The notes beneath the pieces are model-generated. The model saw only the letters and a list, made by a program, of their open reading frames with translations. It had not been told where the DNA came from and ran no database searches. A stretch of 64,000 nt of DNA from positions 737,559,980 through 737,623,979 of the forward strand of contig NC_058130.1 in NCBI RefSeq assembly GCF_016433145.1, written 5' to 3'. Source of the DNA: Gracilinanus agilis (taxonomy: Eukaryota). The position numbers were made by a program, and so were the translations under genes. Every line of letters starts with the position of its first letter. Within the stretch, counting starts at the first letter, position 1. Shown here one piece after another: positions 1 through 64,000 of the stretch.

Positions 1-649
1 CTCTTCTGTCTTGGAATTGATACTTGTTTCAATTCTAAGACAGATGGTAAGATTATGAAATTAAATAAAACAAAAACTTTGCCTGTCAGCTAATATAATA
101 TAGAGCTAGAAAGATTCTTAGAGATTACCTAGTTAAACTCATTTTAGGATGAAAAAATTCAGCCACAAAGAAGGCAGAAACAGTCAGATAGCAAGTACCA
201 AAGTTTGAACCCAAGTCATCATATTCCAAGTCCATTGCTCTTTCCAATGTATGTTCCTGAGGCACAAATAAACAGGTGAATAATGAATGAAAAAGCATTC
301 AATGTGTGCCTAAGCCTGCATTTAGTAAGAGTATACTATGGCAAATCTAGGTGACTCAGTGGTACTTCCTAGCTGTGTGACCCTAGGACAAGTCACTTAA
401 TTCCAATTGCCCTACTATTCTCCTGCCTTGGAACCAATATTTGTATCAATTCTAAGACAGAAGGTAATCGTTTAAAAAAGGCACACTATGTGCCAGGCAT
501 AGTACCAGACACTGGAGAAATAAAGACAAAAAACTTTCCCCTATTTTTAAGAATCTCACATCAGAATTGGAGAGACAACATGGAAATAACATATAAAGGA
601 GTCTCTGGAGGGAAGGCATTGGTGTTGAAGGCCATGAATGACCTCTCAT

Positions 650-1830
650 GTTAAGTGGGATTTGAACTAAGTTAAAGGAAGGGAGGGAAAGTGAGAATCA
701 GAATTGAGAAGGGCTAGAGAGTTCCAGGCATGACAGATAGCCAGTGAGCACAAAGGAGTGTCTTGTGAGAAGAGCAATACGGTAGCCAGTGTGGCTGGAT
801 TACAGAATGCTTGAAGAGAAGTATAAGTAGATTGGAAAGATCGCTACAAAGGGGCTAGCTTTTCTTATTAAGGATTTTAATTAGAGGACTTCATATTTAA
901 TCTTGGAAGTGATAGGTGAAGCCTGTTGAGGAACAGTATGTTGTTGTTAGGCCTGCACTTTAGAAAGACCACATTGGGGGTCAGCTGGGTAGCTCAGTGG
1001 ATTGAGAGCCAGGCCTAGAGACAGGAGGTCTTAGGTACAAATCTAGCCTCAGACACTTCCCAGCTGTGTGACCCTGGGCAAGTCACTTGACCCCCATTGC
1101 CTACCCTTACCACTCTTCTGCCTTGGAGCCAATACACGGTATTGACTCTTAAGATGGAAAGCAAGGGTTTTAAAGGAAAAAAAAAAGGAAAGAAAGAAAG
1201 ATCACTTTGGTAGCTGAATAGAGTGAACTGAAGTGGGGAAGAGGCTTGAGGTGATATAGTTCAGGTAAGAGGTGATGAGGTGTCTATGCTAACCAGAGTG
1301 GTAGTTCTGTGAACAATGTTGAAAAGATGAAAGAATAAGATCTGATAATAGGTTAGATGAATGGAGTCCAAGTAAAAAGGAGAGAATGGCACTGAAGTTT
1401 GGATGACTCAAGAAGACCATGATACCCTTAACAGTATCAAAAAGAAGAAATGGAAAGATGGAAGGTTTTGGGGGGAAAGATGAATTGTTTTGAACATGTT
1501 GAGTTTGAGGTACCTATGAAATATCTAGGTTGAGCTGTCCAAAAAAGCAATTGGTAAAATGGGGCTGGAGTGCAGAGGAGAGACTCGGGCCCAATATATG
1601 AATCTGGCAAGCACCTGCTAAAGATTAAAAGATTAAACTCATGGGAGCTAATGAGATCACCAAGCTAGATAATATAGAAGAGGAGATGTTCCAGGACAGA
1701 ACCCAGGGGAACATCTGTAGCTAGAAGGTGTGATGTGAAGATCCAATAAAGGAGACAAAAAAGGAATAGTCAGACAAATATGAGGACTAAAGGATAACAA
1801 TATTATGAAAACCGGAGAGGAGAGAGTATC
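650..1830 (-). mobile_element. L2 LINE fragment interrupted by a SINE
   Basis: Purine-rich degenerate L2-like text (gagtttgagatgtct, gggctggag motifs). Boundaries approximate. Confidence 0.55.
976..1197 (+). mobile_element. SINE1_Mdo-like tRNA-derived SINE
   Basis: ggggg.cagctgggtagctcagtgg head, CORE ctgtgtgaccctgggcaagtcac, A-rich tail. Confidence 0.9.
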
Positions 1831-1860
1831 CAGGAGTTGATGCAGAGAGAGTAGGAGTAG

Positions 1861-1863
<3 letters not shown>

Positions 1864-1892
<29 letters not shown>
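1864..1892. repeat. (TA)n microsatellite
   Basis: Perfect TA run. Confidence 0.98.
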
Positions 1893-1895
<3 letters not shown>

Positions 1896-3061
1896 GAGTG
1901 GTGGCCAGGGAAGGGTGACTTGATCAGGGATTTTATGGAGACCATGATATATCTCATCCAGTTTTCCTATTGCATAGTTCTGATTGGGTCATTCTCTATA
2001 CTCCAAAATCTTGAGTAGCTCCCCCACGGACTTCCAAATAAAAGCCAAACTAACCTGTGTATTCAAGGTCCTTTTACCTTTCCAGATTATTTCTTACTCT
2101 CCACAAACTCTGACCTCCAACCAATTGTTCCACTGGCCAATTCCCCAAATATATTTCGTACTTTCCTGAGCACTGTTTTAGGTAACAACTTTCCTCTGTC
2201 TGAAATTCACAACAACCTCTAGACCCAGCACCAGTATCTCTACCTTTTGACATCCTAGCCATCCTTCAATGCCCAGATTAAATCCCATCTCTTCAGTGAA
2301 GTTTTTCTGGTTTGTTCTGATCCAAAGTAATCACTGCTAAACTTCTCTAGTGTTTAATGTCTATATTAGTCATTTAGCACGTGGCATATAAAATCACAGA
2401 TGAAAGGGACCTTAGATAATATTTAGTAACACTACCATCCCCATTTTCCATCACCTATTTCTGGGAAAATCCTCTCCCTAACCACTCGCAATTCTATAAA
2501 TTAAATATGTTTCATATACTGAATCTCACCTCCACCTTCTACATCAGTCCTCAAATCTTTTCTCTCTCCTTCCTCTATGAGAGATGGGAACACTAGGCCA
2601 CTCACTCCTGGGGCAGGGGTGATGTTTGGAATGAAGTGTTCTAGACTGGAAAAAATGGGAAAACATCCAAGAGAAAGCTTTTAAAAAGATTTGCTTTTAA
2701 CAAGATTAGGGACTGAAAATCTTAGCTGGAAAGGGGCTGACTTGCTTCTGGAAATTAGAGAAAGATAAATTTAAAAAAGGGGGGGGGGAGGAAGATAAGA
2801 AGGAAGCATATAGCAACAACAACAACAAAAATCTGAAATGTTTTCTAAGAGGTTGTGATAGTACCACTGTTTTCTGCCCTACTCAGACTACCGTTGGAAT
2901 ATTGTGTTCCATTCTTTCTAGGTCCACAGTGTCAGCATGTCTTAAAGAAGGCAGCCAGGATAATAAAAAATCTCAAAACTATGTCAGATGACATTTGGTT
3001 GAAAAGGCTGGAACTGGTTAGCTTGAAAAAAAAAAAGATGATGATAAAAAAATTATAACCC

Positions 3062-3265
3062 AGCTAGCATTTGTAGGATACTTTAAGGTTTGCAAAGCAC
3101 TTTGTAACAATTTGATGTTCTTAACAATCCTGGGAGGTAGATTCTATTATTATTCCTCATTTTATAGAGGAGGAAACTGAGGCAGAGGGAAAGCAACTTG
3201 CACAGAGTCAAAGAGCTATTAAGTGTCTGAGGCCAAATTTTAATTTGTCTTCCCAACTTCAGGTC
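3062..3265 (+). mobile_element. MIR-type SINE
   Basis: attattcctcattttatagaggaggaaactgaggc core. Confidence 0.75.
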
Positions 3266-4106
3266 CAATGATGTATCTAGTCTTAAGTAGGATATGATCA
3301 TTTTCATTCCAGTCTTGGTGAAAGTAGCGAGAAATTAGAGACATTTATCATTGAGCTGAAAGCACCCTAAGGGCAAATGTAAGTTCAATTACTGGTAAAG
3401 TCACAAGGAGGGTAGAATTCAGTTTGATATAAGTTCCTAATAGCCAGACCTATCAGAAAATGGCTATTAACTCCAGAGGACATAGACAGTTGGAAGGAGT
3501 CTGATCCTTTCATTCACTGTACTTGTACTTAATACAATACTTAATTGTACATTGTATTTAATATTTATTGGGTGAATGAGATTGACTTAGTAACCAATAT
3601 CTGATAGGATTTGAGGCCAGCAAAGCTCTATGTTCTCTCATTTCATTTCCATAACAATCTCAAAGAGCGGGTACAACAGGTTATTATGGTCTCAATTTTT
3701 CAGATGAGGAGGCTGCAAATAAGACAAGAGAAGTGATTTGACCATGGTCATCCATTTGGGGACTGTATCTCTTGCTTGGATTCGACTCCAAATCTCTCCA
3801 GTCACTAAGTCAGGTATTTTTGACACCATGCCATCCTCCATCAACAGTCGGGATCTGAGTACCCCAGTGTCCAAAGACGACACGGCAGGTTCCTAAGCTT
3901 GTCTTATCTGACACTTCTAGCAATGGGTTTCCCCCCCTTCTCTCCCATGTACCAGAAGAACTCCCATTGTACTGAGGCTGTCAACTTCCTTGATGCCCTA
4001 GTAGGGCACTAATTGTGTAAGTGGCCACAAAGACAATGGTAGGATGAGACCATCATAGGGGAGAGACTAGCAGGCACTGGAAGAGTACACTAGAGGTCAT
4101 GTAGAC

Positions 4107-4289
4107 CGGGGGTTTCTAACCTCAAGTCACAGACCCCTTTGGCAGTCTGGTGAAGCACATGGAACCCTTCTCAGAACAACGTTTTAAAATGTATAAAATA
4201 CACAAGATGATGAAGAAAACCCATTATGTTGAAATTCAGCTAGCAAGAAAAATTTTTTAAATTCATGGTCTCTGGATTAAAAACCCTTG
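4107..4289 (+). mobile_element. hAT-Charlie MITE (MER5-like)
   Basis: Termini cgggggtttctaacc / ggattaaaaacccttg; 8-bp TSD atgtagac/atttagac. Confidence 0.7.
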
Positions 4290-5745
4290 ATTTAGACCAA
4301 ATGATTTAGTTCATTTTACAGCAGAGGAAAGGAGTCAAATAAATAAATCTTGCCATCCTGCCTCAGCAAAAGAATGGATTTTTAAGGTTTGCAAAGTACT
4401 CTGCAGGTCTTGTCTTATCTAATTTTCATGACAAAAACCTTGAAACTGCTATAGGGCCATGCAAATATGGAACAGACTGCCTTTAGGGGACTTTGGGTAG
4501 TGATTTGATGCCCCTTGCAAAGTGTGCTAAACAAATGGATTCCTGGGCCAGTAGGGGTGAACTTTCTGTAGGCCTTTCCGACAGAGAGTTGTGAAATTGT
4601 CTGCCTTAGAGGACGATTAATTTTATCACTAGAAATGTTCAAACCCTGGAGGCTGGATAATCACAGAATCATCTGTCCAGAGCTGGGACCTTCTCAGCAA
4701 CTCCCAAAGGTTATCATGTTTCTATGAAGGTGGTTCTGAGATGTATTGTATTCAATTCTAAGCCTCCCTCCCATATTCCAGTTCATCACAAACTGCCAGA
4801 ACATCTAACAGCATCTCGGATTCAACATCATCTTGCTGATCATCACACAAGACACTCCATCTCTTGACTCCCCATATTTTACTGGGTATCCTCCATACCT
4901 GGAATGCTTTTCCTCTTCACTCCTATCTTCTGGCTTCTTTCAAGTTCTAATCAAACCTCACCTGCAGGAAGCTTTTCCCAACCTTTCAATTCTAGTGCCC
5001 TTCCTTAGATGATTATCTCCATTTATATTGTATATAACTTGTTTGAACATAGTTGTCTGCATGCCATCACCTTCATTAGAATGTGAGAGCCTCAAGGGCA
5101 AGGCTTTCCTTCTATCTTTCTTTGTATCCCCAGAACTTCACAATGCCTAAATGTTTATTGACTGATTTAATACAGGAGTAAAACAGAACTCATTAGACTG
5201 AGAGAATCTCAGAGCTGGGAGGCACCTCAGAAGCCAACTTGTCCAACCCAGATTCAGCAAGGATCTCCTCAACACATCCTAAAAGTGTCATTCAGCACTT
5301 TCTTGAAGACCTCCAGTAAAAGGAAACATCTCCCAAGCAAATGCCTTCCACTTTGGGCTAATTTTTAGGATGTTTTTCTTTAGGCAAATCCTAAACTTGC
5401 CTTCCTACATTTTCCACTTACTGTTCCTAGTTTTACATGAAATCAGGCAAAACAAATCTAAATACTCTTCCACAAAAATCATGAAACACCTTCCCTTACC
5501 CAACTCCTTGCCCTCCAGCCATTCCTTCCCCAAATTGCTTTTTCTGTTGAAAGGCACTACTATCCTTCCAGTCAACCAGGTTTAAAACTTAATCATCCTT
5601 GACTCTTCTCTCTCCTTCTTCTACCATATCCAATCATTTTCCAAATTACACTGATTAACCTTCACACATGACACCTTCCCTCCACTCACACAGCCACTCT
5701 CCTAATTTGGACTCTCCATCTAGACCCATCACCCTCCACCTAGAC

Positions 5746-5971
5746 CCATGCTGGCAAAACTTATGGCACAAGTGCCAGAGTGCTCTGGAGGGGGCTGCTC
5801 CCCTATCCCTCTCCATACATGCCTGAGGACATTTCTCACATCACCCATCCCTCTGCCCAGCAGCCCAATGGGAGCACTTCCTCCCTCCCCATCTGGGATA
5901 AGGGGGCAGCTGACATGCAGAGTGAGGGTTGTAGTTTGGGCACTCGGTCTCTAAAAGGTTTGCTATCACTG
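5746..5971 (+). mobile_element. Non-autonomous hAT element (OposCharlie/OC1-like TIRs) inserted in L2
   Basis: TIRs ccatgctggcaaaactt / aaggtttgctatcactg; perfect 8-bp TSD acctagac (5738-5745, 5972-5979). Confidence 0.8.
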
Positions 5972-7486
5972 ACCTAGACTGTTACAGTAACTAGATTACT
6001 GATTGGTCTTCTTGCTTCCACTCTCTCCCCTTTCTAATCCATCTTCTATACATCTGTCAAATTACTATGTCTAAGACACAGATCTAATGACGTCATTCCC
6101 TACTTTAAAAATTTTCAAAGGCTCCCTTATTGCCTCAAGGATGAAATACAAACCTTGCCTGTGAAGTCCTCACTGTGCCTTTCTGCCACCTTTCTAGAAT
6201 GACTTCATATGACTTCCCTTCATGTTTTCTAGCAACCTGGTCTACTGATCCCCAAACAGAGCTTGCCATTTCCTATCTCTCACTTCCTTTCCCTGAACCA
6301 CTCCTGAAATGCTATATCATCTCCCACAGGGTAAGGCTGTAAATTCCTTGAGGAAAGAAAGTGTTCCAATTTACTCTTTGTATCCCCAGTGCCTATTACA
6401 TTACCTTGTACATAGTAGATGCTCAATAAATGTTGAATTGTATCTATTCAAGACCTCACTTTATATATAAGGAAACTAAAACTCAAAAAAAGTGACTTGA
6501 CTGAGGTTAAACAAAATTTAAATGGCAAACCCAAGCAAGTTTGGCAAGCCCCAAATCCAGATCCTCTGACTTCTATACAATGCCTTGCCTCCTCCTCCCC
6601 CTAGCAGAGATGCTGTCAAAAAGAGATTACCCTCTGGACTGGAGTAAAAAGTTGAACTAGCTTTCAAAGATTCCTTTCAAAGGATTTCACTTCTATGGGA
6701 GGAAGCATGGTATATTCATTTGCAATCAAGAGATCTGTGTTCAAATCCCAGCTCTGAAACTGCGTGACCACCAATAAATCATCTAACTTTTATAGATTTC
6801 AGTTTTTCTGCTCTGAAAAATGGAAATAATAACACTTCTACAACCTACCTGATGGATTATTATAAGGAAAGTATTTTATCTACCTTACAATGCTATCAAA
6901 ATATCAACACATCCTACAAGTGTCATTCAGCACTTAAGACCTCCAGTAAAAGGAAACATTTCTCCCAAGCAAATGCCTTCCACTTTGGGCTAATTTTTAG
7001 GATTTTTTTTTTAAAGCAAATCCTAAACTTGCCTTCCTACATCTTCTACTTACTGCTCCTTGTTTTACACGAAATCAAGCAAAACAAATCTAAATACTCT
7101 TCTTTTGAAACTAGGTCAACCTGACTTAAAAGTCTATGCCTCTATTTTCCTTTCTGCTTGTAGGAAAAGTTACTGCCAGCTTCAAAATGCCTGGCTTGGG
7201 TTTGTATTGCACCTATAGCTTCTTACAATGAAGGGAAGAATGTGGAGAATTATTAACAGAGATTCCTAGAACCTTAGAGACCATCTAGTTCAGTTTCCCC
7301 TACTTGTGCAAACTCCATTTCCCCAAAAGAAGATGCAAATTCTTCTAGGATGAGAATAAGTCTATCTCTACTTGCATCCATCCACGTTGTCCATGAGTTC
7401 TAGGTCAGATTCTTCCTCCATGGGGACATCTAGAAAGGAATCCAGGAGACAGACTGGAGAAAAAGTCTTAAGTTTTGAGAAATCAT

Positions 7487-7492
7487 TTTAAT
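7487..7492 (-). terminator. Candidate CD320 polyadenylation signal (ATTAAA)
   Basis: ATTAAA about 500 nt downstream of the CD320 stop; position only. Confidence 0.35.
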
Positions 7493-7986
7493 TGCTCAAT
7501 TGTAGCTCATCCTAGGTAAAGAGGATATTCTCTCTTTTACCTGTAGTGTCTGAATGGAGTAACTCACCCCTGGGCCACCATCCTTGTCCTATGGCCAGTA
7601 TCAGGGACACCCTCCATTGCTCAGCAAAGAGTACAGCCCATGGAGCCAGCTCACTGAGAGAGTGAACAGTTAACTCCCCACCCCCATCCCCATGCAGGCA
7701 GGATGCATTCTATTGGAAAGAACCAGGATTCACACCCATCCAGATATGCAGGGCCTCTGAGGGTAGTAGAAGGCAGCAACAAAGTCAGGAACTATTGGCT
7801 GCCTTAAAGAGAGAGGTAGCTTAAGATGGAGGCTTATGAGGAAGAGTTCTGTACAACTAACAGTCTCTCTCCCCTCTCTGCCTTTCCTCCTCCTAGAAGA
7901 CTCTTGATTCAGCCCCAGGGAAGCCTGGTCCAGTTTCACAAATGCATAAGCAGTCCTGGAGGACCAAAAGGTAGTCAAAGTGGCAC

Positions 7987-8141
7987 TCAGAGTAAGGGCG
8001 ATGGTGTCCTCTCAGGTATCAGCAGTGACTCCTTCACAGCTTCCAGCAGATTTGGCTGGGGGAGGAGGCGCCACCGGACTTGGGCCCAGGTCTGGCAGCA
8101 CACAAGGAGACAGGCAGCAGCCAGAACTCCACTCAGAGCAG
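7987..8141 (-). CDS. CD320: CD320 terminal coding exon (rest of TM helix and cytoplasmic tail)
   Basis: Acceptor tttttag|CT, phase 1. Reads AALSGVLAAACLLVCCQTWAQVRWRLLPQPNLLEAVKESLLIPERTPSPLL*, resembling the mammalian CD320 tail (KESLLL..E). Confidence 0.88.
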
Positions 8142-9529
8142 CTAAAAAGGAAAAAAAATCATAGATGCAGAAAAGGTCACAGGTGAAAAAGACCATAAAG
8201 AAAATCTGGTTCAACCCCCTCATTTTATAGAGAATTAAAATAAGGGTCAGAGAAGGGAGTCACCTGCCCAGTTGGTCACATGGAAGGTTAGTGGGAGAGC
8301 CTGGATTTGCATCTGTGTCTTTTGACTCCAGATTTAGCACTCACCACTACCATATCCTATACCACACTATCATTACCTGACTTCCTCATCTTTCCCATGA
8401 GCCATCTGAAGGACCACCATCAGAGTGGCATCAGGGCAAGTGCACCTTGTACTCAGCCCAGATCCCCCAATCCCCAGGGGATTACTAGCAAAGGTCATTT
8501 TAGGTGCTAACAGACACTGCTCTGAAGGCTAAGAATTCAGGAATATGGAAGAAGAAAGGACTGTTTCTATAAGATAGAGCAGCAAAGAGGGGCTTAGTCC
8601 AGGTTTTAAGAAAGTAACAGAAGATAAATACAAACAGGGGCATGAGCCTGCAAGGAAAGTACCCAGTGGGCTAATGGATACAATGAGCTGTGGCTACTGG
8701 GAAAGCCAAAAACATTTCCAAGTGAGGTACTTTCCTGGACTTCATCATCTACAGGAACTTCCTTTGTATTCTGCAAGATGTCATCAACTTTGAAATTCAC
8801 CTTTCCTTCAGTCCCCTTTGCCTTTCCAGATCCACCACAAAAGAAGGCTTTTTACCTTCTATGTTTTGTGATTGTAAATTCCTTGAGGGCAGGGGCTATC
8901 TTAAGCCTTTCTTTGTAACCCAGTGCTCAGCTTAAACACTGTATCTGACAGAGTAAGCATTTCATAGATGTTTATTGACTGACTGACAGACACAACCAAA
9001 AGAGGTTTTCTGGATATACAGGGGAAGGAAGAGTCAAAGAAGGACAAAATTGCTCCTGGGGACTAGGTCATGGTTGAAAATTGAGCAAAAGTTGGGCAGG
9101 TCATTCCTTAAATTTGCTTCTGTTCTCTCTGCCAAGAAGAATGGTCATCAGGCCAGAAAGGATGGAGCAAATAATGGCCAATAGAAAGCTGAAATCCAAG
9201 CTAGGTTACCAAGTGAAAGAAGAAAACCACCTGCCAGATTTTAGGTCACCAGACCCAGAATAAGCAGGGATTGAGGTGATGAATGGATATATGGCTGAGC
9301 TCCTAGTCTTGATCTCTGAGAGTCTATAGGGAATAGGGAAGATGCTGCAAGTCTAGAGAGTGAGATGGAGTCTGATTGTCAAAGAGAACCAGAGAATGAA
9401 ATTGGAAAATTATAGGTCAATGAACAGAATTTTGATTCCTGGTAAAATTCTTATAGCATATTATCATAGGGATGCTTTGTGAACATTTGGAAAAGGAAAT
9501 AAGTAGAGATCACAAAGAAGCAGACTTGT

Positions 9530-10870
9530 TTTTATTGAGAATATTGGCAGACAAATCTCAGTTGCTTTTTTAACAGCCACTAGACCGGCAGATGGCATGG
9601 CTTACCTAGCTAGTAAAAAAAAATGGACAAGACAAAGTGTCTTGTACTCTCCTTGTGTACAAACTAGAGAGATGTGGGTCAGTTGATGACACAAGGTAGA
9701 TGTGGAAATGGTTGAATGGTTGGCCCCAAAGAGCAGTCATTAATGACCCCATGTAAGCTTTGAGAAAGCTCTCCAGTCAAGTATCCTGGGAATCTCTGCT
9801 TGGGTCTGCTGGATCACTGCTTTGGATAAAAGCAAATATGGCATATTTAGCAAATTTGCAGATGACATAAAGTTGGGAGGGAAAGCTAACACATTAGAAG
9901 ATAGTTGGGATATAAAAAGCTTTGGACAGTCTGAAATGTTGGGCTGAATCTAATAAGATGAACTTTAAGAGGGATAAATGAAAAGGTGTACACGAGTTCA
10001 AAATATCAATATCCCAAATAGGACGGGTAAAACAGTCTTGAGAACAATTCATTTAAAAAAGATCTAAGGGGTTTAGTAACCTGAAAGTTTAATGGGTCAG
10101 CAAGGTGCCCCAGCAGCCCTGATAGATAATGTGGCCTTAGACTATATTCAGGGAGGTACAAGGTTGAGGTATAGGGAAAGCTAGGCCTGGTATCCTCTGC
10201 ACTGGTCAGACAAGATCTGGAGATCTGGAGGGCAGCTCTGGGTACCAATGAAGGAACCAGAAGATGAACTACAGTGTCCAAAGAAGGGAAACTAGGATAG
10301 TAAAGGGCCTGGAGATAATAACAATAGCTAGCATTTCTATATTGCTGCTTTGAGGTTTGCAAAGCAATCTGCATATTTTGATATTTGATCTTCACAACAA
10401 CCTTGGAGGGTAGGTGCTATTATTATTCCCAGTTTACAAAAGGGGAAACTGAAGCAGAAAGCCCAGGGTCACAAAGTAATACAAAACTGAGTCAAGATTT
10501 AAACTCAGAGCTTCCTTATTTGAAGTCCAGTGCTCTATCTATTATTGTGACTTAGCAACCTCAGAAGGATCAGTTGAGGAAACTAGACATATTTAGCTAA
10601 AAACAAGAAATCCCGGGGAACACCATCATGTGGATAATGTATTAAACATGTTCATTTTCCCCCAGGGAGCAGAACTAGAAGCACTTGGCAGAAATTGAAG
10701 CAAACCATGCTTAGGCTTGATGTCAAGTAAGGAGTAACTCTATTAAGGAAAACAGACTGCCCCAAGAGGTATTTGTTACCCCTCACTTGAGGTCTTCAAG
10801 CAAAGGCTGTGTGACTACTTGTTCAAGAGGTTATAACATGGTTTTGAGCAAGATGGTCTACAAGCTTCCT
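9530..10870 (+). mobile_element. CR1/L3 LINE fragments, interrupted by a MIR at about 10323-10555
   Basis: gcaaatttgcagatgacataaagttggga and ggctgaatctaataagatg motifs, ending in a CR1-like 3' end. Approximate. Confidence 0.65.
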
Positions 10871-10958
10871 TACATACAAAAGCCAGCATCTGTGACTGGC
10901 AGAGCCTATAGTCACAGGGTAGATCCAACTGAGCAGCCACACTGCCGGGGGGACTTAC

Positions 10959-11075
10959 CTGCTGCCATAACCAGGCCATATGCACTTCGTCTTTCTGAAG
11001 GCGTGAGGTGTCCATGGCCTGGGGTGAGAGACACAGCTGAAGTGGTGTTCTGATCTCCAGGAGTTTGTGTCACCC
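10959..11075 (-). CDS. CD320: CD320 stalk exon copy C (117 nt, phase 1-1)
   Basis: ttccatttcag|GG...GCAG|gtaagt. Reads GVTQTPGDQNTTSAVSLTPGHGHLTPSERRSAYGLVMAA; the AYGLV.AA end matches the start of the CD320 TM helix. Confidence 0.8.
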
Positions 11076-12248
11076 CTGAAATGGAAGCATCCTCAGGTTA
11101 GCAGTGTACGAGAGAAGAACTGTAAGAGGAAAAATCATGAGCCTGGCCATAAATTAATAATTTTATAAAATCAAAAGTAGCAAGGGGAAAAGATGGAAAA
11201 ATAGAAGAGATGTATAGGTTATTTTCTTTATTGCTCAATTTAGCTTGCTATTCTGTGGCCACCATTAGGGCCCCCTAGCCATGTTCACAGGGAAGTCTAG
11301 CCAGCAAAAAACACAGAAAAGAAGAGAATGCCTCAGTTTATCAAACTTTTTCTCTGCCCACTAATTCACACATCAAGTCTCAAGAGCCAACTTGGGCTTT
11401 CTATTTTGCTTGGGCTGCCTAGGGGTGCAGTCCAGGGGCCAGTGCAGGGGACATCACCCTGTCCCCTGTCTCATGATCTCTTGACTTTATTGCTGCCTTT
11501 TTCTAGCTGCCATTCTATCCTTGTAACCCAATGCACTCAATGATTTCCTTCACACAATCCTCACCTCCAGGTCAAGTTCAGGCTCATGACAGGTATGCAA
11601 GTAGTCAACATCACCTTCCAGACCCCAGAAAGGGGGAAGATTAAATTTCCTTTGTATAAGATGAGTCTTAAACTCCAAGGACAGCTACATGTAGAGCTAA
11701 TGGGATCTAAGACTTCCTGCATATCTGGGCAAGGTTGCAGAGGATTTCTGAGCTTGAAAATGCTGCCAGAATGAGGCAACTGGGGTAGATCAGTGGATTA
11801 AGAGTCAGGCTGAGAGACGGGAGGCCCTAGGCTCAAATCTGGCCTCAGATAGAACAAAACAATAGAATGGGAAAGACAAGAGATCTCTTCAAAAAATTAG
11901 AGATATCAAGGGAATGTTTCATGCAAAAATGGACAGAATACAAGGCAAAAATGGTAGGTAGAAGAGATTAAGAAGAGGTGGCAGGAATACACTGAAGAAC
12001 TACATAAGAAAGATTTTTAACATCATCTCTAGCCACATTATTGATCGAGAGCCAAACATCCTGGAGAATGAAGTCAAATGGGCCTTAAGAAGCACTGCTA
12101 ACAATAAGGTTAACAATAAGAAGGTAATGGAATTCCAGCTGAGCTACTTAGTATCCCAAAAGATGACACTGTTAAAGTGTGGTATTCCAAATGCCAGCAA
12201 ATTTGGAAAACTCAACAGTGGCCACTGGATTGGAAAAGATCAGTTTAT

Positions 12249-12452
12249 GGGGCAGCTACGTGGTTCAGTGGATAGAGAGCCAAACCTGGAAATCAGAGGT
12301 CCTGGGTTCAAATCTGACCTCAGACACCTCCTAGCTATATGACCCAAGGCAAATCACTTAACCCCCATTGCTTAGATCTAACTGTACTTCTGCCTGGGAA
12401 CCAATACTTAATATTGATTGTAAGACAAAAGATAAGAATTAAAAAAAAAAAC
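12249..12452 (+). mobile_element. SINE nested in RTE
   Basis: SINE head, CORE and A tail; degenerate TSD aagatcagttt/aagatgagttt. Confidence 0.85.
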
Positions 12453-13264
12453 AAGATGAGTTTGTGTCTCAATCCTAAAAGAAGGGCAATGCCAAAGAAT
12501 GTTCAAATTATTGAACAATTGCACTCGTTTCATTTGCCAGCATGATTATACTTAAGATTCTGCAAGCTAGGCTTCAGCAATATGTGAACCTACAATACCA
12601 GAAGAGTAGGCTGGTTTCTGAAGAGGTAGAGGAACTAGAGACCAAGCTGCCAATGTTCTCTGGATTTTGGAGAAAGCAAGGGAGTTCCAGAAAAATAACT
12701 ACTTCAGTTTCACTGACTACACTAAAGCCTCTGACTGTATGGATCGTAACAAAATGTGGCAGGTCCTCAAAGAGATGAGAGTACCAGAACATCTTATTTG
12801 TCTCTTTAGGAATCTATATGTGGGCCATGAAGCAACAGTTAGAATCAAACCTGGAACAACTGATTCATTTAAGATTGGACAAGAAATACTCCAAGTTGTA
12901 TACTGTCACCTTATTTATTTAACTTATATGCAGAGTATATCATACAAAATGCCAGTCTGGACAAATAAAAAGCTGGAATTAATGTTGCTGGGAGAAATAT
13001 CAATAATCTCAGATATGCAAACAATACCACTCTGACAGTAGAAATTGAAGAAGAATTATGAAGCCTCTTGATGAAGGTAAAAGTGGAGACTGTAAAAACT
13101 GGCTTTAAACTTAACATCAAAAAAACTAAGGTCATGGCAACTGCTTCCATCACTTCCTGGCAAATAGGGAGAAAAGAAATGGAAGCAGTGTCAGATTCTA
13201 TATTCTTAGGCTCAAAGATCACTGTAGAAGGTGACTTCAACTGTGAAATTAAAAGACAATTGCT

Positions 13265-13444
13265 GGGGGCAGCTGGTAGCTCAGTGGATTGAGAGCCAGG
13301 CCTAGAGACAGGAGGTCCTAGGTTCAAATCTGGCCTCAGACACTTCCCAGCTGTGTGACCCTGGGCAAGTCACTTGACCCCCGTTGCCTACCCTTACCAC
13401 TCTTCCACCTATAAGTCAATACACAGAAGTTAAGGGTTTAAAAT

Positions 13445-13478
<34 letters not shown>
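13265..13478 (+). mobile_element. Young SINE1_Mdo-like element nested in RTE
   Basis: Long poly(A); perfect 14-bp TSD aaaagacaattgct. Confidence 0.93.
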
Positions 13479-13480
<2 letters not shown>

Positions 13481-14117
13481 CAATTGCTCCTTGGAAGGAA
13501 AGCTACGGCAAATCAGTACAGTGTGCTAAAGAGCAGAGACATCGCCTTGCCAACAAAGGTCCATCAAAGTCAAAGTTATGGTTTTTCCAGTAGCAATGTA
13601 TGCCTGTGAGAGTGAGACTACAAGAAAAGCTGAGCACCACAGAATCTGCACTTCTGAATTATGGTGCTGGAGAAGACTTTTGAGAGTCTTTTGAATAGTA
13701 AGAAGATCAAATCAGTCAATCCTTAAAGGAATTAATTCAGACTATTCACTGGAAGATAAAATACTGAAGCTAAAGCTTAAATACTACATAAATAAATACA
13801 TAATGAGAAGACAGGAGTCATTAGAAAAGACCCTGATGTTGGGAAAGATTGAAAGCAAAAGGAAAAGGGAACGGAAGATGAGACAGTTTCCTGGAAACAA
13901 CGAACATGTACTTGGACAGACTTTGAGAGATAGAAGGGTCTGACATGGTATGGTCTGTGGGGTCTCAAAGAGTCAGACACAAATGAATGACTGAACAACA
14001 AAATGAATTGAGCTAGATGGTCTGCAAGGTTCTTCCCAACCCAGCATTTATAACTGGCAGAGCCTACAGTCACAGGATAGACATGGCTGAGCAGTCATAC
14101 TGCCCAAGGGGTCTTAC

Positions 14118-14234
14118 CTGCTACTGTGACCAGGCCATAGGCACTTTGTCTTTCTGAAGTGATGAGATTTCCATAAACTGGGGTGAGAGATACAGCTGAG
14201 GTGGTGTTCTGGTCTCCAGGAATTTGTGTCACTC
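14118..14234 (-). CDS. CD320: CD320 stalk exon copy B (117 nt, phase 1-1)
   Basis: ttccatttcag|GA...GCAG|gtaaga. Reads GVTQIPGDQNTTSAVSLTPVYGNLITSERQSAYGLVTVA; 98/117 nt identical to copy C with no indels. Confidence 0.7.
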
Positions 14235-15173
14235 CTGAAATGGAAACAGGTTAGCAGTGTCTAAGAGGAAATCTTAAACCCTATAGTCAGCTACGCCTAA
14301 AGCTAACAGGATATGAGGCTTCCTGCATTTTGGGGCAAGGTTGTAGAGGATTTCTGAGCCTGAAAATGCTGCCAGAGCACACCCACCTGAGTGGTTTAGG
14401 CCAGTGATTTTTGAGCCCATGAACCAATCAGTTCTGGACATAGAGTTACACATGCCTCCTCAAACTAGAGCTCCTTGCCAGGTCTTTCCTCATGGGTCAG
14501 AATCAGAGGGAGACAGGAATGTGAGTTAGAAGCCTTTTCCCACTCCCATCATTGCCTCTGCCCTCCATTATTACTCTACTGATACTTATTATCTGAAACA
14601 GGGAATTTCTGGATTGGAAAAGACCTTAGAGAAAATAAGTTACTTTAAAGAGGACAACATAGAGTATAAGAAAAGGAAAGGAGTTTGCCCAAGTTCAGAC
14701 ACATCCAGACTGGTACATCATAAGATCCCTACCCCCTAAATCTGGCCCCTCTACTCTCTCTGGGTTGCCTAAGGAAATCCCTAAAGGAAGCCAAGCAGAG
14801 GTGCCCTGGGGCATGGGGCATTCTTCACTCTACAGCAGAGGTGCCAGGACCTCTGCAGAGAAACTGGTCCAAAGGCTAAGAACTTCACGTGCTTCTTAGT
14901 AGGAGAGAGATTGCTGGCCCTTGGCCCAGGCAGGAGGAAGGAGTATCCAGCCCAGCAACCAATGGTCCACCTCTCAAAATGAAGGCTCCCTACAGGATAT
15001 GCAAGAGGCTATAGCAGCCTAAGCCTTCAACCTCCCCACAGAAGAAAAAATCTGTACCTGCTATTACAGAATGAGGCATCACAGAAAGGTCATGGAGGTT
15101 CCAGAGCTGATGGAGCCAACACTCTGAAAGCTGACAGATTGGAGATGCTGCCCATATTCAAGGACACTTACAC

Positions 15174-15290
15174 CAGTGGCCATAATTATCCCTTTGGCAC
15201 TCTGATTTCCTGAAGGGACAGCACTCTCATTACCAGGGATGGAAGACACAGCTAACGTGGTAGCCTGATAACCCTTAGCTCCTATAGTCC
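15174..15290 (-). CDS. CD320: CD320 stalk exon copy A (117 nt, or 119 nt with the stronger donor)
   Basis: tttcattgcag|GG acceptor. Reads GTIGAKGYQATTLAVSSIPGNESAVPSGNQSAKGIIMAT, gap-free colinear with copies B/C (14/39 aa identical to B). Donor context is ACTG|gt|gtaagt. Confidence 0.55.
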
Positions 15291-15526
15291 CTGCAATGAA
15301 ACCAGTCGGCTTCAGGTGAGCAGCCCCAGGGTGAGAGGGAGCCTCAGCCCCTACAGATATTTCTTGTCTCTCACCTTGGGACTTCTCTGACTGACTTCTC
15401 CACGATGTCTCAGGGAGCTCATTATTAGGAAAACTTTATCATCCTGCAAGATCCCTTCAACTGTGGGACCCCCTCTTTACTACCCTCTGTCTCTCTGATT
15501 AGCAAAAGGAACTATAAACTCCAATT

Positions 15527-15775
15527 TTGTTGTTTTTGTTCAGTTGTCTGACTCTTTATGTCCCCATTTGGGATTTTCTTGGCAAAGATATGAGTGGTTT
15601 GCCATTTCCTACTACAGCTCATTTTACAGATGAATAAATGAGGCAAATAGGGTTAAGTGATTTGTTCAGGGTTACACAACTAGTATCTGAGGCTGGTTTT
15701 GAACTCAGGTCTTCCCGACTCCAGACCTGGTATTCTATACATTGGACCACCTCGATGTCCTATGAAGCCCCTCAG
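15527..15775 (-). mobile_element. MAR1-like (RTE-tailed) CORE SINE
   Basis: ttttcttggcaaagata..gagtggtttgccatttcc RTE-derived tail plus MIR core. Confidence 0.8.
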
Positions 15776-16377
15776 TTAAGGGAGGGGCCCTCATTTCTCA
15801 CTTAGTTGAATAACTTTGGAACTTCATATCAAGTACTCCCTCCACTAGCTTTTCAGTATCCTTTAAGATTCCTTTACTAAATTATAAACTACTTGAGGAT
15901 AGGGATTTTTTTTTTTCACATTTGTATCCTCAGTGCTTAGCATGGTGCCTGGCATATAGTACATGTTTAATACCTGTTTACTGACTATTAACTATGGTTG
16001 GCTTCATCTGAGACAAAAGGACGAGCATTTGGGTGAGGAAAGCTACCCTGGGTAATGAATGTTTCAGAAGAGGTCTCTGACCTTAGAAATGTATCACAGT
16101 CTGGCAGCCTGAAAGATCCAGGTCAGCAATGACCACATCTAGATTCCCTCCCTAAATTGGAAGACAACTTGCATTTTCCTGTCTCCCATCATCATTCCTC
16201 TCAAGCTTTTCTGATCCACTATCCAGTCTCTGCCTCCATGCTACTTTATCCTGCCATCAAAGCCAAAAGATAAATCCCAAAGAGGCTTCTGAAAGTCTCT
16301 CCTTCCTGGGGCACAAGGCTCATAAGTTTTCCCTCTCCCATGCACCAATGTACATGCACACACTCATGAACACTCAC

Positions 16378-16653
16378 CACAATGATGTTCATCGTTGCCA
16401 CTGGCACAGTCTGAGTGTCCATCACACACCCATGCATGTGGAATGCAAACTCCTGGGGCACACTGGAACCCCTCTTTGGCACAATCTGAGAAGGACGGCT
16501 TCAAATGGCGCTTCTTGCAGTTCACAAACTGCTCATCTGTGCCATTGGGACAATCACTGACTCCATCACAAAATCGATGTTCAGCCAGGCAGGGAGGTGG
16601 CGGGCAGCTGGCCTTAGTCCACAAGTCAGCACATTCAGGTCCTTCACATCTAA
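16378..16653 (-). CDS. CD320: CD320 exon 3: LDLa-like middle module plus canonical LDLa module
   Basis: ttcccag|TT...TGTG|gtgagt, 276 nt, phase 1-1. Contains CPPPPC..FCDGVSDCPNGTDE and CAKEGFQCAPGVCIPHAWVCDGHSDCASGNDEHHC. Confidence 0.9.
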
Positions 16654-17235
16654 CTGGGAAACATGTTTCAGAGGGACACCGTTCCTCCCCATGGGCACAA
16701 GGCTCTGCCCCTGTTCATAAGTAAGAAAAAAGGTTAGTCAAGATATAATGAATTAGGCTACAGGCTAAAGGAATTATATTGAAAACAGAAAACTTTCCTC
16801 GATAGTTAGATTGTCACTGGTAGTTGTAAGAGGGAGGGAGAACTATGGAGTCCAGGGAAAGATGGGATAGCCTTAGTGAATGGAATGAAAGAGAGCTAAT
16901 ACTGGAGACTCTCTTCAGACCACTGTAATCTATAAGAACATAACTGATGCCCCGACTTGTTCTACCTTACACAGATTTCACTCCCCAGAATCTGTAAGGT
17001 AATTAACCCATCTCTTGAATTAGTCTTCACTTCTATCCCCTTCTCCATAACACAAACATAATCCTTGACTAGCCTGAGGGCAAGTCGGCAAGCAAGCAAC
17101 TAGTGAAGAACAGAAAGCTGTGGGGCCAGAAGGGGTAAAAGGGTACCTAAACAATTTGGTTCAGCTCTGCTCAATCCAGCCCCTGGCTGAGTCACCTACT
17201 GCCCGCCCCGTTCCAGGACTATGAAGTCCACTTAC

Positions 17236-17355
17236 AGCAGGAAGTTTCATCTCTGCCATCTGAACAGTCTCTGTCACCATCACACAGCCACTCAGAGGGA
17301 ATACAGATGCCAAAGCCACATGAGAACTTAGATGGTGGGCATGGCTGTTCGGTAC
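17236..17355 (-). CDS. CD320: CD320 exon 2: first LDLa module
   Basis: ttcccag|GT...TGCT|gtaagt, 120 nt. Reads [35 protein letters not shown], with six Cys and the acidic Ca-binding cluster. Confidence 0.92.
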
Positions 17356-18445
17356 CTGGGAAACAGGTGAAAAGAAAGCATGGATAAAACAAAGTATCAC
17401 CAGGCTGGTCTAAAGCAACACAGCTAGGATGACAGGTGACACAGAGTATGGTGAGGGTGAATGTGAGCCTGACTCAAAATCAAAAGCCTTTGTCTCTCAC
17501 TCCTTGCTCTACTACACACCAGCTCTAAGTTTTCTTGCCCTCAGATTATTATCTTAAAATGACAAGGTGAGGGGGAGGAAGGGAGTAAAGAGAAGGCTGG
17601 ATAGAACAGATGGATGGATAGATAGATAACAAAATAATATCCTGGGCTTCATTACTTTCTCCAGAAAAGCTGCACCTCCATTAATTATAAATGAGTTTGT
17701 TGCAAATTTAGAAATACAGCAAAGAAGAATTCTTTTTTTCCCCCTAGAAACCATGTATTCCCTTCTACCTCATCTACGCCAGAGGTTCTCCTCCACAGAA
17801 TTACACAGGTTTTCCCCTCTGACATTGATGGGAAAGGGCTAACTCCCTTGATTTGACAAAGTCTTGATGGGAGTAGGTCCATGGGAATTTGACCAACCAA
17901 AGTCAATTCAACATTACCCCAAACAGAGCAAAAGATCCCCTGGGGCTATATGCCATTTCTAGTGGAGGGAGCTGAGAGAGAGGGAAGCTTCAGGAACATG
18001 TTTCTGTGCCCAAGCTGAATGAGCTGTGCCAGAACAGAGAGTGCCAATCAGTAGGGTACTAGACTTGAAGTCTAAAGAATTTGGCTTTGACTCATCTTAG
18101 ACACTAACTGTACAACTAAAGGTAAAGTCATTTCTCTGTAGTTCAGTTGCTTCATGTATACAAAGAGAATAAAAAATAGCTATAACTAACATTTATATAG
18201 TGCTTTAAGATCTGCAAAGCACTTTGCAAACATTATCTCATTTGATCCTCAGGACAATCCTGCAAGGGAGGTGTCATTATTATCCCTATTTTATGGTTTG
18301 GAAAATTGAAGCAGACAGAGCTCAAAGTGATTTGCCCAGGATGTCACAGCTATGAAGTGTTTGAATTCAGGTCTTCCTGACTCCAAGCCCAACACTCTAT
18401 CCACCTAGCTTATAACCATAATGATAACAAAAGCTTTCTCAGGTT

Positions 18446-18615
18446 AGCTAGGTGGCTCAGAAGATAGACATGAGGCCCTGAGTTATGACATCAGATGTGT
18501 CCTTAGATATATGACCCTGGGCAAGTCACTTAACCCCAATTACCTCATCCTTACCCTCTTCTGCTTGGAACCGATACTCAGTATCAATTCTAAGGTGGAT
18601 GATAAGGGTTTTTAA
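18446..18615 (+). mobile_element. SINE1_Mdo-like SINE (older)
   Basis: gctaggtggctcag head, CORE, ttctaagg..gataagggttttt tail. Confidence 0.75.
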
Positions 18616-18964
18616 ATAATACCTACCTCATACAACTGTCATGCATCTAAAATGAAATACTGTACATAAAATGTTTTACAACCCATATAGGGCTAGACAA
18701 ATGTCCATTTTTGTTATTATTATTAAAGTTGATGCACCCCAAAGTAGAGAAAAATAAAGAGCTTCAAACCAACTCACTTTATAGAGGACTGAATAAAGTT
18801 AAGAGTAGGGACTGAATTTAAACCTACATTTTCTAACTCCAAGAGCTTCCATAATCGCCCTACTCCACCTCCCCAAATACCCTGCTACAAAGTCCAATCT
18901 CTCACCTGTCTCTTGAACTGTTTGATGGACATCCACAAGGGAAGCAAAAAAAGAGTGCTGTTTA

Positions 18965-19131
18965 CCTTTGTTTTTACCCTTATATTCTGTCTGAAGAGTG
19001 GTAAGGGCTGGGCAATAAGTTTTAAGTGATTTTCCCAGGATCTAGGAAGTATCTGAGGCCACATGTGAACCCACTCAGTACCTCCTGTCTCTAAGCCTGG
19101 CTCTCAATCCACTAAGCCAGCTAGCTACCCC
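18965..19131 (-). mobile_element. SINE1_Mdo-like SINE (internally deleted)
   Basis: Reverse-complement head ctagctacccc and tail agagtggtaagggctgggc. Confidence 0.7.
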
Positions 19132-21822
19132 TTTACCCTTTATACTTGACCCTGCTCCCAGAAGATAATCACTTTATACGCTAAAAACTCATGAGCTCAG
19201 TTGCCCTCATAGAAGTTCTTCACAGAAACTCTACCAAACTCTGAGAACCCACTGTACTTCCTGAAAGTGGAAGGTACTGGCCTCAGGCCACATATCCTCC
19301 CCAACAACCAGGTGTTGTTCCCAAAGTGAAGGCTCACTTGGGGAACTGGGCAAAGAAAAAGAACTCCCTTAAGCCTCTCTCCTGATAATAGGGCCCTGAA
19401 TACATCCTACAGCCCACTTCATGAAGGGAAGTATAAATCAATAAAAGTTCAGATTTAGTGGAGCCAACAGAGTACACACAGAGATAAACCAAGCCAAGCT
19501 ACCAGTTGCAATGACTAGTCCATTTGTTTTCAGAATGGACAGGGCTCTTATTACCTAGTTTGAGGAACACAGTTAATATGGTGCTGTGGCCTCCAAAAGA
19601 TTCTATGATCACTGAAATGGAGACAGCCCCAGCTCAGTAATCTCAGGGAAAATGGGAACCTCAGCCCCTATACCTAACTGCAACTGAGCTCACACCCTGA
19701 GGCTTAAGACTACCTGGATTGAGGTTCCAGAGCCTCAAGATGACGAAGAACCTACCCAACTTGAGGGACCCAAACCAGTCTTAGCCAAGGCCTCCTTTTA
19801 AGGAGGGATTAGAATATATATAACCCAGTGGAATTGCTTGTCAACTCTAAGAGGGGGGAGGAATGAGGGGAGGGAAAAAACATGAATCATGTAACCATGT
19901 CAAAACAATTTTAAATAATAAAATAAAATGTATTTGTAATGACAAAAAAATAAAATTCATAAAATTGCTAATTTAAAAAAATAAAAAGAACTTGGCAGTA
20001 ATAAATGTTTACTGTCTATTGTTATTGTCACCAAACACGGAAAGAGGGCAGGAAGATCCACAGAACAGTAGTAGAATTGAAAGGAATTCAGAGAACCTCA
20101 ATTTCATCCCCTACATTTTACAGGTTAGACAAATGAGGTCCAATTTGCTCAAGGTCACTCACTGAGTTAATCACAAAACTGGAGCTTGAATCCTGGTTAT
20201 GTGACTCCCAACCACCACAGACGTTCCATGAGTATAGATCTTGTCTTCCCACTATAACCTTTCCATTAATGCACTATCTCCAATAAGCTATCTAAACCAG
20301 TTGTCTCCATTTTTTTTCTATTTGCTCTTTATTTCCTCAGTCACCTTCAGTTCTGCCAAGCCAAATCTTAAATCCTCACAATGGCCAGCCCTTGATTGAC
20401 CTCTGTAGAGCCTTCTCAGAAAGCTCCAGCCCAGAGAACCCAGAATTCTCTAGCTTCTATCATACTAAAATATTGTACTCTTTATGTACATTTCCCTTCT
20501 CTGAGAGATCAGAAGGCAGAGCCCAGACAATCTCTCCATGCTCAGGTTATCTCAAACAAATGAAGGTGGGACACAAACCAAGGCAACCCAACAATCTTAC
20601 TGGAAAGAAAAGAGGTACAATTTGTGAACAGGTGGTTATGATTGTTAAGCAAGGCAATTTGGGGGGGGGGGAGTGAAAAAGGTGGGTGGGGGAGGGGGCA
20701 CAGGCCTAAAAAGCAAACTAAAACTCTGAGAAACCAAAGGGAGGGCACCAAGAGAAGTACAGGAAGGCTTCCCTTACTCAAAAACATCTTTCCCTTCCTA
20801 TCTTTATTTTCTCCTCTATAAAAAGCAGGGTTTGACTAGATGATTTCTAACAACCTCTCCAATTCTGACAATGAGCTTTCATCCCAGCTATAGCAGAGCC
20901 TGCATTCCTCCCTAGGCTTTTCGTTCTAGTAGACTGCTTTTTGCCTCTTTTTGTATCTTCAGAGCTTAGCATAGTACCTGGCACATAGTAGATGCTTAAT
21001 AAATATTTATTGAATTTAATTGAATAAGATCTTCTCACAGGTCTGTGATGCTTTTAGGAGCACAGAACAGCAGAAGCTGAGCAGAGCTCAGAGACCAACA
21101 AGCCCAACCCCCCTCATCTTAGAGAGGACAGAGCTCAGGTCACAGAAAGTCAGTGGCTAAGCCTGTAACTATACTATGGTTCTGGTTTGCCCATTCTTTC
21201 CCTGTCCCTTTGCTCACCGTGTGTCATGTCTTGCCAGCACACTATCAACTGGGCCTTCCTCCTTACATCTTCCTCTTCATTTTAACAGTTATTGTTAAAT
21301 GATTACCAACTAACTTTTGGGAATGCTTGTCTTTCCCACCTGCCTGAATTTCTTAGGAAAAAGAAGTAATTTAATCTTACTTCCTCACCTTTTCTTTTTT
21401 GAAGCCTCTGGTTTTCTTCAAGGCTGAGGTGAGCTGCCATTTTTCCCCAGAGAAACCATTCTGGATTTTTCCAGTGATTTTCAAACTCTCTAGTATTTAT
21501 TTGTCTGTGTACATGCAGAATATGAGCATATGAAGGCAGGGGCTGTCATGTTCCCTTTTTTTTTTCCAAGCAATATAACTATATATATTTATAATTCAGG
21601 GCCCTCAAAAGAAATGGTCACTAAGAACAAAGTTTGGAGTCATTATTAAAAAAAAAAGTTTGGAGTCATGAAAAAAGCTAAACTTTAAACATCTCTAGTA
21701 AGATGCAATTGGGGAAACGGCATTAAATCTCCAAATAGTTACTTGAAAATCACCTTTAAAATGTTATATGCCCTTGGACTCTCACACGTAGGCACTTGGT
21801 AACTGTTAAGATGAAGAGGAGG

Positions 21823-22011
21823 GGGGCAGCTGGGTAGCTCAGTGGAGTGAGAGTCAGGCCTAGAGACAGGAGGTCCTAGGTTCAAACCCGGCCTCAGCTA
21901 CTTCCCAGCTGTGTGACCCTGGGCAAGTCACTTGACCCCCATTGCCCACCCTTACCACTCTTCCACCTATGAGACAATGCAAAGAAGTACAAGGGTTTAA
22001 AAAAAAAAAAA
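21823..22011 (+). mobile_element. Young SINE1_Mdo-like SINE
   Basis: Full head, CORE and tail; TSD approx aagatgaagagga/aagatgaaaagga. Confidence 0.92.
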
Positions 22012-22748
22012 GATGAAAAGGAGGATGTAAAGAGGAAGGCCCAGCTGACATCAAGGTGCTGGCAAGACATGAGACACAATGAACAAAGGGACAGGGAGAG
22101 AATGGACAAACAGAAGCACCCTGCTAGGCTTCCGAGAATGTGACCCCAGACTGAAACCAAAGCTCTGAATAAAGTAGAACCACCTAACAGCCAGGATTAT
22201 CAAAGCTGAGTGGGGAGGACTCCTGAGTGGATGAGGAAACTGAGGTTCCTAGGCTGGGGCTGTAGTAGAAAAGATACCAGGGTGAGGCCGAGGGAGCTGC
22301 CTGAGCCCCTCAGAGGAGAGAGGGTCATTAATGACCAGCTGGGTGACCCACCTCGAATCCTTCACCTCTCTGCACCACTTTTCCCAGAGAGTACAATGGA
22401 GTATTTGAACCAGGTTACCATAAGGGGCTATTCAGTAAGGCCTTTCCCATCAGTGCAGGGCGTCAAGGGCCGGTTGGCCTGTGATCACAAGGGTCTTCAC
22501 TACCAAGAGCCCAGCTCACGCCACGACCCCCATTTTCGCCCCTCCCCCTCGGGCTCCTCCCAGTCTGTGCCCCTCAGGGGAGCAGCACAACGACCCAAGC
22601 CATGTGGAGAAGCTGGGGGAGTGACCTTGACTGACGGATGGAAAGACCAATGGAGGGTGGGCGTGGGGGCGGGGCCTAGCGGAAGATGAAAGAACGGCCC
22701 AACTAGAAGCAAGATTAGAAGGGGAAAGGGCTCTCCAAAAGAACTCAC

Positions 22749-22863
22749 CTTCTCGGCGGGCTAAGGTCAGAGGCTGCACCGGAGCCGGAGGCAGGCTGAG
22801 AGCTAGAGCTCGCTCCAGCCCCGCCATAAGCAGGGGCAACAGCCGCAGCAGCACACCCGCCAT
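22749..22863 (-). CDS. CD320: CD320 exon 1 (signal peptide)
   Basis: ATG at 22863; MAGVLLRLLPLLMAGLERALALSLPPAPVQPLTLARRE then G|gtgagt. Lies in a CpG-rich island; phase matches exon 2. Confidence 0.8.
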
Positions 22864-23170
22864 GCCCTACTACAGACAGACTGGCCGACCTCAGTGCGTC
22901 CTCCTCTCTCCGCCCCAGTCAGGGACACGCGCACGCGCTCCTGGGCGCGCTCTTTCGGGTTGAGTGGGATGGAGAGCGCATGTGCAGTCCCAGCAACATT
23001 TACCACCACTACCACCACCACCACCCCCACTCCCAAAACCTTATTCATGATTCGCATATGTTCACAGCTACTGGGCGACCCTTGTGCTAGTTCCCCTGGA
23101 AGCTTCGCTGGGATCCACGCCTCCCAACACACCCATAAACGCCTTTGAGGGCGGGTGCATTTGCTCTTTT
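22864..23170 (-). promoter_or_regulatory. CD320 CpG-rich promoter/5'UTR
   Basis: CpG-dense; GC box ctccgcccc near 22910; NRF1-like GCGC-rich motifs near 22927-22985. Confidence 0.55.
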
Positions 23171-23694
23171 CTCTGGCGAAAAATCAAAGCCCTGAGGCTT
23201 TGTGGAGGCCAACAAAGCTAGGCTGGAGGATTCATAACTCCATTGCACCCAGGAAATACCTGTGCCAAAGGCATCCAAAGAGCTAGAGATGAGTAATGGA
23301 GAGGCTTGAATGGGTCCTGCCCTGAGCACTGGGCCAAGCAATCCCCCTCCGAGCCTCATCTTTGGGGGTGGGGGTGTCCCTAGCGGAGTTAAGACCTTAA
23401 CATCATATAAGGATAAGCTGTTAGCATTACCCCCTCTCCCCACTCGACCTTGGAATCAGAAGACCGCAGTGAGAATTTTGCCTCTTTATACTTAATAGTG
23501 GTGATCCTGGGCTATAACTTACTGAGTGGCAGTTTCTCCATCCTGAGTATACAGTCTTTACCTTATGAATAACAAATAAGTCAATGTATGTATGGCTTTT
23601 TGTAAACCTTAAAATGTCATCTAGATACTTGCTACTATTATTACAGTGAGGCAATAGAGAACTTTAGTGAATTGGGGATTAAGGAAGCTGAGAG

Positions 23695-23920
23695 CCTATG
23701 GAAAGATCACTGGACCTGTAGTCAAAAAGGTCAATTGCTGTCTCAGCCACTTACTGGCTATGTGATCCTGGGCAAGACATTTAACCTATTTGCCCCAGTT
23801 TCCTCAACTGTAAGGTGGGGGCAATAATAACCCCTATCTCTCAGGGTTGTTTGGAAAATAAAGTGAGACACTTATAATGCATTTTTCAAGCCTTAAAGGC
23901 TACATGAATGCTAGCTCTTA
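23695..23920 (+). mobile_element. MIR-type SINE
   Basis: cagtttcctcaactgtaag..ataataacccctatctctcagggttgtt. Confidence 0.7.
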
Positions 23921-25435
23921 TCCTTAAAGGTACTAGAGGGAGAACTTTGACAAGTCTATACAAGTTGGAAAGTCATCCAATATGAGCCCAGTAAATGAAC
24001 TATCTTCTGAGGACTAAACTGGTCTCTCCCACCTACTCAAAAATCTTTAGGGGCTCCCAATTGTCTTTGAATAAAATACAAACTTCTAATCCTGGCATTT
24101 AAAGCCTATTCAATCTGCATTCAAACTTTCAACCAATCAATAAACATTAAATTTCTACTTTGTGCCTCTGCATCTTTGCACTTTGACACACTATGGGTTA
24201 TCTTGTTCCCCCACCGTCTCCACTTCCAATGGAACAGGTAAATTCCATGAGGGCAGGCAATGTTTTTTCCTTTTTGTCTATATACTCTCAGAATCCAACC
24301 AAACTGGCCTAATAGTTGTTTCCTAAACATCAGCATTCTATCTCCTGTCTCCCTACATTCATAATAGGATGATATCATTGCCTGGAATGTATTTGCTGGC
24401 TTATCCCCTTCTCAGAATCTTATGTTTCCATCAAAGGCCAACTCAAAGACACCTCCACCTTTCTTAACCCTTCCACCCCAACACACACAAGTTATTTATA
24501 TTCTCTCCTTACCAAAATTACTTTGTTGTTTCCCCTAACACAGGTCCACTTCTTGAGGGGAGGCACTGATTTCCTTTTGTCTTTGTTCCTCCAGCACCTG
24601 CCACATTGCCATACACATACCAGATACTTAGTCAACGAACACGAACAGTATAGTTTCTAACTGTGCAGTTACTATGTGTCTCCAGAATTTTTACACTAAA
24701 AAAGGGTCCACGTATTCAAAAAGGTTTGAGTACCACTTATCCAGTTCAGGCTCTACCTAAGGCAGGACTCTTTCATCTAAAAACAACAGCTCTAACAAAT
24801 GGCCATCCCAGGCGCTACTTGACAATCTCTATATAGTGAACTCTCTACTTTATAAGCCAACTTATTCTAATTTCTGAATAACTCTTCATAATGAGTTGCT
24901 TTCTGCTACTGCATAGCTTTCCAACATTCTTAGTAGTGTTCTCTGAGACCAAGGAGTAAATCTGCTCCCTCTTTTCTATCACAACTTACATATTATCATA
25001 AGTAATCTTTTTAGGTAAAATAGTGCAGGACCTTCAAGTGACCCTTGTATCTTGTGGGATTTTTTAATTCCCACAAATCCCGCCTTACATCCAAATATGC
25101 TCCAGCTTGGCAACTCAACTCACAAATATTCATTAAAATGTATTTATTTTTTAGTCTATATTTGTCATGTTACCGGCAGAGGAATTCTCTCTACAAATGC
25201 CAATTTACTGATATTCTGCAAATTTCCTGGGGCCCTACGAGGTTATGTGATTTGCCCAGAATCACAGTGCTAGTGTATGTGAGACAGGACTGGAACCCAG
25301 CTCTTCTGGACATGAAGGGGCAGTGCCCTACCTACTAACCCATAAATAATGTTTTGCAAATTACCTCTCTTCTCCCTACCTAAATAGGAGAGGAGGGATT
25401 AAAGAAATGATGTATGCATCAAAAAGTCATTCATG

Positions 25436-25642
25436 GGGCAGCTAGGTGGCTCAGTGGAGAAAGGCCTGGATATGGGAGATCCTGGGTTCAAATTTGGCCT
25501 GACACTTTCTAGCTGTGTGACCCTAAAAAGTCACTTAACCCCAAATGACTAGCCCTTACCACTCTTCTGCCTTAAAACAGATACTTACATCAGAAAGCTA
25601 CTTGTATCAGTTCTAAGGCAGAAGATAAGGGTTTTTTAAAAA
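25436..25642 (+). mobile_element. SINE1_Mdo-like SINE
   Basis: ggggcagctaggtggctcagtgg head; gaagataagggttttttaaaa tail. Confidence 0.85.
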
Positions 25643-26681
25643 GCCATTTGTATCTGGTTTTGAAAGCATCAGAAGTTAGTTCCTAAGCCCTGATTTAGGG
25701 TCCAGAAGTCTGGGTTCCATAGCCAGTTCTACCACTTATATACTAATAATGGCTTTCAAGCAAATCGCCTGACTTTGCTTTGAGTCTATCTTCTTCCTCA
25801 TGGGTAAAATAATCATCACCTCAGCTTTACCCATTTAACTGGAGTGTGGTGAGGATCTAATCAGAATGAGTATATGTATAGTGTTTTCCAAGCCTAAGAG
25901 AAATATTCTCTGGTGACAAGGAGGAAGATTTTCTTACATGTTCACCACTGATTCATTAAAATCCAGCAATGGGATGTGGTGAAAAGAACTCTAGAAACCT
26001 AGGCTCCAGTCCTCACTTCAAAATCAGAGAAACTCGGACAACTCTGTTCCTTTTGTCTGGATCTCAGTTTCTTCCATCTGTAAAAAAAAATCTCATTTCA
26101 AATGGATGGTCTCTTCTAGACTCCTAGCTCTGACATAATAACAGCCAACATTGATATCAAGCTTTAAGGTTTGCAAATTATTTTATAACTATTATCTCAT
26201 TTGATCTTCACAACAACCCTGGAGGTAGGTGCTATTATTTTCCTTATTATACAGTTGAGAAAACTGAGGCTGAGAGGTTGAATGACTTTCCTTAGATCAC
26301 ATGACTAGGAGCTTTTGAGGCCAGAATTCAACATAGGTTTTCCAAGTTTCACATTCTAATCACTGTAATGCTTAGCAGTCCTATTCTAAGATCCATACAT
26401 TTCAGAGATGATTGTTCCCAGAGAATAGTTAACAGGGTCAACTTTACCTTGAATTCAAGCAATTCAAACTAAAAAAATAAAAATACAAACATTGCTGAAG
26501 CTCAGTATATTTATCATGTATTAGGACATGTTTTTCACCCCACCACTAACCCAAGATAAAATATAATCTTCTCTGAATGATTCTCCATGATAGCTTTGCA
26601 GCTGAGCTGATGATACCTTCAAGTCAGTCACCTAAAAACACAATCTCTCAGCGTCTTTATGTCCATCTTTCCATGTCCATC

Positions 26682-26778
26682 TCACAAATATGGTTCATCC
26701 TTTGACAATTCCCACTTTTTCATGGAGGGTCCTGGTATTGCTGGCTTTTTCTCAGAAGCTGTCATAGCCAAGTTTGAG
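26682..26778 (-). CDS. NDUFA7: NDUFA7 exon 4
   Basis: tttctctag|C acceptor; reads SSNLAMTASEKKPAIPGPSMKKWELSKDEPYL*. Confidence 0.92.
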
Positions 26779-27209
26779 CTAGAGAAAGAAGATAGGTTTT
26801 TTTTAAATGCCTGATTTATAAGATTTTTTTAAAAGCCCAGAACACAAAAAGAGAGCATATTTGCATCATGAGACAAGCAGCTTTTGAGACTTCCAACTCT
26901 AGAACAGGAAGTACAATCATTAAATTCAATTTAAGTCAACATATTTTTACTACAATCCTCCTCTTTGATTAAAACTAATCAATGCTAAGAGAGATCTAAA
27001 ATCTAGAAGAGACGGAGTCCTTGTCCTCAGAGATCTTAGAAACTAGTAAGTAATCAGATAGCTATTATAGGATCAAGTTAGAGGTAAAAGGACTTTGAAA
27101 ACTATGAGGTGCTCTATGAAATTCAAGTTAGTATGATTACTCCAGAATCTCCAAATTAGAAAGGACCTCAGAGATCTTATAGGCCAACACCACTTCTGCT
27201 TGATGACTT

Positions 27210-27426
27210 TTTTTTTTAATCCTACCTTCATCTTAGAACTAATACTATGTATTGGTTCCAAGGCAGAAGAGTGGTAAGGGCTAGGCAATGGGGGGGGGGG
27301 GGGGGGGAGGTGTTAAGTGACTTGCCCAGGGTCACACAGCTAGGAAGTGTGTAAGGTCAGATTTGAACCTAGGACCTTCCATCTCTGGGCCTGGCTCTCC
27401 ATCCACTGAGCCACCCAGCTGCCCCC
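27210..27426 (-). mobile_element. SINE1_Mdo-like SINE with expanded G18 run
   Basis: Reverse SINE in NDUFA7 intron 3; TSD ctgcttga; G run at 27290-27307. Confidence 0.9.
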
Positions 27427-28121
27427 TGCTTGAAGGCCCTGTTTCCCAAAGCAGTTGATTCAATTTGGGGATGGCTTTAACAGTTCAGAAATTTTTCCTG
27501 GCATCAAGTTTGAATCTGTGTCTTGGCAGACTTCTACCCAATGTCCTTAGTTTTTCCTGTGGGGCCAAGCAGGAAGAGCTGCATGCTTTACAGCTTTTGA
27601 AATTGCTAAGCCCCACTAAGTCTTCTTTTCTCCAAGCTAAATATCACAGTTCCTTCAATTAATATTTTTATGGTATGACACTGGTAAACAATAGCATGAA
27701 CAAAAGTGAGGATGAAAAATCTGGCCTACTTGGAAGAAAACTAAGGTCTGAGAGCAGTTGGGGTTATACTATGAAAAGTCTTAAAATCAAGCAGAGGAAT
27801 TAGCAAATTCAAGTTCAAACACATTAAGTCTGAGGTTTGAGAAGGTAGTACAGCATATTGGCTAGAATCGCCTCCCCTCATTGCCTGGCCTCTGAGTAAA
27901 TCTAGGACACCTCAACCTTAATAAGCCTCAATAATGTCTCCATCAAGGAAATGAGGACAATAGCACCTCCTTCACAAAGTTGTGAGAATCAAATGAGGTC
28001 ATAGTCTATAAAGTGCTTGCAAATCTTAAAGCAATGTGTAAATATAAACCAAGTAGAGATGGACCTGGACCAGGTCAAGTAGTTCTAAATGAACCCTGAG
28101 TCTCCTTCAGAAAAGACTTAC

Positions 28122-28271
28122 CTCTTCTCAGGAAGACCAGACTCCAAAACTTTCACAGTAGACATTATGATTGAAGGAGGAGAGGATTCCCGACGTCCAT
28201 CTCGAGTATAATAGTAATTGTTTGAAAGCTTATGGCTAGGGCCCACTGGCAACTTAGGAGGTGGCTGAGTT
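28122..28271 (-). CDS. NDUFA7: NDUFA7 exon 3
   Basis: ttctttag|A...AG|gtaagt; reads [50 protein letters not shown]. Confidence 0.96.
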
Positions 28272-28491
28272 CTAAAGAAAATAAGACACTTAATTATTAT
28301 ATAATACTGTGTGTTAGCAATAGCTCTCATGTTTATCTGTCAAGGTCAATCCTATGCCTCTACACTTTAAATTTTAATAAGCATTTATTAAGCATCTACC
28401 ATATGCTAGGCACTATGGTAAGGCATCTAGTGTTATCTCATTTTACCTTCACAATCACCCTGATTGATAGGTACTGTATCCCCATGATACA

Positions 28492-29010
28492 GATGAAAAG
28501 ACTGAGTCAACCTCAAATGAGGAAATGGCTGAACAAATTTGTGGTATATGATGGTGATGGAAGACTATTGTGCTTTAAGGAATGATGAATTGCTTGATTT
28601 CTATATGAACTAGAAAGACCTCCATGAACTGATGCAGAATGAAATGAGCAGAACCAGGAGAACACTGTACACAGAAACTGAAATACTGTGGGGCAATCAA
28701 ATATAATCAACTTTGCTACTAGCAGCAATGCAATGATCCAGGACAATTCCAAGGGACTTATAAGAACACTATCCATATCAAGAGAAAGAACTGTGGGAAT
28801 AGAAACACAGAAGAAAAAGATATGATTTATCACTTGTTTATTTGGATACATGAATCGGAGTTTTGATTTTAAAAGATTACTTTATTACAAAAATGAATAA
28901 TATGGAAATAGCTATCAAGTGATAACACATGTATAACCCAGCAGAACTGCTTGTCAACCCCAAGAGGGAAGAGTGAGAAAACATGAATCACATAACCATG
29001 GGAAAAATAA
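28492..29010 (+). mobile_element. L1 3' fragment (end of ORF2 and 3'UTR)
   Basis: gaactgatgcagaatgaaatgagcagaaccaggagaaca and following L1 3'UTR. Confidence 0.85.
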
Positions 29011-29360
29011 TTTAAAATTAGTTAAAGGTTAAGTGAATTGCCCAGCAGCATACAATTGATAAGGCCAAATGAGAATTCAAGTCTTCCTGATTCTAAGACA
29101 GAAGGTATGGGTTTAAAAAAAAATGGGGATAATATCCCTGTCCTATCTTCTTCACAGAGCTGTCTGGATAAAATAAGACAAAAGCACACAGCAAATAGTA
29201 ATATGGAAAAAATACGGAATCATTATTTTCTCTTTATTCTTTGTTCTCCCTTCTTTCCTCCCACTTTTCTCTTGACTACTTTTCCTCTCCTGTCTGGTTC
29301 TTTGACCCCAAAGCCAGACAAACAAGATGGGAAATGAAAAAGAATGGTAAACCTGCTCAC

Positions 29361-29410
29361 CTTTTAGCTATCTCCTGATAACGCAGCTGCAGCTTAGCTT
29401 GGAGATTATG
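29361..29410 (-). CDS. NDUFA7: NDUFA7 exon 2
   Basis: ttcacag|CAT...AAAG|gtgagc; reads HNLQAKLQLRYQEIAK. Confidence 0.95.
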
Positions 29411-29611
29411 CTGTGAAAAAGAGAAAATGTTGAGAAAACAGTAGAGACTACAAGAGAGAGAAAAGAGCAGGGAACACATGGCATGGGTTGTGCCCTGGAG
29501 ATTTGGTCGAGAGTATATCACAGGGCAGAAAGAGATAATGGGAATGGAGGTACACATTGGAGAAAGAGATGAAGTATCTCAAGAAGCATCATAGATTAGA
29601 AAGTAGAAATT

Positions 29612-29780
29612 GAGGAGTAACTAGGTGGATAGAGAGCCAGGTCTAGAGATGGGAGGTCCTGGGTTCAAATATGACCTCAGACACTTCCTAGCTGTTTGAC
29701 CCTAGGCGTCACTTAAACCCAATTGTCTACCCCTTACTAATCTTCTGCCTTGGAATCAATACTTAGTATTGATTCTAAAA
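29612..29780 (+). mobile_element. SINE1_Mdo-like SINE
   Basis: gatagagagccaggtctagagatgggaggtcctgggttcaaat head. Confidence 0.8.
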
Positions 29781-29784
29781 TGAC

Positions 29785-29788
<4 letters not shown>

Positions 29789-29838
<50 letters not shown>
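29789..29838. repeat. (GA)25 microsatellite
   Basis: Perfect GA run at the SINE tail. Confidence 0.98.
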
Positions 29839-29841
<3 letters not shown>

Positions 29842-30608
29842 ATTGGGATGAGGTGGTACCCTAGAGAAAAAGAGAAGGGGTTACAGCTGAGAGAAAGGGC
29901 AAAAGCTCTACAGGAGCAGAGTCAGGACCTGTGGTAAAGCTGAGGGAAAAGGCTCAGGGAGGAATGAGCAGGGAGGATTCGGAGGGCAGAAACAATGGTT
30001 AAAGAGACCCAGGAGCCTAGAACAGGGATGGAGTCGCTGGAGAGGAGGAAAAGAGGGTGCCAGAAGAGAACTGGAGGACATTGTTTGAGGTAAGAACAGA
30101 ATCAAAGGTGAGGAGGGGCAGAGAGGGAGGAATATAAGATCGGAGATGGCAACAGTACCAAGGGACCAAAGGATAACAGAGGTACAGAATTAGGGGTGAG
30201 GAATGGGCAGAGGGGTCAGAGACAAAGAGCAAAGAGGCAAGGGTACAGGCCACGGGGTCAGAGGAAGGAGAGACAAGGAGTTAGGGATAGAAGTTGGGGT
30301 GCTGAAGAAGAGGACAGAAACAAAGATCCCAGGTTGCGGGAAATGGACTGGGAGAGGTGACAGAGGCAGTGACAGGAACAGAGGAACAGGGGAAGGGGTT
30401 AAAGGAGGGAGGGAGGGGCGAAGATTAGGGCTTGGGTCACTGGTGAAGATGGGATGGAGGGACAAGGAGAGGGCATTAGGACATGCAGGTCAAGGTAAGG
30501 CTCGAGATGGGGGGGCGACACAGGAGGGAAGGCGGGGATGTCGGTCAGTCAGTTCTCCGTCCCTCAAATCATCAGATTGTGCCCTAATCCCTACGGTCGT
30601 CGCCGCAC

Positions 30609-30659
30609 CCCGGAGGCCGAGTTCCGGAGCCACTGAATGAAGCCAGTAGCAGATGCCAT
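30609..30659 (-). CDS. NDUFA7: NDUFA7 exon 1 (complex I subunit B14.5a; 115 aa total)
   Basis: aagATGG start; reads MASATGFIQWLRNSASG|gtgcgg. Confidence 0.93.
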
Positions 30660-30846
30660 CTTGTTTCTGAGATGAAGGGCAGCAACTGCAGCCGCAAACG
30701 CTGTTGGGAAAGAAGGAAGGGGCGGGGACGCGAGAGCCGAAATCTCGCGAGCGTTAGAGGCGGGACTTGAGGAATCCCATAAAGGAGCGTCCGGGACCAC
30801 GTGACTCTCTCTCGTCCTTCTCTCTCTTACTGTTCGTGCCGCCATC
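30660..30846. promoter_or_regulatory. Bidirectional NDUFA7/RPS28 CpG promoter
   Basis: Divergent ATGs 187 nt apart. Contains TCTCGCGAGC (30743-30752), E-box CACGTG (30798-30803), GC boxes, cataaa, and YY1-like GCCATCTT over the NDUFA7 start. Confidence 0.85.
30805..30830 (+). promoter_or_regulatory. RPS28 5' terminal oligopyrimidine (TOP) tract / TCT initiator
   Basis: ctctctctcgtccttctctctcttac upstream of the ATG, as typical of ribosomal protein genes. Confidence 0.75.
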
Positions 30847-31358
<512 letters not shown>

Positions 31359-31574
31359 GACCAGCCGGTGAGTGCCTGCGGAACCGCCCCTAGGGCTGGG
31401 GAAGGGAGAACGGGTTTTATTATTCGAACCCGATTTCCTCCTCTTCTGAATGAGAAGAGGTGAAATGATTACTAGCCAGGATCATCCAACTAGCGAGGGA
31501 CTGAGCTGGAGTTGGAACCCCATTTCTTCCCAATCCTATCTATCATATCACACCTCCACTAAGGGGCCTTAGAG

Positions 31575-31667
31575 CTGTGAGATTCATATTGCAGAGAGGG
31601 GTTCTGGCTACAGCACAGAATTCCATAGGGCCCGCTTGAACCCTTCTCTGCAATATGAATCTCACAG
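31575..31667 (+). repeat. 30-bp inverted repeat with 33-nt loop (candidate hairpin RNA)
   Basis: ctgtgagattcatattgcagagaggggttc pairs with gaacccttctctgcaatatgaatctcacag: 29 Watson-Crick pairs plus 1 G-U. Confidence 0.9.
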
Positions 31668-32058
31668 AGCCCAGCCCCCTTCTTTGACAGTAAGGTACTG
31701 AGATTCTGAGAGGGAATCTTGTCTTAAGAATTGTCTTGAGGAACAGGACTGGTCGAGTCTGTTGGTTTTCACAACTGCCTTTGAATCTGCAGCCTCAGCT
31801 CTCACTTCCCTCAAACTGCAGTAAAGAAAACTGAATCCCATAGAAAAAGGAAGGCTGTAGGTTCATGCTAGGGGAGGACAAGACCAGATAACTTAAATGG
31901 TACCAAGGGGAGATGGTCATGGGGCTCACGAAACAGGCTGTTTTAGACCAGATTGCAGGAGGGCTTTACACAAGTAGAGAGACTAATGGTGGGTTGGGTA
32001 ACAGTGGTAAATACTGTGAACAAAAAGTCCTAGTACCTTACACTGACTTTATTTTCAG

Positions 32059-32140
32059 GTGGAGGTCCTAGGCTGCTGGTCCTGGTTTGGAAAGACTGCT
32101 TAAGGGATGTGTAAAATAAAGAGTTTTGTCTAAGCTACTG
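32059..32140 (+). other. RPS28: RPS28 non-coding terminal exon with AATAAA (32115-32120)
   Basis: ctttattttcag|G acceptor followed by a canonical polyA signal. Confidence 0.8.
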
Positions 32141-32353
32141 AGTAGTGTGACCTTCTAAAGGTGGGATGATCCAGGTAGACTTGGGTATTTTTCATTACCT
32201 GAGGTACTTGGTATCTTGAAAACACAGCAAGGAGAAGATGGAACTTTGGAAAGAGCCATTTGAGATGTAAGCTAGTATGGGGTCAAATACTCTTTATATA
32301 GCCTCTCCACTCCCATAAACAGAATTCAGAAAGCATAACCTGATTGTTGTATT

Positions 32354-32359
32354 TTTATT
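32354..32359 (-). terminator. Candidate KANK3 polyA signal AATAAA
   Basis: tttatt on the plus strand, about 690 nt past the KANK3 stop. Confidence 0.55.
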
Positions 32360-33044
32360 GGAAAGTGTCATTTCCCCAGATTGAATTGGGAATCTCTGAC
32401 CTCAGAACAGGACTGAAGCCAGGCTATTTAGGACCTTGGGCTGGGGTGAGGACCAAGACCACAGAGCCAACTTATTGTACTTTGCAAGATCAAAAGCAGG
32501 AGACCTTATATAGAGAAGGTACTTTTTTAAAAATGGAAGCCTGGCCTTGCAGCAAGTCACACAGGTACAAGTCACTGGACCCCAAACTGGTGTGCCATCT
32601 ATTATCCTTTTTCCTCTTGGTCTGAGTAGTGACTGAAGAGCTTTGATGGTATTGAACAGGAACTAAGAATGGCATGGTGGATAGATGGAGCCCTTTCGGG
32701 GTAATAACTAGCTGTTCACAGAATGAGAAGTGTTGGTAATAATTCTTCAGATTCTTCCTGTAGATCTGTTGGCCTGTTATAAGCTTTTAGCTACAGAAAG
32801 CAAAGTTATTGCTGGGCTGAGCTAATTAATTTCATCTTCTGATCAAATCCCTAGTTCTGAGAACCTTGGAGTTCAGTTGTAATTGCTTTCCCAGTTTCTA
32901 AAAGGCCCTAAAGGTACTTTATGGGACTCTCAAAAATTGGGAACTTGTATGGGTCCAGGCTATTCTCCATCAGATAGGTTAGTGAAAAAGGAACAGAACA
33001 TCAAGTTATGTTTAGCTGGGATGAGACAAGAGAGATATGACCAA

Positions 33045-33122
33045 TCACATAGGCCCAACATCCTTGTTTTCACACTTGTCATCTGTATTGCTGCTTTCAG
33101 AATCTGGAGAAGCTGGTGGTGT
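33045..33122 (-). CDS. KANK3: KANK3 terminal exon (predicted)
   Basis: ccctatcttccag|ACA, phase 0; reads TPPASPDSESSNTDDKCENKDVGPM*. Low-conservation tail. Confidence 0.6.
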   Translation of the reverse strand, partial: TPPASPDSESSNTDDKCENKDVGPM

Positions 33123-33854
33123 CTGGAAGATAGGGATATAGTTATGAGTTGAAAGAGATGGGGGAGTTCCAAAGCACTTAATAGTAACTCTGCCTAGTCT
33201 TGCCTCCACAGAGTGTTTTGTTTTGTTTTTTTTGCTCCTATCCTCATTCTAGATTTGATCTCTTAACTTCAATCTCCTCAGGCTGCTTCTCCTTTGCCTA
33301 CAACTATGCTTGTCTCTCTTTTTTTTACAATCAGACTTTCTCTACCCCTTACAGAAAAATTAACATATAAAATAAGTTATTTCTGCCCATTTTCAAGAGG
33401 CATTAAGTGCCTCTATATGATGCTAGAATAGATTTTCAGCTGAAGTAGCTTCCCCTCTATTTCCAGCTCTGACTTTCTTAAGTCTGTATTTTTGCAAGTG
33501 TATATTCAACACCATCTGGATGTCCAACTGTTCCCTCTACCAAATAACCCTCAAATAGTTAATAAACACCATGCAAGTGGCTAAGGCTAGAAAAGCTGGT
33601 TGGTTTTGACTTCCTATATTCACATTTCCCCAAATATAGCAAGTCACCAAGTCCTAGCATTTCTTTGAAATGCCTGACTTGGACACTTATCTCTGTTACC
33701 AAAACAATTTTAAAGCCTGTGTCACCTCTTTCCTAGACAATTAGAGCATTCTCTATTAGTTCACCTGACAAGTTTTCCCATTTCAGTATGCCCCCTACTT
33801 GCAGGCAAATAAAAGTTCCAAAGCACTTAATAGTCACTCTGCCTAGTCTTGCTA

Positions 33855-34019
<165 letters not shown>

Positions 34020-34085
34020 TCACTACAACCTAACCTGAGGGATGAGACCTATCCTGGCAGCTCTTGAGAGCACGGTCTAGACTCA

Positions 34086-34556
<471 letters not shown>

Positions 34557-34614
34557 TCAGGATATGTACTGTTAGGTTCAGATCAGGCCAAGATGAACTT
34601 GGGTATTGGGATTA

Positions 34615-34845
<231 letters not shown>

Positions 34846-35558
34846 TCAAATTTGTGCATCAGGCAAGCCAACTTTATTAATCTCAGTTAATCTCCTTTAA
34901 AATAAACACTGGCCTAGAAGTTAAGGATACATGAAGCTCTGCTGTTGCCTCATGAATCTCATTCTCCCTACCAATAAAATGGTGTGGTTGGAATACTCAA
35001 TAGTATCTCAAGAGGTTCAGATTTGTATAATTCAAACATCTTCTCTATGCCTCTTCCTCTTCACCAAGTTTCAGCCTAGTCTATTTGCCCTTGCTTCTAG
35101 TCCAAGGTGCACTGAAGGGCACCTGACCCTTTCTCCATTTATGAAAAACACTTATCAAGTCTTAGGCTAATCTCTTTCAAAGCATCAATCCTCTTTAGAA
35201 TATTCCTAACAGGGAATGCTATGGATGCAGATCAAAACATGCTGTCTTTCACATTAGTGTATTTGCAGTTTTATTTAGCGGTTTTGGTTTTGCATGAGTG
35301 TGGTCTTACAGCAGTGATCAATATGGAACTGTGTTTTGCATAATAAAAATAAACATTTTCAACAGAAGTAGTCATCCAGCCTGCGCTTGGTCCTCAGTGA
35401 ACACATGACCAGAAACTAGAGTGCTGTGGAGTGGAATCTGGTAAAGTGGGGTTGTGATTGTGAAAAGGCAGACAGAAGGGAAAGAAGATTGAAGGAGTAA
35501 GATTAGAGCTCTTCAAAGCAGTCATGAATTCAAGCTAAATTCTTTAATCTTCCTATAC

Positions 35559-35995
35559 CAATGGTGGCAAACCTATGGCATGTGTGCCAAAGATGGCATA
35601 CAGAGTACTCTGTAGGTACGTGCACTACCTCCCCCCCCCTCCTCCCAATCACAATCCCCCCCACAGAATTCATTACTAGAAAGGCAGAGGGACTTGGGCA
35701 GAACTGCTTCCTTCCCCCTCTCCACCAGGCCTGATGACATTTTTTCACATTACCCATCCATCTGCCCAGCAGCCCAATGGGAGCACTTCCTTCTGTGTCT
35801 GGGGTAAGGTAGGCAGCTCACAGAACTGTCAGGGAGCAGAACACTCAGGTCACTCCCCTCCCCATCTCTATACTTGCTGAGGACATTCTTCACTTCACCC
35901 ACCCCAAATGGGAGCACTTTCCCCTTCCTCCATGTCGGGTAAGGGTAGGGCAGGCACACCCAGCACTGGGGGGGGAGGGGGGAGGACACAGCACA
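35559..35995 (+). mobile_element. hAT element, same OC1-like family as 5746-5971, right TIR missing
   Basis: caatggtggcaaacctatggcatgtgtgccaaagatggc left end; shares cccagcagcccaatgggagcacttcc with the 5.8 kb copy. Confidence 0.75.
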
Positions 35996-36171
35996 TGCTC
36001 TCAAAAAGTCATATGCTCTAACCATGCCCACCTCTCCCCTTGTCAAAAATCTGTGCTCACAAAAAAGTGAATGATAAACAGGTTCTTATGAGTTATAATT
36101 GTTAATAAGGCATTGTTATTGTGAAGAGATGCAAAAAACATAAATTTATAATTTTAAGGGGTATTTTTTAT

Positions 36172-36412
36172 GGGTAGCTAGGGGGCATAGTGGAAGAAGG
36201 CCCAGAAGTCAAGATTTATCTTCTGAGTTTACATCTGACTTCATATACTAGCTGTATGACCCTGGGCAAATTACTTAACCTTGTTTGCCTCAGTTCCTCA
36301 TATGCATGTAAAATGAGCTGAAGAAGGAAATGGCAAACCACTCTAGTATATTTGCCAAGAAAACCTACAAATAGAGTCACAAAGAGCCTAGACACAATTG
36401 AAACAACTGAAC
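36172..36412 (+). mobile_element. MAR1-like SINE
   Basis: gaaggaaatggcaaaccactctagtatatttgccaagaaaac tail. Confidence 0.8.
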
Positions 36413-37309
36413 GTTATGGGATTAAAGAAGCAAGCAGCTTAGGTAGCATAGTAGATGAGTCAGAAAAACCTGAATTTGAATCCTGCCTCTGACAATTATT
36501 AGCTGTGTGACTGGGCAAGTAATTTAACTTTAGCCTGTTTCATCATCAGTGAAATAGGAATAATAACAGCATCTACTTCCAGAGGACTAATAAGAGGAAC
36601 AAACGAAAGTACTTGCAAACCTTGAATTGTAAATATTAACTAATATACCTTTTGGGAAGGGTGGAAGCTGCCTAAGTCACAATGCCTAGATTTTTCTAGA
36701 CAGATAAGGGAAGGAACTTTAGATCATCTAATTCAACTCCTTCATTTTAATGACAGGGAATTGAAATTCAAAATAGTGTTAGCAAGCAAAATGGGACCAT
36801 AATGAAGAAGAATAGTATAGACAGGGTGTGAGCCTGTGCAGGTAATGACCATATTGGCTTAGAGCATATCTAAGTTTGAAGCTTCTCTCAGTGGAGACCA
36901 AGATAGTGTTACCCTCCAAAATTTGGTAATTCTGTTGATTGTTCCATCATCCTCTATTACCTAGGTTTGGTACTTACTGAGCTCAGACTCTTCCTTCCAC
37001 CCAATATTCAATCAGTTTCTAGGTACTATTGATTCTACCTTCCAGGCAGGGAAGACAGGGGAAATAAGCCATAGAGAAGGGAAGAATCTGCCCCAAGTCA
37101 CCCAACCAGTAAAATGAAGAGGTTGTACTAGATGATGACTGAGGTCATCTGAGCTGCAGAAATAGTCAAGAGCTTGATGTGACTCTAGGTTAAACTTGGT
37201 AAGCTTAAGGCAGCTGGAGACACACTGGAGACAATGTGCAGTAAATGTGGTCAGAGGAACTGGGTTTTAATCCTGGATCAGCTATTTGGGATCAGAGTTT
37301 TAGAGCTGG

Positions 37310-38160
37310 AAAGTCTAAAGACATAGATAGCATGCTTATCAAATGTGCAAATGACACAAAGCTGAGAAGCTAATTCACACAATGGATGACAGTCAGGATC
37401 CAAAAGACTTCTGAGATTCTAAAACATTGGGCTAAATCTTAATAAGATGGAATTCATTAAGGATAAATGTGAAGTCTTAACCTTCTGTACAAAAAAAAAT
37501 CAACTTCACAAGGGCAAAAGGTGAGAGGTATGGATAGAGAGTGACTGTTTTTAAAAAGATTGGCATAGAGTACTACAGATACAGTATGAATCAGTAAGTG
37601 TGAAATGACAAACTAAAGTGTAAACACAGTCTTGGCCTGCATTGAGGGACCTGACTTCTTGTAATAGGCAGGTGGTAAGTCCTATTCTCCTGATCCTATC
37701 TCAGGCCTCATGTTCAAATCTGGGCACTTCAATCTAAGAACACTGGAAAACCAGAGTCTCGTGAGGATAATCAAGATGGTGAAAGGCCTTAAGTCCACAT
37801 CATAAGAGGTTCAGCTGTCAGAAGAAAAGAAGGTTCAAGGGGCCAGGATAGCTGCCTTCAAGTATCTGAAAAGCTATTGTGTACAAAAGGGATTAGATTT
37901 GTTCTGTTTGGCCCCAAAAGTCTAAACCAGGAACAATGGGTGGAAGTTACAAAGAAACAAATTTAGGTCTGATGTCAAGAAAAACTTCCTAAGGAACAGA
38001 ATTGCACAAAGAGGGGATGAGTCGCCTTTAGAGGTCTTGGTCTTTTGACTTTCTTTGGAAGCCCTTAAAAGGAGACTAAATAACCTCTTCTATAGGTTAC
38101 AGTAGGGAATTCCTTTTGATTAAAGGTTGCATTAAATGCCTACTGAGGCCCTCTCCAACT
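37310..38160 (+). mobile_element. CR1/L3 LINE fragment
   Basis: caaatgtgcaaatgacacaaagctg, gggctaaatcttaataagatgg, gccttcaagtatctgaa motifs. Confidence 0.7.
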
Positions 38161-39029
38161 CAAATTTTTCTATTCTATCTGGCTCTGGCTCACTATACAA
38201 CATGGCCAAGTGTTTCTCCCCCTTTTTCCAGTTTTCCCATCTATAAAATATTAAATTAGGGGTTGGACCAGATGACCTCTGAGGACTCTCCTAGCTCTGA
38301 AGTTCTACAACTGTGGAAAGAACATAACATTATATAGTAGAATTAGCACTGGGAATGCATCTCACAAACCTGGTTTGTAAATCTAACTCTGACACTTAAC
38401 TCTCTGGATCTTATTTTCTTCCATCTGTGTACATTGGGGAGGTTGGGAATTGGTCTAGGCAACCTGGATGGCCCCTCCCATCTCTAGACTCTGGGGTATC
38501 CATTTCATACCTGAAATCCTCAAGGACATGAACTTTAAATGGCAAGAAGCCTCTTCCACATCATAAATGATGGGCTACTCAAAGGGGACTGACTCAGACA
38601 TTTCCTAGCTGTGTGACCCTGGGCAAGTAAGTTACTTCACCCCTATTGCCTAGTCCTTACCACTCTTCAGCCCTGGAGCCAATACCCAGTATTGATTCTA
38701 AGACAGAAGGCAAAGGTTTAAAATAAAAGTGGGAAGGGGAAGGAATGACTGGTCGATAGAATGAAGCTCCCGTAAAATGAGCTGTGACAGTTGTGGTTAA
38801 TCCCATCTCTCAGCCCCACTGACCAGATCTATCTATCTCCCACTTCTATCTCTGGCCCTCATTCTAATGTCTCTAGTCCTGAACCCTGTGCATCTTCCTC
38901 AGATCTGAATGACTCCTTTTCCCACAGGAACCAAGATGGCCAGGGTCTAAGTTCATATTCAGTGGGAATAACTTATGACTTCCAGCTAGAGCTGGACTTC
39001 CAGGGCCAATCGACCAGCTCTTTCACCTA

Positions 39030-39338
<309 letters not shown>

Positions 39339-39420
39339 CTAGAGAGCGACAGGAGATTTTTGCCCATGGCTCTGCTTATACAGCCTTGATGGTAAGTGTC
39401 CTGGGGGTCTGAGAACTTAC

Positions 39421-39508
39421 TCCCTCTCGGTCCCGGCTGCCCCTGGGCTGGCTCAGCTGCTTCTGGAGCACCAGACAAGCTTCCTTCAGGCGGGAACTCA
39501 GCTCAAAC
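39421..39508 (-). CDS. KANK3: KANK3 exon 6
   Basis: gcttcag|FELSSRLKEACLVLQKQLSQPRGSRDREG|gtaagt. Confidence 0.92.
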
Positions 39509-39647
39509 CTGAAGCAAGAAAAGGGGCCCTAAGGAACAGGGAAGACTTCTAAAGGTATAGAAAGGAAGCAGAGCAAGACTGGATAGGATGGAGACCCTCC
39601 CAGGGACAGAACAAAACTGACTTACTCTTCTCTTCAGTCCTACTCAC

Positions 39648-39845
39648 TTCTCTTGGTTGTCAGGGGCATCATGTGCAGCCTGTGACTGGTTCTGGACACC
39701 AGAAGAGCTGCTCCCTGGGGAATGAGGTGGAGAGTGGCCAGCAGAGCCAGAGCTATCATCTGAGGAGCCCTCAGGGTCCCCTGGCTCTGAGTCACTATCT
39801 CCATCACTGGCTTCTTCCTCTTCACTGGATGAAGAACTCTCATAC
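39648..39845 (-). CDS. KANK3: KANK3 exon 5 (acidic/Ser-rich)
   Basis: ccatcag|YESSSSSEEEEASDGDSDSE...DNQEK|gtgagt. Confidence 0.9.
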
Positions 39846-40392
39846 CTGATGGGAGAAGGGCTTATGGATAGAGGAAGACAAAGAGGAGCTTTTGGGACTG
39901 AAAATAACGAGGCTCCAAGTACCAAACAGGATCCTAGAATCCCAAACTCTCAAAGCTGAATATGACCTCAAGATATGTTGAACATGATGTGTTCCTGGCC
40001 TGGCTCTCCCCCTGCCCAACCTTCCTGACCAATAGTCAACTATTCTCTAGTGATGAGGAAACTATTACCATCCAAGAAAGCCACTTTTGAATCATGGAAG
40101 GAAGCTATAGCCCAGAACAAGGAAAAGAGTTGGCTAAGCTAGGGAAAATTAAACACTATCAAAGGATTTAGAGTTGAAGGGACCTTTGAGATTAGCTAGA
40201 CCAAACCCCCTTATTTTTTAGATGAGGAAGTTACTGCCAAAGACGGGAAGTGACTTTCCCAAAGTCACACAGCTAGTGAGTGGTAGAACTAGAGCTAGAA
40301 TCCAGGCATCTGACTTTAAACCCAGGGCTCTTTACTGGGGACCAGGAGAGAACCCAGAGCCTAGGAGGAGGGCATTGGGTTCTAGAGTCTCA

Positions 40393-41930
<1,538 letters not shown>

Positions 41931-42196
41931 CTAGCAATAGTCAGGGGCTAGAGACCAGAGGGTTAGACCCAAGTACTTGGGAAGCAAACATAGGGACAGA
42001 TCCAAAGGCCAGGAGAAGGGGGAACCCAAAGATCACCCATATCTCACGCAAAGGGACTCCCTGCTGGGGATATCTGCACCACCACCTTCCCAATTTTCCT
42101 TCCTGGAAAAACCTGGATGGCCTGAATTTCTTTGCCCTTCTCACCAGCCCAACTACTTTATCCCCTTGGAAAAATCCCTCCCCCAATTCCTCTCAC

Positions 42197-42230
42197 CTGG
42201 CAGGTTCTGGTTCATAGCAAACTTGGCCAT
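42197..42230 (-). CDS. KANK3: KANK3 first coding exon (exon starts at 42235)
   Basis: ccacag|agacaATG; reads MAKFAMNQNLP G|gtgaga. Confidence 0.92.
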
Positions 42231-42488
42231 TGTCTCTGTGGACAGACAGGAAAAAAGATTTGGCCTAGACCAGCAAGTTTACAGACCATTTAAGCCTAGT
42301 CCTGCTCAGTCTGCCCTCTCCTCTGGAACTGCTGGGGGCAGAAGGACAGACCTCCATTTGGAGTCAAGAAAAACCCAAATTCATGTCTCTGCTCTGCTTC
42401 ATTTACTAACTGCGTGACTCTGAGGACAGAATTTAACCTGTTTAAACCTCATTTTGTTCCTCTATAAAATGAAAGGGTTAAACTAGTC

Positions 42489-42696
42489 CAAGGGCTCTTA
42501 ACCTTGTTTGTGACATGGTCCCCTTTGGTAAAGTCTGTGGACCCCTTCTCAGAATCTTTTTTGTTACCTATATTCATAACTGAAGGAAATGCTAAATTTC
42601 AGTTAGAAATTAGTAAAAATAAAGATAATGTTTCCCCCCTCATCCAAGTTCACAGACTTGAAATCCAACCTTGGGTCCTGGGGTTAAAAATCCCGG
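42489..42696 (+). mobile_element. hAT-Charlie MITE (MER5-like)
   Basis: caagggctcttaacc...ggttaaaaatcccgg termini; related to 4107-4289. Confidence 0.65.
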
Positions 42697-43344
42697 GACA
42701 AGATGCTCTCTAAGATACATCCCAGTTCTGACTTGCTACATTCTCAAGTCCCTCCCAGCTCTAACATTCTATGTTCCTGTGCCTCGTACTTAATTACAGA
42801 TGATGATCCCCAGATGATACCAAGGCCCCTAAAGAGTGAGACCAAAAATAGTGAAAAGTCAGACTAAAGAGCAACCCATCTCCCACCCCAGCCCTATCCA
42901 AAGGCAATCCTGCCATTTTAGTCAAGAGTTTATGTCAAGAGTCTAGGGATTCCTGGAGGAAGTACAGTGGAGGGAGTTTCCAGGTTACCTTTTCTATTCA
43001 CCTGGCTGCCTCTAGAACATGGTGACCTACCTCTTGAGGGGGCAAAGTGAGGCGAGACTTGGAAGGATTCCTATATTGCTGGGGCTTCCCCCATCTCCTT
43101 TCTCCACATTAAAGAAAAAGATAAATGAGCCGGTTATCAGGATTGCCTCCAGCAGGATCCTTGAAATCAAATCAACAAGCATTTATTAAGCACCATCTGC
43201 ATGCCAGGCTAGATACCATCTGTATGAGGTCCTAGAAACTCAAAGATAAAAATGCCCTCAAGAAGCTTACATTTCCTTCAAAAAAAAAAACAATGTGTTT
43301 ATGTATGGATATGCACAAAATGTTAATAAAGTAAATACATGGTA

Positions 43345-43597
43345 GGACAGCTAGGTGGCTTTCCTACAGGGGCAACTCCAGGAGCTGGAGGCTCATCTTA
43401 CCGAATTCAGATCTAGCCTCAGACACGCTCGCTAGCTATGTAACCCTGAGCAAATCACTTAACCCTGTTGCTCTCAGTTTCCTCATCTGTCAAATGAGCT
43501 GGAGAAGGAAATGGCAAACCAGTCCATTATATCTGCCAAGAAAACTACAAAAATGGTTATGAAGAGCTGGACACAACTGTAAAATGAACAACAAAAT
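43345..43597 (+). mobile_element. MAR1-like SINE
   Basis: CORE plus gagaaggaaatggcaaacc tail. Confidence 0.8.
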
Positions 43598-44383
43598 ACA
43601 TGAATATAGTGGGCAGGAGACCCTGGCAGCTAGCAGGATGAGGAAAAGTCTCATGTTGGGGATTTTGGGGGGTGAGATGGGGGAAACAGGGTCCCTAAGC
43701 TGAGCTTTGAAGGAAATAAGAGATTCTAAGAGCCAGAGATGAAAATCAAGGGGCTATAGACAAGGGGCTAGCCTGCACAAATGCTCAGAGAGATTAAGTA
43801 CCATGTTCAGGGAACCAGCAGAAGACCAGTCTGGAGAAACTACAGAGGATGAAGAAGAGAAGTGGAATGTAAGCTAGGGCTGTAAAGATAAGTTGGGGGC
43901 AAGTCGCAAAAGAGCTTTATGTGAATAAAGGCTTCTGGAGAGTAGGGCCCTCCAGTTAAGGCTCTGCCTAGCAGGTAGAATCTGATACCCCTAGTAACCA
44001 TAGAGCTCAGCACCCCATACTTGGCCTTTGGCCAAAGCAGTAAGAACTTGTGCCTTAACTCAGAAGACCCAGGTTCAATTCCTAGTTCTGGAACTTCCTA
44101 GCTAGGTGTTCTTAGGTAAGACCATTGCCCTGTCTGGGCCTCAGTTTCTTTCTCTATAAAATGAAGTGGCCCTATTAAGCAAAATTATTATAGAGAAAAC
44201 ACTTTGCATGCTCCAAAGTCATATGGAAATGGGAGCTATTATGGGATCTGAGACTGGAAGGAACCTTAGGGACCACTGAATTTAACTCCCTCATTTTATA
44301 TATGGAGAAGACCCAGAAAGGGGGAGTGACTTGCTCAGGGTCACACAGTTAACAATTAGCAAAGATTGGATCCAAACCTGTTA

Positions 44384-45231
44384 TGTTATAATAAAGGAGG
44401 TCACTTGTATCTATTTGAGGTAGTAGAAATGATGTACAGAGAGGAATAAGATGACCCTTCTCCTTTATAACAGTTGCCCAGGCAGGATCCTTCAGGTTGA
44501 AAAGGTTTATCCCTTCAGGACCCACCTGGGGTTAATTGATATATTAATTTGGGCTCTTCAGCTAGGATAATGACGATATTCTGACTGTGTTGTCTCCCTT
44601 CCCAAAACAAGTTTTGAAACTGATTTAGGAAGGTACTTTAAACTTTATATATTAATAGGAAGGATAAGGGTAAAGGACTGAGGTACTGGAGACCCTATTA
44701 AAATTATTACTATTGAAACCCTAACTGCAGGCAAATGAAGAACAATGTTAGCTTCCTTCTGGTTCAGCCTGGCTAGGACTAAACTAGAGTAGGTAAACTG
44801 CTGGGAAATCTTCAGCTTCTTCTTCTGTAGATCTTAGCCTTAACAGTTGAGATATATCCACCCTTTCTACCCTCTTCTTCATCTCCTGCCCACTTCCCGG
44901 ATCCCTCCCGGGCCCTGGGAAACCTAGATAGCTAGATGATGAAACTCCTAATATCTAGGGACAGTAGACACCGAGGTGATGGTCAAATACAGGTTGATAA
45001 CGGTATATCAAGGACAGGAAGAGCTTGCAGAGAGATGTTTGCACCCTCTCCCTCCAAGACCAGGATCCACCGATCTCTCGCCTCAGGACAGGTACCAGAC
45101 CCAGAACTTCTGCTCAGGGTTCTCAACTGCCCCCTCCTGCCTTTCGCATGCCTCCCTGGGAACATCCTATCCAACTGACTTAACTGTCAATCATTGAATG
45201 AACTTCAAGCTCCCAGAGATTCAATATAACA
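44384..45231 (-). mobile_element. Solo LTR (class I-type, 848 bp) in KANK3 intron 1
   Basis: Perfect terminal inverted repeat TGTTATA...TATAACA; 4-bp TSD GTTA (44380-44383, 45232-45235). Orientation inferred. Confidence 0.75.
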
Positions 45232-45874
45232 GTTATCAGATGAAGCATCCCTACCTATATATCGTGGCCACCCATTTTTTTAATGACTTGCTATGCTAAA
45301 TAATCCTTAGCAAATCACTTAACCTTTTATTGTCCAACACAAGTTGCAAAGCGGTTGCTAATCTGTAATGATAGACCGTTTCCTCCCAGGGAGTTCCCTA
45401 TACCAATTAGATCACAGGCTTAAATTTTTTTTTAATTATTTTTTTTTTTATTTTTAAAAAGGGAAGTTTAGATGCAGTTTGCTTTAACAGTCCACCTTTG
45501 AGTTAGGTTTCATATTTGGTCTTTGACACTAGCTATGTAACCACAGCTTAAATCACTTAAACCCTCTTAGTGAGATAAGCTCTCAGAATCTCTCTGAAAT
45601 GTTATAGAACAGTTATAGATTTTGCATGGGTAGAGGGAGTTTCCACACCAGGAATCCCCTATCCTGATGAAATCACAGTTCCAAAACTAAGATCTTCCCC
45701 CTCTTCCCCAATTATTATTTATATGATTACTGCTGAGGCTAGCAGGAAGACCAAAGGACTTGTGTCACTATTAGGGAGCTGGAAACCAAGGAGGTGGGAG
45801 TGTACAGGTAGAAAATGGGCTCCTATAACTATACTTGAATGAATGATTATTTGAGAGATAGCATGATATAGTAG

Positions 45875-46135
45875 GGGAAGGGGAGGAATAAGCATTTATA
45901 AAGCACCTCCTCTGTGCTAGGTACCATGTCAAGTGTTTTTTTACAAGTATCTTATTCAGTTCCCACAACCCTGGAAAGTAGGTGCTAATAGCATTCCTAT
46001 TTTACAATTGAGGAAACTAAGGAACAGAGATTAAGTGATTTGCCCAGGATCACAAGGCTAGTCAGTGTCTGAGGCTGGATTTGAACTCAGGTCTTCCTGA
46101 CTCTAGACCTAGCACCTCTGTCTACTGTACCACCA
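45875..46135 (-). mobile_element. MIR-type SINE
   Basis: cctattttacaattgaggaaactaagg..gtgatttgcccaggatcaca. Confidence 0.75.
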
Positions 46136-49100
46136 ACTATCTAGCTAGGAAGTACAATTCTGGCCCTCAGTTCCAGTCCAAACTCTGCAGTTTATCATCT
46201 TTAACTAAGGAGTAAACACCTTAATTGCTCTGAGCTTCAGTTTCTGCATCTGTAAAGTAGGAACCATAATAAACACTCAATCTGGAGTCAGGGAACCTGG
46301 ATTCCAATCATGGCTCAGCCTTGACTCCAAGGACCCTGCTGAACATCATCTTGATGCTCCCTACTCAGTTCTTCCTCTGCATCCATGCCTACTCTCTCTC
46401 CTCAGGTACCTCCTTTGTAAAGGGGGTTAAAGTCTCTTCCATCTTTAAAACCTAACATCGTATTTCATAATCACATGAGGGAAGTGTTTAAGCAATATAG
46501 CAATGGGAGCAGGTAACTATTCTTTCCTTCCTATCATGCCAAGAGAGATTGAATGTCTTTGGGTTAGAGACCAAAAAGATCAAAGAGGAGCTAGGTGCTC
46601 TGATAAGAAGCAGCAAGGAAGTGATCAGAGAGGACAGTTTGGGTATATGAAAGAAGACGAATTTCTACTAGTAGCACGGGGATGATACTCTGGACCAAAA
46701 AAGAGAGTGACTTCTTGAGGATACTGACCTCCTGGGTCTGAGGAAATTGAACAGAAACTGGTACCATGTGTCTGTAAGATCAAATGAGTCCATATTTGTA
46801 AATCACTCAGCACAGTGCCTGTCACATAACAGGCACTCTATAAATGCCTATTCCCTCCCTCCTCTGTGATTGTGCAACCTAGAAATACCTGGTCATCATG
46901 TTTATCCACACTTCTAAAAAGAAGCCAAGTTTATATCATCCAGAAGATGTTTACCACCTCTGTAACCTTAGGTAAATCACCACCCTTCTCTATATTTCTG
47001 TAAAATGGGGGAAGAGTATTTGGGCCACAAAGCATCCAAGATCCCTCCCACTTCTAAAATCTCATGATTCTAAGACAAAAGGGCTAAGAATGTCTTCCTA
47101 TAAGTGAGTCATTATGAGGCAACCAGGCAAGCAGGAGGGGACAAGGAGAAAGGCTATATAGGCAAAGAACACTCGAGCCTTGGGTTTCCAAGAGACCTAT
47201 CTCCAAGGGCACTATTTCCAGCAGTCTCACCAGATGGGCAGCCTGGGAGCCCAAGGACCTGGGTTCCAGTCCAGATTGCATTACTGGCCTCAGGCAATTC
47301 CATTCCTTTTTTTTTTTTTCTGGACCCCACTTTCCTATCTATACATGAGGAAATTGGCTTTTCCCTGCCCTCCTAGCTGGAACAATGTGTGAGTCTAACT
47401 TCCTGGAAATGGGAGAAGTGACTTCATTGCCAAGTCAGGGAGGAGGCCAAAAGGAACAGCTGAGCACACAGTACAAAGCCAAGGGTGCAAGAACATCTGT
47501 TTGCAACTGGAGCCTGAGCTCTCTAAACAGCCAAAACAGCCACAGGGGTCAAGAAGGCAGTCTTTGGGACCTGGGCCCACCCTGCCTTTCTAGGGTGAGA
47601 ACAGGAATGCTGGGGCCAGTAGAAAAAACAGAGACCTGAGACTCCTCCCCTGTCCAAGCTAGTGATACATAGTTCAGACATTCCAGTCTCATCTGGAAAC
47701 ATGCCAGCTCCCCGAAGCAGGACAGGGAGGCACCAAGGGGAAAAGAGGGGAGGGCCCTGGGCCCATGAGATAGATGCTGATGCTGTGGTCTCCCAAGACT
47801 CGCCTTCCCCAAAAGCCTGTAAGCTCCACCCATACCAGGGCCAACTTAGGTGCCAACTACTGCATGAAGCCTTCTCTGACCCAGCTGCAGGAAAGAATGT
47901 GCCTCTTGGATGACTCTCAGCATGATGCCTGCACCCTCTGTCTCCTCTGCACTTCTCACTCTCCCTAGTAGCAGATTATTTGTTTACTTGTTCCTCCCCG
48001 GTTAGTTATGTTGGAAGCTCCTTGGGAGCAGGGTCTGGGTTATAATTGTGTTGTGCTTTGTAAACCTATAAAAATAAGGGTCCGTGTATACCCAGGTCAG
48101 GGTCCTAGATGTAACTAACAGATTCATTGTAAATGTCACTTGAATTGGACAAGTTAATTCTCTGACTCCATTCACCTTCCCCCAGCCAGAAGTCTGTCCA
48201 TCTCAGGCTCCTGATTCCCTCATCTGGCCAGAGCAGGTGACTCTTCCCAACCCCTCCATCCCCAGTGGCGAATGGCTCAGAATCAGCAAAGCCAGATGCC
48301 AAAGGCCAGAGGAAACAGGACCAAAAACACTCAAGAGCTGATCAGGTTTTGGCAGTAATAGATCAGGGGGACTGAGCCTCTTTGGGGTGGGGTTGGAGAT
48401 GAGGGAAGGAGGGAGAAGTTCAGGAGCCTGATTTGGACACTGGCTCTCTAGGCCAACCCCTTGCAGTGGAAAGGGCCATCTCTAATAGTAAACCAGAATT
48501 CTTCAAGTACAGATGACATGACCACTGGTCTGGGTTGCTTAAAAGGGATTAAGGCCTCTGAGGTCCCAACCAGGTCTGAGATTCTAGGATTCTGTGAACT
48601 CAGTGATGTATGTGTGAAGAACACAGCCCTCCCTCCCCACCACCACTACCACCAGTTTGTCAGTGTCATATGATACCACCCACCTCCTGCCTGCCCTATC
48701 ACTTTATGGAGCATTGTGTACGAGTATGTGTGAGTATGTGTGTGTGTAAAAGAGCCAGAGACAGAGAGAATTAAAGTGGGCTCCCAAGCCCTGATTTTAG
48801 TAAACAGCCTCCCTTGCTTCAGCCGCCTACCCCCTGCCCTAAGCTGTCAAGGAATGGGGATGCTGCTGCCTAAGAGCCCCTCATTAGCCCATCATGACTC
48901 CCAGAGCCCTGCCAGCTATTTTGGGATCCTGAACTGTTATTATCACTGGGTAACAAGTTGGGAATGGGGGAGGAAGGAGAAGGAGGGAAAAAAGCCTTAA
49001 CTGTTGGTGAGGGGATGAATTATAACAACACATGAATTATAACAACCTAACACATCTAAGGATTTACAAAGGTAAGGAATGTGGGTATTATTATCCCCAT

Positions 49101-50466
49101 TTTACAGATTAAGAAACTGAGGCTCAAGAATCAGAATTACTTACTAGTTGTACCTCCTTGGATAAATGACAGAAAAACTGGTATTCTCCTCAATTGGAGG
49201 TGGCAGTGGGGGGTTTGTACAGGTCTCTATCTCCTCTCCACATATAGAATTCTTTGAGACAGCTATTCTCCTTACTGGGCTTCATTCCCCGCCTCCACCC
49301 CCACCCCCCACCCCCTTTATAACATGAGGAGTAGAGTCTAGGTTTTTCTAGTCTTTTCTACCTCAAAGTCCTATAGTCATAAGACCTTGGCAGGAGTTGC
49401 AGACCCTATTTTGGGAAGGTCAAAGGTATCAGCACTGCCCATTTGTGGATCAAAGAAAGAAAGCCTCCCTGGCTTTCCCCTTCCTGCTTGAAGGACAGTA
49501 GGAACTGTCCTCAGTGAGGCCCCACCCCAGTCGGGGACTGAGGTCCTGGCCCCCCTAGAGCTCTCTCACTATCCCTAGGAGTGGGAGGGGACGGAAGGGA
49601 CAAAGATTCTTCCTTCCTAGCTAGGCGGCTTCATCCGCCTGCCCATTGTCTCTCAGGGCCCCTGGGGCTGCTTCCCAGGCCCCTGCTTCCGGAGAGGTTG
49701 GGGCCCCCTCCCTCTTCCAGACCCAGTCTCCAGGGCTGGGGGTGGAGTGAGAAAAGATAGGTGATATCCAGGCATCAGCTAGGTTGAACAAGGGAGGCCT
49801 GGTACCAGTCCCTAGTAGGGAGCTGGGCAAGACAGGCTGCCAGGTCTGGACCCCAACCCTTACCTGAGAAAGAGTAGCAACATGGTCAGAGGCTTCCAAG
49901 TCTGCCTCCCCCCCCCCCATGGGCCAGCCCCCTCCCTCCCTAAAGACAAAGCCTTAACAACTCAGATTCTCTCCGCCCAGGTCTAGTCACAAGGATGGGG
50001 AGTCACATCCTCCCCTACTGGAGGTGACACAAATAGAGGAGACCCTTCCCACCCTGCTGCTTGGTCCTTTCTGGGACCTCTTTGAGAGCTCACTCCCTGC
50101 AAGGGCCTCCCTTCTACCTTACCATCCAGGGAAGGTGACCTGCCTAGGAAATTCTCCTGGAATTGGACTGAACCTGCAAACCCATTCCTATTCTCACCTA
50201 TTCCCTGGACCCCTGCCCCTCCTATGCCTTCTCCTGCCCAGCCCCACTGTCTCTGCTCCACCAGCTCCCACTCTCCCCCTCCATTCCCCCACCCCCAAAT
50301 CCTCAGTCCATGCGCCCTCAAACCTCTAACCCAGGTCCTCATCCCTCTCTCCCATCTCCCGCTTCCTCATCCCCTACATCACCTGGTCCTTCGGTTCCTC
50401 CAGTATCTCCCAGTATCTCCCTCCGTCCCTCCCTCCTGGCCCATCGGGAATTCCAAACTCTCCTAC

Positions 50467-50620
50467 CTGAGCTGCTCCCGGCCCCGACGCCGGAGCCTTA
50501 GCCAGAAGCCAAGGCTCTGCTTAATAAACCAACTGGCAACTGCATCAGCCAATCATGAAGCGAAGGGTTCCAGGAAGCCCAATGGTAGTGTAAGGGCTGG
50601 GGAGGGGCGGGGAATCCAAA
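50467..50620 (-). promoter_or_regulatory. KANK3: KANK3 promoter and non-coding exon 1 (donor at 50466)
   Basis: GC box (50604-50612), CCAAT (50549-50553), TATA-like TTTATTAA (50521-50528), then a short GC-rich exon ending CAG|gtagga; CpG-rich. Confidence 0.65.
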
Positions 50621-51404
50621 AGCTGAGTCGCTCTCAGAGCCCAAACTGAGGAGGGGACTGAGCTCCGAGCCCCTCCCTGCGGGCTGCTTTCGTCCGGCCC
50701 AATGATCCCGGCCCAGCCACCCCGAGCCCGGGATTTCCTCGGGCGGCTGTCTGGCCGAGAGCCTGCAGAAGAACTTAGAACCTAGAACCTAGCCTGTTGG
50801 CTAGAGAGCCGAGACTAGACCGCCACCCAACTCAGAGAGCCCAAAGCTCAACCAGCACTAGTGCCCAGTCCCAGAACCCAATTCAGAGGGCTCAGACGTC
50901 CCAAATGGAAGACCAGAGCCCAAAGGAAAGACCAAACCTTGTCCTAAAGTGGAGACAGGAATTCCGCCTAGAGGCCAGAGCTCATCCTTGGCCACCTATA
51001 GCCACTGCAATAGCCAGAATCTACCGGAGCAGAGCCTCCGGGGCTCAGAGCCCGGCCCAGTTCAAAATTGAAGACTGGAGCCCCAGCCTGGAATTTTAGA
51101 ACCGCCTTCCACGGAGAACTCCCTCCCTGTGTGCATTGCTGCAGGCAAGCACTTCAACCCCACCCTCCAGAGGCACTCGGTAGTCACTTAGCCACCTCTG
51201 ACATTCCCGCTGCTCATTCTTTCTGTCTGTGTTTGCCCTCTTTCCAACCAATCCAAGAGCCTCCCAGGGGCAGAATGAGATGATACGTCCAGAATGACTT
51301 CCAACCTATTCCTCCAGTATGGCCATCTTTTTCAATCTCTAAGTCAGGCAACCCCAGGGAAGAACTAGATCCAAGGAATTAGAGACTGGTACTCAGACTA
51401 AAAT

Positions 51405-51648
51405 AGGAGATGAGTAAAAACTACAGGCACAAAGGATAAAGCACTGGGCCTAGAATCGGGAAGACCAGAGTTCAAATTCAGCCTAAGACACATTAGCTAT
51501 GAGACCCTGGGCAAGTCACTTTACCCTGTTTGCCTCAGTTTCCTCATCTTCAAAATGAGCTGAAGAAGAAGAAAATGGTTAGCCACCCCAGTATCTTTGC
51601 CAAGAAAACTCCAAATGAGATCACAAAGAGTTGGTCACAACTGAACAA
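51405..51648 (+). mobile_element. MAR1-like SINE
   Basis: CORE plus cagtatctttgccaagaaaactcc tail. Confidence 0.8.
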
Positions 51649-52057
51649 CTATGGCCAAAGCTAGACTCTGTTGTACTCTATTATTTGCTCCAATGCTTGC
51701 CTGGCTTATAAATAATTTCTCTTTCCCTCAGGTCTGGAATCCTGAATTTAATGAACTTTTATTTATGCCTCTTATGTGCTGACCTGCCATAGCTCCCTCA
51801 GGAACCTTCCATCAGGAGCCTAATTATAGACTTATATAGTTTTGAGCAGGAGGACAAATCCTATTTACTTTAGAGGCCCAGAAAGGGAAAGTGACTTGCT
51901 CTGAGTTATACAGGACTTTTGACTCAATCCAGGGCTCTTTCTGCTATTATACTAAGAGACTTCCATCTCTTTCCTGACCCAAATCCCCCACTTTCCTCTT
52001 TGTTCCAAGCCTGTCTCCCCTTTAGTTAGGTTAATAATAATAATAATTGACATTTAA

Positions 52058-52255
52058 GGAAGCAGCTAGGTGGCTTAGTGGATAGAGAGGCAAATCTGGA
52101 AATGGAAAGTCCTGGGTTCAAATTTGACCTAGACATTTCCTAACTGTATGACCCTGGGCAAATCACTTAATCCCCATTGCCCAGCCCTTACCACTCTTCT
52201 GCCTTGGAAACAATATACAATATTGATTCTAAGATGTAAGGTAATAATTTTTTAA
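52058..52255 (+). mobile_element. SINE1_Mdo-like SINE with about 22-bp TSD
   Basis: Flanked by taataataataattgacattta / taataataataattaacattta. Confidence 0.85.
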
Positions 52256-52545
52256 GACTAATAATAATAATAATTAACATTTACAGTGTAAAGTGTACCG
52301 AGGGAAGCAGTTGAGTAATACCATAGTTACTTAACCTCTGTTTGCCTCAAATTTCCCACCTATAAAATGGAAATAATAACACCTACCTTGAAGAGTTATA
52401 TGGGAATAAAATGAGATAATATTTGTTAAGCACTTAGCATAGTACCTCTCACATAGTAGGCACTATATAAATGCTTATTTTCTTTTCCCTTATCCTTTCC
52501 ATATTCAAATCTTCACTTATCCTGAAGAAGTCTCTCCTTTAATTC

Positions 52546-52612
52546 TTTTTTTTTAAACCCTTACTTTCTGTCTAGGAGTCAATACCATGTATTGGCTCCA
52601 AGGCAGAAGAGT
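52546..52612 (-). mobile_element. 5'-truncated SINE (tail only)
   Basis: TSD tctcctttaattctt on both sides. Confidence 0.8.
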
Positions 52613-53017
52613 TCTCCTTTAATTCTTAAATACTTTCAGTTATTTCATTTGACCCATACAACAACCCTGGGAGGTGGATGGCATTATTATCACCTGTTTA
52701 CAAATGGAGAAACTGAGGCTGAGAGGTTAAATTACTTGCTCAGGTTTACCCAGCTGGGAAGTGTCCATGGCTGGATTTAAACTCTGTCTATGCATTCAAT
52801 TACTCATTCTTCTTCAGGTTCCCCTACTGTCTCTCTGAATATTCTCTATTATGTCATAAAAGCCTGCTCATCCTATAAGTACACTTCAATCCCCCCAGTC
52901 CCTTTCCTTTGATTGTCTGATTCCTCTTAGAATCTCTATTTTATTTTATTTTTCCATATTATTCATTGTTGCAAGAAAATATTCACATAAAACTAAAACC
53001 TCAAAATAAAAACACAG

Positions 53018-53220
53018 GGGGCAGCTGGGTAGCTCAGTGGAGTGAGAGTCAGGCCTAGAGACAGGAGGTCCTAGGTTCAAACCTGGCCTCAGCCACTTCC
53101 CAGCTGTGTGACCCTGGGCAAGTCACTTGACCCCCATTGCCCACCCTTACCAATCTTCCACCTATGAGACAATACACCGAAATACAAGGGTTAAAAAAAA
53201 ATAAAAATAAAAATAAAAAC
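53018..53220 (+). mobile_element. Young SINE1_Mdo-like SINE
   Basis: Same tail variant as 21823; TSD aaataaaaacaca. Confidence 0.92.
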
Positions 53221-53224
53221 ACAA

Positions 53225-53520
53225 AGTGAAAAATAAGGTGTTTAGATCTGCATTTCCAACTTTAACAATTCTTTCTCTAGAAGTGAATAGTATTCTTTGT
53301 CATACAACTTTCAGAATTGTCCTGGATCATTGCATTGCTAAAAATAGCTAAGTAAAAAACAAAAAGTAGCTAAGTCTTTCATAGTTGGTCATCCCACAAT
53401 ATTGCTGTTACCATGTGCAATGTTCTTCTGGCTCTGCTTATTTCACTGTGCATCAGTTCATGTAGATCTTTCCAGCTTTTTCTGAAATCATTATGCTCAT
53501 CATTTCTTACAGCAAATCTC
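53225..53520 (-). mobile_element. L1 3' fragment
   Basis: gttcttctggctctgcttatttcactgtgcatcagttcatg. Confidence 0.8.
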
Positions 53521-53727
53521 CATTTTAAAGAAAGCACCCAGGCCAACCTTGTCTCATACCCCAGACATTCTCTATCATTCCCCCTAATGAGTACTTTCTC
53601 CCTGCTTTTCATCTCCTTTTTGTGTGTCCCTTTCTCTCCACCTTAGAATGGAAGTTCCTCAATGGCAGGAACTGTCTTTTTATATTTGTATTCTTATGCT
53701 TAGCATAGTCCATGGTGCTTCAATAAT

Positions 53728-53945
53728 GCTTTTTTTTGTTTGTTTGTTTGTTTTTTTTGTTTTAATTTTAAACCCTTAACTTCTGTGTATTGATTTTATA
53801 GGTGGAAGATTGGTAAGGGTAGGCAATGGGGGTCAAGTGACTTGCCCAGGGTCACACAGCTGGGAAGTGTCTGAGGCCGGATTTGAACCTAGGACCTCCT
53901 GTCTCTAGGCCTGACTCTCAATCCACTGAGCTACCCAGCTGCCCC
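53728..53945 (-). mobile_element. Young SINE1_Mdo-like SINE
   Basis: Near-identical to the 13265 copy; T-rich tail. Confidence 0.92.
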
Positions 53946-54745
53946 TCTTCATAAATGCTTTTTGATGTAACTTGACTTTTCAATTTTGTCATATCACCTC
54001 TACTCTAAGTTGAGCCACCAAGCGACCTGCTGAAAAGTAAAGTAATCAGGTCTTGAATTTGGAGACCTGAGGATGACTTCAGTCTATAATCTTGAATATG
54101 TCCCTTTTCCCTTATAGGACTCAATTTCCTCACCTGTAAAATGAGGGGGGAGGGGGAAGTTAGTCTAGGTGACCTCTAAAATCCCTTCTACCTCAGAAAC
54201 TGCTCTGTAACCCTTAAAATAGAGACAGAAATATCTGTTAGGATGATAATCTTATGAAAGAAGCCCTCATCCATTCCCAAGTGTTCAATGGAATTCAGTG
54301 ACCTGAATGGTGGGAATTTCAGCAAGCATCAGGGAGAGCTGGATGTGAAGAAAAGGAATAAGTTAGAAGAGAATGGCATCAGAGTAATGATGTAGAAAGA
54401 TGAAATCTGGTTTTGCAAGACCCCATTCCTTCCAACTTTAAAAATTTTTTTTTTCCCAGAATGTGGTCCTGGGAAGGTGAAATTTGATGAAGTTGGTGTA
54501 GGTGATGTATGAAAAATAAACTGTCCTACCACCTCCATCCTCTGAGCATGTCCTCCACACTGGAGACCCCAACATGCCCTGCTTTGTCATACTTCGTAAC
54601 GAGAAAGAGCTTTCCTACTCTATAAGTCTGTATATGACATGAATTAAGGAACTTCTAACACTTGTTTGTTCTACTATTAAATTTGGACTTATTTCTGAGA
54701 AGTTAAAAAAATGATTTTTTCATTCCTGGGAGAATTTCTCTACAG

Positions 54746-54945
54746 CAGGAGTTATTAACATGTTTTTGTCACCCTTTAGGCAGCCAACTAAAGACTATGA
54801 ATATGAATCCCTTCTCAAATTTGTCAAGTACATAAAATACAGAGGATTACAAAAGAAACCAACTTGTTGAAATGCAGTTTTCAAAACAAAACAAAACAAA
54901 ACAACAACAACAATAACTTCATAGGCCACAGATTAAGAAGCCCTG
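54746..54945 (+). mobile_element. hAT-Charlie MITE (MER5-like)
   Basis: caggagttattaac...gattaagaagccctg termini. Confidence 0.6.
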
Positions 54946-55339
54946 CCTAAAGAAATTCAAACAGAAAGACTCAGAGTTGAGCAGCAATTTCTTTTCCAGA
55001 AAGACTTCTGATTCTTGGATGGCCTGTAGCAAATTTTTATCAGCCGTAAAATGTTTCACTACCTCTTCCAGTCTGTAAAGTCCACTTTCTCCCTATGACT
55101 GCTAACACACAGATGTCATATGTGAAGGGTGCCTTACAGTTCATAGACTACAACCCTCTTTGTTTGACAAAGAGAAAAGCTGAGGCCTACAGAGTCTCAG
55201 TTGGTCTTTCTACTCTGCCATTTAGTTTCCATGCAACTGCCAAAGCAATGTTCTAAAAGTACAATATGCTGACCATATCACTCCCTGGCTTCATAAATTT
55301 CTTCATCTTTTTAATATTTAAAAACTTTTAATAACAAAT

Positions 55340-58020
55340 TGTATGAAGATGTTGTTTGACTCCTAAGCTAAAATCTTATTCGTGAAATGGGACCCAGAAT
55401 CTAATACAATGTGTAGTGGAATAGAGAATCTGGGTATCAATTCTCTCAGTAAGATTTTCACAACAAATGCTGAGGTGTTACATTTTGCTGGAAAAGCTTC
55501 TGGCCACTTAGTTAATCTATCCACTATCACTAAAGCATATCTGTAACCTTGACTCCTTGTAATTGTGATGTAATCAATTTGTAAGCATTCGAATGGTGTA
55601 TAAGCTAATGGTTTGCCTCTCAGACTGTGGACTTTTGTAATTTTCTGGTTGAATTGCATACAAATTTCTACACCTCTGTGAAACTCTCATAGCAACTTCA
55701 TATATGCCCCTTGCATTCCAATACCTATTTATGGAATCTGGCATGCCCAGATTTCCATAATGCCCTTTCTGGTTAGTGCATTGCAAAAGGTGAAATATAG
55801 GGATTTAGGTAACATAGGTTTTTCCATTTGCCCCCAGCCAAACTCAGTTAGCCAGGTATGCACCGTGATGTTTCTTCCAATTCTTCACTTCCTTTGGGGA
55901 GTATGCGTTTTTGAGATCATCTTCCTCTACCAAAGATAAGTTCAGAATTGTAAGTGATCCATACTTTGCTGCATATTTGGCTGTGATATCTGCACGTTTG
56001 TTCCCTAATTCCATTGGCCCTTGGATTTTGGTATGAGCTTTGCAATGAATGACTGACACTTGGGCTGGTAATTGGATTGCATCCAACAACTGATTGATTA
56101 AATTCCCATATGCTATCTGTTTGCCATTGGATGTAATGAAGCCTCAATTTTTCCAGATTTCAGCAGAATGCACGACTGAGAAAGCATAATGAAAATCGAT
56201 AAAAATGTTTGCTTTGCGATTTTCAGCAAGCTTCAGAGCATGTATCAAACTGACCAATTCTGCTCCTTGAGCACTCGTGGTAGATGGTAATGATGAGTAC
56301 CAAAGGATCTTGGAGGCTGTCACTACGGCTGCTCTGTTATATCTCTGATTGTCTACTATGTATGATGATCCATCTGTGAATAAGGTCATATCGGGGTATT
56401 TCATGGGCTTATCATCTAAATCTGGCCTTGTTTTATGCACAATGTTAAGTGCATCTTCACAGATGTGTAGACTTTTTCCCTCCAGAGGTAAATCTGGGAT
56501 CAGAGTTACAGGATTTAAGTTTCTGCACCAGTGAAAAGTTATATTTTCATTAGCCAACAAGATTGCTTGGTATTGTGATAGTCTTTGGGAGGTGAACACT
56601 TGTAAGGTGGTGTTTCTTAAAGTAGATTCCACTTGGTGTGGGGAAAATACTTTCGGTTAACTCCCTAATACCAAGGATGAAGATTTTCTAATCATGATGG
56701 CTACAGCAGCTATGGCTCTTAAACAAGCCGGCATACCACAGATCACTGAATCTAATTTTGAGTTATAGTAGGCGACTGGTCTTAACCTATTCCCGAATGA
56801 TTGTGTGAGAACACTAGAGGCTATCCGTTTATCTTCATGTACATAAAGTAGGAATGGTTTGTCATGATCAGGGATACCTAGGGCTGGAGCTGATAGAGTA
56901 AGTGATTTTAATTTCTCTATTGCATGGACATGATCTTTAGTCAGCTTTAACGGTTCTGGAACTTCCTTCCTGGTTAGCTCTATCAGAGGTTTTGTGATGA
57001 GAGCATAACCTGGAATCCACTTTCTATAGAAGCTCGTTATTCCTATGATTGCCCTGAGTTACCTCTTGGTCTTAGGCAAACTCAAATTTTGTATATCTTG
57101 TGTTCTCTTTTGGGAAATTCTTCTGGAGCCTTTTTCTAGGATGAATCCTAAATAATTTACTTTCTCCATCACGAATTGAAGTTTTGACTTGGAAATTTTA
57201 TGGCCCCTTTTGCCTAGCTCTTTGATTAAGTGTACACTATCAGTGTAACAGACTTCAGCAGATGATGACATTAGCAGGATATCATCAACATAATGTACCA
57301 TTTTGCTGTTTTGGAAAGTTATTGACTCAAAGTCTCTCTGCAGGATTTGATAGAAGACCGAAGCTGAATCTGAAAAACCTTGTGGCAGATGGGTCTGTTG
57401 GATGGATTTGCCTTCCCATGAGAAAGCGAACAGCTTCTGGCTGTCTCTGTGCAGGGGAACAGAGAAGTATGCAGAGCTCAGGTCCAGAACAGTAAACCAA
57501 GCAGCTTCAGGTGGAATGGCTGCAATGATTTGTGATAGACTTGGTACCACCGCATGGGTCTTTTGCACATGATCGTTTATTGCTCTGAGATCTTGTACTA
57601 AATGCCATTGAGTCTTCCCATCTGGAGATAATTTGGCTTTCTTTACTGGCATGATTGGTGTATTATATTGTGAAAAGCCATATACCCTGCTTTAATAAAC
57701 TCTCTATGATGGGTTTCACTCCCTCTATTGCCTCTTGGCTAAGTCTGAACTGAGGAATTCTTGGAGGTAAACCTTCTTTTACCTCTATCTTTACTGGTTC
57801 CGCTGACAATATCCTGCCCACCTCATTTGAATTTTTAGCCCACACGTAATCTGGAATATCGTCTGAACCTCATAGATGTTATCAGTTGATTGGTATGATG
57901 GTTCCTCAATACATGAGTTTAAAAATAAAATGGGATGGTGTTTTAGAGATATCTTGGGTAGGTATAAATAAATTTGTCCATCCGGTTGACATTGGATGGT
58001 GGCGGCCAATTTGCATAGGA
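55340..58020 (-). pseudogene. pol: ERV pol (RT, tether, RNase H, partial IN), multiply disabled
   Basis: LVQDLRAIN, LDLSSAYFSVPL, LPQGF, YVDD (57281-57292), QIDYI..IVDRLTKWPEAFP; about 10 stops or frameshifts. Confidence 0.95.
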
Positions 58021-58024
58021 GATC

Positions 58025-59437
58025 TCATTCCATGAGGTTTGAAGGACATGATGGCATCAATAGGAAGGTGTTTTCAAGAGTTAGAGGTCCAAATTTTAGC
58101 ATTTTAACTTTTAGCTTCGGGACTTGTTGTGATACCCCAGAAGCTCCTTTTACTCTCAAACTGCCTTGATATTGGCATCCTTCAGGTACCTCGCGTAAAA
58201 CAGAACAAGTTGTACCAGTGTCCAGTAGTCCTTCATAGTGTATCCCAAAGATTTCTAGGGTAACTAATGGTTCTCCACTGTCATTGGACTTCACTGGCAC
58301 TAGGGGTAATAAAGAATCCTCAGTATTTTGTGTACACTTATCATTGATCCAGTGTTGCAAATGGTCATTTGTGTCTAAACTCAAACTTCCTATAGCACTA
58401 TTCGGCAAGTTCAGTTTAGAATCAGAAATACAGAAAACAGGCTTAAAGAGCATTCTCTCATTGAGAGCTGGTAAGTCATTGTCATTTGTGCAAATTTCAT
58501 GTTGGCTTTCGCTAAGGGCTGAAGAAATGGAGGTTTGATTTGATTTACCGTCCACTCTGATATTTAAAGAACTGTCATGCTCCAAATCAGTTTTCCCCTC
58601 AGTAGTATCCGGGAATATATGGTAGTTAGATTGTGTTCCCTTCAACACTTCAGGTAGAACTATTGATTCAAAAGCTGACTGATGTTCCCTATTTTGCCCT
58701 GCTGTTTTTGTGACTGAAGTCAGATGATTTTTGTTATCAATCATAGCAACAGTTTCATTGATGTTATGTTTAGCCACACTGGTTACTGGAGAAAACAACT
58801 GCTCCCTTTCCCTTCCCCAAAGTTTTGGTTGAAATTCTGTAGCTAAGAGGTTGAGAAAGGTGGATGTGGAATTTCCTAAACAGCTGCTATCATCCTGCAA
58901 TTCAGTGGGTTGCATCTTTAAAATCAAATCTTTGCCAATGTACTGACTGTTTTGCTCTTTAACCTCAATCTGTGACACTATATCTAAAGTACATGAATGG
59001 GATAGAATTTTGGCATCTAATTCCCTGGAGGTTACTGAAAGTGTTCCTTTCTGGAAACTTTGTAAATCCTTGCCATAATGTTCTTTATCCAAGTTGCCCC
59101 TTTGTTTTATACTTGGAATAAAGAGAGGAATTTGAATTTTTGATGATTCTGAACAAGATCGCAAAATGTCTTGATGTGAGCTTTTGTGATGGCTTGATTG
59201 ATCCTTATGCTTCTCACCCAATGTGTCTGTTATGGAATGGGAAAGCTGATCCCTTATATAATCATCCTCATTATTGCCATAGATTTCTCTGCGCATTTGC
59301 ATCATTTCTTCCCATTGCTGATTATCTACCACAGATCTATGTGTATCTTCTGTGTAGCTTGCTTTAGACACTTGCTCTATTTTGCCCAGATTTCCCATTT
59401 TGCTTTCCTCACTTAGACTACACACTGTTGCGCCCAA
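58025..59437 (-). CDS. ERV ORF: about 380-aa unknown domain plus aspartic protease (ATG at 59398 gives 457 aa)
   Basis: 470 open codons. LLDTGTTCSVL (DTG 58214-58222), flap VKGASG, and CPSNLM then a frameshift before the expected GRD motif. Confidence 0.7.
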   Translation of the reverse strand: MGATVCSLSEESKMGNLGKIEQVSKASYTEDTHRSVVDNQQWEEMMQMRREIYGNNEDDYIRDQLSHSITDTLGEKHKDQSSHHKSSHQDILRSCSESSKIQIPLFIPSIKQRGNLDKEHYGKDLQSFQKGTLSVTSRELDAKILSHSCTLDIVSQIEVKEQNSQYIGKDLILKMQPTELQDDSSCLGNSTSTFLNLLATEFQPKLWGREREQLFSPVTSVAKHNINETVAMIDNKNHLTSVTKTAGQNREHQSAFESIVLPEVLKGTQSNYHIFPDTTEGKTDLEHDSSLNIRVDGKSNQTSISSALSESQHEICTNDNDLPALNERMLFKPVFCISDSKLNLPNSAIGSLSLDTNDHLQHWINDKCTQNTEDSLLPLVPVKSNDSGEPLVTLEIFGIHYEGLLDTGTTCSVLREVPEGCQYQGSLRVKGASGVSQQVPKLKVKMLKFGPLTLENTFLLMPSCPSNLME

Positions 59438-59443
59438 ATTACA

Positions 59444-60856
59444 CTAATTAGAAGTTTTTAAATTAGGAATTTCGATTCATAATGATTTAGGCTTTGTTCC
59501 CATCTGAATATATCTTTCCATATCATCTAATGAAGGGGATTGGCTATATTTTTTACATGCATGGTTACAGCACACACCATCATGTTTGTTATCATAATTT
59601 CTTTTTGTGTCATTATTATTCTTGGACCATTTAGAATTATAGTAGGTCTTTCTATTGCCTCTGTCTCTTTGATTTTGGGTATCATTTTTGGAAAAATCTA
59701 TTTGTTGTTTAAATCTACAAAATTGAATAATGTGACCATAAGGTCCACATAGGTAACAACAAGGGGACGATTATTTTGTTTTTTGGGTGTTGCTTGTAGG
59801 TTGCCTATATTGATTTTGGCTCCTACTGGTTTGGAGGGCAAAAATTTTCACCTCCTCGATTTCTTTCTCATGCTTTGCCTGTTTTAATTGATCATTTTAG
59901 ATCAGCTATCACTTCATCCTTATCAGATTCAGTTTGTCTAGCTAATCTTGCCTCTTTTTGTTTCGAGTCATGAATGTAAGCTGCATGTTGCCTTACATCC
60001 TCCAGGGGCAATGATTCCCACTGTGGACAACTCTGCCTAAAGTAATTTTGTATTGGGATCAAGGTTCCCTTCACAAACTGTCTACGTATGTGTTCAATGG
60101 TATCCTGGACATGTGTATCTCTCAGACCAAGAATTGTCTCTGCTGCTTTGATTACCCTATCAAGAAAGCTACTTGGGTGTTCTTCCTCCCCTTGTTTTAG
60201 CTTTTCAAATTTCTGCCACGAGTTTGGTCTTTTAGCATGAATCCTCATTGCCTCAATCAAGTCTGTCCTGCACGTCATTAGGTATCTCATGTTGGCATGC
60301 TGGGTGAAATCTAAGTCTTGATGAACCAGTGGCCATGATTTCAAATTTGGATTCTTCCTTGTTTCGTTGAGGAATTTTTCCTTTTCTGAGGAAGAGTAAA
60401 ATTCCCCTAAAAAAAATTCAACATCAGCAAAATTAGGATTGAACAATATGAACACCCTTTTGAGTTCCTTGATGCTTTTGAAAGGTTTCTCGAAGAACTT
60501 GGGAAAGCATTTTTTTAAGACCTCCATATCACTTGGGGTGAATGCCTTGTATGTCTTTACATGCACCACCCCCTCCCCAGTTGTACAATGGTCCTGTCCA
60601 CAATTGGTAACACAGAGTCTACAGCATTTGTGATTGGTTGTTCTTCAGTGGTGTTATTACTTCCTAAATACTTTGATTCCACAATCTCCAGTTGGAGGAT
60701 TGTGTGCTTATCTAATTCCTTTCCCTCTCTTATTTGCTTTAATACTTGGAACAGTAGCTTGATGTTCTTTACTAGACACCCAGAGTCAGCATCATTTTTA
60801 GTAGGAGTTGTCTTAAAGTATTGCCACAGATGAGTCAAAACTATCTTAGAAATCAC
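59444..60856 (-). pseudogene. gag: ERV gag (CA with MHR, NC zinc knuckle), disabled
   Basis: CA ORF 59892-60569; CYLCGPYGHIIQFC at 59717-59758; frameshifts near 60570 and 59890; in-frame TAG at 59444-59446. Confidence 0.9.
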
Positions 60857-61076
60857 TAGGAATTGCCAGAGATAGGATTATGGCAATAGCAGTAGGGATG
60901 AAACATATGCATTCAGCAAGGGTTAGGGCACACCATTTGTAGTAGTCATATATTTCAAGAATTTGCTGCACTAAACTAGGGACTTTCACGAACCAGAAGT
61001 TGATAAGACCTTGCATGAAAGACCAAGCTATTATAGAGACACTGGATAGAATGAATGTAATCCTAGCCAGATTCAT
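60846..61076 (-). CDS. Hydrophobic 76-aa pre-gag ORF (or frameshifted Gag N-terminus)
   Basis: First ATG after the PBS; two hydrophobic segments (ITFILSSVSIIAWSFM.. and ICFIPTAIAIILSLAIP). Confidence 0.4.
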   Translation of the reverse strand: MNLARITFILSSVSIIAWSFMQGLINFWFVKVPSLVQQILEIYDYYKWCALTLAECICFIPTAIAIILSLAIPSDF

Positions 61077-61106
61077 CTTGGGTGTTTCAGAAGATTTGCA
61101 GGTATT

Positions 61107-61124
61107 CACTAACTTTGCTCACCA
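61107..61124 (-). other. Putative primer binding site
   Basis: TGGTGAGCAAAGTTAGTG, 3 nt after the LTR-terminal CA; tRNA not identified. Confidence 0.5.
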
Positions 61125-61127
61125 AGT

Positions 61128-62242
61128 TGTAATAAGGGAATAAAGCAAGTGGATGGGGTTTGTGGGTCCCTAGGTCAGTAGGTGGGAAAGGAGGGTGCAA
61201 TAGTGGAGGTAGTAGATTGAGGTGGTAGGAGAGATGTAAGGGAATGGCTGTGTTTAGGGAAATATAGAACAATGAAGTATAATGAGCGACAAGGGGAGAT
61301 GATGAGGTAATTGGGCAGGCAGCTGCAACAGGGAGACATAGACTGGGTACACAGGCTTGAGATAGAGGACACTGAAGGGAAACAGGCTGAACCTTTCCAG
61401 GTAGGAAGGGCACTTCTACAGACAAAAGGTTAGGTCCAGCCAGAAATGGTTTGAAACTAACTAGAGGGCTGTCTAGTCAGTTTCTCAAGTTCTCAAAGAA
61501 AGAGTCCTAAGGCTCTTCCCTGTCTGTGAAATAGAAGAGCTTCTCAGAGGAAGTATAGAGATCACCACTTCCTCCAAGATAGATGCCTCCATATCCCCTC
61601 AGGAACCAAAGAGAAACAATTCCTTTCTCTCCTTAACACTCTTTTATTGTTCAACCAATGATTTAGCAAAAAGTTTGATTAAATAACAACAGGGTTTATT
61701 AAGTTTCAGGGTTGATTATAAAGGACAGAGGGATACAAGATTTCTCTAACAACCGCCTAGGGAGAAGCTCCAGGTGGGGGAGGGACACAGAAATGGCATG
61801 GACTGAGAAAGAGCTTGCTCTCACTCAGCACCCAGAGGCTTTGTTGCCTTTAAGGTTAGGGAAGTAATAAACAATGAATCAGGAGATAGTTTGTATCAAG
61901 GGTAAGCCCTACTTGTCTATGGGGAAAACTAAGTCTTCCAAGTTTGATTGCTACCACCCAAAATACACCCTTCTCCCAAAACCCACAGGAAATCAGGAAA
62001 GGAAATGGGGAATGAAATAGGGAAGGTCAGGGAGATCCAGAGGAATTAGCTAAGCTACAAAATCTCAAGAGAAAAGCACAGATTCAAGGCCAGGTTTAAA
62101 CCCGAAGGCCGAGCTCAGTTGCCCCCTCCACTCTGTCCAAGCCTCAAGGATCAACTCCCCTTAGTCAGGGTTCTAAGCCCTCTTAACTTCCAGAAATTCT
62201 GCAGTTAGCATTTTGCAGGGTTGATTGCACCTCTGCACTACA
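61128..62242 (-). mobile_element. ERV 5' LTR (about 1115 bp)
   Basis: TGTA...TACA termini; AATAAA at about 61643 and about 61695; followed by a PBS-like TGG. Confidence 0.8.
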
Positions 62243-62730
62243 GTAGCAAGTTTCTTTGATGAAGGTCTTACTTCTAAAATTTATTCACATTTATAATAAG
62301 AGCCATTCTCCAACTGATAAATATCCCAAGGGATATCAATAGCCATTTTTCAGAGGAAGAAATCTAAGCTACCAATAGCCATATGAAAAAAAAATCTTCT
62401 AAATCAAGAATCATTAGAGAAATACAAATTAAAACATCTTTGATGTTATATCTCATACCATTAAATTGGCAAGGTTGACTAAAAAAAAAAAAAGGAAATG
62501 ACAAATGCTGGAAGAATTGTTGGAAAATGGACACTTTAATGCCCTGTTGGTAGAACAAAGAACTGGGAACTGGTCCAGCCATTCTGGAAAGCAATTTAAA
62601 ACTATGGCCCAAAAGCTATTAGACTATGTATACGAGTTAATACAGTGATACTGCTACTAGGTCTATACCCCAAAGAGGATGAGAATGAGGAATGAGGAAA
62701 TGGAGAATGAGGAAAAGGACCCATATGTAG
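62243..62730 (+). mobile_element. L1 ORF2 3' fragment abutting the LTR
   Basis: gcaagtttctttgatgaagg..atcattagagaaatacaaattaaaaca..caaatgctgg. Confidence 0.8.
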
Positions 62731-63344
62731 GAGTTCTCTTTTTTATATTATTATCTGAAGTGTTCTATTCATTATAGAATAGAAAAAGTACATATTCTGA
62801 TTTTACTAATATGGCAAATTCTGAAATAAGGAAACCCTCTACTAATGGAGATCAGAAACTCCTCTGCAACATAAAGTCTTAAGTGCCGATAGTAATGAGA
62901 GATTAAGTGACTTTCCCATGGTCACATAGCCAGCATGTGTCAGAATAATGTCCCCAGCACACTTTTCCCAGGTCATAATTTCTTTCTTAGACTGCTTATT
63001 CCTCCTTTCTACTGTCTTTTTGTAAGCAAGTGGAATTTATTTTACATAAATTCCCTGAAAATATGAACTTTATTTTATCTGTAAAAATTTCAGACACCAT
63101 ATACTCAACTAATATTTCACAAAGTACATGTGCATTCTAATACCCATCATAAAATGTATCTATTTACATAGATCTGTGAACATAAATCAAATATAGTCTC
63201 ACTTTTATGAGAAGGAAACAATTAGAGAACATAAATATTTTCTTTACTAATTTTGCCTAACTTTCAATGATAGGATATAATTTTCAGTGTATTTAGGCAC
63301 ACAAATATACCTAGTGAACTAAAATCTGAGTGTCATAAATGTTT

Positions 63345-64000
63345 ATCATTTCTTTTTTTAAATTTTTTTATTTTTTAGAAAAATTTTCCATGGTTACATG
63401 ATTCATGTTCTTACTTTCCCCTTCACCCCCACCCAGACCCACCCCGCCCCCCCATAGCCAACACACATCTCCACTGGTTTTAACATGTGTCATCTATCAA
63501 GACCTATTTCTATATTATTGATAGTTGCACTGGTGTGGTCGTTTTGAGTTTACGTCCCCAATCATGTCTGCATCAACCCATGTGTTCAAGCAGTTGTTTT
63601 TCTTCTGTTTCCTCTCCAGTAGTTCTTCCTCTGAATGTGGGTAGCCATCTTTTTCCATAAATCCGTCAGAATTGTCCTGGGTCATTGCACTGCTGCTAGT
63701 ATAGAAGTCTATTACATTCGATTTTACCACAGTGTATCTGTCTCTGTGTACAATGTTCTTCTGGCTCTGCTCGTTTCACTCTGCATCAATTCCTGGAGGT
63801 TGTTCCAATACACATGGAATTCCTCCAGTTTATTATTCCTTTGAGCACAATAGTATTCCATCATCACCTTATACCACAATTTGTTCAGCCATTCCCCAAT
63901 TGAAGGGCGTACCCTCAGAGTTGTTTTGATTTGCATTTCTCTAATTATTAGAGATTTAGAACACTTTCTCATGTGTTTATTGATAGTTTTGATTTCTTTA
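63345..64000 (-). mobile_element. Young L1 3' end (ORF2 C-terminus, 3'UTR, poly A)
   Basis: SKSLIIREMQIKTTLR, IGEWLNKLW, ELMQSETSRARRTLY; G-rich 3'UTR; T-rich tail at 63351-63376. Confidence 0.92.

What the first reader, a model, noticed from the sequence alone, without database searches (positions are those of the whole stretch)
58025..59437. ERV encodes an unexplained 380-aa domain fused to protease, in the only intact long ORF of a decayed provirus
In class I retroviruses the protease begins within a few dozen codons of the gag stop. Here about 380 codons of S/T/N/D/Q/H-rich sequence with no motif I recognise (weak internal repeat HYGKDLQ/YIGKDLI) lie between the gag TAG (59444) and the protease, in frame with both the NC knuckle and DTG. 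The ORF is open for 470 codons, while pol has about 10 disablements in 2.7 kb and gag about 5 in 1.6 kb. At that rate an unbroken 1.4 kb is unlikely. Options are a novel accessory domain of an undescribed marsupial ERV lineage, a captured host sequence, or a locus-specific exapted ORF.
Basis: partly seen in the sequence, partly recalled or inferred. Interest (0 to 1): 0.8.

Follow-up and report, generated by a model that had tools for sequence, protein, structure and literature searches.

The report
Retroviral spacer with poly(A)-protein docking motif
A high-copy endogenous retrovirus family, likely from an opossum, carries a 390-residue fast-changing insert between its gag stop and its protease; the insert's best-conserved part is a PAM2 motif that likely docks on the host's poly(A)-binding protein, while the long open frame in this particular broken copy is within chance.

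Summary
The 472-codon open frame is real, but it is not an intact gene. Both bounding stops are nonsense mutations, and the family gag stop is the TGA at 59477-59479. An open stretch this long in this copy is within chance (P 0.22). The insert (X, 59476-58304) is standard in a high-copy, env-less class I ERV family: 27 of 27 RT- or capsid-selected copies spanning the junction carry it, and it decays after insertion as fast as RT. During replication it stayed in frame (0 clade-shared stops or frameshifts, about 38 expected) but with dN/dS about 1, against 0.07-0.17 for gag and pol. It is acidic and predicted unfolded. The exception is a canonical PAM2 motif (LNxxAxEFxP, 58826-58855). Its six defining sites have dN/dS about 0.01, rank 1 of 383 placements. 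A complex model with a host MLLE domain gives weak support. A sister family in the same genome lacks X. Best reading: a lineage-specific disordered spacer of the read-through Gag-Pol that likely docks on PABP. It is not a host-exapted ORF. No retroviral PAM2 turned up in the papers searched.

The parts
61128..62242 (-). 5' LTR (about 1.1 kb, TG...CA)
   Evidence: Aligns with the 3' LTR of other copies; edges read from the sequence
61107..61124 (-). Primer-binding-site-like stretch beginning TGG just after the LTR; tRNA not assigned
59477..61076 (-). gag, broken: frameshifts near 60869, 60579 and 59892, stop at 59773. Begins with a hydrophobic N-terminal region and no Met-Gly start
   Evidence: Pfam Gag_p30 E 9.9e-11; breaks; hydropathy maximum 2.1-2.4 in 4 of 4 copies examined
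59717..59758 (-). Single CCHC nucleocapsid knuckle
   Evidence: Read from the translation
59477..59479 (-). Family gag stop, TGA, in frame with X and pro-pol; likely read-through site
   Evidence: TGA in 73 of 81 rows; context UGAAUC in 46 of 74 rows
58304..59476 (-). X: about 390-codon acidic, Ser-rich, predicted disordered insert between gag stop and protease
   Evidence: AlphaFold2 pLDDT 33
59444..59446 (-).
   Evidence: 0 of 83 other rows have a stop here
58826..58855 (-). PAM2 motif, LNxxAxEFxP
   Evidence: 63 of 85 rows match, the window included; six defining sites dN/dS about 0.01; consensus from PMC7356810; complex score 0.47 against best control 0.02
57990..58303 (-). Aspartic protease, DTG at 58214-58222, broken by a stop at 58025-58027
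55366..57979 (-). RT, RNase H and part of integrase, with nine further breaks. The copy is cut off near 55366: no integrase C-terminus or 3' LTR in the window

Best explanation
X is a family-wide, in-frame, fast-changing acidic insert between the TGA gag stop and the protease of an env-less class I ERV; it was likely made as a disordered part of the read-through Gag-X-Pro-Pol polyprotein, and its conserved PAM2 motif likely binds the MLLE domain of cytoplasmic poly(A)-binding protein. Shown: family-wide presence, frame kept during replication, dN/dS about 1 overall, strong constraint on the six PAM2 sites, absence from the sister family, neutral decay in this copy. Inferred: as the chain emerges after read-through, the PAM2 would dock on PABP bound to the element's own poly(A) tail and displace eRF3 and other PAM2 factors. 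That would favour further read-through of the leaky TGA and keep Pol with its own RNA. The rest of X would be a flexible tether needing only an open frame and a polar, acidic make-up. The window copy is a dead insertion.
For: 27 of 27 junction-spanning copies, out of 67 RT- or capsid-selected loci, carry X. Mean stops per row are 1.4 in the gag-pol frame against 25 and 46 in the other frames. No clade-shared stop or frameshift against about 38 stops expected on supported internal branches, but 9 clade-shared in-frame indels. Internal-branch dN/dS: X 0.965; CA 0.069; RT 0.153; PR 0.171. Net charge -4.7 per 100 residues against +8.0 +/- 2.4 for nucleotide shuffles. PAM2: expected chance matches 4e-6 per protein; six defining sites dN/dS about 0.01 (2dL 23.6) while the four x sites are neutral; rank 1 of 383 slid placements; P 6e-4 against random six-site sets with rate variation; synonymous variants at the Phe and final Pro. 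Pfam PAM2 is the only family hit by more than one member, 2 of 11, best E 0.3. Complex with a host MLLE domain: weak support, score 0.47 against best control 0.02, contacts agreeing at least 87%, partner pLDDT at least 57. That mark was reached by 51 of 78 solved and 2 of 108 mismatched pairs, but at 0.60 or under by only 5 solved complexes and all 4 passing mismatches. The sister family has DTG 54 residues after its stop and no X match. eRF3 binds PABP through PAM2 and this aids termination (PMC13517186, passages).
Against: Binding and any effect on read-through are untested. The complex score is weak, peptides are outside the tool's calibration, and solved PAM2-MLLE structures could produce the pass from memory. 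The Pfam hit is not significant alone, and a PDB sequence search with the 32-residue stretch found nothing. I noticed the motif by eye among conserved residues, so the conservation test is partly post hoc, though its spacing comes from the published consensus. The same review says PABP's effect on termination should be minimal when the stop is followed by over 1000 nt of coding sequence, which weakens the read-through step. Read-through itself is not shown: no stable structure follows the TGA (z from -1.3 to +1.7 in 9 of 9 copies). Weaker conserved islands in X are unexplained.
Confidence: 0.58

Rival explanations
1. X is an inert tolerated linker. It stays open only because pro-pol lies downstream in the same frame, and the PAM2 match has no function.
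For: dN/dS 0.965 with or without the motif; codon positions 1, 2 and 3 change at similar rates; no fold predicted.
Against: Six PAM2 sites are near-invariant while the x sites drift; no copy of 27 has lost X; acidic make-up is kept in all 8 copies listed across subfamilies.
Confidence: 0.14
2. X is chiefly a protease-controlling leader, like a transframe peptide: an acidic disordered region that delays protease activation until particles form on internal membranes, and is then cut off. The PAM2 is secondary.
For: X sits directly ahead of the protease. The family has no env and a hydrophobic Gag N-terminus. Aromatic-Pro and Leu-Pro stretches that resemble protease sites (recalled pattern) are among the weaker conserved islands.
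Against: The sister family also has a hydrophobic Gag N-terminus and manages with a short leader. A pro-pol-deleted subfamily keeps X. No test was run.
Confidence: 0.13
3. X is a host-facing surface under diversifying selection, for example a decoy or antagonist of restriction factors.
For: A site mixture gave 18% of sites at dN/dS about 3, 2dL 40.8; 2dL 7.5-9.7 in each third on its own tree.
Against: Four-fold synonymous sites in X are at least as rate-heterogeneous (alpha 0.12) as second positions (0.37), which mimics this signal. The capsid control also gave 2dL 16.4. The fits were short and stayed near their starting values.
Confidence: 0.1
4. This locus's open frame was exapted by the host.
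For: It is the longest open stretch of the copy. The insertion lies about 13 kb upstream of the KN-motif exon of a KANK-type gene, on the same strand.
Against: X is broken 11 codons in and the protease is broken. P = 0.22 for the open length. 9 of 33 unbiased full-length copies have at most one break in X and 3 of 33 have none. Terminal-branch dN/dS is 0.93.
Confidence: 0.03

Closest known systems
Epsilon-related class I retroviruses with a UGA gag stop (SSSV, ZFERV, Rhinella marina ERV; PMC13517186 section 4.1.2, read)
   Same: In-frame gag and pro-pol separated by UGA; SSSV and the frog ERV also have A at +4
   Different: The review describes no long insert after the stop; here about 390 extra codons precede the protease, and there is no env
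Opossum class I ERVs: Monodelphis domestica Gag-Pol K7E2C3 and A0A5F8GG34, and their relatives in this genome (L142-L145)
   Same: Nearest named Pol (53% identity), same clade (support 1.0); TGA-A stop, long post-knuckle Gag tail and hydrophobic Gag N-terminus
   Different: DTG lies 54 residues after the stop; no X and no PAM2-like match in the unmasked parts or in their Pol
Cellular PAM2 proteins (eRF3, Paip1/2, Ataxin-2, LARP4B; PMC7356810 and PMC12898128, passages)
   Same: LNxxAxEFxP motif in a disordered region, all six consensus positions present
   Different: Here it is inside a retroviral read-through polyprotein; no homology outside the motif was detected
Moloney MLV reverse transcriptase binding eRF1 (titles of Orlova 2003 and Tang 2016 seen in a reference list; content recalled)
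   Same: A read-through product that acts on the termination machinery
   Different: Different protein, different target, and MLV uses UAG with a pseudoknot
Mouse IAP retrotransposons (recalled; paper not held)
   Same: Env loss, high copy number, hydrophobic Gag N-terminus in place of a myristoylation start
   Different: IAPs are class II and use frameshifting; they have no such insert (recalled)
ERVs with captured host ORFs (CrocERV29 KIT-ligand, CrocERV31 nectin3, RSV src; PMC4299795, passages)
   Same: An extra coding region kept by a retroviral lineage
   Different: Those are separate, recognisable ORFs (the nectin3 copies are reported under purifying selection); X is fused in frame, unrecognisable and nearly unconstrained

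Membership tests
Class I ERV | RT closer to gamma/epsilon retroviruses than to spuma or class II | tested here: met
   MLV RT 455 bits, foamy 149, HERV-K/HIV about 60; tree
Class I ERV | Gammaretroviral-type capsid and one CCHC knuckle | tested here: met
   Pfam Gag_p30 E 9.9e-11; knuckle in the translation
Class I ERV | gag and pro-pol in one frame, separated by a stop | tested here: met
Class I ERV | Pol made by stop-codon read-through | not testable with these tools
   Inferred from the layout; no stimulatory structure found
Gammaretrovirus | UAG stop, downstream pseudoknot, Pol inside the gammaretroviral clade | tested here: not met
   UGA stop, no stable structure, Pol groups with opossum and reptile ERVs apart from PERV
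Env-less intracellular ERV (IAP-like) | No env between integrase and 3' LTR | tested here: met
   1.3-1.5 kb with longest open stretch 61-118 codons in 7 of 7 copies; no Pfam hit in three frames of two copies
Env-less intracellular ERV (IAP-like) | Gag targeted to internal membranes | tested here: inconclusive
   Hydrophobic N-terminal region and no Met-Gly in 4 of 4 copies; localisation untested
PAM2 motif | Consensus LNxxAxEFxP | tested here: met
   63 of 85 rows; consensus in PMC7356810
PAM2 motif | Lies outside globular domains | tested here: inconclusive
   pLDDT under 50 over residues 58-380, but from a shallow 11-row alignment; composition fits disorder
PAM2 motif | Passes Pfam PF07145 | tested here: inconclusive
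   Best E 0.3 in 2 of 11 members, none for the window copy
PAM2 motif | Binds an MLLE domain | tested here: inconclusive
   Model score 0.47 against 0.02, weak support; no experiment
Domesticated (exapted) retroviral gene | Intact frame, purifying selection after insertion, low copy number | tested here: not met
Domesticated (exapted) retroviral gene | Open orthologue and expression | not testable with these tools
   No relative genomes held; no RNA holder listed

The most novel reading that the evidence does not exclude
An opossum ERV lineage acquired a 390-residue disordered insert carrying a PAM2 mimic. The read-through polyprotein captures PABP on its own RNA and shuts out eRF3, a self-reinforcing, structure-free way to read through a UGA gag stop and a first retroviral case of PAM2 mimicry.
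Probability: 0.3. Interest if true: 0.8.

Novelty: new variant of a known kind. Interest (0 to 1): 0.55.

Why it matters
How epsilon-related retroviruses read through UGA is unverified and their cis-elements are unclear (PMC13517186, section 4.1.2). A selected PAM2 motif right behind such a stop gives a concrete, cheap hypothesis: a protein-level link to PABP and eRF3. It is also a clean natural example of a retroviral polyprotein gaining 390 residues where only the frame, the composition and a ten-residue motif are detectably selected. And it warns that the longest open frame in a decayed provirus is often chance.

Tried and rejected
Homologue searches for X: none at E <= 0.001 by word search among near-length proteins or by an 11-row profile over 1.84 billion representatives. 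This is weak evidence, because the family's own Gag also found nothing. The ESM Atlas could not take the sequence, so that look-up is open. PDB by sequence: only the protease part matched, and nothing matched the PAM2 stretch. The AlphaFold2 model was too poor for a fold search, so none was run. Internal repeats and descent from the Gag tail: not above shuffled controls. Positive selection: signal present but not trusted. RNA structure 3' of the TGA: none. Sequencing runs: no RNA holder listed; contigs of run X1 show only deep multi-copy cover. Earlier findings of this scan: none. Literature: no description of this insert in listings, and no retroviral or retrotransposon PAM2 in listings; two searches returned no papers. 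Three papers were not held. Repbase and Dfam could not be searched, so the family itself may be catalogued. No supplements were read; those of PMC11334065 cover American opossum ERVs and may bear on this.

Full report
Observation. The minus-strand frame 58025-59443 is open for 472 codons. Its last 80 residues are a retroviral protease and the first 380 match no Pfam family. It lies in a provirus with a 5' LTR at 62242-61128, gag, pro-pol and a cut near 55366. RT is closest to MLV among solved structures. The nearest named Pol proteins are from Monodelphis domestica at 53%. A Pol tree places the family with those, next to reptile ERVs and outside gammaretroviruses. The host is therefore likely an opossum; that is an inference.

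The ends of the frame are accidents. In other copies the gag stop is the TGA at 59477-59479 (73 of 81 rows). The TAG at 59444-59446 is a stop in 0 of 83 other rows. The stop at 58025-58027 is inside the protease and recurs in 24 of 69 rows (10 of the 108 loci were fetched twice, and duplicates were dropped from later counts). The insert, X, runs from 59476 to 58304 and is already broken in this copy.

X belongs to the family. A protein search of the genome gave 109 matches from 108 scored of 1663 candidates. RT and capsid DNA searches gave 1710 and 1466 candidates, 40 scored each. To avoid selecting for open X, I fetched copies by RT (39) and by capsid (28 more). All 27 of these 67 that reach both sides of the junction carry X. 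Breaks per 100 codons in RT-selected copies were 0.68 in X (71 in 10,476) and 0.70 in RT (132 in 18,795); in capsid-selected copies X had 0.77. Of 33 such full-length X rows, 3 have no break and 9 have at most one. With the window's 15 breaks in 1903 codons, a gap of 472 or more has P = 0.22. So there is no sign of preservation at this locus.

X was translated while the element replicated. Across 85 rows, stops average 1.4 per row in the gag-pol frame and 25 and 46 in the others. No stop or frameshift is shared by a clade, although about 38 stops are expected on well-supported internal branches; 9 in-frame indels are clade-shared. The oldest subfamilies sampled also have TGA, then X in frame, then protease. 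Yet a two-ratio codon model gives internal-branch dN/dS of 0.965 for X, against 0.069 for capsid, 0.153 for RT, 0.164 for the Gag N-terminus, 0.171 for protease and 0.173 for NC (1.05 with 66 rows). X is acidic and poor in hydrophobic residues relative to shuffles of its own bases: net charge -4.7 against +8.0 per 100 residues, hydrophobic 28% against 37%. AlphaFold2 gives mean pLDDT 33 from a shallow alignment. A site mixture suggested positive selection, but synonymous sites in X are just as uneven in rate, so I do not claim it.

One motif is conserved. At 58855-58826, X reads LNxxAxEFxP, the canonical PAM2 consensus as stated in PMC7356810 (passages). It is present in 63 of 85 rows, including the window; chance expectation is 4e-6 per protein. 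The six defining sites have internal dN/dS about 0.01 (0.01-0.1 within 1.92 log units; 2dL 23.6) and the four x sites about 0.7. The pattern ranks 1 of 383 when slid along X, with P 6e-4 against random site sets. A seven-site version had P 8e-4 against residue-matched sets. Synonymous variants at the Phe and final Pro codons point to protein-level constraint. No similar pattern occurs in the gag, protease or RT rows. Pfam PAM2 hits 2 of 11 members weakly, best E 0.3. A model of a natural 32-residue stretch with an MLLE domain from this genome scored 0.47 against a best control of 0.02, with contacts agreeing at least 87% and partner pLDDT at least 57. The tool calls this weak support: 51 of 78 solved and 2 of 108 mismatched pairs reach the mark, but at 0.60 or under only 5 solved pairs and all 4 passing mismatches did. 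Known PAM2-MLLE structures may drive it. I spotted the motif by eye, so part of the test is post hoc.

Context. Seven of 7 copies examined have only 1.3-1.5 kb without a long frame between integrase and the 3' LTR, and two showed no Pfam match there: the family has no env. Gag starts with a hydrophobic region and no Met-Gly, which recalls IAP elements (recalled). A sister family in the same genome has the same TGA-A stop and a hydrophobic Gag start, but DTG 54 residues after the stop and no X match (those loci are partly masked). With canonical class I retroviruses also lacking it (general knowledge), X was gained in this lineage. Seven of the 12 more distant X-selected loci fetched form a subfamily that lost pro-pol but kept gag and nearly all of X, ending in its own stop. 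The origin of X is unknown: homologue searches were blank, but so was one with the family's Gag, and internal duplication was not supported.

Mechanism. Shown: layout, frame selection, relaxed sequence, motif constraint. Inferred: X is made by read-through of the UGA, as proposed for epsilon-related retroviruses with UGA stops, where it is unverified (PMC13517186, section 4.1.2; PMC8278194, passages). The emerging PAM2 would dock on PABP on the element's own poly(A) tail. eRF3 uses a PAM2 for the same site and that contact aids termination, so occupancy would favour read-through and hold Pol with its RNA. No stable RNA structure follows the stop, which leaves room for a protein helper. Against this, the same review expects little PABP effect when a long coding region follows the stop. 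My odds: family-wide translated spacer 0.9; PAM2 binds PABP 0.7; the whole reading 0.58; a real effect on read-through 0.3.

Novelty. The provirus is an ordinary decayed class I ERV. A 390-residue insert at the gag-pro junction and a retroviral PAM2 did not appear in the listings. I also read passages of PMC11334065 (plus its section 7), PMC4299795, PMC12846552, PMC12898128, PMC12645190 and bioRxiv 10.1101/2025.10.09.680815. Repbase, Dfam and most subscription journals were out of reach, so the family may be catalogued without this feature being noted. Verdict: new variant of a known kind, interest 0.55.

Noticed in passing
L098-L103, L106: Non-autonomous subfamily: LTR, gag, TGA, about 378 codons of X with its own stop, an A-run, integrase tail, LTR. 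Pro-pol is deleted; LTR pairs are 93-97% identical in two copies.
   Followed up: partly
window 59950-60659 against 58304-59476 and 56420-57979: In the same 120 copy pairs, capsid dS is 0.54 but X and RT dS are 0.12. Gag has diverged far more at silent sites than X-pol, which suggests gag exchange or a sweep of X-pol. Unexplained.
   Followed up: no
window 60830-61076: Hydrophobic Gag N-terminal region under purifying selection (dN/dS 0.16), also seen in the sister family; possible internal-membrane targeting in a class I ERV.
   Followed up: partly
L142-L145: Sister class I family in this genome, related to Monodelphis K7E2C3, with many young copies whose pro-pol frames are long and open; described only at the gag-pro junction.
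   Followed up: partly
window 58239-58250: A G-run just before the protease active site is an indel hotspot in most copies; it is interrupted in the window copy, which helps explain why its frame runs into the protease.
   Followed up: yes
L060:7208-8134 in oriented coordinates; L070:7133-7894: Integrase ends in a long acidic Q/E/D/N-rich tail of similar character to X.
   Followed up: no
window 34086-41930 (minus) and 30885-31355 (plus): Exons of a KANK-type gene (Pfam KN_motif, ankyrin repeats) and an RPS28 exon (Pfam Ribosomal_S28e) lie 13-25 kb from the provirus.
   Followed up: partly
L132: Intronless PABP-like gene with an open frame of at least 588 codons on contig C7, among 22 MLLE matches in the genome.
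   Followed up: no
L039: A close copy about 216 kb away on the same contig, in opposite orientation, is the window's nearest neighbour in the X tree and shares the interrupted G-run; its flanks differ.
   Followed up: partly
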